A stretch of 64,000 nt of DNA from an uncultured Actinomycetota bacterium. Lineage in GTDB: Bacteria; Actinomycetota; Actinomycetes; JACCUZ01. A model generated the notes under the pieces. That model ran no database searches. It saw only the letters and a list, made by a program, of their open reading frames with translations, and was not told where the DNA came from. Both the position numbers and the translations under genes were made by a program. The stretch lies in the NCBI GenBank assembly GCA_963794995.1, contig CAWCFV010000002.1, positions 2,954,722 to 3,018,721 of the forward strand, in the 5' to 3' direction. Position 1 is the stretch's first letter, and the number at the start of each line of letters is the position of its first letter. Shown here in pieces: positions 1 through 64,000 of this stretch.

Positions 1-649
1 GGCGACGATGCGCCGGGTCAGTGCGCTGTGCGTGGCACGCGGTGTCGCGATCGGCGCCCAGGTGTCCTACCGCGACCGCGAGGGGTTCGGTCGCCGGTTC
101 CTCGACGTCGACCCGGCCGCGCTCGCCGACGACGTCCTCGAGCAGGTGGCGACGCTCGACGCCCTGGCCCGGTCCGTCGGCGGCCGGGTCACCTACGTCA
201 AGCCGCACGGCGCGCTGTACCACGCGGTCGCCCGCCACGAGGGGCAGGCGGCCGCGGTGGTCGAGGGGGTGCAGGCGTTCGGTGCCGCCCTCGCCGTGCT
301 CGGGCAGCCGGGCTCCCGGTGGCTGGGCCTGGCCGGGGCAGCCGGGCTGCGGCCGGTGCACGAGGCCTTCGCCGACCGTGCCTACGCCCCCGACGGCTCG
401 CTGCTGCCGCGCACCGATCCCGGGGCCCTGGTGACCGACCCGGGCGAGGTCGTCGCGCGCAGCGTCCGGCTGGCGGTCGACCACGAGGTCGTGGCCGTCG
501 ACGGGACGGTGCTGCGCGTGGACGCCGCCTCGCTGTGCGTGCACGGCGACACGCCGGGCGCTGTCGGTCTCGCGTCCTCCGTGCGCGCCGCCCTGGTGGG
601 CGCCGGCGTCGAGGTCGCGGCCTTCACCACCCCCGGGCAGCCCCGGTGA
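1..649 (+). CDS. pxpA: 5-oxoprolinase subunit A (LamB/YcsF family), 5'-truncated by window edge
   Basis: Motifs GAQVSYRDREGFGRR, YVKPHGALY, EAFADRAY, SLCVHGDTPGA. Confidence 0.92.
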   Translation, partial: ATMRRVSALCVARGVAIGAQVSYRDREGFGRRFLDVDPAALADDVLEQVATLDALARSVGGRVTYVKPHGALYHAVARHEGQAAAVVEGVQAFGAALAVLGQPGSRWLGLAGAAGLRPVHEAFADRAYAPDGSLLPRTDPGALVTDPGEVVARSVRLAVDHEVVAVDGTVLRVDAASLCVHGDTPGAVGLASSVRAALVGAGVEVAAFTTPGQPR

Positions 650-1276
650 GCGACCCGCGGCTGCGCCCGTACGGCGACACCGGGGTGCTGGTCGAGGTCG
701 ACGACCTCGACCTGGCGCTGGCCTGGTACGCCGCGCTGCGGGCCCGGCCGCCGGAAGGCACGGTCGACCTCGTGCCCGCCGAGCGCACCGTCCTCGTGCG
801 GCTCGACCCCGCCGTCACGACCGTCGCCCGGGCGGTCGAGGACCTCGCGGGCCGGGCCGTCGAGCCGGGAGCCGCGGCCGCGGCCGGGCCGGTGGTCACG
901 GTGCCCGTCGTGTACGACGGCCCCGACCTCGCGTCGGCAGCCGCGGCAGCGGGATGGTCGGCGCGCGCGCTGGTCGCCGCGCACCAGGAGCGCACCTGGC
1001 GGGTGGCCTTCGTCGGGTTCTCGCCCGGCTTCGGCTACCTGGTCGCCGACGGGGACTGGCCCGACCTGCCCCGGCTGGCCGTCCCACGGACCAGGGTGCC
1101 GGCGGGCTCGGTCGCGCTCGCCGGGCGCTACAGCGGGGTGTACCCGGCCGCGAGCCCGGGCGGCTGGCAGCTCGTGGGGCGTACTCGACGGGCTCCCGGC
1201 CCTGTGGGACGTCGACCGTGACCCGCCGGCGCTGCTCGCCCCCGGCACGCGGGTCCGCTTCGAGGCGGTCGGATGA
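646..1276 (+). CDS. pxpB: 5-oxoprolinase subunit B (carboxyltransferase domain); one indel near 1190-1200
   Basis: GTG overlaps pxpA stop; PYGDTGVLVE, FVGFSPGFGYL, SPGGWQLVGRT; C-terminus LWDVDRDPPALLAPGTRVRF continues in another frame to TGA 1276. Confidence 0.88.
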
Positions 1277-2106
1277 CCGCGCTCGAGGTCCTCGACCCGG
1301 GGCCGCTCACGACCGTCCAGGACCTCGGCCGGCCCGGGCTCGCCGCGCTGGGCGTCGGCCCGTCCGGCGCAGCCGACCGGACCGCGGCGCGACGCGCGAA
1401 CGCCCTGGTGGGCAACCCGCCGGGCGCCGCCCTGCTCGAGGCGACCCTGGGCGGGCTGGTGCTGCGTGCCGTCGGCGCGTGCACCGTGGCCCTCGCCGGA
1501 GCACCGGTCGGCCTGCCCGACGTCGTGGCGCTCGAGCACGGTGCGACCCTGACGACCGGGCGGCCGGCGACGGGGGTCCGCAGCTACCTCGCGGTCCGGG
1601 GCGGGCTCGACGTCACGCCGGTCCTGGGCTCGTGCTCGACCGACCTGCTCAGCGGCCTCGGCCCGGCGCCGCTGCGGCGGGGCGACGTGCTGCCCGTCGG
1701 CACGCTGCCGCCGGCGGGCGCCGAGGTCCCGGCGCCCGTCACGATCCGGCCGGACCTCGTCCTGCCGCTGCTGCCCGGGCCGAGGCTCGACCTGTTCGTG
1801 GCCGGCGCGTTCGACCAGCTGCTCGCGTCGTCGTACGTCGTCTCGCCGGACAGCAACCGGGTGGCGCTGCGTCTCGACGGTGCGCCGCTGCACCGCGCGG
1901 AGCCGGGCGAGCCGGCCAGCGAGGGCCTGCTGCGCGGTGCCCTGCAGGTGCCGCCGTCCGGCCAGCTGGTCCTGTTCCTCGCCGACCACCCCGTGACCGG
2001 CGGGTACCCCGTGGTGGCCGTCGTCCCGGACGCGGCGACCGACGCCGCGGCGCAGGCGCGTCCCGGCAGCCGGATGGCGTTCCGCGCCGCGGACCGGGCT
2101 CAGTAG
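1273..2106 (+). CDS. pxpC: 5-oxoprolinase subunit C
   Basis: GPLTTVQDLGRPG, GVRSYLAVRGG, ADHPVTGGYP motifs; ATGA overlap. Confidence 0.92.
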   Translation: MTALEVLDPGPLTTVQDLGRPGLAALGVGPSGAADRTAARRANALVGNPPGAALLEATLGGLVLRAVGACTVALAGAPVGLPDVVALEHGATLTTGRPATGVRSYLAVRGGLDVTPVLGSCSTDLLSGLGPAPLRRGDVLPVGTLPPAGAEVPAPVTIRPDLVLPLLPGPRLDLFVAGAFDQLLASSYVVSPDSNRVALRLDGAPLHRAEPGEPASEGLLRGALQVPPSGQLVLFLADHPVTGGYPVVAVVPDAATDAAAQARPGSRMAFRAADRAQ

Positions 2107-2116
2107 CCTCGCCGAC

Positions 2117-3502
2117 GTGCGCGTCCACCCGGCCGGACCGAGGTCCGGCGAGCTCGCCCATGAGGGACTTCACGGCGGGCCGCCCGCCGACCTCGGTGCC
2201 CTCGACCCCCTCGTCTGGCCGATCGGCCTGGCCCGGCACCGCGACGACGGCCACCTCGCGCTGCGCGGCCACGACGTGCGCGGCCTGGTCGCCGAGCACG
2301 GCAGCCCGGTCTTCCTGCTCGACGAGGCCGACCTCCGCCGTCGGTGCCGGGACTACCGGGAGGCGTTCGGCGGCGCCCAGGTCTTCTACGCGGCCAAGGC
2401 GTTCCTCACCACCACGATCGCCCGCTGGGTCGAGGAGGAGGGGCTGGGCCTCGACGTCTGCACCGGCGGCGAGCTCGCGGTCGCGGTGCGCGCCGGGTTC
2501 CCCGGCGAGCGGCTGCTGCTGCACGGCAACAACAAGTCGGTCGACGAGCTGGCCGCCGCCCTCGACGCAGGCGTGGGACGGGTCGTGGTCGACTCGCTCG
2601 TCGAGGTCGAGCGGCTCAGCCGCCTCTGCGTCGAGCGCGGCACGACGCAGCGGGTGCTCGTCCGCGCGACCGTCGGTGTCGAGGCGCACACCCATGAGTT
2701 CATCGCCACGGCGCACGAGGACCAGAAGTTCGGCTTCTCCCTCGCCGGAGGCGACGCCCTGGAGGCCGTTCGCCGGGTGCGCGAGGCGCCGGGGCTGGAG
2801 CTGGTCGGCCTGCACTCGCACATCGGGTCGCAGATCTTCGACGCAGGCGGCTTCGAGGTGGCCGCGCACCGCGTCGTCGGACTGCTCGCCGAGGTCAGGG
2901 ACGCCCTGGGCGACGAGCTGCCGGAGCTCAACCTCGGCGGCGGCCTGGGGATCGCGTACACCAGTGCCGACGACCCGGCCGACGTCGTGGAGATGGGCCG
3001 CTCCCTGCGCGCGATCGTCGAGCGGGAGTGCGGCGCGTACGGCCTGGCGCTGCCCGAGCTCGCGATCGAGCCCGGCCGCGGGATCGTCGGCCCCGGCACC
3101 GTGACTGTGTACGAGGTCGGCACCGTCAAGGCGGTCGAGGGCGTCCGTACCTTCGTCTCGGTCGACGGCGGCATGAGCGACAACATCCGCACGGCGCTCT
3201 ACGACGCCGACTACACCGTCGTGCTGGCCAACCGCGACTCGTCGGCCGGGCCGATGCTGTCGCGGGTCGTCGGCAAGCACTGCGAGAGCGGCGACGTGGT
3301 CGTCAAGGACGCCTGGCTGCCCGCCGACGTCGAGCCCGGCGACCTGCTCGCCGTCGCCGCGACCGGGGCGTACTGCCGGTCGATGGCCTCGACCTACAAC
3401 CACGTGCCGCGTGCTCCCGTGGTGGCCGTCTCCGACGCCGGGGCCAGGGTCCTGCTGCGCCGCGAGACCGTCGAGGACCTGTTCGCCCTCGACCCCGGCT
3501 GA
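2117..3502 (+). CDS. lysA: diaminopimelate decarboxylase
   Basis: YAAKAF (PLP Lys), HEDQKFG, HSHIGSQI, EPGRGI, GKHCESGD, GAYCRSM. Confidence 0.96.
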   Translation: MRVHPAGPRSGELAHEGLHGGPPADLGALDPLVWPIGLARHRDDGHLALRGHDVRGLVAEHGSPVFLLDEADLRRRCRDYREAFGGAQVFYAAKAFLTTTIARWVEEEGLGLDVCTGGELAVAVRAGFPGERLLLHGNNKSVDELAAALDAGVGRVVVDSLVEVERLSRLCVERGTTQRVLVRATVGVEAHTHEFIATAHEDQKFGFSLAGGDALEAVRRVREAPGLELVGLHSHIGSQIFDAGGFEVAAHRVVGLLAEVRDALGDELPELNLGGGLGIAYTSADDPADVVEMGRSLRAIVERECGAYGLALPELAIEPGRGIVGPGTVTVYEVGTVKAVEGVRTFVSVDGGMSDNIRTALYDADYTVVLANRDSSAGPMLSRVVGKHCESGDVVVKDAWLPADVEPGDLLAVAATGAYCRSMASTYNHVPRAPVVAVSDAGARVLLRRETVEDLFALDPG

Positions 3503-3604
3503 CCCCCGGGCCGCTCGATCACTCCCGCGGGCGCGGCGGCGACCGGATCGACCGGATCGCGGTCGGTCGCGGTGCGCGGCCGCCACGTCTGACAGGCTGG
3601 CCGC

Positions 3605-4900
3605 ATGGGACAGGCGCTTCGGGTCGCGCTGCTGGGGTGCGGCACCGTCGGCAGCGAGGTGGCCCGGCTGCTCACCACCCACGCCGACGACCTGGCCGCC
3701 CGCGTGGGCCGGCCGCTCGAGCTCGCCGGCATCGCGGTCCGCCGCACCGGCCGCGACCGGGGCGGGCTCGACGTCGACCCGGCGCTGTTCACCACCGACG
3801 CCGAGGGGCTCGCGACGCGGGGCGACATCGACGTGGTCGTCGAGGTCATCGGCGGGATCGAGCCTGCGCGCACCCTGATCCTCGGCGCGCTGGAGGCCGG
3901 GGCGTCGGTGGTCTCGGCCAACAAGGCACTGCTCGCCGAGGACGGCGCCACCCTGTTCGAGGCCGCCGAGAAGCACGGGGTCGACCTCTACTACGAGGCG
4001 GCGGTGGCCGGCGCGATCCCGCTGCTCCGCCCGCTGCGCGAGTCGCTCGCCGGCGACCGGGTGCGCCGGGTCCTCGGCATCGTGAACGGCACCACCAACT
4101 ACATCCTCACCCGGATGACCGAGAGCGGCGCGAGCTTCACCGACGCCCTCGAGGAGGCCCAGGCGCTGGGCTACGCCGAGGCCGACCCGACCGCCGACGT
4201 CGAGGCCTTCGACGCCGCCGCCAAGGCCGCCATCCTCGCCGCGCTCGCCTTCCACACCCGGGTCACCGCGGCCGACGTGCACCGCGAGGGCATGACCGAG
4301 GTGACCAGCGCCGACGTCGCCAGCGCCAGGGCGATGGGCTGCGTCGTGAAGCTCCTGGCGATCGCCGAGCTGTCCGAGGACGGCCGCAGCGTCGGCGTGC
4401 GGGCGCACCCGGCGATGATCCCGGTGAGCCACCCGCTGGCCGCGGTCCGCGAGGCGTTCAACGCGGTGTTCGTCGAGTGCGAGGCCGCCGGCGAGCTGAT
4501 GTTCTACGGCCGCGGCGCGGGCGGCTCCCCGACCGCGAGCGCCGTCCTCGGCGACATCGTCGCGGTGGCGCGGCACCGGGTCTCCGGCGGGCGCGGTCCC
4601 GGCGAGTCGGCCTACGCCGACCTGCGGCTGCGCCCGATGGGCGAGACCGTCACGCGCTACCACGTGAGCCTCGACGTGGCCGACCGCTCCGGCGTCCTCG
4701 CGCGGGTGGCCACGGCGTTCGCCGAGCAGGGCGTGTCGATCGAGACGGTCCGCCAGGAGAAGCACGGCGAGGACGACGCCGTCCTGGTCATCGTCACCCA
4801 TGACGCGACCGACGCCGCCCTGTCCTCGACGGTCGAGGCGCTGCGCGGGCTCGACGTCGTGCGTCGCGTGCTCAGCGTCATGCGGGTCGAGGGCAGGTAG
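3605..4900 (+). CDS. hom: homoserine dehydrogenase with C-terminal ACT domain
   Basis: GCGTVG, ANKALLA, YEAAVAGAIP, NGTTNYIL, GAGGSPTASAV. Confidence 0.96.
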   Translation: MGQALRVALLGCGTVGSEVARLLTTHADDLAARVGRPLELAGIAVRRTGRDRGGLDVDPALFTTDAEGLATRGDIDVVVEVIGGIEPARTLILGALEAGASVVSANKALLAEDGATLFEAAEKHGVDLYYEAAVAGAIPLLRPLRESLAGDRVRRVLGIVNGTTNYILTRMTESGASFTDALEEAQALGYAEADPTADVEAFDAAAKAAILAALAFHTRVTAADVHREGMTEVTSADVASARAMGCVVKLLAIAELSEDGRSVGVRAHPAMIPVSHPLAAVREAFNAVFVECEAAGELMFYGRGAGGSPTASAVLGDIVAVARHRVSGGRGPGESAYADLRLRPMGETVTRYHVSLDVADRSGVLARVATAFAEQGVSIETVRQEKHGEDDAVLVIVTHDATDAALSSTVEALRGLDVVRRVLSVMRVEGR

Positions 4901-4903
4901 CGG

Positions 4904-5968
4904 GTGGCCCACACCTGGCGGGGTGTCATCGCGGAGTACGCCGACCGCCTCCCGGTCGGTCCCGGCACCCCGGTCGTGAGCCTGGGCGAGGGCGGCACCC
5001 CCCTGGTGCACGCCCGCCACCTGTCCGCGCTCACCGGCTGCGAGGTGCACCTGAAGGTCGAGGGCGCCAACCCCACCGGGTCGTTCAAGGACCGTGGCAT
5101 GACGGTGGCGATCTCCAAGGCGGTCGAGGAGGGCGCCACGGCGGTGATCTGCGCGTCGACCGGCAACACCAGCGCCTCGGCCGCCGCGTACGCCGGCAAG
5201 GCGGGCATCGACTGCGTCGTGCTCGTCCCGCACGGCCGGATCGCGTCCGGGAAGCTTGCCCAGGCGCTGGTGCACGGGTCCCGGCTGCTCCAGGTCGAGG
5301 GCGGCTTCGACGACTGCCTGCGGCTGGCCCGCGAGCTGGCCGACGAGCTGCCGGTGTCCTTGGTCAACTCGGTCAACGACTACCGGATCGAGGGGCAGAA
5401 GTCGGCGGCCTTCGAGGTGGTCGACGCGCTCGGTCGGGCGCCGGACGTCCACTGCCTGCCGGTGGGCAACGCCGGCAACATCACGGCGTACTGGCGCGGA
5501 TACGGCGAGTACGCCGCGGACGGGCTGTGCACACGGCCGCGCATGTGGGGGTTCCAGGCGGAGGGCGCCGCCCCGATCGTGCGGGGCGAACGGGTGGAGG
5601 CCCCCGAGACCGTCGCCACCGCGATCCGGATCGGCGACCCCGCGTCCTGGCTCGGCGCCGTCGCCGCCCGCGACGAGTCGGGCGGCCTGATCGACGCCGT
5701 GAGCGACCGGGCGATCCTCGACGCCCAGCGGCTGCTGTCGGCGAAGGAGGGCGTCTTCGTGGAGCCGGCCAGCGCGGCGTCGGTGGCCGGGCTGCTGCAG
5801 TGCCACGAGCGCGGCCTGCTGGAGGCCGGCCAGCAGGTCGTGTGCACCGTCACGGGCAACGGGCTCAAGGACACCGAGACGGCGCTTCGCGAGATCAGCA
5901 TCGACACGACGACGGTACGGGCCGACCTGCGCTCCGCCGCCGGCGCGCTCGGCCTGCTGCCGGCATGA
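4904..5968 (+). CDS. thrC: threonine synthase
   Basis: [34 protein letters not shown]. Confidence 0.96.
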
Positions 5969-5978
5969 GCCGGCCCGC

Positions 5979-6884
5979 GTGAGCCTGCTCGGGCGGCCGG
6001 TCCGGGTCCGGGTGCCGGCGACCAGTGCCAACCTCGGCCCGGGCTTCGACTGCCTGGGGCTGGCCCTCGACCTGCACGACGAGGTCGAGGTGGTCGCGGG
6101 CGACCCGGCCGGGGGCGACGTCGCCACGGTCGCTGTCGCCGGTGAGGGTGCGGGCGAGGTGCCGTCCGACGCGTCGCACCTCGTCGTGCGCGCGGTGCAC
6201 CGGGCCCTCGACGCGCTGGGCGAGCCGCACCCGCCCCTCACGCTGTCCTGCACGAACCGGGTGCCGCACGGCCGGGGCCTCGGGTCCTCCGCCGCCGCGG
6301 TGGTGGCCGGTCTGCTGGCCGGCCGCGCCCTGGTGGCCGACGGCGAGCAGCGCCTCGACGACGCCGGGCTGCTCGAGCTGGCCAGCGACATGGAGGGCCA
6401 CCCGGACAACGCGGCGGCGGCCCTGCTCGGCGGGCTCACGCTGGCCTGGTCCGAGGGACCCTCGGTGCGCGCCGTGCGGATGGACCCGCGGCCGGAGGTC
6501 CGGGCCACCGTCCTCGTCCCGCAGACCCGGCTCGCCACGGCGACCGCCCGGGGCCTGCTGCCGGCGCAGGTGCCGCACGCCGACGCGGCCCTTGCGGCCG
6601 GCCGGGCCGCGCTGCTCGTGGCCGCCCTCACCCGGGTGCCGGGCGTCCTGCTGGCCGCCACCGAGGACCGCCTGCACCAGGAGCAGAGGGCGCCCGCGAT
6701 GCCGGCGACCGCGGCGCTGGTGCGCGCGCTGCGTGCGCAGGGGCGGGCCGCGGTCGTGTCCGGCGCCGGGCCGACGGTCCTGGTGCTGGACGAGGGCGCG
6801 CCGCAGCCCCTGGACGTGCCGGCCGGGTGGCAGGTGCTCCCGCTGGCCGTGGCAGCCGACGGGGCGGTGGTCCGCCGCGGCTGA
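5979..6884 (+). CDS. thrB: homoserine kinase
   Basis: PATSANLGPGFD, PHGRGLGSS, EGHPDN, SGAGPT. Confidence 0.96.
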   Translation: MSLLGRPVRVRVPATSANLGPGFDCLGLALDLHDEVEVVAGDPAGGDVATVAVAGEGAGEVPSDASHLVVRAVHRALDALGEPHPPLTLSCTNRVPHGRGLGSSAAAVVAGLLAGRALVADGEQRLDDAGLLELASDMEGHPDNAAAALLGGLTLAWSEGPSVRAVRMDPRPEVRATVLVPQTRLATATARGLLPAQVPHADAALAAGRAALLVAALTRVPGVLLAATEDRLHQEQRAPAMPATAALVRALRAQGRAAVVSGAGPTVLVLDEGAPQPLDVPAGWQVLPLAVAADGAVVRRG

Positions 6885-7229
6885 CCGGGTGGTTCCGGCC
6901 GGGCCGGGGCTCCTCCCGGGGCCCGTGGTGTTAGGGTCGTGAGCGCACCAGCAGCCACGGCACGTGGCCGGTGCCCCGCCACGACATCCTCGGTCACCCG
7001 GTTTCGTTCTCGGAGCAGGGTGGCTGACGTCGCAGGACGACCGTGGCCACCCATCGACTCGTCCCCGGACCACGGGACGCGCGGGGGAGCCCACGGGATC
7101 GGCGGGGCCGGCCGCACGTGCCACCCCGGAACCTGGTGAGGATCCACCTCCCACGCGCCCGCCGTTCGCAGGCGCCGCAGCCCGATTGGAGCCGCCGTCG
7201 CGCGGCCCGTCGCCAGGAAGGACCACTCT

Positions 7230-9237
7230 GTGTCCGACAGCACCGACCTCCTCGACGCGCCCGAGGCGCGCTCCGGAGACACCTCCGCCGGGGCGCCGAC
7301 CGCAGCCAAGGCGCCGGCCCGCAAGCGCTCCACCGGCCTGTCCGGCATGGTGCTCGCCGAGCTGCAGGGACTCGCCGGCGAGCTGGGCATCAGCGGCACG
7401 GCCAAGATGCGCAAGGGCCAGCTGATCGAAGCCATCCGGGAGCGCCAGGACGGCACCGCCTCCGCCACCCCGCCCAGGGCCCGGGCGGCCAGGGGCTCGT
7501 CGGCAACCTCGACGTCCTCGACGTCAGCGGGCGGCGCGACCTCGGGCGAGGCCGGCGACGAGCAGGCTCCGGCCGGCCGGGCACCGCGCACCCGTCGCGA
7601 GCGCCAGGGGCGCACCGGCCGACCCGGCCGGGACGGCGACGAGCCGCAGCAGCAGGACCGCAGTGCGCCCAGTGAGCCCAGTGAGCGCAGTGACCGCGGT
7701 GAGCGCGGTGGGCGCACCGAGACGCACCGAGAACACCAAGAACACCGAGAACACCGACACCGGCGACGACTCCCCCGACGGCGGCGAGCGACAGGGCGGC
7801 GGGCGCGACCGGGGTGACCGGGGTGACCGTCAGCGTGACCGCGGGCAGCAGCAGTCCGGCGGTGGCGCCCAGAACCGTGGCCAGCAGCAGGCCGCCGCCG
7901 GTCGCACCCAGGGCGGCCAGCCGCCGGCCGGCGAGGACGACGTCGACTCCGGCACCGGCCGCGGTCGCCGCCGGGGCCGCTACCGCGACCGCAACCGCAG
8001 CCGCCGTGGCGGCCGGGACGGTTTCGGGCCGCAGGACACCGGGGACGGCGGCCTGCCCGAGATCACCGAGGACGACGTCCTGGTGCCCGTCGCCGGCATC
8101 CTCGACATCCACGACAACTACGCCTTCGTGCGCACGAGCGGCTACCTGCCCGGCGACAACGACGTCTACGTGTCCCTGGCCCACGTGCGCAAGGCCGGCC
8201 TGCGCAAGGGCGATGCCGTGACCGGCGCCGTGCGCCAGCCGCAGGAGGGCGAGCGCCGGGAGAAGTTCAACGCCCTGGTGCGGCTGGACTCCGTCAACGG
8301 CGCCGACCCCGACAAGGCGCGCGACCGGGTGGAGTTCAGCACCCTCACCCCGCTGTACCCGCAGGACCGGCTCCGGCTCGAGACCGAGCCGGGCATCCTC
8401 ACGACGCGGGTCATCGACCTCGTGGCGCCGATCGGCAAGGGCCAGCGCGGCCTGATCGTGTCGCCCTCGAAGTCCGGCAAGACGATGGTCATGCAGGCCA
8501 TCGCCAACGCCATCTCGACGAACAACCCCGAGGTCCACCTCATGGTCGTGCTCGTCGACGAGCGGCCGGAAGAGGTCACCGACATGCAGCGCGCGGTGAA
8601 GGGCGAGGTCATCGCCTCGACCTTCGACCGGCCCGCCGAGGACCACACGATCGTCGCGGAGCTGTCCATCGAGCGGGCCAAGCGCCTGGTCGAGCTGGGG
8701 CACGACGTCGTCATCCTGCTCGACGGCATCACCCGGCTGGGTCGCGCGTACAACCTCGCGGCCCCGGCGAGCGGCCGGATCCTCTCCGGCGGCGTCGACT
8801 CGACCGCGCTGTACCCGCCGAAGCGGTTCTTCGGCGCGGCACGCAACATCGAGAACGGGGGCTCGCTCACCATCCTCGCGACGGCCCTGGTGGAGACCGG
8901 CTCGCGCATGGACGAGGTGATCTTCGAGGAGTTCAAGGGCACCGGCAACATGGAGCTGAAGCTGGACCGGAAGCTCGCCGACAAGCGGGTCTTCCCGGCC
9001 GTCGACGTCGACGCCTCCGGCACCCGGCGCGAGGACATCCTCATGGGCAAGGACGAGCTCCAGGTCGTCTGGAAGCTCCGCCGGGTGCTGCACGCCCTCG
9101 AGACCGGGCAGGCGCTCGACCTCCTGCTCGACCGGATGAAGAAGACCAGCAGCAACGCCGAGTTCCTCCGCCAGGTGCAGCAGACGATGCCGATGCCGGG
9201 CTCCACCCCCGGTGCCGGGCACGAGGACGACGACTGA
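7230..9237 (+). CDS. rho: transcription termination factor Rho with long low-complexity N-terminal insertion; one indel near 7720-7730
   Basis: N-terminal LAELQGLAGELGISGTAKMRKGQLI (ORF 7230) joins the core in ORF 7663..9237: FVRTSGYLPG, PIGKGQRG, DERPEEVTD, FEEFKGTGN. Confidence 0.95.
7660..7757 (+). repeat. 9-bp coding tandem repeats in the Rho N-terminal insertion
   Basis: cagtgcgcc/cagtgagcc/cagtgagcg/cagtgaccg/cggtgagcg followed by caccgagaa/caccaagaa/caccgagaa. Confidence 0.75.
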
Positions 9238-9551
9238 GGTCGCTCGCCCCGCCACGCTGACCGATCGACTGCGCCGCCCGTTCACCCGGGCGGCGTAGTC
9301 ATGTGCGGCCCCGCTGAGGGCCGGTCGGCCCATCCGGGTGGCGCGTCCCGCGGCCGAAGCTCCCTCTGGACGGTCGCGCCGGGCGCGACGCGACCCCAGG
9401 GGCGCGCGCGGTGGCGCCACCCGAACGGGTTAGGCCGGTCACCGGCAGATCGTCCCGGGAGGACTATCCAGGCTCGTTCACCTCGTGCCGAGAACCAGGG
9501 GAGACCGTCCAGACCGCGGTCCTCGAACCCATCTCTCGGCAGGAGAACCCG

Positions 9552-10097
9552 GTGACCCGGCGCAACAGGCTCATGGTGACCCGCGCACGCCGGCGCGGCC
9601 TCGCAGCGTTGGGAGCCGCCGCCCTCGGCCTGCTGGCCCTGGTGGCCGGCGCTCCGGGCGCCCAGGCGGCCGCCCCCGCCGGGTCGATCACGCCGTTCGT
9701 CAGCTGCTACTTCGACAACGGGAACGGCACGTACACCGTCAGCGTCGGGTACACGAGCAGCAACAGCGGCACGGTGAGCATCCCGGTCGGTACGGACAAC
9801 CGGGTCACCTTCGGCGCACAGGACCGCGGCCAGCCGACCTCGTTCGCGCCCGGCGTCCACAGCAACGTGTGGGCACCGACCCTGTCCACCACGGACATCT
9901 ACAACAACGTGAACTGGTCGCTGACCGGCAACACGGTGCGGCTGAGCACCCTGAACCAGTGCTCGATCCGGCCGGTGCCGGCCGGGGGCAACCTGGCCGC
10001 CGAGCTCGCGTTCGGCGCGGTCGTCACGACGGCGGGCGCCCTCGTGATGGGTGAGCGCCGTCGGCGTCGGGTCGCCTCCCCGGGAGGCACCCTGTGA
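9552..10097 (+). CDS. secreted beta-rich protein with C-terminal sorting-signal-like anchor (candidate exosortase substrate 1)
   Basis: AGGAG RBS at 9541; signal peptide ...RARRRGLAALGAAALGLLALVAGAPGAQA; core PFVSCYFDNGNGTYT...DRGQPTSFAPG; ends CSIRPVPAGG + hydrophobic helix + ERRRRR. Confidence 0.8.
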   Translation: MTRRNRLMVTRARRRGLAALGAAALGLLALVAGAPGAQAAAPAGSITPFVSCYFDNGNGTYTVSVGYTSSNSGTVSIPVGTDNRVTFGAQDRGQPTSFAPGVHSNVWAPTLSTTDIYNNVNWSLTGNTVRLSTLNQCSIRPVPAGGNLAAELAFGAVVTTAGALVMGERRRRRVASPGGTL

Positions 10098-10642
10098 CCC
10101 CCGCGCGCCGACCGCTGCGGTGGTTGGCACGCCGCCTGGCGACCGCCGCCGCGGTCGGTGCCGTGCTCGCAGGCGGCGTCGTGGGAGCGGCTCCGGCGTG
10201 GGCGGCGACGATCGACTGCACGCCGATGGGCGACCCGGCCTGCCGGGACCTGGCGCCGGTCGCCGAGTGCGTCTGGGACAACAAGGACGGCACCAAGACG
10301 GCGCTGTGGGGATGGGACAACCCCAGCACCTCCACCCTGCGCATCGACGTCGGCAACAAGAACAAGATGTCACCCGGCGCCGAGGACCAGGGCCAGCCGA
10401 CCCTGTTCCTCCCGGGGCGGACGCGCAACGTGTTCACCACGACGTACACCGGGACGTCCACGACCTGGCGGCTGGGCAACGAGACGGCCACGGCCGGCTC
10501 CGGCACCACCGCCTGCTCGACCAAGCCGGTCTCCCAGATCGGCAGCGTCGGCGTCCTGCTGCTCGCTGTTCTCGTGCTCGTCCTCACCTCGGCGCTCGCG
10601 CTCGTCGCGCGGCCGCGCCGGTCACCTGTGGAGGTCCGATGA
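10094..10642 (+). CDS. paralogous secreted protein with C-terminal sorting-signal-like anchor (candidate exosortase substrate 2)
   Basis: GTGA overlap; signal peptide ending AAPAWA; core PVAECVWDNKDGTKT...DQGQPTLFLPG; ends CSTKPVSQIG + VGVLLLAVLVLVLTSALALVA + RPRR. Confidence 0.82.
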   Translation: MTPARRPLRWLARRLATAAAVGAVLAGGVVGAAPAWAATIDCTPMGDPACRDLAPVAECVWDNKDGTKTALWGWDNPSTSTLRIDVGNKNKMSPGAEDQGQPTLFLPGRTRNVFTTTYTGTSTTWRLGNETATAGSGTTACSTKPVSQIGSVGVLLLAVLVLVLTSALALVARPRRSPVEVR

Positions 10643-11347
10643 AGGTCCTTGCCGTCGGGGCCCACCCCGACGACATCGAGCTCGGCTGCGCGGGGGCACT
10701 CGCGCGCCACGTCGCCGCCGGCGACGAGGTGACGATGCTCGTGCTCACGCCCGGCGAGAGCGGCCCGCAGGGGCTGACCTCGCGGGTCCGCGAGCAGGAG
10801 ACGGCGAGCGCGCTGCTCGGCGTCCCGGCTGATGTGGGGCCCGTTCGACGACGGGATGATCCCGGTGGGCCGTGAGATCGTGACCGTGCTCGACGAGGCG
10901 GTCGCCGTCACCGGTGCCGAGATCATCTACACCCACGCGCCGCACGACACCCACCAGGACCACGTCGCGACCTCGCAGGCAGCTCTCGCGGCGGCGCGGC
11001 GGATGTCCCGGGTCCTGTTCTACCAGTCGCCGTCGACCACGTCCTTCGACCCGACGGTGTTCGTCAACGTCGAGCGCACCCTCGGCGCCAAGCTGGACGC
11101 GCTGCGTGCGCACTGGTCGCAGGTCATGCAGTGCGCGATGGTCGACCTCGAGGCGGTCGAGGTGGGGGCGCGGTTCTGGGGTACCCGGGCCAAGGTCTCC
11201 TACGCCGAGGCGTTCGTGTCGCCCCGCTTCGTCTGGGAGATCGGCTCGCCGACCGACCGGCGCACGCAGCCGCCGGAGGCCGACGCCGAGGAGGCAGGCG
11301 CGAGCGCAGCAACGTCGGCGCCGCTGGTCGGGGGACTGCGGCCGTGA
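10639..11347 (+). CDS. PIG-L/LmbE family N-deacetylase; one indel near 10830
   Basis: MKVLAVGAHPDDIELGCAG (HPDD metal motif), R-x-x-E, THAPHDTHQDH, YAEAF. Confidence 0.88.
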
Positions 11348-12754
11348 CCACGGGGCGGCCCCCGCGTGCCGCCCAGGGCGCGCCGGACACCCATGGTGCG
11401 CACGGGACGGCCGCGCCGTGGACCTTCCTGTACCTGCTGGCCGCGGGAGCCCTGCCTGGTCGCGCTGCTCGGGGTCGACACGGCCATCATCGTCGCGTCG
11501 GTGGCGGTGAACCTGGCCTTCCTGGCCTTCTTCCTGCGGCACGTCTCGTTCGCCGCCGCAGCGGTCCGGTGGGCCCCGAAGGACCTGTACGCGGAGTACG
11601 AGGTCGACCTCGGCTACCGGCCCAACGTGAGCATCCTGGTGGCCTGCCACAACGAGGCGCTGGTGGCCGAGTCCCTGGTGCGCGGGCTGGCGGCCCTGCA
11701 CTACTCGCGGGCCCGGCTCGAGGTCATCCTGGTCGACGACGCGTCCACCGACGGCACGGGCGACCTCCTCGAACGGCTCACCGCAGGCCAGCGGCACATG
11801 CGGGTCCTGCGCCGCCCGCCCGGCTCCGGCGGGGGCAAGTCCGGAGCACTGAACGCCGCCGCCGAGGTGGCCCGTGGCGAGGTCATCGTCATCTTCGACG
11901 CCGACCACATCCCCCGCCGCAACGTGGTGGACCGGCTGGTGCGCCACTTCCAGGACCCCCGGGTGTCGGCGGTCCAGGGGCGCTGCGTCGTGCGCAACTC
12001 GGTGCAGTCCAAGCTGGCCCGCTCGATCGCGATCGACTACTTCTCCGGCTACCTGGTCAACGAGTACGGGCGGCAGGCGCTGTTCGAGCTGCCGGCCTAC
12101 GGCGGGGCGAACTGTGCCGTCCGCACCTCGACGCTTCGCGAGCTCGGCGGCTGGAACACCAACAGCGTCACCGAGGACACCGACCTCACCCTGCGCGTGC
12201 TGCTGCACGGCTACCGGGTGCGCTACGACATCACCGCGGTGGACACCGAGGAGAGCGCGACCACCCTCAAGCGCTTCATCGGCCAGCGGTACCGGTGGGC
12301 CCGCGGGCACCAGCAGGTCTGGCGCGACTACCGCCGCGCCGTGGTCACCGACGCGAAGCTCTCGTTGCCCGAGAAGATCGAGACGATCATGTTCCTGCTC
12401 GTCTACCACGTCCCGGTGCTGTGCACGATCACGCTGCTCATGACCGCGCTCCGGATCGGCGGCGTCGGTCCTCAGGTGAGCCTGTTCGAGCTGCTGCCGC
12501 TGGCGGCGCTGCTGTTCGCCGGCCCGTTCTGCGAGCTCGCCGTCGGGCTGCTCGTCGGGCGCGCGCCGCGCCGGTCGGCCTGGTCGATCGCCTGGATGAC
12601 CCCGATCTTCTTCGTGTTCATGCTGGTGTGCACCCGTGCCTGGTTCGACGGCCTGGCCGGCCGCTCGTACTCCTGGGTCAAGACGGCCCGCTCGTCGTGG
12701 TCCGCCCTGGAGGGCGCCGAGGAGGACCCGCTCGGGCAGGGGGCGGCGGCATGA
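11344..12754 (+). CDS. membrane-embedded processive GT2 glycosyltransferase (cellulose synthase/PgaC-like); one indel near 11455
   Basis: GTGA overlap; N-terminal TM helices; VDDASTD, GKSGALN, FDADH, TEDTD, QRYRW (QxxRW); three C-terminal TM helices and WVKT. Confidence 0.9.
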
Positions 12755-13287
12755 CCGCCCGCCGGGCCACGGTGTTCACGGCCCTGGCGCTGTGCCTGCT
12801 CGTGGCGGTGGGGGGCTTCCACCTGCTCAACGGCGTCGCGCGGGACGCGGAGTCGGCCTTCGTCATGGTGCTGCTCGGCCCCCTCGGGGCGCGCGCGAGC
12901 GTCCTCGGTGACCACATGTTCCAGCTGCTCCCGCCGGACCAGCAGGCCTTCCGGGCGGTCCTCACGCCGTACTGCTCGTCGCTGATCCCCGTCCTCGCCC
13001 TGGCGACCATCGGCTTCTTCATCCTGTCCGGCACCCTGCGGCGGCGGTTGTTGGCCGTCTCGGTGGCAGCGGCGCTGGTGCTGTTCTGCAACGTCCTGCG
13101 GATCGCCGGCTCGCTCTGGATGGGCTACGAGTACGGCGGCACCGCCCTGGTGCTCTTCCACGACTGGGTGGGCACGTTCTTCGCGCTGGTCTACACGATG
13201 GCGGGCTTCTTCCTGATGCTCTTCCTGCTGCTGCCGAGCGCCGTCGACAAGATCCCCCGCGCGGCACGGGTCAGCGACGTCCTCTAA
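12751..13287 (+). CDS. exosortase/archaeosortase family membrane protein (178 aa)
   Basis: ATGA overlap with GT2 stop; about 4 TM helices; family hallmarks LTPYCSS (Cys75), CNVLRI (Asn114-x-x-Arg117), LFHDWVG (His137). Confidence 0.85.
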   Translation: MTARRATVFTALALCLLVAVGGFHLLNGVARDAESAFVMVLLGPLGARASVLGDHMFQLLPPDQQAFRAVLTPYCSSLIPVLALATIGFFILSGTLRRRLLAVSVAAALVLFCNVLRIAGSLWMGYEYGGTALVLFHDWVGTFFALVYTMAGFFLMLFLLLPSAVDKIPRAARVSDVL

Positions 13288-13345
13288 AGCCGCGGCCACA
13301 TTCCTCCGAATGGACCAGTGTGAACCTCACTTCGGCGGCTGACTC

Positions 13346-14834
13346 GTGACCGGGTCCGTGACGACGCTGGTGGCCCTGCTCATCGGGCTCAGCGCGCTGT
13401 TCGTCGCCGTCTCGTGGCGTTTCGTCCGCTTCCTGCGGGTCCGGAGCGGCATCGTGGCCGGACTGCGGCACGAGGACTCGGGGGTCCGCGTCGCCGCGGT
13501 CCTGCAGGCTGCGGAGATCGGGCTCACCTCCACCGCCCCCGTCCTGCTCAAGGCCGTGCGCGCGGAGAGCGACCCGACCGTCCTCGCCGCGGTGGTGCGC
13601 ACTGTCGCGGCCCGGCAGTGGGAGCCCGCCTCGACCAGCGGCATCGTCGAGCTGCGGCTGTGGGCCCGCGCGTACTCCGGCAAGCACCCGGAGGTCCGCG
13701 CCGCCGTCCAGTCGGCCCCCATGCTGCCGGGCGTCGCCGGAGCGCGTGCCCCCGCCCTCGCTGGACCCCCGCCGCGCCGAGGAGTTCCGCACCCGGTCGG
13801 ACCAGGTGCCCCACCCGGTCCCCGTCACTGCCGGCGGGCCCGTCACCGCCGTGAGCACCGTCAGCCCGTGGCTGCCCGCCGACCCCGACCCGCTGCACCC
13901 CACGACGGTCCTGGTGACCGGCGCGGGCGGGCCCGCGGGAGTCGCCGTCATCCGCGCCCTGCAGGCGGCCGGGCACGAGGCGGTGGCCCTCGACGCCGAC
14001 GAGTCGGCGGTGGGTCTGCGCCTCACCGAGCAGTCGCACCTGGTGCCGCGCTTCGACGATCCCAGCTACCTCGCCGCGCTGGTCCGTGCCGCCACCGTGT
14101 CCTCGGCCCAGGCGCTCATCTGCACCGTGGCCGAGGAGTACCCCGCGCTGATCGCCGCCCAGCCGTACCTGGAGGAGTCCGGCGTCCGCACCCTGATGCC
14201 GAGCCGCGAGGCGGTCGAGGCGTGCATCGACAAGTGGGCGTTCGCCTCGGTGATGACCGCGGCCGGGCTGCCGGGACCGGCGACCGGTCTCGGGACCGCC
14301 GAGGGGATCCCCGGCCCGTGGGTCGTCAAGCCCCGGTTCGGGCGCGGCAGCCGCGACGTGCACCTCGTCGCGACCGCGACCCGCCTGCGCTCGGTCCTCG
14401 GCCTGGTGCCGCAGCCGATCGTCCAGACCCAGCTCACCGGCCGTGAGTTCACGGTGGACGCCCTCGTCGACGTCACGGGCACCGTCGTCTCGTCCACGCC
14501 GAGGTGGCGCCACGAGACCAAGGCCGGGATCTCGACCAAGGGAGAGACCTTCGAGGACGAGGAGGTCGCGAACGTCTGCGCCCTCGTGCTCAAGGCGGTC
14601 GACCTCGTCGGGCCGGCGAACGTGCAGGGCTTCGTCGCCGAGGACGGTGGCGTGATGATCCACGAGGTCAACCCGCGGTTCTCCGGCGGCCTGCCGCTCA
14701 CCCTGCACGCCGGCGCCGATGTCGTCGAGGAGTACCTGCGCGCCATCCTCGGCCTGCCGATGCGGCCCGAGCGGCTGGTCGCCCGGCCGGGCGTGCGCAT
14801 GATGCGGCACCTCACCGAGGTGTTCGAGGCGTGA
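13346..14834 (+). CDS. N-terminal TM + HEAT-repeat-like region fused (across an indel near 13745) to an ATP-grasp ligase domain
   Basis: TM LVALLIGLSALFVAVSW; HEAT-like LRHEDSGVRVAAV...ESDPTVLAAV; then VLVTGAGGPAG, CIDKW, VVKPRFGRGSR, EFTVD, HEVNPRFSGG. Confidence 0.78.
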
Positions 14835-16002
14835 CCGGTCCGCTGCGACTGACCGTGGCGGTGGGCACCCGCCCGGAGGTCGTCAAGCTCGCGCCCGTCG
14901 TGGCTGCGTTGCGGGGCGCCGGGCACGCCGTCCGGTGCGTCGGCGACGGGCAGCACACGGACCGGCGGCTCGCCGGCGACCTGTTCGCCGAGCTCGGCTG
15001 CCCCCGGACGAGACCTGGGCGCTGGCCGGCTCCGAGGGGGAGCGGGTCGGGGCGCTGCTGGCGCTCGCCTACCGCGAGCTCGAGGGGCACCGGCCGGACG
15101 CGACCGTGGTCCTGGGCGACACCTACACCGCACCGCTGGTCGCGATGGCCTCGCGCCGGGCAGGCGTCGGCGTCGTGCACGTCGAGGCGGGGCTGCGCTC
15201 GTTCAACGACGTGTCGATGGAGGAGTCCAACCGCCGGATGATGGCCTCGCTCGCGACGCTGCACCTGGCACCCACCGAGCTGGCCCGGAGGTTCCTGCTG
15301 CAGGAGGCGGTCGACCCCTCGCGGGTCCGCGTCGTCGGCAACCCGGTGCTCGACGCCGTCCGCCTCGAGGGGGTGGCGCGGGTGCCGATCGGGCGCCGGG
15401 CCGGGGTCCTGGTCACGGCGCACCGGGCCACCAACGTCGACGACCCCGAGCGGCTCGCCGTGCTGGTCCGGCTCGTCGAACAGCTCGCCGCCCGGCACGG
15501 CGGTGTCGTGTTCCCCGTGCACCCCCGGACGCGGGACCGGCTGGTGACCGCCGGCCTGTGGGAGGGCCTGGCCTCCCTCGCGCACCGTGACGGCGACGGC
15601 AGCCGGGGCGTGCACCTCGTCGAGCCCATGGGCTACGGCGACCTGCTCCGCGCGATGGCAGCCAGCGCGTTCGTCGTCACCGACAGCGGCGGCATCCAGG
15701 AGGAGGCGTCCTACCTGGGCGTCCCGGTCGTGGTCATGCGCACGACGACCCCCCGCTGGGAGGGCGTGCAGTCCGGGGCCGCGGTGCTCACCGGGCTCGA
15801 CGAGGCCCGCGTGCTCGACGCGGCGGCCGGCTTCGCCTCTCCCGCCGAGCTGGCCCGGGTCGCCGCCCTGCCGTGCCCCTACGGCGACGGCCGCACCGCC
15901 GAGCGGGTCGTCGAGGTCCTCGCCGAGCCGGAGGTCGCCGCGCTCCTGCAGCCGCGCGAGCCCCGGCTGGCGGCCGCCCTGCCGGCTCGCGTCCCGTCGT
16001 GA
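14831..16002 (+). CDS. wecB: UDP-N-acetylglucosamine 2-epimerase (non-hydrolysing); one indel near 15000
   Basis: GTRPEVVKLAP, GQH, VLGDT, HVEAGLRS, EESNR, GNPVLD, TAHRATNVD, TDSGGIQEEA, PYGDG. Confidence 0.9.
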
Positions 16003-16769
16003 CGACCGGCGGGGTACCGGTCCACGCGGTCACCGTCGACCTGGACGACACCCTCTACCCGCAGTCGGCCTGGCTGGCCGGGGCCTGGGCTGCCGTCGCG
16101 GACGAGGCCGGCCGGCACGGGCTCGACCCGGTGGCCGTGCACGACGGCCTGCTCGCCGCCTGCGCCGAGGGGTCGGACCGCGGCGGCATCATCGACCGGG
16201 CCCTGGCCGCGGCGGGGCTGCCGCTGCCGCTCGCCACCGCGCTGGTACCCGGCCTCGTCTCGGTCTTCACCGGCCATCGCCCGGCCAGGCTGACCGCCTA
16301 CCCGGGAGCGGTCGAGGCCCTGGCCCGGCTCGCGTCGACCGTCCCCGTGGTCCTAATCACCGACGGCGTCCCCGCCGTCCAGCGCGCCAAGGTCGAGGCG
16401 CTGGGCCTCGGGTCCCTGCTCGCCCACGTGGTCGTGTCCGACGAGCTGGGCGGCCGGCACCTGCGCAAGCCGGACCCCGCGCCGTTCCGGCACGCGCTGG
16501 CGATGCTGGGGGCAGCCCCGGAGCACGTCGTGCACGTCGGCGACCGGCCGGAGAAGGACGTCCGCGGCGCGGCGGCAGCCGGTATGCGCTGCGTGCGGGT
16601 GACCACCGGGGAGTACGCGGCGGTGCCCCCGGAGCAGGAGCGGCCCTGGCGGGTCGCCGGCACGTTCGCGGAGGCCGTCGACCTGCTCGAGCCGCTGCTG
16701 GCCGTCGAGGCCGGACCGGCCGAACGCCCCCTCGCGGCGGGAACAGCCGGCGCCAGCGCTCGGTTGTGA
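15999..16769 (+). CDS. HAD-superfamily hydrolase (phosphatase)
   Basis: GTGA overlap; DLDDTLY motif [19 protein letters not shown] motif IV. Confidence 0.9.
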
Positions 16770-16872
16770 GGATCGGACCCTGCTCTGGCACACTGGTCCG
16801 CTGGTTCCGGTTCACGTCCTGCGAGCGCGCGGCGACGACCCGGCGACCCCACACCATGAGGAGCGCATCACC

Positions 16873-17091
16873 GTGAAGGCCGACATCCACCCCGAGTACG
16901 TCGAGACGACCGCCACCTGCACGTGCGGCGCGACGTTCACCACCCGCAGCACCGCGAAGAACGGCGCGATCCACGCCGAGGTCTGCTCGCAGTGCCACCC
17001 CTTCTACACCGGCAAGCAGAAGATCCTCGACACCGGCGGCCGCGTGGCCCGGTTCGAGAAGCGCTTCGGGAAGCAGTCCGGCTCCAAGTAG
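16873..17091 (+). CDS. rpmE: 50S ribosomal protein L31, Zn-binding type A
   Basis: [12 protein letters not shown]...[19 protein letters not shown]. Confidence 0.97.
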
Positions 17092-17099
17092 CTCTCCGG

Positions 17100-17140
17100 C
17101 GGCCCCGGTCCCGCACCCTCGTGGTGCGGGACCGGGGCCG
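17100..17140 (+). terminator. 18-bp perfect stem-loop after rpmE (terminator or mRNA-stabilising hairpin)
   Basis: cggccccggtcccgcacc-ctcgt-ggtgcgggaccggggccg followed by ttgtcgt. Confidence 0.75.
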
Positions 17141-17181
17141 TTGTCGTCGTGTCCGCGGTCCCGCCTCCCGAGGAGCCTGTC

Positions 17182-18255
17182 GTGCTCGAAGCCCCCGCCG
17201 AGATGCTGGCCGAGCACGCCCGGGTGGAGCAGGAGCTCGCCGACCCCGCGGTGCACGGCGACCAGACGCGGGCCCGAGCCCTGGGCAAGCGCTACGCCGA
17301 GCTGACGCCGGTCGTCGACCTCCACCGTGAGCTGCAGGCGCTGGCGGGTGACCTGGCGGCCGCCCGCGAGCTGGGGGCCGACGACGCGTCGTTCGCGGCC
17401 GAGGTGCCGCAGATGGAGCAGCGCCAGGAGGAGCTCGAGGCCCGGCTGCAGGCCCTGCTGCTGCCGCGCGACCCGAACGACGACAAGGACGTCATCGTCG
17501 AGATCAAGGCCGGCGAGGGCGGCGAGGAGTCGGCGCTGTTCGCCGGGGACCTGCTGCGGATGTACCTGCGCTACGCCGAGCGCGTCGGCTGGCGCACCGA
17601 GGTGATCGAGGCGACCGAGACCGACATGGGCGGGTACAAGGACGTCCAGCTCGCGGTGAAGTCGCGCGGCACGCCCGAGCCCGGCCAGGGGGTCTGGGCG
17701 CGGCTGAAGTACGAGGGCGGCGTGCACCGCGTCCAGCGTGTGCCGGTGACCGAGTCGCAGGGCCGCATCCACACCAGCGCGGCCGGTGTCCTGGTGCTGC
17801 CGGAGGCGGAGGAGGTCGACGTGGAGATCGACCCCAACGACCTGCGGATCGACGTCTACCGGTCGTCCGGTCCCGGCGGCCAGAGCGTCAACACGACCGA
17901 CTCCGCCGTCCGCATCACCCACGTCCCCACGGGGATCGTCGCCTCGTGCCAGAACGAGAAGTCCCAGCTGCAGAACCGCGAGCAGGCGATGCGCATCCTG
18001 CGGGCGCGCTTGCTGGCGGCGGCCCAGGAGGCGGCCGACCAGGAGGCCTCGGACGCCCGCCGGTCGCAGGTGCGCACGGTCGACCGGTCCGAGCGGGTGC
18101 GGACGTACAACTACCCGGAGAACCGGATCGCCGACCACCGGGTCAACTACAAGTCGCACAACCTGGACCAGGTGCTGGACGGCGACCTGGGCGACGTCGT
18201 CCAGGCGCTCGTCGACGCCGACACCCAGGCCAAGCTGGCCGCCGCCGGGCAGTGA
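17182..18255 (+). CDS. prfA: peptide chain release factor 1
   Basis: [26 protein letters not shown] (GGQ), RTYNYP; GTG start behind GAGGAG. Confidence 0.96.
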
Positions 18256-19106
18256 CCGTGGCGCCGACGTCGTTGCGGGCCGCGGTGGCCGAGGCGGCCG
18301 CGACCCTGGCTGCGGCCGGCGTGCCGTCGGCACGGCACGACGCGGAGGTGCTGGCCGCGCACTCGCTCGGCGTCGGGCGGCGCGACCTGTGGCGCCACGA
18401 CGCCGTCGGTGCCGGCTTCGCGGCGCTCGTCATCCGCCGGGCGGCCCGCGAGCCGCTGCAGCACATCACCGGCGTCGCGCCGTTCCGGTACCTCGACCTC
18501 CTGGTCGGTCCGGGGGTCTTCGTGCCGCGGCCCGAGACCGAGGTCGTCGTCGACGCGGTTCTCGCCCGCATGGCCGGGCTCCCGCGGCCCCGGGTCGTCG
18601 ACCTCGGCACCGGCTCGGGCGCCATCGCGCTCGCCGTGGCGACCGAGGCGCCGGCCAGCGAGGTCCTCGCCGTCGAGGCCGACCCGGGCGCGCACGTCTG
18701 GGCGGCGCGCAACTGCGCGGGCTCCGCGGTCGAGCTCCGGCTGGGCGACATGGCCGAGGCGTGCCACGACCTCGACGGGACCGTCGACGTCGTGGTGAGC
18801 AACCCGCCCTACATCCCGCTCGGTGCCGTCGTCCGCGACCCCGAGGTCGTCCGGCACGACCCGGCCGTCGCGCTCTGGTCCGGGGCGGACGGCCTCGACG
18901 CGATCCGGGTCGTCGAGCGGGTGGCCGCCAGGCTGCTCCGCGCGGGGGGCTCGGTCGTGGTCGAGCACGCCGACCTCCAGGGCGAGTCGGCACCCGCGGT
19001 CTTCGCCGGTGCGGGCTGCTGGGCCGAGGTGCGGGACCATCAGGACCTGGCCGGGCGGGACCGCTTCGTGACGGCCGTTCGCGCGACGCGGGAGGAAGGA
19101 CGCTGA
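18252..19106 (+). CDS. prmC: release factor glutamine methyltransferase
   Basis: [30 protein letters not shown]. Confidence 0.95.
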
Positions 19107-19774
19107 TGGGCTGGATCAGGCGGTACGACATGGCCGAGCCCGCCGAGCGCCCGGTGGGCCTCGACCTGGCGAGCGACGCCGTCCGGCGGGGCGAGCTGGT
19201 CGTGCTGCCGACGGACACGGTCTACGGGCTGGGCACCGACGCGTTCTCGCCCGAGGCGGTCGCCCGGCTGCTCGGCGCCAAGGGCCGCGGCCGGGACATG
19301 CCGGTGCCGGTGCTGGTCGGCTCACCGCGCACGCTCGACGGCATCGCGACCGGGCTCACCCAGCAGGCCCGCGACCTGGTCGAGGCGTTCTGGCCGGGCG
19401 GGCTGACCCTGGTGACCACGGCCCAGCCCTCGCTGCAGTGGGACCTCGGCGACACCGGCGGGACGGTCGCCGTCCGGATGCCGCTGCACCCGGTGGCCCT
19501 CGAGCTGCTCCGGTCCACCGGCCCGATGGGCGTCAGCAGCGCGAACCTGTCCGGCCGCCCGGCCCCGAGCACCTGCGACCAGGCCGTCGACCAGCTCGGC
19601 GAGGCGGTCTCGGTCTACCTCGACGGCGGTCCGTCCGGCGAGCCGGTGGCCTCGACGATCGTCGACGTCACCGGTGCCGCACCGCGGGTGCAGCGGCTCG
19701 GTGCCGTGTCGATCGAGGTGCTCCGCGAGGTCGTGCCCGACCTGGATCCCGGGGACTACGGTGACTCGTCATGA
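19106..19774 (+). CDS. tsaC: L-threonylcarbamoyladenylate synthase (Sua5/YrdC)
   Basis: [32 protein letters not shown]. Confidence 0.93.
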
Positions 19775-21058
19775 GCGGTGGGCCGACCTTCTGGGGACCG
19801 GACTTCGCCGCGCTCCAGGAGCAGGACCCCGAGATCGCCTCGGTGGTGACCGGCGAGCTGGACCGGCTGCGCGGGGGTCTCCAGCTGATCGCGAGCGAGA
19901 ACTTCACCTCGCCCGCCGTGCTGGCCGCGCTCGGCTCGACCCTGTCCAACAAGTACGCCGAGGGCTACCCGGGCCGGCGTTACTACGGCGGCTGCGAGCA
20001 GGTCGACCGGGCCGAGGAGATCGGGATCGAGCGGGCCAGGCGGCTCTTCGCGCCGGACGGTGGCCAGGTGCACGTCAACCTCCAGCCGCACTCGGGCGCG
20101 AGTGCCAACCTCGCGGCCTACGCGGCTCTGCTGCAGCCGGGCGACACCGTGCTCGCGATGTCGCTGCCGCACGGCGGTCACCTCACCCACGGCGCGAAGG
20201 TCAGCTTCTCGGGCACGTGGTTCACGCCGGTGCCCTACACGGTGCGGCGCGACACCGAGCTGATCGACTACGACGAGGTGCGCGACCTGGCGCTCCGGCA
20301 CCGGCCGCAGATGATCATCGCCGGTGCGACGGCCTATCCCCGGCTGATCGACTTCGCCCGCTTCCGCGACATCGCGGACGAGGTGGGCGCCTGGCTGATG
20401 GTCGACGCCGCCCACTTCGTCGGCCTGGTCGCCGGGGGAGCGGTCCCCTCGCCCGTCCCGTACGCCGACGTCGTCACCTTCACGACCCACAAGGTCCTGC
20501 GGGGCCCGCGCGGCGGCATGATCGTGTGCCGGCCCGCCCTGGCGGCCAGGATCGACAAGGCGGTCTTCCCGTTCCTGCAGGGTGGCCCGCTGATGCACGC
20601 GGTGGCGGCCAAGGCGGTGGCACTGGGGGAGTGCCTCCAGCCGGCCTACCGCGACTACGCCCGGCAGGTCGTCGCGAACGCGCAGGCGTTGAGCCGAGGG
20701 CCTGGCGGGTGAGGGCATGCGTCCGGTCTCCGGCGGCACCGACACCCACCTCGCGCTGCTCGACCTCCAGTCCCTCGGCGTCACGGGCGCCGAGGCCGAG
20801 CGACGCTGCGACGCCGCGCGGATCACCCTGAACAAGAACGCGATCCCCTACGACCCGCAGAAGCCGATGGTGGCCTCCGGGATCCGCGTCGGGACTCCCG
20901 CGGTGACGACCCAGGGGATGACCGAGACCGCCATGAAGGACGTCGCGTCCCTGATCGGCCGCGCGGTACGCGACGACGACGGGTCGGCGGCGGCCGAGCT
21001 GGCCGAGTCGGTGGGCGCCCTCGTGGCCGCCCACCCGGCCTACCCCGAGCCGGCCTGA
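19771..21058 (+). CDS. glyA: serine hydroxymethyltransferase; indel near 20700
   Basis: [42 protein letters not shown]; C-terminal half SGGTDTHL...[12 protein letters not shown] in ORF 20717. Confidence 0.94.
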
Positions 21059-21077
21059 GGGCGGCTGACGACCTCAC

Positions 21078-22235
21078 GTGCGCGAGTACATGCTCACCCT
21101 CGTGGTGGCGGCGGCCGTCACCTACCTGCTCACCCCGGTGGCCCGGCGGATCGCACTGCGCTGGGGCGCCCTGACCCCGGTCCGCGACCGCGACGTGCAC
21201 GCGATCCCGACCCCGCGGCTGGGCGGTCTGGCGATGCTCGGCGGCTTCGGAGCGGGCATGCTCGTCGCCACCCAGATGCCGTTCCTCGGTCCTCGGCTGC
21301 ACGACTCCCAGCAGACCTTCGCCCTCCTCGCGGGCGCGGGCCTGATCTGCCTGCTCGGCATCGCGGACGACCGGTGGGAGCTCGACGCGCTCACGAAGCT
21401 GGCCGGTCAGGTGCTCGCGGCCGGTGTCATGGTCATCGGCGGCGTGCAGATGCTCTACCTCCCGATCGGCTTCTTCGGGGGCGGCACCGTCGACGGCATC
21501 CCCAACTCGTTCGTGCTCGGTCCGGTCGAGGGCACCGTCCTCACCATCGCCCTGGTGGTCCTGACCGTGAACGCGGTCAACTTCGTCGACGGGCTGGACG
21601 GTCTCGCCGCCGGCATCGTCGCGATCGCCGCCGCGTCGTTCTTCGTCTTCTCCTACAAGCTCACGGTCGACGAGAGCCTGACCCGGGCCACGACCTCGGG
21701 GGTGGTCGCGGCCGCCCTCGTCGGCGTGTGCATCGGCTTCCTCCCGCACAACTTCAGCCCGGCCCGGGTCTTCATGGGCGACTCCGGCTCGATGCTGCTG
21801 GGGCTGCTCCTGGCGTCGACCACCGTGACGCTGACCGGCACCGTCGGCCCCAACGCGGTGACGACCTCCCTCGCCCCGTCGCTGCTTCCGCTGGTGCTGC
21901 CGATCGCGGTGATGGCGGTCCCCTTCCTCGACGTCGTGCTCGCGATCGTCAGACGCACCCTCGCCGGCCGCTCGCCCTTCGCCCCGGACAAGCAGCACCT
22001 GCACCACCGGCTGCTCGAGCGGGGGCACAGCCATGCGCGCGCCGTCCTCGTGATGTACCTCTGGTCCGCGGTGATCGCCTTCGGGGCCACGGCGTCGGTC
22101 TTCCTCGACACCCCGGCCCTGCTCGTCAGCCTCGCCGCGGTCTGCGTGGTCGCCGTGCTCGTCACGATGAACATCCCGCGCCTGCGGCGGGCCGAGGGGA
22201 CGTTCACCGGCCTGCGCCGCGGGAGGTCCCGGTGA
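21078..22235 (+). CDS. wecA: undecaprenyl/decaprenyl-phosphate GlcNAc-1-phosphate transferase (MraY/WecA family)
   Basis: PRLGGLAM, NAVNFVDGLDGL, HNFSPARVFMGDSGS, DKQHLHHRL; conserved position upstream of atp operon. Confidence 0.9.
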   Translation: MREYMLTLVVAAAVTYLLTPVARRIALRWGALTPVRDRDVHAIPTPRLGGLAMLGGFGAGMLVATQMPFLGPRLHDSQQTFALLAGAGLICLLGIADDRWELDALTKLAGQVLAAGVMVIGGVQMLYLPIGFFGGGTVDGIPNSFVLGPVEGTVLTIALVVLTVNAVNFVDGLDGLAAGIVAIAAASFFVFSYKLTVDESLTRATTSGVVAAALVGVCIGFLPHNFSPARVFMGDSGSMLLGLLLASTTVTLTGTVGPNAVTTSLAPSLLPLVLPIAVMAVPFLDVVLAIVRRTLAGRSPFAPDKQHLHHRLLERGHSHARAVLVMYLWSAVIAFGATASVFLDTPALLVSLAAVCVVAVLVTMNIPRLRRAEGTFTGLRRGRSR

Positions 22236-22681
22236 GGTCGGGACACCGGGGGACCGGTCCTCGCGCCCTCCTCGCGCCGTCGGTGCTCGGCGCAGCCGGC
22301 GGGTGGGCGCTGTGCCTGCTCGGGGGTCTGGCCGTCGACGGCCTCCACGGCCTGGCCGCCGCCGGGCTGGCCGGCGTTCTGGTCCTCGGGTTCCTGCTGC
22401 TGGGCCAGGTGCCCGTCGCCCAGGCGGCGCGTGGCCGTGGCGGTCTGGGTGCAGCGCTGCTGCTGATCGGTTACCTGGCGCGGGTCGTCGCGCTGCTCGT
22501 CGCGTTCGTGCTCGTGGTGGTCGACGGCAGCCTGGACCGTCGTGTCCTCGGTCTCTCGGTCATGGGTGTCGCCCTCGGCTGGACGGCCGGCACCGTGTGG
22601 TCGTGGTGGCGCTGGCAGCCTCCGGTGGTGGACGTCGAGCTGCCTCCGGTCCCGGCCGACGGAGGCCCCGCACCCCGCTGA
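22232..22681 (+). CDS. 4-TM membrane protein, ATP synthase protein I-like
   Basis: GTGA overlap, four hydrophobic helices, typical position before atpB. Confidence 0.65.
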   Translation: MRSGHRGTGPRALLAPSVLGAAGGWALCLLGGLAVDGLHGLAAAGLAGVLVLGFLLLGQVPVAQAARGRGGLGAALLLIGYLARVVALLVAFVLVVVDGSLDRRVLGLSVMGVALGWTAGTVWSWWRWQPPVVDVELPPVPADGGPAPR

Positions 22682-22697
22682 TAGGGTCGCCGACGCG

Positions 22698-22952
22698 ATG
22701 GTCGACGACCGGACTGACGGCGACGACGACGGGTCTGCGGCGGTGTCCGGAGGAGCGTCGGAGACACCGCCGGTGCGGGATGTCGATCCCTACGCCGTCC
22801 TCAGCTACCTGCTCTCCGGCGTGATCCTCTACGGCGGGATCGGGTGGCTGCTCGACTGGTGGCTGGGCACCCGCGGGCTGGTCGGAGTGGGCATCGTGCT
22901 GGGTGCGGCCGGCGGAATCTGGCTCGTCTGGCTCCGGTACAGTAAGCCGTGA
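22698..22952 (+). CDS. AtpZ/AtpI-family small membrane protein
   Basis: YLLSGVILYGGIGWLLDWWLGT...GIVLGAAGG pattern; directly upstream of atpB. Confidence 0.8.
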   Translation: MVDDRTDGDDDGSAAVSGGASETPPVRDVDPYAVLSYLLSGVILYGGIGWLLDWWLGTRGLVGVGIVLGAAGGIWLVWLRYSKP

Positions 22953-22988
22953 TCCCCCAGTAGTCCTCGCAGTGTTCTTGCGCACCCG

Positions 22989-23808
22989 ATGCACCGCGCC
23001 GAAGGAGACGCCTTGCACCTGGTCAATGTGGCCCAGGCAGCCGAGGGGGAAGAGTTCCACCCCCCCGGTCCGGCGGACTTCGAGTTCCCGCCGCTCTTCG
23101 GCGAGGGAACCTTCTTCACCAAGCCGATGCTCATCATCGTGCTCGGCACCCTGCTCATCGCCGGTCTCTTCTGGCTCGCCGCGCGTCGTGCGTCCCTGGT
23201 CCCCGCAAAGGCCCAGTTCCTGGGCGAGGGCGTCTACGGCTTCGTGCGCAACAGCATCGTCGGTGACAGCATCGGCCGCGAGGGCCGCCCGTTCGTCGCG
23301 TACCTCACCACCTTGTTCTGCTTCATCGCGGTGCTCAACGTCGCGGGCATCATCCCCGTGCTCCAGCTGCCCGCGACCTCCAAGATCGCGATCCCGCTGT
23401 TCCTGGCGTTGATCTCGTGGGCGATCTTCAACTACGTCGGCATCAAGCGCCATGGGTTCCTCGGCTACTTCAAGGCCATGATGTTCCCGCCGGGCCTGCC
23501 CAAGCCGATCTACGTGCTGCTGGCCCCGCTGGAGTTCTTCTCCACGGTGATCATCCGGCCCGTCACGCTCACACTCCGACTCACGCTCAACATGTTCGCA
23601 GGGCACCTCGTGCTGCTGCTGACCGTGCTCGGGCGGGGAGTACCTCCTGGTCGAGAAGGGCGGCGGGCTCGCGGTGCTCAGCGTCGTACCCTTCGCCTTC
23701 TCGATCATCCTGACCTTCTTCGAGGCGTTCGTGCAGGTGCTCCAGGCCTACGTGTTCGTCCTGCTCTCCGCGCTCTACATCGCCGGTGCGCTCGCCGACG
23801 AGCACTGA
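22989..23808 (+). CDS. atpB: ATP synthase F0 subunit a; indel near 23635
   Basis: PLEFFS, RPVTLTLRLTLNMFAGH; tail FEAFVQVLQAYVFVLLSALYI...EH in shifted frame. Confidence 0.93.
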
Positions 23809-23822
23809 TCACGACCAGCTGA

Positions 23823-25520
<1,698 letters not shown>

Positions 25521-25574
25521 CCCGCACCACACGTGACCACCACGCATGACCGAGAAGAGAGCAGGGAACGCGAC

Positions 25575-27231
25575 ATGACCGAGCTGACCATCCGGCCGGA
25601 GGAGATCCGGGACGCACTCGAGCGCTTCGTCTCGTCGTACGAGCCGGAGAGCCGCCGGGCGCGAGGAGGTCGGGCACGTCACCGAGACCGGTGACGGCAT
25701 CGCGCGGATCGAGGGCCTGCCCTCGACCATGACCAACGAGCTGCTCGAGTTCGAGGACGGCACGCTCGGCCTGGCGCTGAACCTCGACGTCCGCGAGATC
25801 GGTGCCGTCGTGCTCGGCGAGTTCCGCGGCATCGAGGAGGGCCAGCCCGTCAAGCGGACCGGCGAGATCCTCTCGGTGCCCGTCGGCGACGGGTTCCTCG
25901 GCCGCGTCGTCGACCCGCTCGGCAACCCGATCGACGGCAAGGGCGCGATCGAGTCGACCGAGCGTCGCGCCCTCGAGGTGCAGGCCGCCTCGGTCGTCCA
26001 GCGCCAGCGCGTCAAGGAGCCGATGCAGACCGGCATCAAGGCGATCGACGCCATGACCGCCATCGGCCGCGGCCAGCGCCAGCTGATCATCGGTGACCGC
26101 CAGACCGGCAAGACCGCGGTGGCGCTCGACACGATCATCAACCAGAAGGCGAACTGGGAGTCCGGCGACCCGGCGAAGCAGGTCAAGTGCATCTACGTCG
26201 CCATCGGCCAGAAGGGCTCGACGATCGCGTCGGTCCGTCAGCGCGCTCGAGGAGAACGGCGCGCTGGAGTACACGACGATCGTCGCGTCCCCCGCGTCCG
26301 ACCCGGCCGGCTTCAAGTACCTCGCGCCCTACACCGGCTCGGCCATCGGCCAGCACTGGATGTACCAGGGCCAGCACGTCCTCATCGTGTTCGACGACCT
26401 GTCCAAGCAGGCCGAGGCCTACCGCGCCGTCTCGCTGCTGCTGCGTCGCCCGCCGGGCCGTGAGGCCTACCCCGGCGACGTCTTCTACCTGCACTCGCGG
26501 CTGCTCGAGCGCTGCGCGAAGCTGTCCGACGAGCTCGGCGGCGGCTCGATGACCGGCCTGCCGATCATCGAGACCAAGGGCAACGACGTCTCGGCGTACA
26601 TCCCGACCAACGTGCATCTCGATCACCGACGGCCAGTGCTTCCTCGAGACCGACCTGTTCAACTCGGGCGTCCGTCCGGCGATCAACGTCGGCATCTCGG
26701 TGTCCCGCGTCGGTGGCTCGGCGCAGGTCAAGGCGATGCGCAAGGTCGCCGGCCGGCTGCGCCTGGACCTGGCCCAGTACCGCGAGCTCGAGGCGTTCGC
26801 CGCGTTCGGCTCCGACCTCGACGCCGCGTCGAAGGCGCAGCTCGCACGCGGGGCCCGCCTGGTCGAGCTGCTCAAGCAGCCCCAGTACTCGCCGTTCCCG
26901 GTCGAGCACCAGGTCGTCTCGATCTGGGCCGGCACCACCGGCCAGCTCGACGACGTCCCGGTCGAGGACATCCGCCGGTTCGAGTCCGAGCTGCTCGACT
27001 ACCTGCACCGCGAGCACAAGGGCCTGGTCGACGGCCTGCGGGAGACCAAGGAGCTCGGTGACGACACCGTCTCCTCGCTCGAGGAGGCCGTCGAGGACTT
27101 CAAGAAGCAGTTCGAGACGTCGTCGGGCGAGCTGCTCGTCAAGGACGAGCCGGTCGGCTCGATGGACGAGGACGAGGTCGAGCACGAGACCATCAAGAAG
27201 CACGTGCGCAAGCCGGCGAAGAAGAGCGTAG
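25575..27231 (+). CDS. atpA: ATP synthase F1 subunit alpha; several indels
   Basis: [57 protein letters not shown]. Confidence 0.96.
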
Positions 27232-27234
27232 CGC

Positions 27235-28169
27235 ATGGGCGCCCAGCTCCGGGTCTACCGCCGACGCATCAGGTCGGTGAACGCGACCAAGAAGATCACC
27301 AAGGCGATGGAGCTCATCGCCGCGTCGCGCATCGTCAAGGCGCAGCAGCGGGTCGCCGCGTCGACGCCCGTACGCCGAGGCGATCACCCGCGCGGTGTCG
27401 GCGGTGGCCAGCTTCGGCGACGTCGACCACCCGCTGACCGGCACCGTCCCCGCCTCGGAGCAGGAGGGCCACGAGGGTCCCGCCCGCGCCGCCGTGCTGC
27501 TGGTGACCAGCGACCGCGGGCTCGCCGGTGCCTACTCCTCCAACGCGATCAAGGAGGGCGAGCGGCTCTCGAACCTGCTGCGCGACCAGGGCAAGGAGGT
27601 CGTGCCCTTCCTCGTGGGGCGCAAGGGCGTCGGGTTCTACCGCTTCCGCAACCGTGAGATCGCGGGGGAGTGGACCGGCTTCTCCGAGAGCCCGACCTAC
27701 GCCGACGCCAAGGAGGTCGCCGACGCCGTCATCGAGGCGTTCCTGACGCCCAACGACGAGGGCGGCGTCGACGAGATCCACATCGTCTACACGCAGTTCC
27801 TCAGCATGGTCACCCAGAAGACCGTGACCCGGCGGCTGCTGCCGCTGGAGGTCGAGGAGACCGAGGAGGAGCCCGAGGGCGGCTCGTTCCCGCTCTACGA
27901 GTTCGAGCCGTCGGCCGAGGCGGTGCTCGACGCGCTGCTGCCGCGCTACGTCGAGAGCCGGGTCTACAACGCGCTGCTCCAGTCGGCCGCGTCCGAGCAC
28001 GCCGCCCGTCGGCGGGCGATGAAGTCGGCGACCGACAACGCCGACCGAGCTCATCAAGACCTACACACGCAAGGCCAACGCGGCCCGCCAGGCCGAGATC
28101 ACCCAAGAGATCAGCGAGATCGTCGGTGGCGCGGACGCGCTCGCCAGCGCCAACGCCGGGAGTGAGTGA
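27235..28169 (+). CDS. atpG: ATP synthase F1 subunit gamma; two indels
   Basis: [58 protein letters not shown]. Confidence 0.95.
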
Positions 28170-30575
<2,406 letters not shown>

Positions 30576-30650
30576 CACCATCCTGCGTGCGCCGGCCCAA
30601 CGGGCGCACGGCTGTCCGGTGTGGCAGCGCACGGCTCGCGGGTCGGGTCG

Positions 30651-31229
30651 TCAGCGGTTGGCGCCGGGCACCCAGAGCGACGTCGCCGGCCTCCCGGTTC
30701 GCGTAGCGGGCCAGCACGAACAGCAGGTCCGAGAGCCGGTTGAGGTACGTCGCGGTCAGCGGGTTCACGCGTGTCCGGGTGGGCCTCGACGGCGCGCCAG
30801 GTCGCGCGCTCCGCCCGCCGGACGACGGTGCGGGCGACGTGCAGGTGGGCCGCGGCCGGGGTGCCGCCCGCGAGCACGAACGACCGCAGCGGGTCGAGGT
30901 GCGTCGTTGAATCGGTCGATCTCGCGTCTCGAGGGTGTCGACCTGGGACTGCATCACGCGCAGCGGCGGGTACTCGGGCTCGCCCTCGATCGGGGTGCAC
31001 AGGTCGGCGCCCACGTCGAAGAGGTCGTTCTGGACGCGGGTGAGCACGTCGGCGACGTCGTCGGGCAGGCCAGCGGCCGCCAGCGCGACACCGAGGAACG
31101 CAGCCCGCCTCGTCGCAGTCGGCGTACGCCTCCAGCCGGGGGTCGTTCTTGCGAGATGCGGCCCCGGCCGCCGTAGCCGGTGGAGCCGTCGTCGCCGGTG
31201 CGGGTGTAGATGCGGGTGAGGTTGACCAT
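30651..31229 (-). CDS. pduO: cob(I)alamin adenosyltransferase (PduO type); several indels
   Basis: [59 protein letters not shown]. Confidence 0.9.
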
Positions 31230-31286
31230 GGGCGCCACTCTAGGAGCGGCGCCGGGACCCGCCTCAGGTGCACCTAGGTGCCGCCC

Positions 31287-32579
31287 ATGGAGAGGTTCCG
31301 TGTCGTCGGTGGCGCCCGGCTCGCCGGCGAGGTGCGGGTCACCGGCGCCAAGAACAGCGTGCTCAAGCTGATGGCGGCGGCGCTGCTCGCCGAGGGCCGG
31401 ACGACGCTCACCGAGGTGCCGCACATCCTCGACGTCGAGATCATGGGCGAGCTGCTGCGGCGGCTCGGCTGCACCGTCGACTACGACCCCGAGGCCGGCC
31501 ACGGTCGTGATCGACGTGCCGGCCGACCTCGGGCACCAGGCCGACTACGACCTGGTCCGCCGGATCCGCGCCTCGATCTGCGTCCTCGGCCCGCTGATCG
31601 CCCGCTGCGGCCGGGCCGAGGTCGCGCATCCCGGGCGGCGACGCGATCGGCTCGCCGGCCCCTCGACTTCCACATCGCCGGGCTGACCAAGCTCGGGCGC
31701 CGAGCTCGACCACGAGCACGGCTACATCGTGGCGCCGGGCGCCGAAGCGGGCTGTCCGGAGCGAGCGTCTGGCTCGACTTCCCGAGCGTCGGCGCCACCG
31801 AGAACGTGCTCATGGCGGCCGTGCTCGCGGAGGGCACCACGGTCGATCGACAACGCCGCCCGCGAGCCCGAGATCGTCGACCTCTGCCAGATGCTGGAGC
31901 AGATGGGCGCGCGGCTCGACGGCGTCGGGACCTCGACCCTGTCGCGTCGAGGGCGTCGACCGGCTGCGGCCGACGACCCACGAGATCGTGCCCGACCGCA
32001 TCGTCGCCGGGCACGTGGGCGTTCGCCGCGGCCATGACCCAGGGCGACATCACGGTGCACAACGCGCGCACCGCGCACCTGGAGATCGCGCTCGACAAGC
32101 TCGGCACGAGCGGCGCCCGCGTCGAGCCGGCCGACGACGGCTTCCGCGTGGTCATGGACGGCCGCCCGCAGGCGGTCGACGCCGTGACGCTGCCCTACCC
32201 GGGCTCGCGACCGACCTGCAGCCCCTGGTCATGGCGCTGAACTCGGTCGCCGACGGGGCCGCGATGATCACCGAGAACATCTTCGAGGGCCGGTTCGTGT
32301 TCGCCAGCGAGCTGGCCCGGCTCGGCGCGCACGTGCGCACCGACGGTCACCACGCGGTCGTCCGCGGCGTCGAGCGCCTCTCCGGCGCCCCGGTGCGCGG
32401 CCAGCGACATCCGGGCCGGCGCCGCCCTGACGCTGGCCGGGCTCGTGGGGGAGGGCGTCACCCACGTCCGCGACATCTTCCACGTCGACCGCGGCTACCC
32501 GGGCTTCGACACCGCGCTGCGCGCCCTCGGCGCCGACGTCACGCGGGAGCGCGACCCCGACGCCGACTTCGGCCCGTAG
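31287..32579 (+). CDS. murA: UDP-N-acetylglucosamine 1-carboxyvinyltransferase; many indels
   Basis: [73 protein letters not shown]. Confidence 0.92.
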
Positions 32580-32586
32580 CCGGCTC

Positions 32587-32896
32587 TCAGGGTGCGGCGA
32601 GCAGGGTGCGGGCCGCGGCCTGGTCCTCCTCGAGCACCATGAGCCGCGGCCCGTCGGTCGTGGTCACCAGCCGGGCCCGGATCCCGCGCCGCCTGCAGCC
32701 GCTGCCGGTCCAGCTCGCCCTGGATGAACGTGCCCGGCGACGAGACCGCGACCATCAGGCCGTAGTCGTCGGCCCCGCCGGCCGAGGGGCGGCGCTCGAC
32801 GAGCGACCGGCCGCGGCCGCCGTACGCCCAGCGCAGCAGCAGGGCGAGCAGCCCGACGACGAGCACCGAGGTGATCAGCGCGCTCCAGTCAGGCAC
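32587..32896 (-). CDS. small membrane-anchored hypothetical protein (DUF2007-like C-terminal domain); one indel
   Basis: [19 protein letters not shown]; [11 protein letters not shown]; [18 protein letters not shown]...PRLMV. Confidence 0.6.
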
Positions 32897-32939
32897 CGCA
32901 CCAGTGTCACCCATGAGCGGCTGGCTAGGCTCCCGGCCC

Positions 32940-33799
32940 ATGACCGGAACGTCTCTCGCCGTCGTCGGAGCTGGCCTGATGGGCTCCGGCATCGCCCAGG
33001 TGTCCGCCGTCGCGGGCCACGACGTCGTGCTGCGCGACGTCACCGACCAGGCGCTGGCGCGCGGGCGGGGCGGCGATCGAGAAGTCGCTGGCGCGGTTCG
33101 TCGCCAAGGGGACCCTCGAGCAGCCGACGGCCGAGGCCGCCCTGGCACGGATCACCACGACCACGGACCTGGAGGCGGCCGCCGAGGCCGACGTCGTGGT
33201 CGAGGCGGCCTTCGAGAGCCTCGAGGTCAAGCAGGAGATCTTCCGCGAGCTGGACCGGGTCTGCCGCGCGGGCGCCGTGCTCGCGACGAACACCAGTGCG
33301 ATCCCGATCACGACGATCGCGGCGGTGACCGAGCGCCCGGAGTCGGTCGTCGGCACCCACTTCTTCTCGCCGGTGCCGATGATGGCGCTGTGCGAGCTCG
33401 TGCGCGGGCTACCGGACCAGCGACGAGACCCTGGCGACCGCCCGGGCGTTCGCCGAGGCTGTCGGCAAGACCTGCGTCGTCGTCAACCGTGACGTCGCCG
33501 GCTTCGTGACCACCCGCCTGATCTGCGCGCTGGCGATGGAGGCGGTGCGGCTGGTCGAGAACGGGGTGGCCAGCGCCGAGGACGTCGACATCGCCTGCCG
33601 GCTGGGCTTCGGCCACGCGATGGGCCCGCTGGCCACGACCGACCTCACCGGGGTCGACATCCTGCGCAACGCCAGCATGAACATCTACGCCGACACCGGC
33701 GACGCGAAGTTCTTCCCGCCCGAGTCGCTGTCGCGGATGGTCGCCGCGGGCGACCTCGGCCGCAAGTCCGGGCGCGGCTTCTACGACTACGACGCCTGA
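32940..33799 (+). CDS. 3-hydroxybutyryl-CoA dehydrogenase; two indels
   Basis: [55 protein letters not shown]. Confidence 0.88.
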
Positions 33800-33851
33800 C
33801 CGACGACGTCTGACCGGCCGCAGACCGGCGGGGGCCGCTGCCCGGACGCGA

Positions 33852-33887
33852 GTCACAGAAGTCACAGAAGTCACAACCGTCACAGCG
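33852..33887 (+). promoter_or_regulatory. four tandem 9-bp GTCACAnnn direct repeats (candidate response-regulator box array)
   Basis: gtcacagaa gtcacagaa gtcacaacc gtcacagcg in the AT-richer intergenic region before the STAS gene. Confidence 0.6.
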
Positions 33888-34015
33888 TGGCGTCAAGAAA
33901 TCCTCAAGTCCGCGCCGTACGGTCCTTCGACAGGCGACCCGTGGCAACCGATCCCGCCCCCCGGGCGTCTACCTACGCAGGACACATCGGGCGGATCGAG
34001 TGGGGGGTGACCGGG

Positions 34016-34333
34016 ATGGCCGTCGTCGGCGCCACCGAGCGCGAGGTCGTGCTGTCCGGGCGGCTGGACGTGAGCAGTGCCGCGGAGGTCCGCGCCGCCC
34101 TGCACGAGGCGATCGACCTCGGCAGCGGTGACCTGCACGTCGACCTGGCCGCCGTCGAGGTCATCGACGCCACCGGGCTGGGCGTCCTGCTCGGCGCCGA
34201 CCGCCGGGCCAAGCAGGCCGGGCGCCGCATCGTCCTGCGCGACGCCGCGCCCCGCGTCCGCGCGATCCTGCGCGTGACCCGCCTGCACCGCGTGCTCACC
34301 CTCGACCAGGCCGGCTCGCCGGTCGCCGTCTGA
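34016..34333 (+). CDS. STAS-domain anti-sigma factor antagonist
   Basis: LSGRLDV, VDLAAVEVIDATGLGVL, ILRVTRLHRVL. Confidence 0.88.
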   Translation: MAVVGATEREVVLSGRLDVSSAAEVRAALHEAIDLGSGDLHVDLAAVEVIDATGLGVLLGADRRAKQAGRRIVLRDAAPRVRAILRVTRLHRVLTLDQAGSPVAV

Positions 34334-34379
34334 CCCGCCGCCCGCCCCTCGGCCGGTCCCCGGCCGCCCGCCGGCGTGA

Positions 34380-34398
34380 GGTTACCCACCGGTAGGCT
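34380..34398 (+). promoter_or_regulatory. GGTTACC-n5-GTAG motif overlapping a TAGGCT -10 element upstream of meaA
   Basis: ggttacccaccggtaggct, 7 nt before GTG 34406; closely matches the motif upstream of ccr. Confidence 0.55.
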
Positions 34399-34405
34399 CC
34401 GGCTC

Positions 34406-36435
34406 GTGCGGGACCAGCCGTGGGTGATGCGGACGTACGCCGGGCACTCCTCGGCCGCCGAGTCCAACGCGCTGTACCGGCGCAACCTGGAGAAGGGCCA
34501 GACCGGGCTGTCGGTGGCCTTCGACCTCCCGACCCAGACCGGCTACGACCCGGACCACGAGCTCTCCCGCGGCGAGGTCGGCAAGGTGGGCGTGCCGGTC
34601 AGCCACCTGGGCGACCTCCGCGCCCTGTTCGACGGCATCCCGCTCACCGGGACCAACACCTCGATGACCATCAACGCGACCGCGATGTGGCTCTTCGCCC
34701 TGTACGAGACGGTGGCCCTGGAGCAGGCCGGGGTCGCGGCCGACGACGACGCGGCGGCGGCCGAGGTGCGTGGCAGGCTGGCGGGCACGACCCAGAACGA
34801 CATCCTCAAGGAGTACCTGTCGCGAGGCACCTACGCCTTCCCGCCCGCCGCCTCGATGCGGCTGACGACCGACCTGATCGCGCACACCGTGACCGAGGTG
34901 CCGCGGTTCAACCCGATCAACATCTGCAGCTACCACCTGCAGGAGGCCGGTGCGACCCCGGTGCAGGAGCTCGCCTTCGCGATGTCGACGGCGATCGCGG
35001 TGCTCGACGCCGTACGCGCTGCCGGCCAGGTGCCCGAGGAGCGTTTCGCCGACGTCGTCGCCCGCATCTCCTTCTTCGTCAACGCCGGCGTGCGCTTCGT
35101 CGAGGAGATGTGCAAGATGCGCGCCCTGGTGCAGATCTGGGACGAGACCACCCGGGACCGCTACGGCGTCACCGACCCGAAGGCCCGGCGGCTGCGGTAC
35201 GGCGTGCAGGTCAACTCGCTCGGGCTGACCGAGGCGCAGCCCGAGAACAACGTCGCAGCGGATCGTGCTGGAGATGCTGGCCGTGACCCTGTCCAAGGAC
35301 GCGCGGGCCCGCGCCGTGCAGCTCCCCGGCGTGGAACGAGGCCCTCGGCCTGCCGCGGCCGTGGGACCAGCAGTGGTCGCTGCGGATCCAGCAGGTGCTG
35401 GCCTACGAGTCCGACCTGCTCGAGCACGACGACCTGTTCGCCGGGTCCCGGGTGGTCGAGGCGAAGGTGGCCGAGCTGGTGGCGGCCGCCCGCGCGGAGA
35501 TGGCGAGGATCGAGGACCTCGGCGGGGCGGTCGCCGCCGTGGAGTCCGGCTACCTCAAGGGTGAGCTGGTCGCCGCGCACGCCCGCCACCGGGCGCGGGT
35601 CGAGTCCGGGGACGCCGTGGTCGTGGGGGTCAACCGCTTCACCGGCACCGAGCCGAGCCCGCTCACCGCCGACCTCGACACGGCGGTGCAGACCGTGGAC
35701 AAGGAGGTCGAGGCGCGAGCCGTCGCCGCCCTGGAGGCCTGGCGCGCGGGGCGCGACGACCGTGCGGTCGCGGCCGCTCTCGCGACGCTGCGGGCTGCAG
35801 CCGCCACCACCGACAACCTGGTGCCCGCCACCCTGGCCTGCGTCCGGGTGGGCGTGACCACCGGGGAGTGGGCCGGCGCGCTGCGCGACGTGTTCGGCTC
35901 GTACCGCGCGCCGACCGGCGTCGGTGGCAACGCCGGCATGAGCGCGATGAGCGGCCTCACCGGGGAGGCGGGTGACGACCTGCACGCCGTGCGCGACCTC
36001 GTCACGCGCACCGGCGCGGACCTCGGCGGCCGGCTGCGCCTGCTGGTCGGCAAGCCCGGTCTCGACGGGCACTCGAACGGGGCGGAGCAGATCGCCGTCC
36101 GCGCCCGCGACGCCGGCATCGAGGTGGTCTACCAGGGCATCCGGCTGACCCCGGCGCAGATCGCCTCGGCCGCAGTCGAGGAAGGCGTGCACTGCGTCGG
36201 GCTGTCGATCCTGTCCGGCTCGCACCGCGAGCTGGTACCGGAGGTGCTCCGCCTGCTTCGCGACGCGGGCGCGGGTGACGTGCCGGTGGTCGTCGGCGGC
36301 ATCATCCCCGCCTCGGACGCGCGCTGGCTGCAGGACCAGGGAGTCGCTGCGGTCTTCACCCCGAAGGACTTCGGCATCACCGGCATCATCGGGCGCATCG
36401 TCGGGGTCGTCCGCGCCGCCCACGACCTCGACTGA
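34406..36435 (+). CDS. meaA: ethylmalonyl-CoA mutase (MeaA/Ecm), B12-dependent; indels near 35255-35330
   Basis: RDQPWVMRTYAGHSSA, GLSVAFDLPTQ, QNDILKEYLSRGT, ICSYHLQEAGA, KPGLDGHSNGAE (B12-binding DxHxxG). Confidence 0.93.
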
Positions 36436-36456
36436 CCCGGTGGCGTCCCCGCGAGC

Positions 36457-37275
36457 TCAGCCGTCGTCGCGCCGGCGCCAGCGGAAGTAGCGCAGCGCGA
36501 TCACCAGCCCGACCACGGCCCAGGCGGCCAGGATGAGCGCCACCCGGCCGAGCTCCCAGGAGCCGGCCAGCTCGCGGCCCTGGAAGCTGTCGGGCAGGAA
36601 CACCGACCGCATCCCCTGGCACAGCCACTTCAGCGGGAACACGGCCGCGAGCTGCTGCATCCAGCCGGGCAGCTCGTCGTACTGGAAGAACACCCCGGAC
36701 GTGAACTGCAGCACCAGGACCACGGGGGTCACCAGGGCAGGTGCCCCGCGCCCGGTGCGCGCCAGCGCGGAGAAGCCGATGCCGAGCAGGGTGCAGGTGG
36801 TCAGCCCGAGCACGCTGAGCCAGCTGAACGTCCACCAGCTCGCGACGTCGGTGGGGAGGTGGACGTCGAACAGGCTCACGCCGATCGCGAGCAGCGCGGC
36901 GACCTGGACGGCGTAGACGGCCAGGACCAGGCCGACCTTCCCGAGGAAGTAGGCGGCCGGCGGCATCGGGGTCGCCTGCAGGCGCTTGAGCGTGCCGTCG
37001 TCGCGCTCCTGCGGGATGGCGATCGCGAGGTTCTGGAACGACGTGTACACGATGCCGGACGCGATCATGCCGGCCAGGAAGTACTGGCTGAACCTGACGC
37101 CGGGGGCCACCGTGCCGGAGAAGGCGGAGCCGAACACCACGAGGAGCAGCACCGGCAGGATCATCGTGAAGAAGGCGGCCTCGCGGTCGCGCACGAAGGA
37201 CAGCAGCTCGATCCGGGCCCGTCGGAGGCCGATCGAGGCGACCCCCGGGACCCGCGGGGTCACGGCGCCGCTCAC
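36457..37275 (-). CDS. ABC-2 type transporter permease
   Basis: RDREAAFFT, QERDDGTLKRL, FTSGVF, multiple TM helices, FRW tail. Confidence 0.9.
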   Translation of the reverse strand: MSGAVTPRVPGVASIGLRRARIELLSFVRDREAAFFTMILPVLLLVVFGSAFSGTVAPGVRFSQYFLAGMIASGIVYTSFQNLAIAIPQERDDGTLKRLQATPMPPAAYFLGKVGLVLAVYAVQVAALLAIGVSLFDVHLPTDVASWWTFSWLSVLGLTTCTLLGIGFSALARTGRGAPALVTPVVLVLQFTSGVFFQYDELPGWMQQLAAVFPLKWLCQGMRSVFLPDSFQGRELAGSWELGRVALILAAWAVVGLVIALRYFRWRRRDDG

Positions 37276-38123
37276 TGCTCGCCCAGCATCTCGAGGTAGG
37301 TGTCCTCCAGGCTCGGCCGCTGCACGGAGAGGCCGGGCACCTCGCCGCCGAGCTCGGCGGCGAGCTCTGCGACCACGGCGGTCGGCGTGGCGGTGCGCCG
37401 GGACCGCGGCTCGCCGTCGCGGCCGGTCCATGCCACCGTCACCTGCGCGCGGCTCCGGCCGCCGAGGGTCGCCGGCGGCGCCACGTCGAGGATCGCGCCG
37501 CGCGCGATGACGGCCACCCGGTCGGCGAGGCGCTCGGCCTCGTCGAGGTAGTGCGTGGTGAGCACGATGGTGGTTCCCTCGCGGGCGAGCCGCTCGACGA
37601 GCTCCCAGAACACCCGGCGGGCGGCGGGGTCGAAGCCGGTGGTGGGCTCGTCGAGGAAGAGCAGCTCGGGGCGGCCGAGGATGCCCAGGGCCACGTCGAG
37701 GCGCCGCCGCTGCCCGCCGGAGAGGGCCCGCACCCGCTTGCCGGCGCTGTCGTCGAGCCCGACGGTCGTCAGGACCTCGTCCGGGTCGCGCGGCCTGGGG
37801 TAGTAGCCGGCGAAGTGCCGGACGGTCTCGGCGACGGTCAGCTCGGACAGGTCGTTCACCGACTGGAGGACCACGCCGACCCGCGCGCGCCAGGCCGAGG
37901 TCGGACGGGCGGGGTCCTGCCCGAGGACGCTGACCTCGCCCGCGTCCCTCGTCCGGTACCCCTCGAGGATCTCCACCGTGGTCGTCTTGCCGGCCCCGTT
38001 CGGGCCGAGCAGCGCGAACACCTCGCCGCGGGCCACGACGAGGTCCACCGCGTCGACGGCGACCTTGCCGTCGTACCGTTTCGTCAGCCCACGGACGGTG
38101 ACCGCGTCCTGATCGTCGCCCAC
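37272..38123 (-). CDS. ABC transporter ATP-binding protein
   Basis: GPNGAGKTT, LSGGQRRR, FLDEPTTG, TTHYLDEA. Confidence 0.93.
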   Translation of the reverse strand: MGDDQDAVTVRGLTKRYDGKVAVDAVDLVVARGEVFALLGPNGAGKTTTVEILEGYRTRDAGEVSVLGQDPARPTSAWRARVGVVLQSVNDLSELTVAETVRHFAGYYPRPRDPDEVLTTVGLDDSAGKRVRALSGGQRRRLDVALGILGRPELLFLDEPTTGFDPAARRVFWELVERLAREGTTIVLTTHYLDEAERLADRVAVIARGAILDVAPPATLGGRSRAQVTVAWTGRDGEPRSRRTATPTAVVAELAAELGGEVPGLSVQRPSLEDTYLEMLGEQ

Positions 38124-38163
38124 GAGGTCGAGTCTGCCGCAACGACGCGAGGATGGGGGACCG

Positions 38164-39438
38164 GTGGCGCCTCGGATGCGCTCCACCCTGCGCCGCGTCG
38201 CCGTCGACGTGACCCCCCTGCGCAACGCCGACTTCCGCCGGCTGTTCGTCGGCCAGGGTGTCTCGTTCGTGGGCTACCAGATGACCGCCGTCGCGGTGCC
38301 GGTGCAGATGTACGACGTGACGCGCTCGTCGCTGTGGGTCGGCCTCATCGGTCTCGCCGCCTTCGTCCCGCTGGTCGTCTTCGGGCTCTGGGGCGGCGCG
38401 GTGTCCGACGCCGTGGACCGGCGCCGGCTCTACGTCGCGTCGTCGTTCCTGGTGTGGGCCGTGACCGGCGGCCTGCTGCTCCAGGCGCTGCTCGGCCCCG
38501 GCGACCGGTACGTCCTGCTCCTCCTGGTGGCGCTGCAGTCGGTGGGCTTCGCCCTCTCCTCACCCGTCCGCGGGGCGATCCTGCCCCGGCTGCTGCACCG
38601 CGACCAGGTCCCTGCGGCGAACACGCTGAGCTTCACGATGAGCAGCGTGGGCAGCGTCGTCGGGCCGCTGCTCGCCGGGGTCGTCCTGGCCCGCTGGACC
38701 TACGCGACGGCCTACGCGATCGATGCGGCGCTGTTCACCGTCGGCTTCTACGCGGCTCTGCGGCTGCCGTCCCTGCCGCCGCTCGGCGAGGTGGTGCGCC
38801 CCGGTCTGCGGTCCGTGCTGGACGGCCTGCGGTTCATCGCCGGTCGCCCGGTCATCCTGATGTCCTTCGCCGTCGATGTCGTCGCCATGGTGTTCGCCAT
38901 GCCCCGCGCGCTGTTCCCCGAGGTGGCGGACGCCCGGTTCCACGGCGAGACCTCGGTGGGCTGGCTGTTCGCGGCCATCGCCATCGGTGCGGTCGTCGGC
39001 GGGCTCGCCAGCGGCTGGATCGGCCGGGTCCGACGGCAGGGGGTCGCGCTGGTGGTGGCCGTCTGCGGGTGGGGCGTCGCGGTGGCGCTGGCCGGTCTCG
39101 CCCAGGCGCTGTGGGTCGCGGTCCTGCTCCTCGCGGTGGCGGGCGCGGCGGACCTGGTGTCCGCCGTCTACCGGCAGACGATCCTGCAGACCTTCGCGCC
39201 GGACGCGATGCGCGGCCGGATGCAGGGCGTGTTCATCGTCGTCGTCGCCGGCGGGCCCCGCCTCGGTGACCTCCGGGCGGGGGGCACCGCCGCGGTGGCG
39301 GGGGCGACGTTCTCCTGGGTGGCCGGCGGCATCGCGTGCGCCGTGCTGGTGCTCGTGCTGGCGTTCGCCGTGCCGGCGCTGTGGCGCTACCGGACGCCAG
39401 GCCCCCGCGCCCTCGGCGCGGCCGGCCAGGACACCTAG
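38164..39438 (+). CDS. MFS transporter (EntS/MFS_3-like)
   Basis: DVTPLRNADFRRL, GAVSDAVDRRR, MRGRMQG...GGPRLGD; about 12 TM. Confidence 0.88.
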   Translation: MAPRMRSTLRRVAVDVTPLRNADFRRLFVGQGVSFVGYQMTAVAVPVQMYDVTRSSLWVGLIGLAAFVPLVVFGLWGGAVSDAVDRRRLYVASSFLVWAVTGGLLLQALLGPGDRYVLLLLVALQSVGFALSSPVRGAILPRLLHRDQVPAANTLSFTMSSVGSVVGPLLAGVVLARWTYATAYAIDAALFTVGFYAALRLPSLPPLGEVVRPGLRSVLDGLRFIAGRPVILMSFAVDVVAMVFAMPRALFPEVADARFHGETSVGWLFAAIAIGAVVGGLASGWIGRVRRQGVALVVAVCGWGVAVALAGLAQALWVAVLLLAVAGAADLVSAVYRQTILQTFAPDAMRGRMQGVFIVVVAGGPRLGDLRAGGTAAVAGATFSWVAGGIACAVLVLVLAFAVPALWRYRTPGPRALGAAGQDT

Positions 39439-40439
39439 GGCTGGACGGCCTGCCGCTGCCCGGCCGAAGCGCCGGCCGCGTCTCCCTCGGCCGTGCCCAG
39501 CAGGGTCTCGACCTCGGCGAGCACGTCGTCGGCGCAGCCCCACGACAGCGTGACGCCGGCGCCGCCGTGGCCGTAGCAGTGCACGACGCCCCCAGGGGAC
39601 CCGTCGGCGTGCGGAACGGTGTCCAGCCGGACGGAGGGGCGGGCCGGGCGCAGGCCGACCCGGTGACCGAGCACCTGCGCCCGGCGCAGCGCCGGCACGA
39701 GGGCGACCGCGCGGGCCAGGAGCTCGCGAGCCGTGATCGGGTCGGGCTGCAGCGTCCAGTCGCCGTCCTGAGCCGTCCCGCCGACGATCACGTCGTGCTC
39801 GCGCGGGACGACGTAGAGCGGACGCTCGCCGGGCCCACGCTCGGACACCAGGAGCCACTCCGCGACGCCGGTCTGGGCGACCCGCACCACCTGGCCGCGC
39901 ACCGGGTGCAGCGTGGTGTCGGCCGCCAGCGCCCGGGACGCCAGCCCGGTGGCGTTCACGACGACGCCGGCGGTGGGCAGGCCGGCCAGCCGGTGTCGGG
40001 TGAGGGTGCCGCCGGCCCGCTCGAGCCGGTCGACGAGGTACCGGAGGTAGACGTCCATCTCGGCGACCGGGAGGGCCAGCCGCCAGCCCCGCGCGTGGCC
40101 GGGAGCCGGATCGTCCACGACGGCGAGGTCGGGCACCGCCGGCCGCCACCACGGCTGCACCGGCGCGCCCGCGTGCAGCAGCTCGACGCCGTCGCGCAGC
40201 CGCACCCCGGTGCCGGGCTCGTCGGCCAGGGCACACAGCGCGTCGTAGGTGCGTGCCGACCACGCCGTGACCCTGTCCTGGGGCAGCGCCCGGTAGGGGT
40301 ACCAGAGGGCGGCCGCCACCGCGCTGGTCGTCTCCGGTGGCAGGTCGCGGGCCAGCACGTCGGCCTGGTGGCCCGCCTCGGCCAGGCGGACGGCGCAGGT
40401 GAGCCCGACCACGCCCGCGCCCACGACGATGACCCGCAC
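39435..40439 (-). CDS. D-amino-acid oxidase family FAD oxidoreductase
   Basis: VVGAGVVGL, TTSAVAAALW, VVNATGL, PVRGQV, VGLRPAR, HCYGHGGAGVTLSWG. Confidence 0.9.
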   Translation of the reverse strand: MRVIVVGAGVVGLTCAVRLAEAGHQADVLARDLPPETTSAVAAALWYPYRALPQDRVTAWSARTYDALCALADEPGTGVRLRDGVELLHAGAPVQPWWRPAVPDLAVVDDPAPGHARGWRLALPVAEMDVYLRYLVDRLERAGGTLTRHRLAGLPTAGVVVNATGLASRALAADTTLHPVRGQVVRVAQTGVAEWLLVSERGPGERPLYVVPREHDVIVGGTAQDGDWTLQPDPITARELLARAVALVPALRRAQVLGHRVGLRPARPSVRLDTVPHADGSPGGVVHCYGHGGAGVTLSWGCADDVLAEVETLLGTAEGDAAGASAGQRQAVQP

Positions 40440-40495
40440 GGCCCCAGTCTGGCCGTTCCCGGGTCGGCCCGCCCGGCAACGGCCGGTATGCCTGC

Positions 40496-43400
40496 TCAGA
40501 GGTCGATGTCGACCGACAGCTCGAACCAGACCGTCTTGCCGGTCCCGCGCGAGTGCACCACGCCCCACGTCCGCGCGAGGGCGTCGACCAGGACCAGTCC
40601 GCGGCCCGCCTCGTGCTCGGGCCCGGGGGACTGGAGCCGGGGCAGGTCCGGGCCGTCGTCGTGCACCTCGACCCGCAGGGTGCGGTCGACCTGGCCGAGG
40701 CGGAGCCGGACGCGGTCCCGGCCGTGCCGCAGCGCGTTGGCCAGCAGCTCACCGACGAGCTGCAGGCAGGCCGACCCGACGCTCTCCAGCCCCCACGCGG
40801 CCAGCGTGGCGGCCACCTCGGTCCGGACCCGGGAGACCTCGGCCGCGCCGTGGGTCACCGTCAGCTCCCACGCCTGCAGCCGGCCCCCCTCGCCCCGCAG
40901 CCCCACCGCCAGCACGGCGGCGTCGTCGTCGTGCCCGGCCGGCCCGACCATCGCCTCCAGGGCGGCACCGCAGAGGCCGTCGAGGTCCGCCGACGGCCGC
41001 CCGAGCTGCTCGGTCAGCTCGACGATCCCGGAGTGCACGTCGCGCCGGCGCGACTCGACGAGACCGTCGGTGTAGAGCACCACCACGTCACCCGGAGCCA
41101 GGTGGGAGCTGGCCGTCTCGAAACGCACGCCGCCCACCCCGAGCGGTGCGCCGGTCGGCAGCTCGATCGTGCGGACCCCGCCGTCGGCGGACACCACGAC
41201 CGGCGGCAGGTGCCCCGCGTTGCACCAGGTCACCTGGCCGGTCGGGGCGTCCAGCACGGCGTAGACACAGGTCACCAGGGCGGCGTCGCCGAGCCCCAGC
41301 ACCAGCCGGTCCAGCTCGGTCACCAGCCGGTCCGGCTCCAGGTCCAGCGCGGCGTAGGCCCGGACGGCGGCGCGCAGCTGGCCCATCACGGCCGCGGCGC
41401 GGATCCCCCGGCCCATCACGTCGCCGATGACCAGGCCGGTGCGGCCGAGCCCGACGGGGATGACGTCGAACCAGTCGCCGCCGACCTCGGTGTCCAGGCT
41501 GCCGGGCTGGTAGCGGAACCCCAGCTCCAGCCACGGGGGAGTGGCCAGGTCCAGCGGCATCAGGCTGCGCTGCAGGGTCAGCGCCACCTCCGTGCTCGCG
41601 GCGTGCGCCCGGGAGTTGTCGATCGCGGCGGCGGCCCGCTCGGCCAGCGCCTCCACCAGCGCGACGGCGTCGGGGTCGTACGGCGGCAGGTCGCGTGCCC
41701 GGCCCAGCGTGACCGTGCCGATGACCGCCGACCGGGCCACGAGCGGCACGCTGACGCTCGGCCCGAGGCCGAGGGCCCGCGCCACCGCGTACTCCTGCTC
41801 GGTCGTGGTAGCCGCGCGCAGCTCGTCGTCGCTGAGACCGGGGAGGACGACCGTGCGGCCGGTGCGCAGCACCTGGTCCAGGGGTGACCCGGGGGGCGGC
41901 CGGTAGTCGACCAGCGCCGCCAGCTGCTCGGCGACCTCCGGGTCCTGGTGGGCCGACGCGACCTGGCGCAGCTGCCGGCTGGCCGGGTCCAGCAGGTGGA
42001 CGACGCACATCTGGCCGAGCAGCGGCAGGCTGAGCTCGGTCACCTGCTGCAGGGTCAGGCGGTGGTCCAGCGAGGTCCCGAGGGTGCGCCCGGCCTCGGC
42101 CAGGAACGCGAGGCCGGCGGCGGCGCTGGCCTCCCGGTCGCGCAGCACCGCGCGTTGCAGGGCCTGGGCACACAGCCCGGCCACCGAGAGCAGGAAGGTG
42201 CGGTCGGACTCGGGGAAGTCCCGGTCGGTGGCGAAGCCGACGACGAGGGAGCCCAGCCGCGCGCCCTCCGCGGTGAGGGGCAGGATCGCGAACGAAGCGG
42301 CGTCCCCGCGGGCCGGCCAGCCGGGATGGCGCTCGAGCGCCGCCGACCGCGAGCCGACCCAGACCGGCTCGTCCCTGCTGAGGGCGGTCGCGATCGGCAG
42401 GCTCGAGTCGAGCGGCATCGGGCTGTGGTCCAGCAGGCCGATGCTGGAGCCGACGGCGTGCACGACCCGCAGCTGGTCGCCGGCCTCGTTCAGGAGCCAG
42501 AGGGCTCCGGTGGAGGCCCCGATCTGGCGCTGGACGCCGGCGACGACGATTCGCGCGACGTCGGCGGGCGTCTCGGCGTCGCCCAGCGCCGACCCGAGCT
42601 CGTAGAGGCGCCGGACCTGCAGCGCGGCCTGCTCGGCCGCCTCGCGGGCGGTGCGCTCCGAGGCCAGCAGCTCGCGGCGCTGGGCGGTCGCCCGGCGCGC
42701 CTCGGTCACGTCCCGCAGGAAGGCGGTGAAGACCGGCGGCCCGTCCACCTGGGGTCGGGCGACGGTGAGCTCGACGGGTACCTCGTGCCCGTCCGCGTGC
42801 AGCGCCTCGATCTCGACCCGCCGGCCGATGATGGTCTCCTCGCCGGTGCGCAGGTGCCGTGCCAGCCCGCGGCGGTGCGCCTCCCGGTGGCGCTGCGGGA
42901 TCAGCAGGTCGGCCATCGGCTGCCCGAGGGCCGCGTCGCGGGTGTGGCCGAAGGTCTGCTCGGCGGAGGAGTTCCACTCGATGACGACGCCGTGGGCGTC
43001 GATGGAGACGACCGCGTCGAGGGCGGAGGCCAGCATCGCGGACTTCAGCGCCTCGCTGCGGCTGACGTTGCGGCGGGCCTGGTCCAGCTCGATGGCCCGG
43101 TCGGCGAGGTTGCTGACCGCCTCCTCCAGCAGCAGCGACTGCTCCAGGACGCTGGCCTCGTGGACGGCCAGGAGGTCCGAGGTCGCGCGGGCCCGCCACG
43201 CCTCACGGGTGGGGTCGGGGGCCACGTCGCGCTCGGGGTCGCTGTCGAAGACCCGGCCGCCGACGTGCGCGAGCAGGACGAGCCCGACACTGGACGCCAC
43301 GGTGGTGAACCGCTCGGCCGTCTCCCGGGAGACGGGCGTCCGGGAGAAGCAGATGACGGCGTAGAGCTCGCCGTCGGGCAGGATGCCGCCGAAGCCCAGG

Positions 43401-43978
43401 ACCGAGCGGACCCCGTAGCGGTGCACGAAGTCCTGGGCCGGCACGTACGGGCTGCCGTCGGCCTCGTCGACGAGGAAGACGTCCATGGCGCCGGGGGAGT
43501 GGCCGAGCATCAGCCGGCCGGGGCTGCCGCCCGCGAGGGCGGCCACGTCGACGCCCAGCTGACGCACCAGCTCGGCGATCATGGGTGAGCCGGCCACCGC
43601 CCGCTCGCTCGGGAGCGGGATCACCTGGTGGGCGCGCGACTCCCCCCGGGAGCGCCACTCGGGCTCGTCACCGGTGGTGCCCAGCAGGGTGAGGCAGCGC
43701 ACCGCGTCGACCTGGGCCGGGTCGACCGCGCCGGCCGGCACGGCAGCCAGGGCGCGCTCCCGGAGCCCCGGCTCCAGCCGGCCCAGCGGCAGGGTGGTGA
43801 ACAGGCGCACGAGCAGGCAGGCCTTCTCGCCGCTGTCCTTGTCGACCAGCGCGTCCGCCAGGTGGCTGACCACCCGTCCGGCGGCCTGCTCCATGGTGGC
43901 GGCGCCCCGCCCGGTGGCGCGCAGGGCGGAGTCCAGCCGAACCATGTCGCTCAGCTGGAAATCCCGCATGTCGTGCAC
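40496..43978 (-). CDS. multidomain SpoIIE/PP2C phosphatase: unnamed N-terminal domain + PAS + two GAF + PP2C + HATPase
   Basis: PAS (EWNSSAEQTFG...GHEVPVEL), GAFs, LQRSLMP, VGGDWFD, IGDVMGRG, NAGHLPP, LYTDGLVE, DDDAAVL, ELLANALRHG...GRGLVLV...GKTVWF; GTG start behind GGAGG. Confidence 0.9.
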   Translation of the reverse strand: MHDMRDFQLSDMVRLDSALRATGRGAATMEQAAGRVVSHLADALVDKDSGEKACLLVRLFTTLPLGRLEPGLRERALAAVPAGAVDPAQVDAVRCLTLLGTTGDEPEWRSRGESRAHQVIPLPSERAVAGSPMIAELVRQLGVDVAALAGGSPGRLMLGHSPGAMDVFLVDEADGSPYVPAQDFVHRYGVRSVLGFGGILPDGELYAVICFSRTPVSRETAERFTTVASSVGLVLLAHVGGRVFDSDPERDVAPDPTREAWRARATSDLLAVHEASVLEQSLLLEEAVSNLADRAIELDQARRNVSRSEALKSAMLASALDAVVSIDAHGVVIEWNSSAEQTFGHTRDAALGQPMADLLIPQRHREAHRRGLARHLRTGEETIIGRRVEIEALHADGHEVPVELTVARPQVDGPPVFTAFLRDVTEARRATAQRRELLASERTAREAAEQAALQVRRLYELGSALGDAETPADVARIVVAGVQRQIGASTGALWLLNEAGDQLRVVHAVGSSIGLLDHSPMPLDSSLPIATALSRDEPVWVGSRSAALERHPGWPARGDAASFAILPLTAEGARLGSLVVGFATDRDFPESDRTFLLSVAGLCAQALQRAVLRDREASAAAGLAFLAEAGRTLGTSLDHRLTLQQVTELSLPLLGQMCVVHLLDPASRQLRQVASAHQDPEVAEQLAALVDYRPPPGSPLDQVLRTGRTVVLPGLSDDELRAATTTEQEYAVARALGLGPSVSVPLVARSAVIGTVTLGRARDLPPYDPDAVALVEALAERAAAAIDNSRAHAASTEVALTLQRSLMPLDLATPPWLELGFRYQPGSLDTEVGGDWFDVIPVGLGRTGLVIGDVMGRGIRAAAVMGQLRAAVRAYAALDLEPDRLVTELDRLVLGLGDAALVTCVYAVLDAPTGQVTWCNAGHLPPVVVSADGGVRTIELPTGAPLGVGGVRFETASSHLAPGDVVVLYTDGLVESRRRDVHSGIVELTEQLGRPSADLDGLCGAALEAMVGPAGHDDDAAVLAVGLRGEGGRLQAWELTVTHGAAEVSRVRTEVAATLAAWGLESVGSACLQLVGELLANALRHGRDRVRLRLGQVDRTLRVEVHDDGPDLPRLQSPGPEHEAGRGLVLVDALARTWGVVHSRGTGKTVWFELSVDIDL

Positions 43979-44115
43979 GGCGCCTCCACCGCGGTCCTCG
44001 GCCGGGCGCCGCTGTCGGCCCCCGTGGGCGAGGCCGCCAGTGTGCCACCTGGCCGCCCTCCCGTCGTCCGGCTGCAGCCGTTTTGTGCGCCCGGGGACCC
44101 GACAGCCCGCGAGAG

Positions 44116-44137
44116 TTTGCCAACAAGTGTTGGCAAA
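44116..44137. promoter_or_regulatory. perfect 10-2-10 inverted repeat, probable operator of the adjacent ArsR-type regulator
   Basis: tttgccaaca-ag-tgttggcaaa, ending 27 nt before the regulator ATG. Confidence 0.7.
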
Positions 44138-44164
44138 GGAACGTTGGTACGGCATCCTCGGTCC

Positions 44165-44752
44165 ATGGCCGACCGCGTCACCCGTGTGCTGGACGTCACC
44201 GACCCCACGGCGCTGCGCGCCCTGGCCCACCCGCTGCGGCTGCGGCTGCTGCGGCTGGTGAGGGCCCATCAGCCCGTCACCGGGGCCGAGCTCGCCGGGC
44301 TGACGGGCGAGTCGAGCGCCAGCGTGAGCTACCACCTCTCGGTGCTGGCCCGGCACGGCTTCCTCGAGCTCGACCCCGGTCCCGGGGCGACCCGGCGGCA
44401 CAAGCCCTGGCGCACGACCTACGACCAGATGCGGGTGCGCTCGGACGACCAGGGCGGGCCGCCCCTGGCCAGCCCCGGCGGCGCCATGCTCGCCGCGCTG
44501 CTGGCCGACGCCCGGGCCGAGCAGGACGCCTACCTCGCCGCGGGTACGGCGCCGGGCTCCGCCGTGGGTGACGCCTCGACGTTCTCCCTGAGCCGGCTGG
44601 TGCTCTCCGCCGAGCAGGCCGAGCGGCTGGCCGAGGAGGTGGACGGGCTGTTCGACCGGTACCGGCAGGAGGGCGAGCCCGGACCGGGCGAGGCGTGGTT
44701 CTCGGTGACCTACGTCGCCGTGCCCGAGGTGATCGCGCAGCCGGGCGGATGA
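44165..44752 (+). CDS. ArsR-family winged-helix transcriptional regulator
   Basis: LRALAHPLRLRLL, SASVSYHLSVLARHG, KPWR. Confidence 0.88.
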   Translation: MADRVTRVLDVTDPTALRALAHPLRLRLLRLVRAHQPVTGAELAGLTGESSASVSYHLSVLARHGFLELDPGPGATRRHKPWRTTYDQMRVRSDDQGGPPLASPGGAMLAALLADARAEQDAYLAAGTAPGSAVGDASTFSLSRLVLSAEQAERLAEEVDGLFDRYRQEGEPGPGEAWFSVTYVAVPEVIAQPGG

Positions 44753-46038
44753 CGGCCCTGACGCGCGGCCTGCGGCGCCGCGACCTCCGTCTCCTGGTCG
44801 TCGGGTCCACGGTGTCCCTGGTCGGCGACGGGGTCTACGCCGTGGCGATGGCGGTCGCGGTCCTGCACGTCGCCGGCACGGCCACCGCGCTCGCCGCGAC
44901 GGCGGTGGCCAACCTGGTGCCCCGGGTGCTCTTCGGCCTGTACGGGGGGCTGCTGGCCGACCGGGTCAGCAGGCGGGCGGTCCTCGCGGTGTGCGACCTC
45001 GTCCGGCTCGCGGTGGTCGCCGCCCTGGGGCTGCTGCTGCTCGGCGCCGAGCCGCCGCTGTGGGCGCTGCTGGTGCTGGTGGTGCCGCTGGGCGCCGCGT
45101 CCGGCGCCGCGGCCCCGGCGTTCAGCGCGCTGCTGCCCGACCTCGTCGAGGAGGACGAGCTGGTCGCGGCCAACGGCCTGCTCGGCTCGGTGGCGCCGCT
45201 GGCCCAGATGGTGGCCGGCCCGGTGCTGGGCGGGGTCCTGGCGGCGTACGACGTCGGGCTGGCACTGCTCGTCGACGCCGCCACCTTCGGGGTCTCGACA
45301 CTGTGCGTGCTCCTGCTGCGACCGGTCCGCGAGCACCACCGGGTGGCGGCGCGGCCACTGCCGTGGGCACAGTTCCGCGAGGGCCTGGGCTACGTGCGGC
45401 GGACGCCGTGGCTGGCCACCAACATGCTGGCGGGGCTGGTCGTCACCTTCGCCGTGTCCGGGACCATGACGATGCTGCCGGTGCTGGTCCGGTCCGGCTA
45501 CGGCGCGCCGACGGCGGACTTCGGCTACCTGCTGGCCGTCGGTGGCCTGGCCGCGACGCTGGCGGCCGTCTGGGTCGGGGCCCGCCGACCGCCGGGACGG
45601 CCGCTGCGCGCGTCGTACGCGGCCTACGTCGGTGGTCTCGGCGCGGTGGCCGGCCTGGGCCTGGCGCCGGGGCCGCTGCTGGGCGCCGTGTTCATGGCCG
45701 TGTTCTTCGTCGGTGCCACGGTCGGCAACCTGCTCCAGGACAGCGTCCTGGGCGCGCGGGTGCCCCGTGAGCTGCGTGGCCGTGTGTCGTCGCTGGACTG
45801 GGTGGCGGCCACCGCGGCGCAGCCGCTGTCCGTGGTGCTGGCCGCCGTGTCCGCCGACCACCTCGGGATCCGGCCGACCTACGTCGTGGCGGGCGTCGCG
45901 GCTGCACTGTGCTCGCTGGCCGGCCTCGTGCTCCTTCACCGCACCGGCGAGCCGTCCGGCGACCCTGCCGCCGTGCCGGTGCCGACAGCTCAGAACAGCC
46001 GTGAGCCCACGTCGTCGAACCCGCGCAGGGCGTCATAG
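44749..46038 (+). CDS. MFS transporter (DHA3/macrolide efflux-like)
   Basis: ATGA overlap; [24 protein letters not shown]; many TM helices. Confidence 0.87.
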
Positions 46039-46661
46039 TCGAGCACGACGCAGCTGATGCCCCGGTCGGTGGCGAGCACCCGGGCCTGCGGCTTGATCTC
46101 CTGGGCGGCGAACACGCCGCGTACCGGCGTGAGGTGCGGGTCGCGGTTGAGCAGCTCGAGGTACCTGGTGAGCTGCTCGACGCCGTCTATCTCGCCGCGA
46201 CGCTTGATCTCCACCGCCACCGTCGCCCCCGCGTCGTCTCGCGCCAGGAGGTCCACCGGCCCGATCGCGGTCGGGTACTCCCGCCGCACCAGCCTCCAGC
46301 CGTCGCCCAGCGTCTCGATCTGGTCGGCCAGCAGGGCCTGCAGGTGCGCCTCGACACCGTCCTTGACCAGCCCGGGGTCGACCCCCAGCTCGTGGTGGGA
46401 GTCGTGCAGCACGTCCTCGACCGTGATGACCAGCCGCTCGCCGGCCTTGTTGGTGACGGTCCACACGCCGTCGTCGTCGCCGGTGCCGATCCGCAGGGTG
46501 CACGGCGGACTCATCCAGTTCAGCGGCTTGTACGCGCGGTCGTCGGCATGGATCGAGACCGACCCGTCGGACTTGACCAGGATCAGCCGAGGGGCGCTCG
46601 GGAGGTGGGCGGTGAGCCGGCCGACGTAGTCGACCGTGCACCGCGCGATGACGAGCCGCAC
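45990..46661 (-). CDS. nucS: mismatch-specific endonuclease NucS/EndoMS
   Basis: [58 protein letters not shown]-terminal RLF clamp motif. Confidence 0.95.
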
Positions 46662-46672
46662 GAGCGCCGACG

Positions 46673-47029
46673 CTAGCCCACGCCTGGCGCCGACTCCTCG
46701 GCGGCGAGCATGTCCTCGAGCGCGAGCAGGCGCAGCAGCCGCAGCACGCTGCGCCGGCAGCGCCGCAGCTCGATGCTCCCGGACCGCCTGACCAGCACCG
46801 CCCGGGCGAGGAGCAGGGGTGAGATCCCCGAGGCGTCGGCGAACCCGACCCCGCTCATGTCGACGACCAGGCGCGTGCACACGGGCACCCGCCGGGCGGC
46901 GAGGGCCTGGTCGACCACCGCCTGCAGCAACGGGGAGCTGGTGATGTCCAGGTCCCCGTCGAGACGCACGGTGACGGTCGCCCCGTCCGGCCGGACGTCG
47001 ACCGCCAGCGTCGACTGCGCGCTCCGCAA
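46673..47029 (-). CDS. STAS-domain anti-sigma factor antagonist
   Basis: [30 protein letters not shown]. Confidence 0.8.
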
Positions 47030-47166
47030 CGCCCCGTGCTCCCTCTCCCACGACGGCTGCCCCGTCGGAGCCGTCTGGACGGCCGCAAGCTGCCGGCACG
47101 TGGCGCCTGTCTACCCCATGGCACCCGGAACACTCCCGCGACGGGGAACCTGGGAGGATCGCCGGC

Positions 47167-48942
47167 ATGTCGCGTGAGTTCCGCACGGTGGGTGTCGTCG
47201 GTCTGGGCACGATGGGCGCCGGCATCGTCGAGGTCTTCGCCCGCGAGGGGCTGCAGGTCGTGGGCGTCGAGCCCACCGAGGAGGCCCTCGAGCGCGGGCG
47301 CGGCCACCTCACCCACTCCACGGACCGCGCCGTCCAGCGCGGCAAGCTCACCGAGGACGACCGCGACGCGCTGGTCGCCCGGGTCACCTTCACCACGTCG
47401 ATGGAGGACCTCGCCGACGTCGACCTGCTGGTCGAGGCCGTCCCCGAGCGGCTCGACCTCAAGCAGGAGGTCTTCGCCGCGGCCGACAAGATCTGCCGGC
47501 CCGACACCGTGCTCGCCACCAACACCTCGTCGCTGTCGGTCACCGAGATCTCGGTGGCCACCTCGCGGCCGTCGAAGGTGGTGGGGATGCACTGGTTCAA
47601 CCCGGCGCCGGTGCTCAAGCTCGTCGAGGTGGTGCGCACCGTCGTCACCGAGCAGGAGGTCGTCGACGACGTGTCGGCGCTGGCCGAGCGGCTCGGCAAG
47701 AAGCCGGTGGTGATCGGTGACAAGGCAGGCTTCATCGCCAACGCCCTGTTGTTCGGCTACCTCAACCACGCCGTCTCGATGCTGGAGTCGCGCTACGCGA
47801 CGCGCGAGGACATCGACGCGGCGATGCGCCTCGGCTGCGGCTACCCGATGGGCCCGCTCGCCCTGCTCGACCTGATCGGGCTGGACACGGCGTACGAGAT
47901 CCTCGACACGATGTACCGGCAGTCCCGTGACCGCCTGCACGCCCCCGCGCCGATGCTCAAGCAGATGGTGACGGCCGGGCTGCGGGGCCGGAAGACCGGA
48001 CGCGGCTTCTACACCTACGAGGCGCTCGACTCGCCGAAGGTGGTCGACGACTCGTTCACGCCGGGTCCGGCGGGAGCCCACGAGGCCGGTCGCGACGTGC
48101 GGAAGATCGGTGTGGTCGGCTCCGGGACCATGGCCACCGGAATCGTCGAGGTGCTGGCCAAGGCCGGCTTCGACGTGCTCTACGTGACGCGCGGCGACGA
48201 GCAGGTCGCCCGGGTGCGCGCCAGCCTCGAGCGTTCGCTGGACAAGGCGGTGATGCGCGGGAAGATGGAGCAGGCCGACCGCGAGGCGACCCTCGGCCGG
48301 GTCACCGGGTCGGCCCGGCTCGACGACCTCGCGGACCGCGACCTCGCCGTGGAGGCCGTCGTCGAGGAGCTGTCGGTCAAGCAGGCGCTCTTCTCGTCCC
48401 TCGACGAGATCTGCCGCCCCGGCGCGGTGCTGGCGACGACCACCTCGTCGCTGCCGGTCGTGGAGCTCGCGGCCGCCACCGGCCGGCCGGCGGACGTCGT
48501 CGGGCTGCACTTCTTCAACCCCGCCCCGGTGATGTCGCTGGTCGAGGTGGTCCGCACCGTCTCCACCGCGGACGACGTCGTGGCCACGGCCCGTGCGGTG
48601 TGCGCGCAGGCCGGCAAGCATGCCGTCGAGTGCGGTGACCGGGCCGGGTTCATCGTCAACGCGCTGCTGTTCCCCTACCTGAACGACGCCGTGAAGATGC
48701 TCCAGGCTCACTACGCGAGCGTCGAGGACATCGACTCCGCGATGATCGTGGGCTGCGGGTACCCGCTCGGCCCTTTCGACCTGCTCGACGTGGTGGGCCT
48801 CGACGTCGCCCTGGCCATCCAGCGGACCCTCTACCTGGAGTTCCGGGAGCCCGGGTTCGCCCCGGCGCCGCTGCTCGAGCAGCTGGTGACCGCGGGGTAC
48901 CTCGGCCGCAAGGCCGGTCGCGGCTTCCGCGACTACCGCTGA
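47167..48942 (+). CDS. 3-hydroxyacyl-CoA dehydrogenase with duplicated domains
   Basis: Two units: GLGTMGAG...NTSSL...HWFNPAP and GSGTMATG...TTSSL...HFFNPAP. Confidence 0.9.
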
Positions 48943-48946
48943 GCCC

Positions 48947-49204
48947 GTGACCGACGACGGCTGGGTGGTCCGGCAGGTCACCGGGTCGGCCACGACCCGG
49001 GCCTACCGCTGCCCGGGCTGCGACCACGAGATCCGGCCCGCCACCCCGCACGTCGTGGCCTGGCCCGCCGCGTACGGCGCCGACGACTCGCTCGACGAGG
49101 ACGCCGGCCTCGACGAGCGGCGGCACTGGCACACGGCGTGCTGGCGGGCGCGGGGCCGGCGGGCGCCACGGCCCCAGCGGTCACGCAACGCGCCGCGGCA
49201 CTGA
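48947..49204 (+). CDS. small conserved actinobacterial Cys/His (Zn-finger-like) protein
   Basis: YRCPGCDHEI...HVVAWP...RRHWHTACW. Confidence 0.78.
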   Translation: MTDDGWVVRQVTGSATTRAYRCPGCDHEIRPATPHVVAWPAAYGADDSLDEDAGLDERRHWHTACWRARGRRAPRPQRSRNAPRH

Positions 49205-49214
49205 GGAGCACGCG

Positions 49215-49988
49215 ATGACCGAGCACCACCTCTCGACGTACGGCGCGCAGGAGCTGCGCGCGGCGACGGTGCTGCCCGCCGACCGCCGGCCCGTCGAGCT
49301 GCACACCGCCGACGGCCTGCGGCTGGTCGGCGAGCTCGCGCTCCCGGTCGACCGCCCCCCGGTGGCCACCCTCGTCTGCCTGCACCCGCTGCCCACCCAC
49401 GGCGGCTTCATGGACAGCCACGTGCTGCGCAAGGCGGCGAACCGACTGCCGGCGCTCGCGGGGGTCGCCGTCCTGCGCTTCAACACCCGCGGCACGTCGT
49501 CGCCGGCCGGCACCAGCGAGGGCGCCTTCGACAACGCGGTGGGGGAGCGCTTCGACGTCGCTGCCGCCATCGAGTACGCGGAGTTCCACGAGAGCCCGCC
49601 GCTGCCCGACCGGTGGCTGCTCGGCTGGTCGTTCGGCACCGACCTGGCCCTGATGCACGGCCTCGACCCGTCGGTGCGCGGCGTGATCCTGCTGTCGCCG
49701 CCGCTGCGGTTCAGCAGCGACGAGCACCTCGACGCCTGGGCGGCGTCGGGCAAGCCGGTGCTCGCCCTGGTCCCCGAGCACGACGACTACCTCCAGCCGC
49801 CCGAGGCCCGCCGTCGGTTCGCGCGGATCCCCCAGGCCGAGGTGGTCGGCGTCGAAGGTGCCAAGCACCTGTGGGTCGGCGAGCCCGCCGTCCGCCGCGT
49901 CCTCGACGAGGTCGTGAAGCGGGTCGCTCCGGAGGCCCACCCGCTGCCCACGTCGGTCCGGCTGCCGGACCCGGCGGAGAACGGCTGA
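49215..49988 (+). CDS. alpha/beta hydrolase
   Basis: HPLPTHGGFMDS, LRFNTRG, GWSFG nucleophile elbow, HDDYL, AKHLW. Confidence 0.88.
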   Translation: MTEHHLSTYGAQELRAATVLPADRRPVELHTADGLRLVGELALPVDRPPVATLVCLHPLPTHGGFMDSHVLRKAANRLPALAGVAVLRFNTRGTSSPAGTSEGAFDNAVGERFDVAAAIEYAEFHESPPLPDRWLLGWSFGTDLALMHGLDPSVRGVILLSPPLRFSSDEHLDAWAASGKPVLALVPEHDDYLQPPEARRRFARIPQAEVVGVEGAKHLWVGEPAVRRVLDEVVKRVAPEAHPLPTSVRLPDPAENG

Positions 49989-50034
49989 CGCGGACCGTCG
50001 GTGCAGCGCCTGGCGGAGGATTCTGGCAGGGCGG

Positions 50035-50559
50035 TCAGGGACGGCTGACCTCGCCGCGCGCCGGGTACTCGTTCTCCCTGATCCAGCGAATCGCGTTCAC
50101 CAGGTTGTCCAGGTGCGGGCGGGCGAAGGGCATCGACTGCACGTGCGCGGAGTAGACGGTCCCGTCGGTGGCGACCAGGAACATGCCGGGCTCGCTGAAG
50201 ACGTCGGGCTCGGGCTCCTTGACGCCCTTGCTGACGAAAAGGCCCCAGTCGCGCATCGAGTCCTGGCTCAGGTCGTGGGCGACCGACAGGCGTCCGAGAC
50301 CCCATTCCGTCACCGCCCGCTGCGCGCGGTCGGCGTCGTCGCCGCTGACCGCGACGACGTGGGTGACGCCGACATCCGCGAGGGCGTCGAGCTTGGCGTC
50401 GAGCTCGACCAGCTGGTCCTTGCACTTCGGGCAGTGCAGCCCGCGGTAGAAGACCACCAGCGTGAAGGCGACCGGCTCCTGGTCCGAGAGCCGCCAGCGA
50501 CCGCCGCCGACCAGGGGCAGGTCGAGCGTGGGGGCGGGCTCGCGGGGGGTGGGGCTCAT
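50035..50559 (-). CDS. AhpC/TSA-family peroxiredoxin-like protein
   Basis: VFYRGLHCPKC, FSEPGMFLV, PFARP. Confidence 0.87.
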   Translation of the reverse strand: MSPTPREPAPTLDLPLVGGGRWRLSDQEPVAFTLVVFYRGLHCPKCKDQLVELDAKLDALADVGVTHVVAVSGDDADRAQRAVTEWGLGRLSVAHDLSQDSMRDWGLFVSKGVKEPEPDVFSEPGMFLVATDGTVYSAHVQSMPFARPHLDNLVNAIRWIRENEYPARGEVSRP

Positions 50560-50668
50560 CTGGGGTCCTCTCGGTGGGCTGGGTCCGGCACCCCTTGCCC
50601 CCACCCGTCCGGACGAACCCACCGATGTCGGGCGCGGCGTCCAACGGCGCCGGGTAGCGTCGGGTGGC

Positions 50669-51460
50669 GTGACCGTCGCGTTGCACGTCCGCGAAGCCGG
50701 CTCCGGCCGTCCCGTCGTCCTGCTGCACGCCTTCCCGCTCTCGTCGGCCATGTGGCGCGAGCAGCGCAACGCCCTGGGCGACCGGTGCCGCGTCATCACG
50801 CCGGACCTGCGTGGCTTCGGCGGCAGCCCGCTCGGTGACGACGAGCCGTCGCTGGACGCTGTCGCCGACGACGTGGCGGCGATGCTCGACGGGCTCGGGC
50901 TCGACCAGGTCGTCCTCGGTGGCCTGTCGATGGGCGGCTACGCCGCGATGGCCTTCCTGCGCCGGCACCCCGGCCGGGTGAGTGCGCTGGTGCTGGCCGA
51001 CACCAAGGCCACGCCCGACGCCCCGGACGCGGCAGCGAACCGGGAGCGGATCGCCGCGCAGCTGGACGCCGACGGCAGCGCAGACGTGCTGGTCTCCGAC
51101 GTGCTGCCGACGTTGGTGGGCGAGACCACGAAGCGCGAGCGACCAGTCGTGGCCGGCCGGGTGCGGGGCCTCGTCGAGGCGGGGCCCCCGGCGGCGGCCG
51201 CCTGGGCGCAGCGCGCGATGGCTGCCCGGCCCGACTCGCTGCCCACCCTGCGCGCCAGCGACCTGCCGACGCTGGTGCTGCGCGGCGACGAGGACGCCCT
51301 GTCGTCGCAGGACGACGCGGACGCGATGGTCGACGCACTTCCCAGGGGTCGGCTCGTCGTGCTGCCGGGCGCCGGCCACCTCACCGCGGTCGAGACCCCC
51401 GAGGCCTTCGCGGCCGCGGTGGATGCCTTCCTCGACACCCTGCCGCCGGCCACGCGGTGA
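50669..51460 (+). CDS. alpha/beta fold hydrolase (enol-lactonase-like)
   Basis: LLHAFPL, PDLRGFG, GGLSMGGY, GDED, AGHL. Confidence 0.88.
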   Translation: MTVALHVREAGSGRPVVLLHAFPLSSAMWREQRNALGDRCRVITPDLRGFGGSPLGDDEPSLDAVADDVAAMLDGLGLDQVVLGGLSMGGYAAMAFLRRHPGRVSALVLADTKATPDAPDAAANRERIAAQLDADGSADVLVSDVLPTLVGETTKRERPVVAGRVRGLVEAGPPAAAAWAQRAMAARPDSLPTLRASDLPTLVLRGDEDALSSQDDADAMVDALPRGRLVVLPGAGHLTAVETPEAFAAAVDAFLDTLPPATR

Positions 51461-51754
51461 CGGTTCCTCGGCCCCCGGTCTCTGAAGCATGCGGACCGAC
51501 CTCACCGACCTGCGCTACGAAGCCGGCATGAGCTGCTGTCACGTGCTCGGCGAGAGGCGCCGAGCCGGCCGACATCCAGCCCGACGCCGCTGCCGGCGAT
51601 GCGCGAGCCCGTCGATGTGGCACACCGAGGCCACCGCGATCGGCACGCCTCTCGTGCCTGCACCGCCTCGTCCGGCGGAGCCCTATCGTGCGACTTGCCC
51701 ACGGAACCGTGGGTCCTGTGGGCGGCTGGGTTCCGAGTTCCGTGGAGGAGAGGC

Positions 51755-52195
51755 ATGGAGACGACGTTCGACACGGTCATCCGCGGCTACGGCAACAACG
51801 CGGGGATCGAGGTCCCGCCCGAGAACCTGGCGCAGCTGGGAGGCAGCAGACGGCCACCTGTCGTGGTCACCATCGGGAGCTACAGCTATCGCAGCACCGC
51901 CGGCGTGATGGGTGGCCGAACCCTGATCTCGCTGCCCAGGGCTCATCGCGACGCGTCCGGCCTGAGAGCCGGTGACGAGGTGACCGTCACGCTCGTACTC
52001 GACGAGGGGCCGCGCCCGGTCGCCGTACCTCCTGACCTGGCCGCCGCGCTCGAGGAGGCAGGACTCACCGAGACCTTCGCCGGCCTGGCCTACTCACGGC
52101 GCAAGGAGTTCGCGAGACTGGTGGTCGAAGCAAAGGCTGAGGCAACGCGTGCTCGACGCGTGGACAGGATCCTCACCCAAGTCGCTGGCGGCTGA
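51755..52195 (+). CDS. DUF1905 + YdeI/OmpD-associated domain protein
   Basis: GIEVP, RPPVVVTI, YRST, LRAGDEV, VPPDLAAAL, LAYSRRKE, AKAEATRARR. Confidence 0.85.
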   Translation: METTFDTVIRGYGNNAGIEVPPENLAQLGGSRRPPVVVTIGSYSYRSTAGVMGGRTLISLPRAHRDASGLRAGDEVTVTLVLDEGPRPVAVPPDLAAALEEAGLTETFAGLAYSRRKEFARLVVEAKAEATRARRVDRILTQVAGG

Positions 52196-52287
52196 GTGGC
52201 TCCTCGATCGGGGCACCTGTGGCGTCCGGATCGCTCGGTGTTGCCAGCTCCGACGGCCACCTCATGCCGAGGACATCCGCACTGCAT

Positions 52288-52692
52288 TCAGGCACGGTGG
52301 CTGCGTACCGCGTCCACCAGGGTCTTGCGCACGAGGGGGTGGGCGGGCGGAGGCAGCTCCTCCAGGCCGAACCATCCGATGTCGTCGTGCTCCTCGGGAG
52401 CGACGTTCGCCGGATCTCCTTGCCAGTCGCTCACGAGCCAAGCGCTCAGGAGTGCCGGCTCCTCCGCAGGTCCGGCGGTCAGCCGACACAGATGAGACGC
52501 CGAGCCTGTCGCCATCTGCACGCCGAGCTCCTCGAGCAGCTCCCGCCTGAGGGCGCCCAGCTCTGACTCGCCGGCCTCCATGACTCCACCGGGCAGCTCC
52601 CACACGCCCGGGTACGCACGCTTGCGCGGACTCCGATGCACCAGCAGGACCCGGCTCTCCCGAACCAGAGCGCCGACGACGACCTTGTGCAT
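52288..52692 (-). CDS. NUDIX hydrolase
   Basis: WELPGGVMEAGESELGALRRELLEELG Nudix box; EEHDDIGWF. Confidence 0.88.
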   Translation of the reverse strand: MHKVVVGALVRESRVLLVHRSPRKRAYPGVWELPGGVMEAGESELGALRRELLEELGVQMATGSASHLCRLTAGPAEEPALLSAWLVSDWQGDPANVAPEEHDDIGWFGLEELPPPAHPLVRKTLVDAVRSHRA

Positions 52693-52808
52693 ACGCGGAT
52701 CACAGCACCGGCCACCGACAAGCGACCGACCGCTCGTGCTGCCTCCCTGCTGTTCTCGCACGACCCGCGGGGGTGACCACGCGTCGACCCGCTCGGCCCC
52801 GACGGGTG

Positions 52809-54032
52809 CTAGGTCCGGTCCATCCGGGGGATCGCCACCTGGCGGAGGACGAGCAGCACCGCGGCGGCGACCGGGATCGCCAGCAGGGCACCGACCACGC
52901 CGAGCAGGGCACCACCGAGCAGCACGGCGACCACGGTCACCGGGGCCGGGACGTCGACGGCCCGGCGCATCACCCGCGGGTAGACGACGTAGTTCTCGAA
53001 CTGCTGGTAGGCGACGTAGAAGCCGACGCAGACCAGCCCCACCGTCACCGACTCGGCGAAGCCGAGCAGCGAGACGACCACCGCCGCGATGGTCGCGCCC
53101 ACCAGGGGGACCAGGTCCAGGAGGGCGACCAGCACCGCCAGCGCGAGTGCGTAGGGCAGGCCCACGATGCGCAGGAAGGCGTACGACGTGACGCCGGCGA
53201 TGAACGCCACGGTGAGTGCCCCGCTGACGAATCCGCCGATCCTGTTGACGACCTCGTCGCCGAGCAGGGTCACCCGCTCGCGGCGCGAGGCGGGCACCAG
53301 GCGGTAGGCCTGACGCTTCATGCTCGGCAGGGCGGCGAGGAAGTAGAGCGTCATGATCAGCAGGGAGAAGGCGCTGAACACGGCGTTGAGCACGATCCGG
53401 CCCACGCCCACGACCCCGCCGAAGGCCCGCTGGCCGAGGTCGCCGGAGGTGACGTAGTCCTGGGCCCGCTCGATGACGCCGTAGCTCTCGTCGAACCGGC
53501 GGATCGACGGGTTGCGGCGCAGGTCCGCCAGCAGGTCGGGCAGGGCCGTGACCAGCTCGTCGGTCTGCTCGATCGCCGGTGGGAGCACGGCGAACCCGAA
53601 GCCGACGAAGGCGCCGATCACGCAGACGAAGACGATCAGGATCGCGAGGCCGCGCCGCATCCCGCGTGCCACGAGCCACTCCGTGAACGGGCTCAGGCCG
53701 ATGGCCAGGAACAGTGCGACGACGATGAGGATGATGACGCTGCGCGCCTCGACGACCGCCTGGACCAGGAAGTAGGCCAGGAAGACGCCCAGGGCGCCGA
53801 GGAAGCCGAGCATGAACGGCGAGTCGCGCCGGATCGGCCGGCCGAGGCGGCCGAAGGCCGGGTCCTCGCTGTCGGAGTGGACGTGCTGCTCCGCCCGCAC
53901 CGCCTCCCGGGCGGCCGAGCGCGCGCCCTGCGCCGCAGCGCGCGCGTCGTCGCGTGCGCTCTCGGCCTCCTCGACGGCCGTCGCCTCCCCCGGCCGGCCG
54001 GGGGAGGCGTCCGGCTCTTCCGCCCCGGCCAC
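52809..54032 (-). CDS. AI-2E family transporter
   Basis: LDLVPLVGA, YQQFENYVVYPRVM, GGALLGVVGALLAIP. Confidence 0.9.
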   Translation of the reverse strand: MAGAEEPDASPGRPGEATAVEEAESARDDARAAAQGARSAAREAVRAEQHVHSDSEDPAFGRLGRPIRRDSPFMLGFLGALGVFLAYFLVQAVVEARSVIILIVVALFLAIGLSPFTEWLVARGMRRGLAILIVFVCVIGAFVGFGFAVLPPAIEQTDELVTALPDLLADLRRNPSIRRFDESYGVIERAQDYVTSGDLGQRAFGGVVGVGRIVLNAVFSAFSLLIMTLYFLAALPSMKRQAYRLVPASRRERVTLLGDEVVNRIGGFVSGALTVAFIAGVTSYAFLRIVGLPYALALAVLVALLDLVPLVGATIAAVVVSLLGFAESVTVGLVCVGFYVAYQQFENYVVYPRVMRRAVDVPAPVTVVAVLLGGALLGVVGALLAIPVAAAVLLVLRQVAIPRMDRT

Positions 54033-54037
54033 CGGGG

Positions 54038-55129
54038 CTAGCGCTTGGCGGCGGAGGGCTTCTCCGGGGTCAGGGTGGCCTCGCCCCCGGCGGCGTCGGG
54101 CTCCGCCGCGCCGTCGGACGTCGCCACCGGCTCCTCGGCCTCGGCCTCGGAGGCCTTCACGGAGCCACCGGCGGGGACCGCGGCGGCAGCCTTGCCCGGC
54201 CGGTCGGCCTGGGCGGCCTGCCCGGCGTCCGCACCGTCGGCAGCGTCCGGCGCGCCGGCGGTGTCGCTCAGCGGGTCCGGCAGGGACGCGCCGGTGAGGG
54301 TGGCGAGCATCTGGCGGACGTTGGTGAGCTGGGAGTTGATGCTGTCGCGGCGCTGGGTGGCCGCGGTCAGCTCGCGCTCGGACTCGGTGCGGATGCGCTC
54401 GGCGGTGGCCTTGGCCTCGGCGACGATGTCGTCGGCCCGGCGGGCCGCCTCGTCCAGCGTGCGCTGGGACTTGCGGTCGGCGTCGGCGCGCAGCTTCTCG
54501 GCCTCCAGCCGCAGCTGCTCGGCCCGCTGGCTGACGACCCCGAGCTGCTGCTCGTTGGCCTTCATCTGCTCGGTGAAGTCTCGCTCGGCCTGCTCGCGGC
54601 GGTGGGCCAGCGTCGTCTCGAAGTCCGCCGCGGCCTGGGCGGCCTTGGCGCGGTTGTTCTCGAACAGCGCCTCCGCCTCCTCGCGGCGGGCCTTGGCGTC
54701 GCGCTCGGAGTCGTCGCGCAGGGTGTCGGCCTTCTTCTTGGCGTCCTGCAGGAGCCGGGCCGCCTCGGTGTCGGCGTCGGAGCGCCGCTCCTGGGCGTAG
54801 CGCTCGGCGTCCCGACGAAGCTTGTCGGCGTCCTGCTCGGTGAGCGCCCGGTGCTGGGCGGCCTCGTCGGCGGCCGCGGCGCGCAGGCCGCCCGCCTCCT
54901 CCTCGGCCAGGCCGAGGATCTGCTCGATGCGGGCGCCGAGACCCGCGAAGGGGCTGCTCTGCTCGGCGGGCTCCGCGGAGCCCTGGTCCTGCACACGCTT
55001 CTCGGCCTCGGCGACGCGGCCGCGCAGGTTCTCGAGCTCGCGCTGGAGCGCGCTGAGGTGGCGGTCGACCTGCGAGGGCTCGTAGCCGCGGCGGACGACC
55101 TCGAAGGACTGGGCGGGGGTGTTGGTCAT
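54038..55129 (-). CDS. filP: FilP/AbpS-like DivIVA-domain coiled-coil protein
   Basis: FEVVRRGYEPSQVD, FAGLGARIEQILGLAEEEA, RRDSINSQLTNVRQML; downstream of scy-like gene. Confidence 0.85.
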   Translation of the reverse strand: MTNTPAQSFEVVRRGYEPSQVDRHLSALQRELENLRGRVAEAEKRVQDQGSAEPAEQSSPFAGLGARIEQILGLAEEEAGGLRAAAADEAAQHRALTEQDADKLRRDAERYAQERRSDADTEAARLLQDAKKKADTLRDDSERDAKARREEAEALFENNRAKAAQAAADFETTLAHRREQAERDFTEQMKANEQQLGVVSQRAEQLRLEAEKLRADADRKSQRTLDEAARRADDIVAEAKATAERIRTESERELTAATQRRDSINSQLTNVRQMLATLTGASLPDPLSDTAGAPDAADGADAGQAAQADRPGKAAAAVPAGGSVKASEAEAEEPVATSDGAAEPDAAGGEATLTPEKPSAAKR

Positions 55130-55173
55130 CGATCAGGTCCTGTCGTCACTTCGGTGGGAGCGGGGGTCTGCGG

Positions 55174-56661
55174 TCATCGTGCCACGTCGGCGTCAGCCGG
55201 GTCCCGGGCCGGAGCGCCGGGGACGGAGAGGGCGTCGATGACCCCGGAGAGACGGCCGAGCTCGCCGGCGATCTCGTCCCGCCGGGTCGTGAGCGAGGCC
55301 ACCTCGGCCCGGGCGTCGTCGAGCATCCGCTGGGCCTGGCTGCGCAGGTCGTCGGCCTCGGTGCGGGCGGCGCCGACGATGCGCACCGCCTCGGCCCGGG
55401 CGGTGCGGCGCGCCTCCTCGGCCTCCCGCTGGGCGGCGGTGGTCTGCTCGGCGACGCGCTCGCGCAGCGCCCGGGTGTTGGCCTCGGCCTCGGCCTCGCG
55501 GCGCGACGCGCGGGAGTCGATCTCCTCGACCCGCGCGGCGGCGTCCTCGACGGTGCGGGTGGCCCGGTGGCTGGCGTCGGCCAGCCGGCGCTCCGCCTCG
55601 GCCTGGGCCGCCGCCAGGACCTGCTCGGCCTCGTCCTGCATCGTCGCGGCCCGCGCCTCGGCCTCGCTGAGCCGCTGCTCGGCGGTGGTGGTCGTGCGGG
55701 CCAGCAGCTCCTCGGCCCGGGCCCGGCGCTCGGCGACGGCGCGGGCGCCCTCCGCGTGCGCCTCGGCCCGGATCCGCTCGGCGTCGGTGGCGGCGGCCGC
55801 GAGCACCTCGTCGACGGTGCGCTTGGCCCAGGCGGTCTGCTCGGCCGCCTCGGCGAGCAGGGCGTCGGCCTCCGCGCGGGCGCCGGACCGGTGCTGCTCG
55901 GCCTCCTCCGTGGCGGCGGCGACCAGCGCCGTGGCCTCCCCGTGCGCGCGCTCGACGTCACCGGCCGCGTCCTCACGGGCCAGCCGGGCCTGCTCGTGGG
56001 CCTCGGCCAGCGCGCTGTCGGCCTCGTCGCGCGCAGCGGCGGCGAGGGCTGCCACCTCGTCCTGCACCCGGGCGTGCCGGGCGGCGACCTCGTCCTCGAC
56101 CTCGCGGCGGCGCCGCGCGGCCTCCTCGCGCGCCTCGCCCACGATCGCCTCGGCCTCCTGGTGGGCCTTGTCGCGCACGGCCTGGGCCTGGGCGCGGGTC
56201 GACTCCGCGTCGGCCGCGGCCACGTCGCGCAGCGTCGCCGCCTCGGCCTGGGCCCGGGCCACCAGCTCGTCGGCCGTCCCCGACGCGGAGGACACCACCA
56301 GCGCCGCCTGGTCCGCGGCGTCGGTGAGCATCAGCCGGGCCTCCTCGGCGGCGTCGGCCCGAAGCCGCTGCGACTCGGTCAGCGCCGCCTCGAGCCGACG
56401 GGCCGCCTCCTCGAGGGCGTCGGCCCGACGCCGGACCGCCTCCTCCTCGAGCCCCAGCGCGGCCTCGTGCCGCACCGCGACGTCGGCGTGCAGGCGGCTG
56501 GCCTCGGCGTGCAGGGCGTCGGCCGCGGCCTGCTTCTCGGCCACCGCGCGCTCGGTGGCCTCGATCAGGCGGTCGGCCTGGGCCTGGGCGGCGTGGAGCA
56601 GCCGCCCAGCCCGCTCGGCGACCGGCTCGTCGACGTCCGACGGGTCCTGCCCCATGGGCAT
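55174..56661 (-). CDS. Scy-like Ala/Glu/Arg-rich coiled-coil protein (start approximate)
   Basis: AE-x-x-L-x-x-A repeats throughout; C-terminal LTTRRDEIAGELGRLSGVIDAL; directly upstream of filP. Confidence 0.72.
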   Translation of the reverse strand: MPMGQDPSDVDEPVAERAGRLLHAAQAQADRLIEATERAVAEKQAAADALHAEASRLHADVAVRHEAALGLEEEAVRRRADALEEAARRLEAALTESQRLRADAAEEARLMLTDAADQAALVVSSASGTADELVARAQAEAATLRDVAAADAESTRAQAQAVRDKAHQEAEAIVGEAREEAARRRREVEDEVAARHARVQDEVAALAAAARDEADSALAEAHEQARLAREDAAGDVERAHGEATALVAAATEEAEQHRSGARAEADALLAEAAEQTAWAKRTVDEVLAAAATDAERIRAEAHAEGARAVAERRARAEELLARTTTTAEQRLSEAEARAATMQDEAEQVLAAAQAEAERRLADASHRATRTVEDAAARVEEIDSRASRREAEAEANTRALRERVAEQTTAAQREAEEARRTARAEAVRIVGAARTEADDLRSQAQRMLDDARAEVASLTTRRDEIAGELGRLSGVIDALSVPGAPARDPADADVAR

Positions 56662-56772
56662 GCATCGTGTCAGACCTCGGACCGACCTGTCAGACCCCGT
56701 CCCCCCGGCACGCGGGACGGCGCGGGTCGTTCGGCCCTCGTCCGGGCGCGAGGGCCGCGGGACCGTGAGGTC

Positions 56773-57102
56773 ATGGACCACGCCCGTCCCCCCGAGGTCG
56801 AGCAGGCGAACGGCCGGGTGCTCGGCTGGCTGTCCGGGCTCGGACTGACCGTCGTCCCGTGGATCGTCGCCGGCCTGCTCGCGAGCGTCGTGGGTGCCGT
56901 GGCCGGCGAGTCCTGGAACCCCGAGACGACGTTCCCGTGGTGGTTGCTCGCCGCCCTCGTCACGATGCTGGGCTGGATCGGCTACGGCATCGTGCGCATC
57001 CCCGGGTTCCGGCGCGGTGCCCTGATCGGCGCCGCCGTCTCGCTGGTCGGCGTGCTCGTGCTGGTGGGAGCCGTGCTGCTGCTCGCTGCCGTCACCGGGT
57101 AG
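56773..57102 (+). CDS. small 3-TM membrane protein of unknown function
   Basis: GAGG RBS; three hydrophobic helices, PGFRRGALIG loop. Confidence 0.6.
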   Translation: MDHARPPEVEQANGRVLGWLSGLGLTVVPWIVAGLLASVVGAVAGESWNPETTFPWWLLAALVTMLGWIGYGIVRIPGFRRGALIGAAVSLVGVLVLVGAVLLLAAVTG

Positions 57103-57126
57103 CCGGGCCGGGCCCTCGTACCTTCG

Positions 57127-57155
57127 GCCGTCAGCCGTCAGCCGTCAGACCGTCA
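57127..57155. repeat. short tandem repeat (GCCGTCA)x3 + GACCGTCA at the ccr stop codon
   Basis: gccgtca gccgtca gccgtca gaccgtca; the last TCA is the ccr TGA on the minus strand. Confidence 0.7.
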
Positions 57156-58505
57156 GACGTCGCGGAACCTGTTGATCGCGGTCTCGTGGCGGGCCCGCAG
57201 CTCGGGGTCGCGCACGCCGAGGCCCTCCTCGGGGGCGAGGCAGAGGACGCCGACCTTGCCCTGGTGGACGTTGGTGTGCACGTCGTGCGCGGCCTGGCCG
57301 ACCTGGTCCAGCGGGTAGCTGCGGGACAGCGTCGGATGGATCTTGCCGCGGGCGATCAGCCGGTTCGCCTCCCACGCCTCCCGGTAGTTGGCGAAGTGCG
57401 AGCCGATGATCCGCTTGAGGCTCATCCAGAGGTAGCGGTTGTCGTACTCGTGCATGAAGCCGCTCGTCGAGGCGCAGGTGACGATCGTGCCGCCCTTGCG
57501 GGTGACGAAGACCGAGGCACCGAAGGTCTCGCGGCCGGGGTGCTCGAAGACGATGTCGACGTCGTCGCCGCCGGTGAGCTCGCGGATCTTCTTGCCCAGC
57601 CGGGTCCACTCCTTGGGGTCCTGCGCCTGACGGCCGTCCTCGTCCTTCCAGAACCGGTAGCCCTCACCCGACGCCGCGCTGCGGTCGATGACCAGCTCGG
57701 CGCCCATCGAGCGGGCGATGGCGGCCTTCTCCTCGCTGGACACGACGCACACCGGCGTGGCGCCGCCGTTGACGGCCAGCTGGGTGGCGTACGAGCCGAG
57801 GCCGCCCGAGGCGCCCCAGATGAGGACGACGTCACCCTGCTTCATCCCCGCGCCGTTGCGGGACACCAGCTGCCGGTAGGCCGTGGAGTTGACCAGCCCC
57901 GGGCTGGCGGCCTCCTCCCAGGTGAGGTGGGCCGGCTTGGGCATCAGCTGGTTGGACTTCACCAGCGCCAGCTGCGCGAGGCCGCCGAAGTTGGTCTCGA
58001 AGCCCCAGATCCGCTGCTCCGGGTCGAGCATCGTGTCGTTGTGGCCGTCGGGGGACTCGAGCTCGACGGACAGGCAGTGCGCCACCACCTCGTCGCCCGG
58101 CTTCCAGGCGTGCACCCCCGGTCCGGTGCGCAGCACGACGCCTGCCAGGTCGGAGCCGAGCACGTGGTAGGGGAGGTCGTGGCGCTTCGACAGGGGGGAC
58201 AGGCGGCCGTAGCGCGCGAGGAAGGCGAAGGTCGGCACCGGCTCGAAGATCGCCGACCACACGGTGTTGTAGTTGATGGCCGAGGCCATCACGGCGACCA
58301 GGGCCTCGCCCGGTCCCAGCTCGGGGGTCGCCACGTCCTCCACGTGCAGCGACTCGCGCGGGTCCTTGTCCCGGGACGCACGGCCCTCGAACATCGCGAC
58401 CTCGTCGGCGTGCACGGTGACCGCGCGGTAGGCCTCCGGTACCGGCAGCGCGGCCAGGTCGTCGGGCGACGCACCGGCCAGCACGGCCTCGAGGATCTCC
58501 TGCAC
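57153..58505 (-). CDS. ccr: crotonyl-CoA carboxylase/reductase
   Basis: MASAINYNTVW, GSDLAGVV, WGFETNFGG, IWGASGGLG, FEHPGRETF, GSHFAN, HQGKVGVL. Confidence 0.95.
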   Translation of the reverse strand: MQEILEAVLAGASPDDLAALPVPEAYRAVTVHADEVAMFEGRASRDKDPRESLHVEDVATPELGPGEALVAVMASAINYNTVWSAIFEPVPTFAFLARYGRLSPLSKRHDLPYHVLGSDLAGVVLRTGPGVHAWKPGDEVVAHCLSVELESPDGHNDTMLDPEQRIWGFETNFGGLAQLALVKSNQLMPKPAHLTWEEAASPGLVNSTAYRQLVSRNGAGMKQGDVVLIWGASGGLGSYATQLAVNGGATPVCVVSSEEKAAIARSMGAELVIDRSAASGEGYRFWKDEDGRQAQDPKEWTRLGKKIRELTGGDDVDIVFEHPGRETFGASVFVTRKGGTIVTCASTSGFMHEYDNRYLWMSLKRIIGSHFANYREAWEANRLIARGKIHPTLSRSYPLDQVGQAAHDVHTNVHQGKVGVLCLAPEEGLGVRDPELRARHETAINRFRDV

Positions 58506-58555
58506 GTCGGCCTCCGGGGGCTCGCGACTGGACGGTGCGCTCGGGTTCGGGCCCG

Positions 58556-58574
58556 ATGCTACTGACCGGTAACC
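58556..58574 (-). promoter_or_regulatory. GGTTACC-n5-GTAG motif overlapping a TAGCAT -10 element upstream of ccr
   Basis: Minus strand reads ggttaccggtcagtagcat; matches the motif upstream of meaA. Confidence 0.55.
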
Positions 58575-58602
58575 AGTGCTCGCGCGCAGGGTGGCGCCCC
58601 GC

Positions 58603-58785
58603 TCAGTCCTCGGAGGGCATCAGCACCCACAGCACGACGTAGACGAGCACCTGCGGGCCCGGCAGCAGCACCGACACCACGAAGGCCGCGCGCACCGCCG
58701 CGGGGGACCAGCCGAAGCGCCGGGCGATTCCCGCGCAGACGCCGGCGATCACCCGCCGGCGAGGACGTACGAGACCGTTCATCAT
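58603..58785 (-). CDS. PspC domain protein
   Basis: [15 protein letters not shown]...[11 protein letters not shown]. Confidence 0.88.
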
Positions 58786-58807
58786 CCCCCGACGGTACGT
58801 CGGCGGG

Positions 58808-59230
58808 TCAGTGCGCGCCGTCCGGCGCCGCCTCGACCAGCTCGACGAGGACGCCCATGGCGTCCTTCGGGTGCACGAAGTTGACCCGGGAGCCCGCCGT
58901 GCCGCGGCGCGCCTCGTCGTAGAGCAGCCGGACTCCCCGGGCCCGCAGGTCGGCGGTGACGGCGTCGATGTCCTCGACGCCGTACGCCACCTGCTGGACC
59001 CCCGGGCCGGAGCGGTCGAGGAAGCGGGCGATGGGCGAGTCGGCCGACAGCGGCGCCAGCAGCTGGATGCACGACCCGGAGCCGCCCACGTCGAGCATCG
59101 CCTCGCGGACGCCCTGCTCCTCGTTGACCTCCTCGTGCACGACCCGCACGTCGAACGTGCGGGCGTAGAAGGCGATCGCCTCGTCGAGGTCGCGCACGGC
59201 CAGACCGACGTGGTCGATGCGGGTCAGCAT
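58808..59230 (-). CDS. mce: methylmalonyl/ethylmalonyl-CoA epimerase
   Basis: [50 protein letters not shown]. Confidence 0.93.
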
Positions 59231-59278
59231 GCGGCTATCGTGACAGCGCTGGGATCCACGCTGCTCAGGAGGTCGTCC

Positions 59279-60478
59279 ATGGCTCGCACGTCTGGCTCCG
59301 TCATCGTCGCCGGTGCCCGCACGCCGATGGGTCGGCTGCTCGGGTCCCTCAAGGACTTCTCCGGTACCGACCTCGGTGCCGTCGCGATCAAGGGCGCGCT
59401 CGAGAAGTCCGGGGTGAGCCCCGACCAGGTCGAGTACGTGATCATGGGCCAGGTCCTGCAGACCGGAGCCGGCCAGATCCCGGCCCGCCAGGCGGCCGTG
59501 AAGGCCGGTATCCCGATGGACGTCCCGGCGCTGACCATCAACAAGGTCTGCCTCTCCGGGGTCGACGCGATCGCCCTGGCCGACCAGCTGATCCGCGCCG
59601 GGGAGTTCGACGTCGTGGTGGCCGGGGGGATGGAGTCGATGACCCAGGCCCCCCACTTCCTGCCGGGGTCCCGCGAGGGCGTCAAGTTCGGCGACGTGAA
59701 GCTGGTCGACTCGATGTCCCACGACGGCCTCTGGGACGTCTTCACCACCCAGGCGATGGGTGCGCTCACCGAGGCGTGCAACGCCGAGCTCGGCATCTCC
59801 CGCGAGGAGCAGGACGCGTTCTCCGCGCGGTCGCACCAGCGCGCGGCCGAGGCGTGGAAGAACGGCCTCTTCGACGACGAGGTCGTGCCGGTCGAGATCC
59901 CGCAGCGCAAGGGCGACCCGGTGCTGTTCAAGGAGGACGAGGGCATCCGGGCCGACACCACGGCCGAGAGCCTGGGCAGGCTGCGCCCGGCGTTCAGCAA
60001 GGACGGCACCATCACCGCGGGCTCGTCCTCCCAGATCTCCGACGGCGCGGCGGCCGTCGTCGTGATGAGCAAGGCGAAGGCCGAGGAGCTCGGGCTCGCC
60101 TGGCTCGCCGAGATCGGCGCGCACGGCGTGGTGGCCGGCCCCGACTCGACCCTGCAGTCACAGCCCTCGGCCGCGATCACCAGGGCCTGCGCCAAGGAGG
60201 GCATCAGTCCCGCCGACCTCGACCTGGTCGAGATCAACGAGGCGTTCGCCAGCGTCGGCCTCAAGTCGGTCCGCGACCTCGGCATCGACGAGGACCGGGT
60301 CAACGTCAACGGCGGCGCGATCGCCCTGGGCCACCCGATCGGGATGTCCGGCGCCCGCATCGCCCTGCACCTCGCCCTCGAGCTGAAGCGGCGCGGCGGT
60401 GGTGTCGGCGCTGCCGCGCTCTGCGGCGGCGGCGGCCAGGGTGACGCCCTGGTGCTGCGCGTGCCGGCAGCCGGCTGA
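59279..60478 (+). CDS. acetyl-CoA C-acetyltransferase (thiolase)
   Basis: [51 protein letters not shown]. Confidence 0.94.
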
Positions 60479-60487
60479 CCGCCGACG

Positions 60488-61471
60488 GTGGCTCCCGCGC
60501 CGGACGTCGGCGCACTGGTCGAGCGCGCCCGCGAGGGTGACGCCCGGTCGGTCGCGCGACTGATCTCCCTGGTCGAGGACGCCTCGCCGCTGCTGCGCGA
60601 GGCGATGGCCGCGCTGGCGCCGTACGGCGGCCGCGCGACCGTCATCGGCCTCACCGGCGCCCCTGGGGTCGGGAAGTCGACCTCCACCAACGCGCTCGTC
60701 GCGGCGTTCCGTGGCCGCGGGCGGCGGGTCGGCGTGCTGGCGGTCGACCCGTCCTCGCCGTTCTCGGGGGGCGCGCTGCTCGGCGACCGGGTGCGGATGC
60801 AGGACCACGCCCTCGACCGGGACGTCTACATCAGGTCGATGGCCAGCCGGGGCCATCTCGGCGGACTGGCGTGGGCCACGCCGCAGGCCTTGCGGGTGCT
60901 CGATGCAGCCGGCTGCGACGTCGTCCTGGTCGAGACCGTGGGGGTCGGGCAGTCCGAGGTCGAGGTCGCGCGCACCGCCGACACCACCGTGGTGCTGCTG
61001 GCCCCCGGCATGGGTGACGCGATCCAGGCCGCCAAGGCCGGCATCCTCGAGGTGGGCGACGTCTACGTCGTGAACAAGGCCGACCGGGACGGCGCCGACG
61101 CCACCGTCCGGGAGCTGCGGCACATGCTGACGCTCGGTGAGCGCCGCGGTCCCGGCGAGTGGCGGCCGCCCGTCGTCCGCACGGTCGCGTCCCGGGGTGA
61201 GGGCCTCGACGAGCTGCTCGAGGCGCTGGACAAGCACCGCGCCTGGCTGGAGGAGACGGGCACCCTGCACGAGCGCCGACTGCACCGCGCGGCCGACGAG
61301 GTCGAGGCCATCGCGCTCACCACGCTGCGCGAGCGGGTCGGCGACCTGCGCACCCGCGAGGGCGAGGCGAACCTCGACACGCTGGCCGCCGACGTCGTCG
61401 CCGGACGCAGCGACCCCTACGCCGCGGCCGACGCCCTCCTCGCGGGCCTGACGGCCGGCCGGGCACAGTAG
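60488..61471 (+). CDS. meaB: acyl-CoA mutase-associated GTPase MeaB
   Basis: GAPGVGKST, AVDPSSPFSGGALLGDRVRM, ETVGVGQSE, NKAD. Confidence 0.94.
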   Translation: MAPAPDVGALVERAREGDARSVARLISLVEDASPLLREAMAALAPYGGRATVIGLTGAPGVGKSTSTNALVAAFRGRGRRVGVLAVDPSSPFSGGALLGDRVRMQDHALDRDVYIRSMASRGHLGGLAWATPQALRVLDAAGCDVVLVETVGVGQSEVEVARTADTTVVLLAPGMGDAIQAAKAGILEVGDVYVVNKADRDGADATVRELRHMLTLGERRGPGEWRPPVVRTVASRGEGLDELLEALDKHRAWLEETGTLHERRLHRAADEVEAIALTTLRERVGDLRTREGEANLDTLAADVVAGRSDPYAAADALLAGLTAGRAQ

Positions 61472-61519
61472 GCCCCGGGGTCGCTGTCACATTCCGGGCC
61501 GCGGCGGTGCTGTCAGGGC

Positions 61520-62144
61520 ATGGACGTGGTGCAAGGCGACCGGACGGCGAAGGTGGCCGTGCCGGTCTCCGACGACGCAGCGGGTGCAGCCTGGCTGCGG
61601 GACGGGAGGACGGCGGACGTGCGGGTGTCGCGCTCGACCGGCGGGGACGTGCGGGCCGACCTCGACCAGGTCTTCCGTCGCGACTACCCGCTGGTGGTCG
61701 GCGTCGCCGCCCGGGTGCTGGGCGCGCTGGGACGAGGCGGAGGACGTCGCGCAGGAGGTGTTCCTCTCCTTCGGCCGGTCCGAGGTGCCCCTCGGGGAGG
61801 CCCGCGGCTGGCTGTCCGTCGCCGCTGCCCACACGGCGCTGAACCTGGTCCGGTCTGGACGCCGCCGCGCGTCCCGCGAGGAGGTCGTCGCCGCCTCCGC
61901 GGACACCGTCGTGGCCGACGTCGCCGAGGCCGTGGTCACCCTCGAGGAGCGCCGGCTGGTGCGCTCCGCGCTCGGCCGGCTGCCCCGCACCCAGGCGGTG
62001 GCCCTGGTGCTCCGCCACAGCGGCCTGAGCTACGCCGACGTCGCGGCCGCCCTCGACCTGTCACCCGGCAGCGTCGGCACCACCGTGCGGCGCGCCGAAT
62101 CCGCACTGCGCAAGGAGATGAACCGTCATGCGTCATCCGACTGA
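61520..62144 (+). CDS. ECF RNA polymerase sigma factor; indel near 61725
   Basis: VFRRDYP, EAEDVAQEVF, WLSVAAAHTALN, LRHSGLSYADVAAAL, SVGTTVRRA. Confidence 0.87.
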
Positions 62145-63228
62145 GGGCGTCCTGCGCCGGCTGCTCGACGAGCCCGCCGGCGTGGCCGTCGCCGACCGCC
62201 GGCACGTCGTCGACTGCCCGCAGTGCCTCGACCGAGCTCGCCGCAGCGCGCGAGGACGCCGACCTGGTCGGTGCCGCACTGGCGACCGAGGGCGGCGAGC
62301 GCCTCGACGTCGCCACCGCGTGGCGGCGCCTGTCGAGCGCCTCGTCCACCGTGGCCGCCACCGAGCTGACCCGCGCGACCGCCCGATCGCGGGCCGGCCG
62401 CGCCGACCGGGCCCGCCGGGCCCTGCAGCGTCCGGTCGTCGCGGCGGTCGCCGTCGCCGCGGTGCTCGCCGGCGCCGGAACTGCGGCAGCGAACGACTGG
62501 CTGCCGATCTTCCGGACGGAGCAGGTCGCCCCGGTCAGCCTCCGCGCCACCGACCTGGTGGCCCTGCCCGACCTGAGCGCCTACGGCGACGTGCAGGTCA
62601 CTGGGGAGCAGGACGTCCACGAGGTGGCCGACGCGGCCGCTGCGGCGTCCGAGACCGGTCTCGACGTGCCCGAGGTCGGACGACCTGCCCCGCGGCGTCA
62701 CCGGCGACCCGGTCTTCCAGGTGGGCGGCAAGGTGAGCGCCACCTTCACGTTCTCGGCGGAGCGCGCGCGCGGCTGCGGCTGACGGCAAGCAGCTGCCGA
62801 CGCCCCCGGCCGGCCTGGACGGCAGCCAGGTCCGGCTCGACGCCGGGCCCGGGCTGGCCCAGGTCTGGTCCTCCTCGGCGGGCGCGCCCGCCCTGGTCGT
62901 GGGTCGGGCCGTCGCGCCGACCGCGTTCTCCTCCGGCGTCCCGTTCGAGACCGTGCGCGACTACCTGCTGTCGCTGCCCGGGCTGCCCGACGACGTCGCC
63001 GCGCAGCTGCGGACCTTCACCGCGGACGGCTCCACGCTGCCGCTGCCGGTGCCGGCGGACGAGGTCACCACGTCGTCGGCGCAGGTCGACGGTGTGCCGG
63101 CGACGGTGCTGCAGACCAGGGACCGCACGCTGGCCGCCGTCGTCTGGGTGACCGACGGCGACCTGACGCTGGTGGCGGGATCGCTGGACGTCGACGAGGT
63201 GCTGTCCGTCGCCCGGGCGCTGCGGTGA
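62128..63228 (+). CDS. membrane-anchored zinc-finger anti-sigma factor with extracytoplasmic domain; several indels
   Basis: MRHP...HVVDCPQC (HxxxCxxC), TM, WLPIFRTEQV, DYLLSLPGLP, TLPLPV. Confidence 0.75.
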
Positions 63229-64000
63229 GCGTGGCGGAGGAGAGCACGCTGGCAGCCGACGCCGCGCGGCGCTCGGCGGCCGACCTGGTCGCCGGGCTGC
63301 CGTCGGCGCCTGCTGTCTGGTGCTCGGGGCTGCGCAAGCGGTACGGGAAGCAGCAGGCCGTCGAGGATGTCGGCTTCCAGGTGGGCCGGGGCGAGGTCGT
63401 CGGGCTGCTCGGTCCCAACGGGGCCGGCAAGACCTCGGTGATCAAGATGCTGCTGGGCCTGGTCCGGCCGGACGACGGCGAGGTGATGCTGCTCGGGCAG
63501 CCCGCCGCCGACCCGGCCGCCCGCACGCGGGTCGGCTACCTGCCCGAGCTGTTCCGCTACCAGCCGTGGCTCAGCCCGACCGAGGTGCTCACCCTGCACG
63601 TCCGGCTCTCGGGCATCGACGTCCCGGCTCGAGCAGCGACAGGACTCCCTGGCGCTGGTCGGCCTCGCCGACCGCGCCGGTGACCGGGTGGGCGGCTTCT
63701 CCAAGGGCATGCAGCAGCGCCTCGGGCTGGCCGTCGCGCTGGTGGCCGGGCCCGAGCTGGTGGTGCTCGACGAGCCGACCAGCGCGCTGGACCCGCTGGG
63801 TCGCGCCGACGTCCGCGACATCGTGCTCGCGCTGCGGGAGAAGGGCGTCGCGGTGCTGCTGAACTCGCACCTGATCGGCGAGGTCGAGCGGGTCTGCGAC
63901 CGCGTGGTCATCCTCGACCGGGGACGGGTCGCCGCGTCCGGCACGCTCGCCGAGCTGCTCGGGCAGCGCGAGCTGCACCTGCAGCTGAGCGACGTCACCG
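63225..64000 (+). CDS. ABC transporter ATP-binding protein, truncated at window end; indel near 63630
   Basis: GPNGAGKT, FSKGMQQR, LDEPTSALDP, LLNSHL. Confidence 0.9.

Follow-up and report, generated by a model that had tools for sequence, protein, structure and literature searches.

A four-helix mini-exosortase of an unnamed subfamily and its two candidate substrates in a sugar-polymer gene cluster of soil actinobacteria

Genes and cassette at the locus

The window, a 64,000-nucleotide stretch of DNA from an uncultured actinobacterium, carries on its forward strand the genes for two small paralogous proteins (A and B), followed by a cassette of enzymes in which a mini-exosortase is embedded (Table 1). 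Several of these genes touch: the GTG start of B overlaps the stop of A, the stop of B overlaps the start of the PIG-L gene, and the exosortase ATG overlaps the TGA of the glycosyltransferase (ATGA).

Table 1 Features of the exosortase locus (positions in the window).
Feature	Position	Strand	Evidence or remark
Candidate substrate A, 174 aa: signal peptide, Ig-like beta-sandwich, C-terminal sorting tail	9573..10097	+	Homologues beside exosortase, alignment, models
Putative sorting tail of A: C-SIRPVPAGGN, hydrophobic helix, RRRRR	9960..10094	+	Tail HMM 35 bits
Candidate substrate B, 182 aa, paralogue of A	10094..10642	+	Homologues beside exosortase, alignment
Putative sorting tail of B: C-STKPVSQIGS, hydrophobic helix, RPRR	10514..10639	+	Tail HMM 38 bits
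PIG-L-family de-N-acetylase	10639..11347	+	Two frames in window, break ~10822
Family-2 glycosyltransferase (GT2), C-terminal membrane helices, synthase-like	11366..12754	+	PF13641 93.5 bits
Mini-exosortase, 178 aa, 4 TM helices	12751..13287	+	HMMs over cut-off, GC3 frame, conservation, AlphaFold2 model
Cys75 in TPYCSS	12973-12975 (TGC)	+	
Asn114/Arg117 in CNVLRI	13090-13101; Arg117 codon CGG 13099-13101	+	
His137/Asp138 in FHDWVG	13159-13164; His137 codon CAC 13159-13161	+	
TM-anchored HEAT-like domain + ATP-grasp ligase	13346..14834	+	Two frames in window, break ~13735-13750
UDP-N-acetylglucosamine 2-epimerase (WecB-like)	14831..16002, start not fixed	+	PF02350 268 bits
HAD-family hydrolase, last cassette gene	15999..16769	+	PF00702 78.3 bits

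The cassette recurs in a fixed order, GT2-exosortase-HEAT-ATP-grasp-WecB-HAD, across 79 related loci, where we found the HEAT-like domain in 79, GT2 in 78, ATP-grasp, WecB and HAD in 77 each, and PIG-L in 72. The GT2 gene lies 0.7-2.0 kb upstream of the exosortase, mostly at about 1 kb, wherever it occurs. The cassette is a sugar-polymer gene cluster conserved among soil actinobacteria. Its GT2 is related to PgaC/IcaA but is not an equivalog, since it scores 133.9 bits against TIGR03937 where the cut-off is 422.3; the WecB-like protein reaches 205.8 bits with TIGR00236, just under the cut-off of 210.15. At 51 loci the exosortase and the HEAT-like domain share one reading frame, at nine all three modules including ATP-grasp are fused, and we also found five fused representatives. 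This recurrent fusion of exosortase and ATP-grasp offers a concrete lead to the chemistry of the acceptor.

A four-helix member of the exosortase family

The exosortase gene occupies the last quarter of a mechanically called open reading frame (11131-13287, 718 aa), and the preliminary description had therefore called it hidden. It is hidden only from a track of longest open reading frames, not from public annotation, in which homologues of 57-79% identity already bear the name 'exosortase/archaeosortase family protein' from JGI and NCBI. Between about 12780 and 13260, and only there, third-position GC in the exosortase frame reaches 0.97-0.98; upstream of this, the signal belongs to the GT2 frame. 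The start is shared as well: 22 of 24 aligned homologues begin with M-x-x-R-R, one being longer and one cut. Independent contigs assembled from soil-metagenome short reads, in a comparison that spanned 10600-13800, cover 12797-13196 with all three catalytic codons, and they differ from the window there only at 12857 (C>A) and 12858 (C>G), both in one contig.

The protein exceeds the curated thresholds of two family models, Pfam PF09721 (Exosortase_EpsH; 26.5 bits, cut-off 25.7, E 5e-6) and TIGR04178 (39.5 bits, cut-off 23, E 5.3e-10). Because of these matches, we regard the reading frame as more than a chance one; together with the GC3 signal and 156 homologues, they rule out the reading that 12751-13287 is not a gene. 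TIGR04178 also matches 89 of 90 relatives, and the window protein is its sole match in its own genome. The preliminary description had assigned the protein to the exosortase/archaeosortase family from the ordered signature Cys, N-x-x-R and H-D, and this assignment is borne out by both models and by the conservation of the residues concerned: Cys75 is kept in 88 of 90 relatives, Asn114 in 89, and Arg117 and His137 in all 90, with all four invariant in 24 close homologues. Its reading of TPYCSS, CNVLRI and FHDWVG and their nucleotide positions is likewise confirmed directly in the sequence.

As that description had also anticipated from a protein of 178 residues and about four membrane helices, this is a short variant rather than an eight-helix exosortase. 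Translation gives the expected length, and an AlphaFold2 model (pLDDT 94.3) has helices at residues 2-41, 78-91, 96-128 and 130-160, in agreement with four hydrophobic helices in a hydropathy scan. A conserved cytoplasmic tail, PRAARVSDVL, follows. The Arg clusters at residues 4-5, 96-99 and 170-173 suggest how the protein is oriented in the membrane. With the model as query, Foldseek retrieved nothing from the PDB at E 1e-3 or better, the best matches in a wide VIA-align search were generic helical ones (Z up to 7.7), and the family profile matched none of the PDB sequences at E up to 1.

The match to PF09721 is limited to the C-terminal catalytic core (positions 170-252 of 254), and the XrtA/EpsH eight-helix class (TIGR03109, TIGR02602) does not include the protein, which has four helices only and scores 9.6 bits against the XrtA cut-off of 208. 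The best-scoring named models are instead the mini-exosortases XrtS, XrtR and XrtX, of about 150-170 residues. None of them claims the protein: XrtS (NF033767) gives 41.1 bits against a cut-off of 145, XrtR (NF012138) 22.6 against 150, and XrtX (NF046081) 20.5 against 170. Among 90 family members, no XrtS E-value is better than 9.5e-15, and the XrtS cut-off was reached in none of the 151 genomes of our class sample. The models for XrtR, XrtX, XrtP, XrtK, XrtM, XrtF, XrtD, ArtC and ArtE all stay at or below 22.6 bits, with cut-offs of 55-400. On these sequence comparisons, the enzyme represents an as yet unnamed subfamily within a known family, outside every named Xrt/Art subfamily model.

The named mini-exosortases (XrtS, XrtR and XrtX, and also XrtK, XrtM, XrtP and ArtE) resemble it in size (about 150-180 residues), in having a core of some four helices and in the order of Cys, N-x-x-R and H-D. 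The XrtS alignment spans almost the entire model (positions 3-153 of 155); the window subfamily differs in that its tail motif and its HEAT/ATP-grasp partner are its own. Another comparable system is the Gram-positive pair of XrtG and its partner GT2 (TIGR03110/TIGR03111), in which a small exosortase is likewise coupled to a family-2 glycosyltransferase in single-membrane bacteria. Matches to TIGR03110 are weak and far below cut-off in 15 of 90 family members, with none at E up to 1 for the window exosortase itself, and the window GT2 matches TIGR03111 weakly (55.9 bits, far below the cut-off of 363.95). The XrtA/PEP-CTERM system also places an enzyme of this family within a polysaccharide biosynthesis locus, but its models are about twice as long as the window enzyme. 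We take the hosts of the window subfamily to be single-membrane actinobacteria, unlike the Gram-negative hosts of XrtA. The subfamily occurs in Sporichthyaceae-like, Acidothermaceae, Frankiaceae, Geodermatophilaceae and some Acidimicrobiia genomes, and cultured bacteria with the cassette include Geodermatophilus obscurus DSM 43161 and a Modestobacter strain (loci L043 and L065).

Candidate substrates and their tail

Proteins A and B each end in a tripartite tail consisting of Cys-x3-4-[LVM]-P-x-x-G-N, a hydrophobic helix and an Arg cluster. Across 70 such tails, Cys is invariant (70/70), L/V/M stands at its position in 69, Pro in 60, Gly in 61 and Asn in 53, and the motif abuts the helix with no spacer. 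According to the portion of a preprint available to us, exosortase-type signals have this same layout, with the motif against the helix and an Arg cluster following, and the PEP-CTERM signal is likewise tripartite (10.1101/2023.06.07.544157). The PEP-CTERM motif is P-E-P, whereas the window tails have [LVM]-P-x-x-G-N after an invariant Cys. The window system also differs from XrtA/PEP-CTERM in having two substrates only, both adjacent to the enzyme: in this genome the tail HMM has just A and B as real matches, and the next hit, at 15 bits, is not C-terminal.

No Pfam or NCBIfam model covers the A/B family or its tail, as judged from A, B and 56 members; the best showings reach at most four of the 56 members per model, with no E-value better than 0.0025. 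Members of the family are currently annotated 'hypothetical protein'. The Ig-like domain of A has two invariant cysteines, Cys45 and Cys130, and the model of A has a pLDDT of 86.8. Foldseek found nothing at E 1e-3 or better for this fold, and in VIA-align the Ig-like domains of transglutaminases, GH2 enzymes and CsgC tied at a best Z of 6.0. These ties mark the fold as a generic beta-sandwich that provides no functional lead. What is new here is the system around the exosortase, including the A/B family and its tail; the enzyme family itself was already annotated.

Enzyme and tail family travel together, although related genomes are not independent and the following counts overstate the support accordingly. 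An A/B homologue lies within 7 kb of the exosortase in 65 of the 79 related loci; it sits upstream of the enzyme in the close clade, and in Geodermatophilaceae it follows some 4 kb downstream. At 64 of the 79, at least one open reading frame ends in the tail. There are one to three tail-bearing frames per locus and up to four substrate matches per genome. Of the 14 loci that lack a nearby homologue, five were checked genome-wide, and all five genomes have one elsewhere; several of the other nine loci are short contigs. Our order sample comprises 39 genomes, including the unpublished G042 and G017. A strong exosortase is present in 19 of them, and the A/B family in 18, all among those 19, and in none of the remaining 20; the one exosortase without a substrate (G039) lies 1.5 kb from a contig end. 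Among the 151 genomes of the class sample, all 15 that are strongly exosortase-positive have the A/B family, and in two unpublished genomes (G067 and G073) the substrate directly adjoins a divergent TIGR04178-positive gene. There are two exceptions of the opposite kind: G104, which is 78% complete, has a substrate-like gene but no exosortase that we could find, and G091 has tandem copies of the domain, with neither tail nor exosortase.

We also predicted the complex of the exosortase with substrate A. The prediction scored 0.68, against 0.01 for the best of three controls. In a calibration that used other alignments, 58 of 80 solved complexes attained this mark, as did 2 of 110 mismatched pairs; two membrane proteins may, however, pack together easily. 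At least 87% of contacts are shared between the runs, with partner pLDDT of at least 89. No comparable complex has been solved from which the predictor could have copied this result. In the predicted interface, enzyme residues 60-75, 118, 121 and 137-139 meet substrate residues 130-140, which form the motif, and the motif contacts Cys75 and His137. That Cys75, residues 118 and 121 and His137-Trp139 line one predicted interface lends indirect support to a spatial clustering of the triad. A further part of the interface is formed by one side of the Ig-like domain (residues 44-57 and 96-101), which packs against the enzyme's beta-hairpin 58-70.

Proposed mechanism and alternatives

The window encodes a genuine, probably active four-helix exosortase of an unnamed subfamily, and we consider it probable that this is the processing enzyme of a small system dedicated to A and B, which are encoded 2-3 kb upstream. 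Judging from sequence and models, the enzyme most likely trims and anchors A and B as surface proteins. Signal peptides would direct the export of both, and the tail helix would keep them in the membrane. The motif beside this helix would dock in a groove formed by loop 60-75, with Cys75, and by the outer ends of helices 3 and 4, with Arg117 and His137; Cys75 would then attack the motif and the tail would be removed. The protein would then pass to an acceptor that most likely sits on or close to an amino-sugar polymer, which the presumably co-transcribed GT2, WecB, PIG-L, ATP-grasp and HAD enzymes would make. We infer each of these later points: that the substrate is cleaved, where it is cleaved, that transfer rather than hydrolysis follows, and what the acceptor is.

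To our knowledge, the acceptor of exosortases is not known. The closest experimental parallel is ArtA/PGF-CTERM of Haloferax volcanii, for which removal of the C-terminal helix and attachment of a lipid have been shown, according to the available part of the same preprint (10.1101/2023.06.07.544157). ArtA belongs to the same family, with the same presumed Cys-Arg-His triad, but it is archaeal and larger and recognizes another motif, and archaeosortase models score at most 19 bits on the window enzyme; its acceptor is a lipid, whereas in the window system a lipid or a polysaccharide are both possible. Whether exosortases act as one-step transpeptidases is said, in the portion of the preprint at hand, to be still unclear (Haft 2023; 10.1101/2023.06.07.544157). 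A more specific version of the mechanism, which we think unlikely, is that the exosortase, physically coupled to the cytoplasmic HEAT/ATP-grasp module or, in many lineages, fused with it, ligates A and B covalently to an amino-sugar polymer or glycolipid built by the cassette. If true, this would identify the acceptor of exosortase transpeptidation, which has long been sought, and amount to a protein-to-glycan anchoring route in single-membrane actinobacteria that runs parallel to sortase but is unrelated to it.

The extent of the predicted interface bears on a different interpretation, in which A and B stay uncleaved as stable bitopic subunits of a polysaccharide synthesis and export complex with GT2, and the exosortase-like protein is a scaffold or acts on some other substrate. 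With a large Ig-like contact against hairpin 58-70, beyond the tail motif, the modelled complex suits a stable partner equally well as a substrate, and the gene order and the translational coupling through overlapping stops and starts fit a stoichiometric complex. We nevertheless find this improbable: a scaffold would not need the Cys, Arg and His that are kept in 88-90 of 90 relatives, the motif sits exactly where the layout in the preprint's accessible text places an exosortase signal (10.1101/2023.06.07.544157), and in the complex model it touches two of the catalytic residues.

The three frame breaks within 7 kb raise the question of whether the cassette is decaying, with real breaks in PIG-L, HEAT-ATP-grasp and WecB (whose N-terminal part is in another frame, with a break at about 15000) and an intact exosortase left as a functionless remnant. 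No reads lie over the second break, and the short-read stretch ends before the third. At the first, a short-read contig without the one extra base at 10822 restores PIG-L to a single frame (one contig, depth 2.54). PIG-L is one open reading frame in 66 of 72 related loci, and HEAT/ATP-grasp is one gene in relatives, as in L017, where the homologue is a single 488-aa frame with the ATP-grasp domains. Splits of the same kind in the housekeeping gene glyA and in the sortase gene of this genome point to indels in the assembly, while the exosortase, GT2, A and B are intact with strong third-position GC. We regard decay as decidedly improbable.

Sortase/LPXTG systems work by an analogous logic, with a motif, a helix, a basic tail and a Cys-Arg-His enzyme, although the sortase fold is unrelated to that of exosortases. 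It is highly improbable that the tails are variant LPXTG signals for the genome's sortase, with the exosortase having no protein substrate here or one that we did not recognize: [LVM]-P-x-x-G does resemble LPXTG in outline, a sortase gene is present, three of 56 members weakly match TIGR01167 (best E 0.045) and one UniRef record titles a member 'LPXTG cell wall anchor domain-contain...', but Thr stands at motif position four in none of the 70 tails, the spacer before the helix is lacking, the sortase gene is about 0.9 Mb distant, the tail family follows the exosortase both in adjacency and in presence or absence, and the predicted docking passes its controls.

Our literature search, with subscription journals and supplements outside its reach, found no paper on actinobacterial exosortase sorting signals, and an earlier description is possible. 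Among the matches listed, none of the literature on the host genera concerned exosortase, and searches for XrtS and related names gave unrelated physics and medicine only; for exosortase with ATP-grasp, the one paper listed is on aminolipids. Family models for the enzyme and for the C-terminal domain would name the subfamily and replace the substrates' current label. With one 178-residue enzyme, one to four adjacent substrates of about 130 residues when mature and six fixed accessory genes, the system would be an unusually small test bed, and cultured strains of Geodermatophilus, Modestobacter, Blastococcus and Klenkia carry the exosortase subfamily.

The exosortase gene and its family

The real finding at this locus lies in the genes that adjoin the exosortase more than in the exosortase alone. 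What is new here is a set of dedicated candidate substrates (A and B, two paralogous upstream genes), a tail motif that family libraries do not yet cover, a fixed cassette of accessory genes, and a recurrent fusion to ATP-grasp. Together they make a compact system in which to ask what exosortases attach their substrates to.

Coordinates and content of the exosortase gene and its two upstream neighbors
Feature	Position	Strand	Content
Exosortase	12751-13287	+	178 residues; TPYCSS (Cys75), CNVLRI (Arg117) and FHDWVG (His137) in translation
A	9573-10097		directly upstream, paralogue of B; signal peptide, domain, C-terminal tail
B	10094-10642		directly upstream, paralogue of A; signal peptide, domain, C-terminal tail

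Direct translation yields the exosortase frame with its Cys, Arg, and His motifs at the codons assigned to them in the preliminary description. That description also called the gene hidden; this holds for a mechanical ORF list, where it is merged into a 718-aa ORF (11131-13287), but not for public annotation, in which JGI and NCBI already name many homologues (57-79% identity) "exosortase/archaeosortase family protein". Third-position GC in its frame is 0.97-0.98, with a coding signal only from about 12780 on; upstream of this point, it is a glycosyltransferase gene (11366-12754) whose frame carries the signal, and the TGA of that gene overlaps the exosortase ATG at 12751. Of 24 aligned homologues, 22 begin with the same M-x-x-R-R. 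Soil-metagenome short-read contigs cover 12797-13196, with two neighboring differences in one contig, and so give an independent view of the three key codons.

The protein passes both family models: Pfam Exosortase_EpsH at 26.5 bits (cut-off 25.7), aligning to only the last third of its 254 positions, and NCBIfam TIGR04178 at 39.5 bits (cut-off 23), as the only such match in its 3.55-Mb genome. The identity first read from the sequence is real and correct. XrtS is the best named subfamily at 41.1 bits, under its cut-off of 145, with XrtR, XrtX, ArtC, and other named subfamilies scoring below it. Of the 90 members aligned for the wider family, 89 match TIGR04178, and the best XrtS E-value (9.5e-15) is far short of the cut-off, which is reached in none of the 151 genomes sampled from the class. 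Since the family cut-offs are passed and those of XrtS and the other subfamilies are missed, its sequence makes it a member of the exosortase/archaeosortase family outside every named subfamily. We found 156 homologues, many at 57-79% identity and 177-178 residues long, and 1.84 billion representatives, searched exhaustively, yielded 220 clusters at E <= 1e-3. Taken alone, the exosortase belongs to a known family and is already annotated as such; no description of its subfamily was found in the searchable literature (subscription journals and supplementary files fall outside this search). Weak matches to the exosortase profile (35-43 bits) occur in five genomes of the same order (G012, G016, G017 [unpublished], G027, and G033) that lack a substrate-family gene; these presumably carry another exosortase subfamily.

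The proposed catalytic residues are conserved among 90 relatives: Cys75 in 88, Arg117 in 90, and His137 in 90, together with Asn114 (89), Asp138 (82), Glu34 (90), and Arg31 (82). AlphaFold2 confidently models (pLDDT 94.3, pTM 0.86) four helices (2-41, 78-91, 96-128, and 130-160), as anticipated from the sequence, plus a small beta-sheet at residues 49-70. Treating the Arg clusters at 4-5, 96-99, and 170-173 as cytoplasmic would put Cys75 on the outer side, at the start of helix 2, with Arg117 and His137 at the outward ends of helices 3 and 4. Structure and profile searches of the PDB found no solved relative for comparison. The presumed cytoplasmic tail, PRAARVSDVL (residues 169-178, window 13255-13284), is almost invariant in 24 close unfused 178-aa homologues and may be a candidate docking site for the HEAT-ATP-grasp protein.

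Candidate substrates and the predicted complex

The domains of A and B span about 90-100 residues each, with two invariant cysteines; the mature domain is modeled as a generic Ig-like sandwich (pLDDT 86.8; best Z 6.0). Across 70 tails, the pattern runs Cys (70/70), 3-4 residues, a variable P/E/Q/V, L/V/M (69/70), Pro (60/70), x, D/E/V/I/L, Gly (61/70), Asn (53/70), and Gly (47/70), followed by about 20 hydrophobic residues and an Arg cluster. Searched against the window's genome, the tail profile hits A (35 bits) and B (38 bits) alone; the next-best match, at 15 bits, is not C-terminal. Neither the family nor its tail is covered by a Pfam or NCBIfam model, and its public names are "hypothetical protein" and, in one UniRef label, "LPXTG cell wall anchor domain".

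Of 79 related loci, 65 encode a homologue of A or B no more than 7 kb from the exosortase; the close clade has it 2-3 kb upstream, and Geodermatophilaceae about 4 kb downstream. Five of the 14 other loci were examined genome-wide, and all five genomes carry a homologue elsewhere. In a sample of 39 genomes from the order, which takes in the unpublished G042 and G017, 19 have a strong exosortase and 18 of these have the substrate family; in the sole exception, the exosortase sits 1.5 kb from a contig end. The other 20 genomes, including the five with a weak match (35-43 bits), have no substrate. Across 151 genomes sampled evenly from the class, the substrate is present in 15 of 15 strong positives, with five further matches: G067 and G073 (unpublished), where it directly adjoins a divergent TIGR04178-positive gene; a 78%-complete genome in which no exosortase was found; G091, where the Ig-like domain forms tandem repeats without the C-terminal tail (contigs C103 and C117) and TIGR04178 has no match; and a weak match confined to the N-terminal part of the profile. 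Because kin are not independent, these counts are descriptive.

Prediction of a complex between the exosortase and A (residues 36-174) scored 0.68, a mark that, in a calibration on other alignments than those used here, 58 of 80 solved complexes reach, as do 2 of 110 mismatched pairs; the highest of the three control scores was 0.01. The runs share at least 87% of contacts, with partner pLDDT of at least 89. On the exosortase, the interface comprises residues 60-75 (with Cys75), 118, 121, and 137-139 (with His137); on A, it comprises the motif (residues 130-140), the start of the tail helix, and a face of the Ig-like domain. The modeling supports a putative binding of A by the exosortase.

The accessory cassette and its setting

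All on one strand, the cassette genes keep a fixed order and a nearly constant spacing: GT2, exosortase, a HEAT-like membrane-anchored domain, ATP-grasp, a WecB-type epimerase, and a HAD hydrolase. Among the 79 loci, GT2 is found in 78, HEAT in 79, and ATP-grasp, WecB, and HAD in 77 each; a PIG-L deacetylase gene (72/79) travels with the substrates. HEAT and ATP-grasp form a single gene in the close clade. Exosortase and HEAT share one open frame in 51 loci, and exosortase, HEAT, and ATP-grasp do so in nine; five long representatives have an N-terminal exosortase and a C-terminal ATP-grasp. These fusions argue for joint action of the exosortase and HEAT/ATP-grasp modules.

The cassette is flanked by rho (7663-9237) and rpmE-prfA (16873-18255); about 19-21 of the 79 loci, each from the close clade, share these flanks, and Geodermatophilaceae carry the cassette at another site. 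Its core, from GT2 to HAD, also occurs outside Actinomycetes, in an Acidobacteria MAG (L080) and four Acidimicrobiia MAGs (L026, L028, L057, and L076), which may reflect transfer or binning. L057 and L076 have PIG-L as well as a substrate homologue with the tail, L028 has a weak substrate homologue, L026 has only a weak tail-like ORF, and L080 has neither PIG-L nor substrate within its contig.

Proposed mechanism and its alternatives

We propose that signal peptides direct A and B to export that the tail helix retains them, and that the tail motif docks in an outer-face groove of the exosortase; the computational models lend support to these steps. Cys75, aided by Arg117 and His137, would then attack, removing the helix and Arg tail, and the cut protein would be handed on to an acceptor, for which a de-N-acetylated amino sugar in a cassette-made polymer is one possibility. 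Attack, tail removal, and transfer are extrapolated from ArtA and the family (10.1101/2023.06.07.544157). A less likely reading casts A and B as uncleaved subunits of a synthase complex.

The cassette could also be decaying, as three of its genes are each in two frames: PIG-L, which changes frame at 10815-10832 (about 10822), and, by comparison with intact homologues, HEAT-ATP-grasp (13735-13750) and WecB (about 14995-15005). However, one base at 10822 is absent from a short-read contig (run X1, 10678-10872, depth 2.54), which would restore the single PIG-L frame of relatives (one ORF in 66 of 72 loci), so this break is probably an assembly indel; the short-read comparison spans 10600-13800, with no cover at 13735-13750. 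The housekeeping serine hydroxymethyltransferase gene glyA (19771-21058) is likewise split near 20710, with Pfam SHMT positions 1-313 and 324-399 in separate ORFs, which fits genome-wide indel errors of assembly. The genome's only sortase match (G000:C2:2071499-2071892, outside the window) is also split over two frames. Given the absent base and these other splits, assembly indels are likelier than decay as the source of the breaks. Finally, the tails could act as unusual sortase signals, but none of the 70 has Thr at the fourth motif position, and the sortase gene is 0.9 Mb distant.
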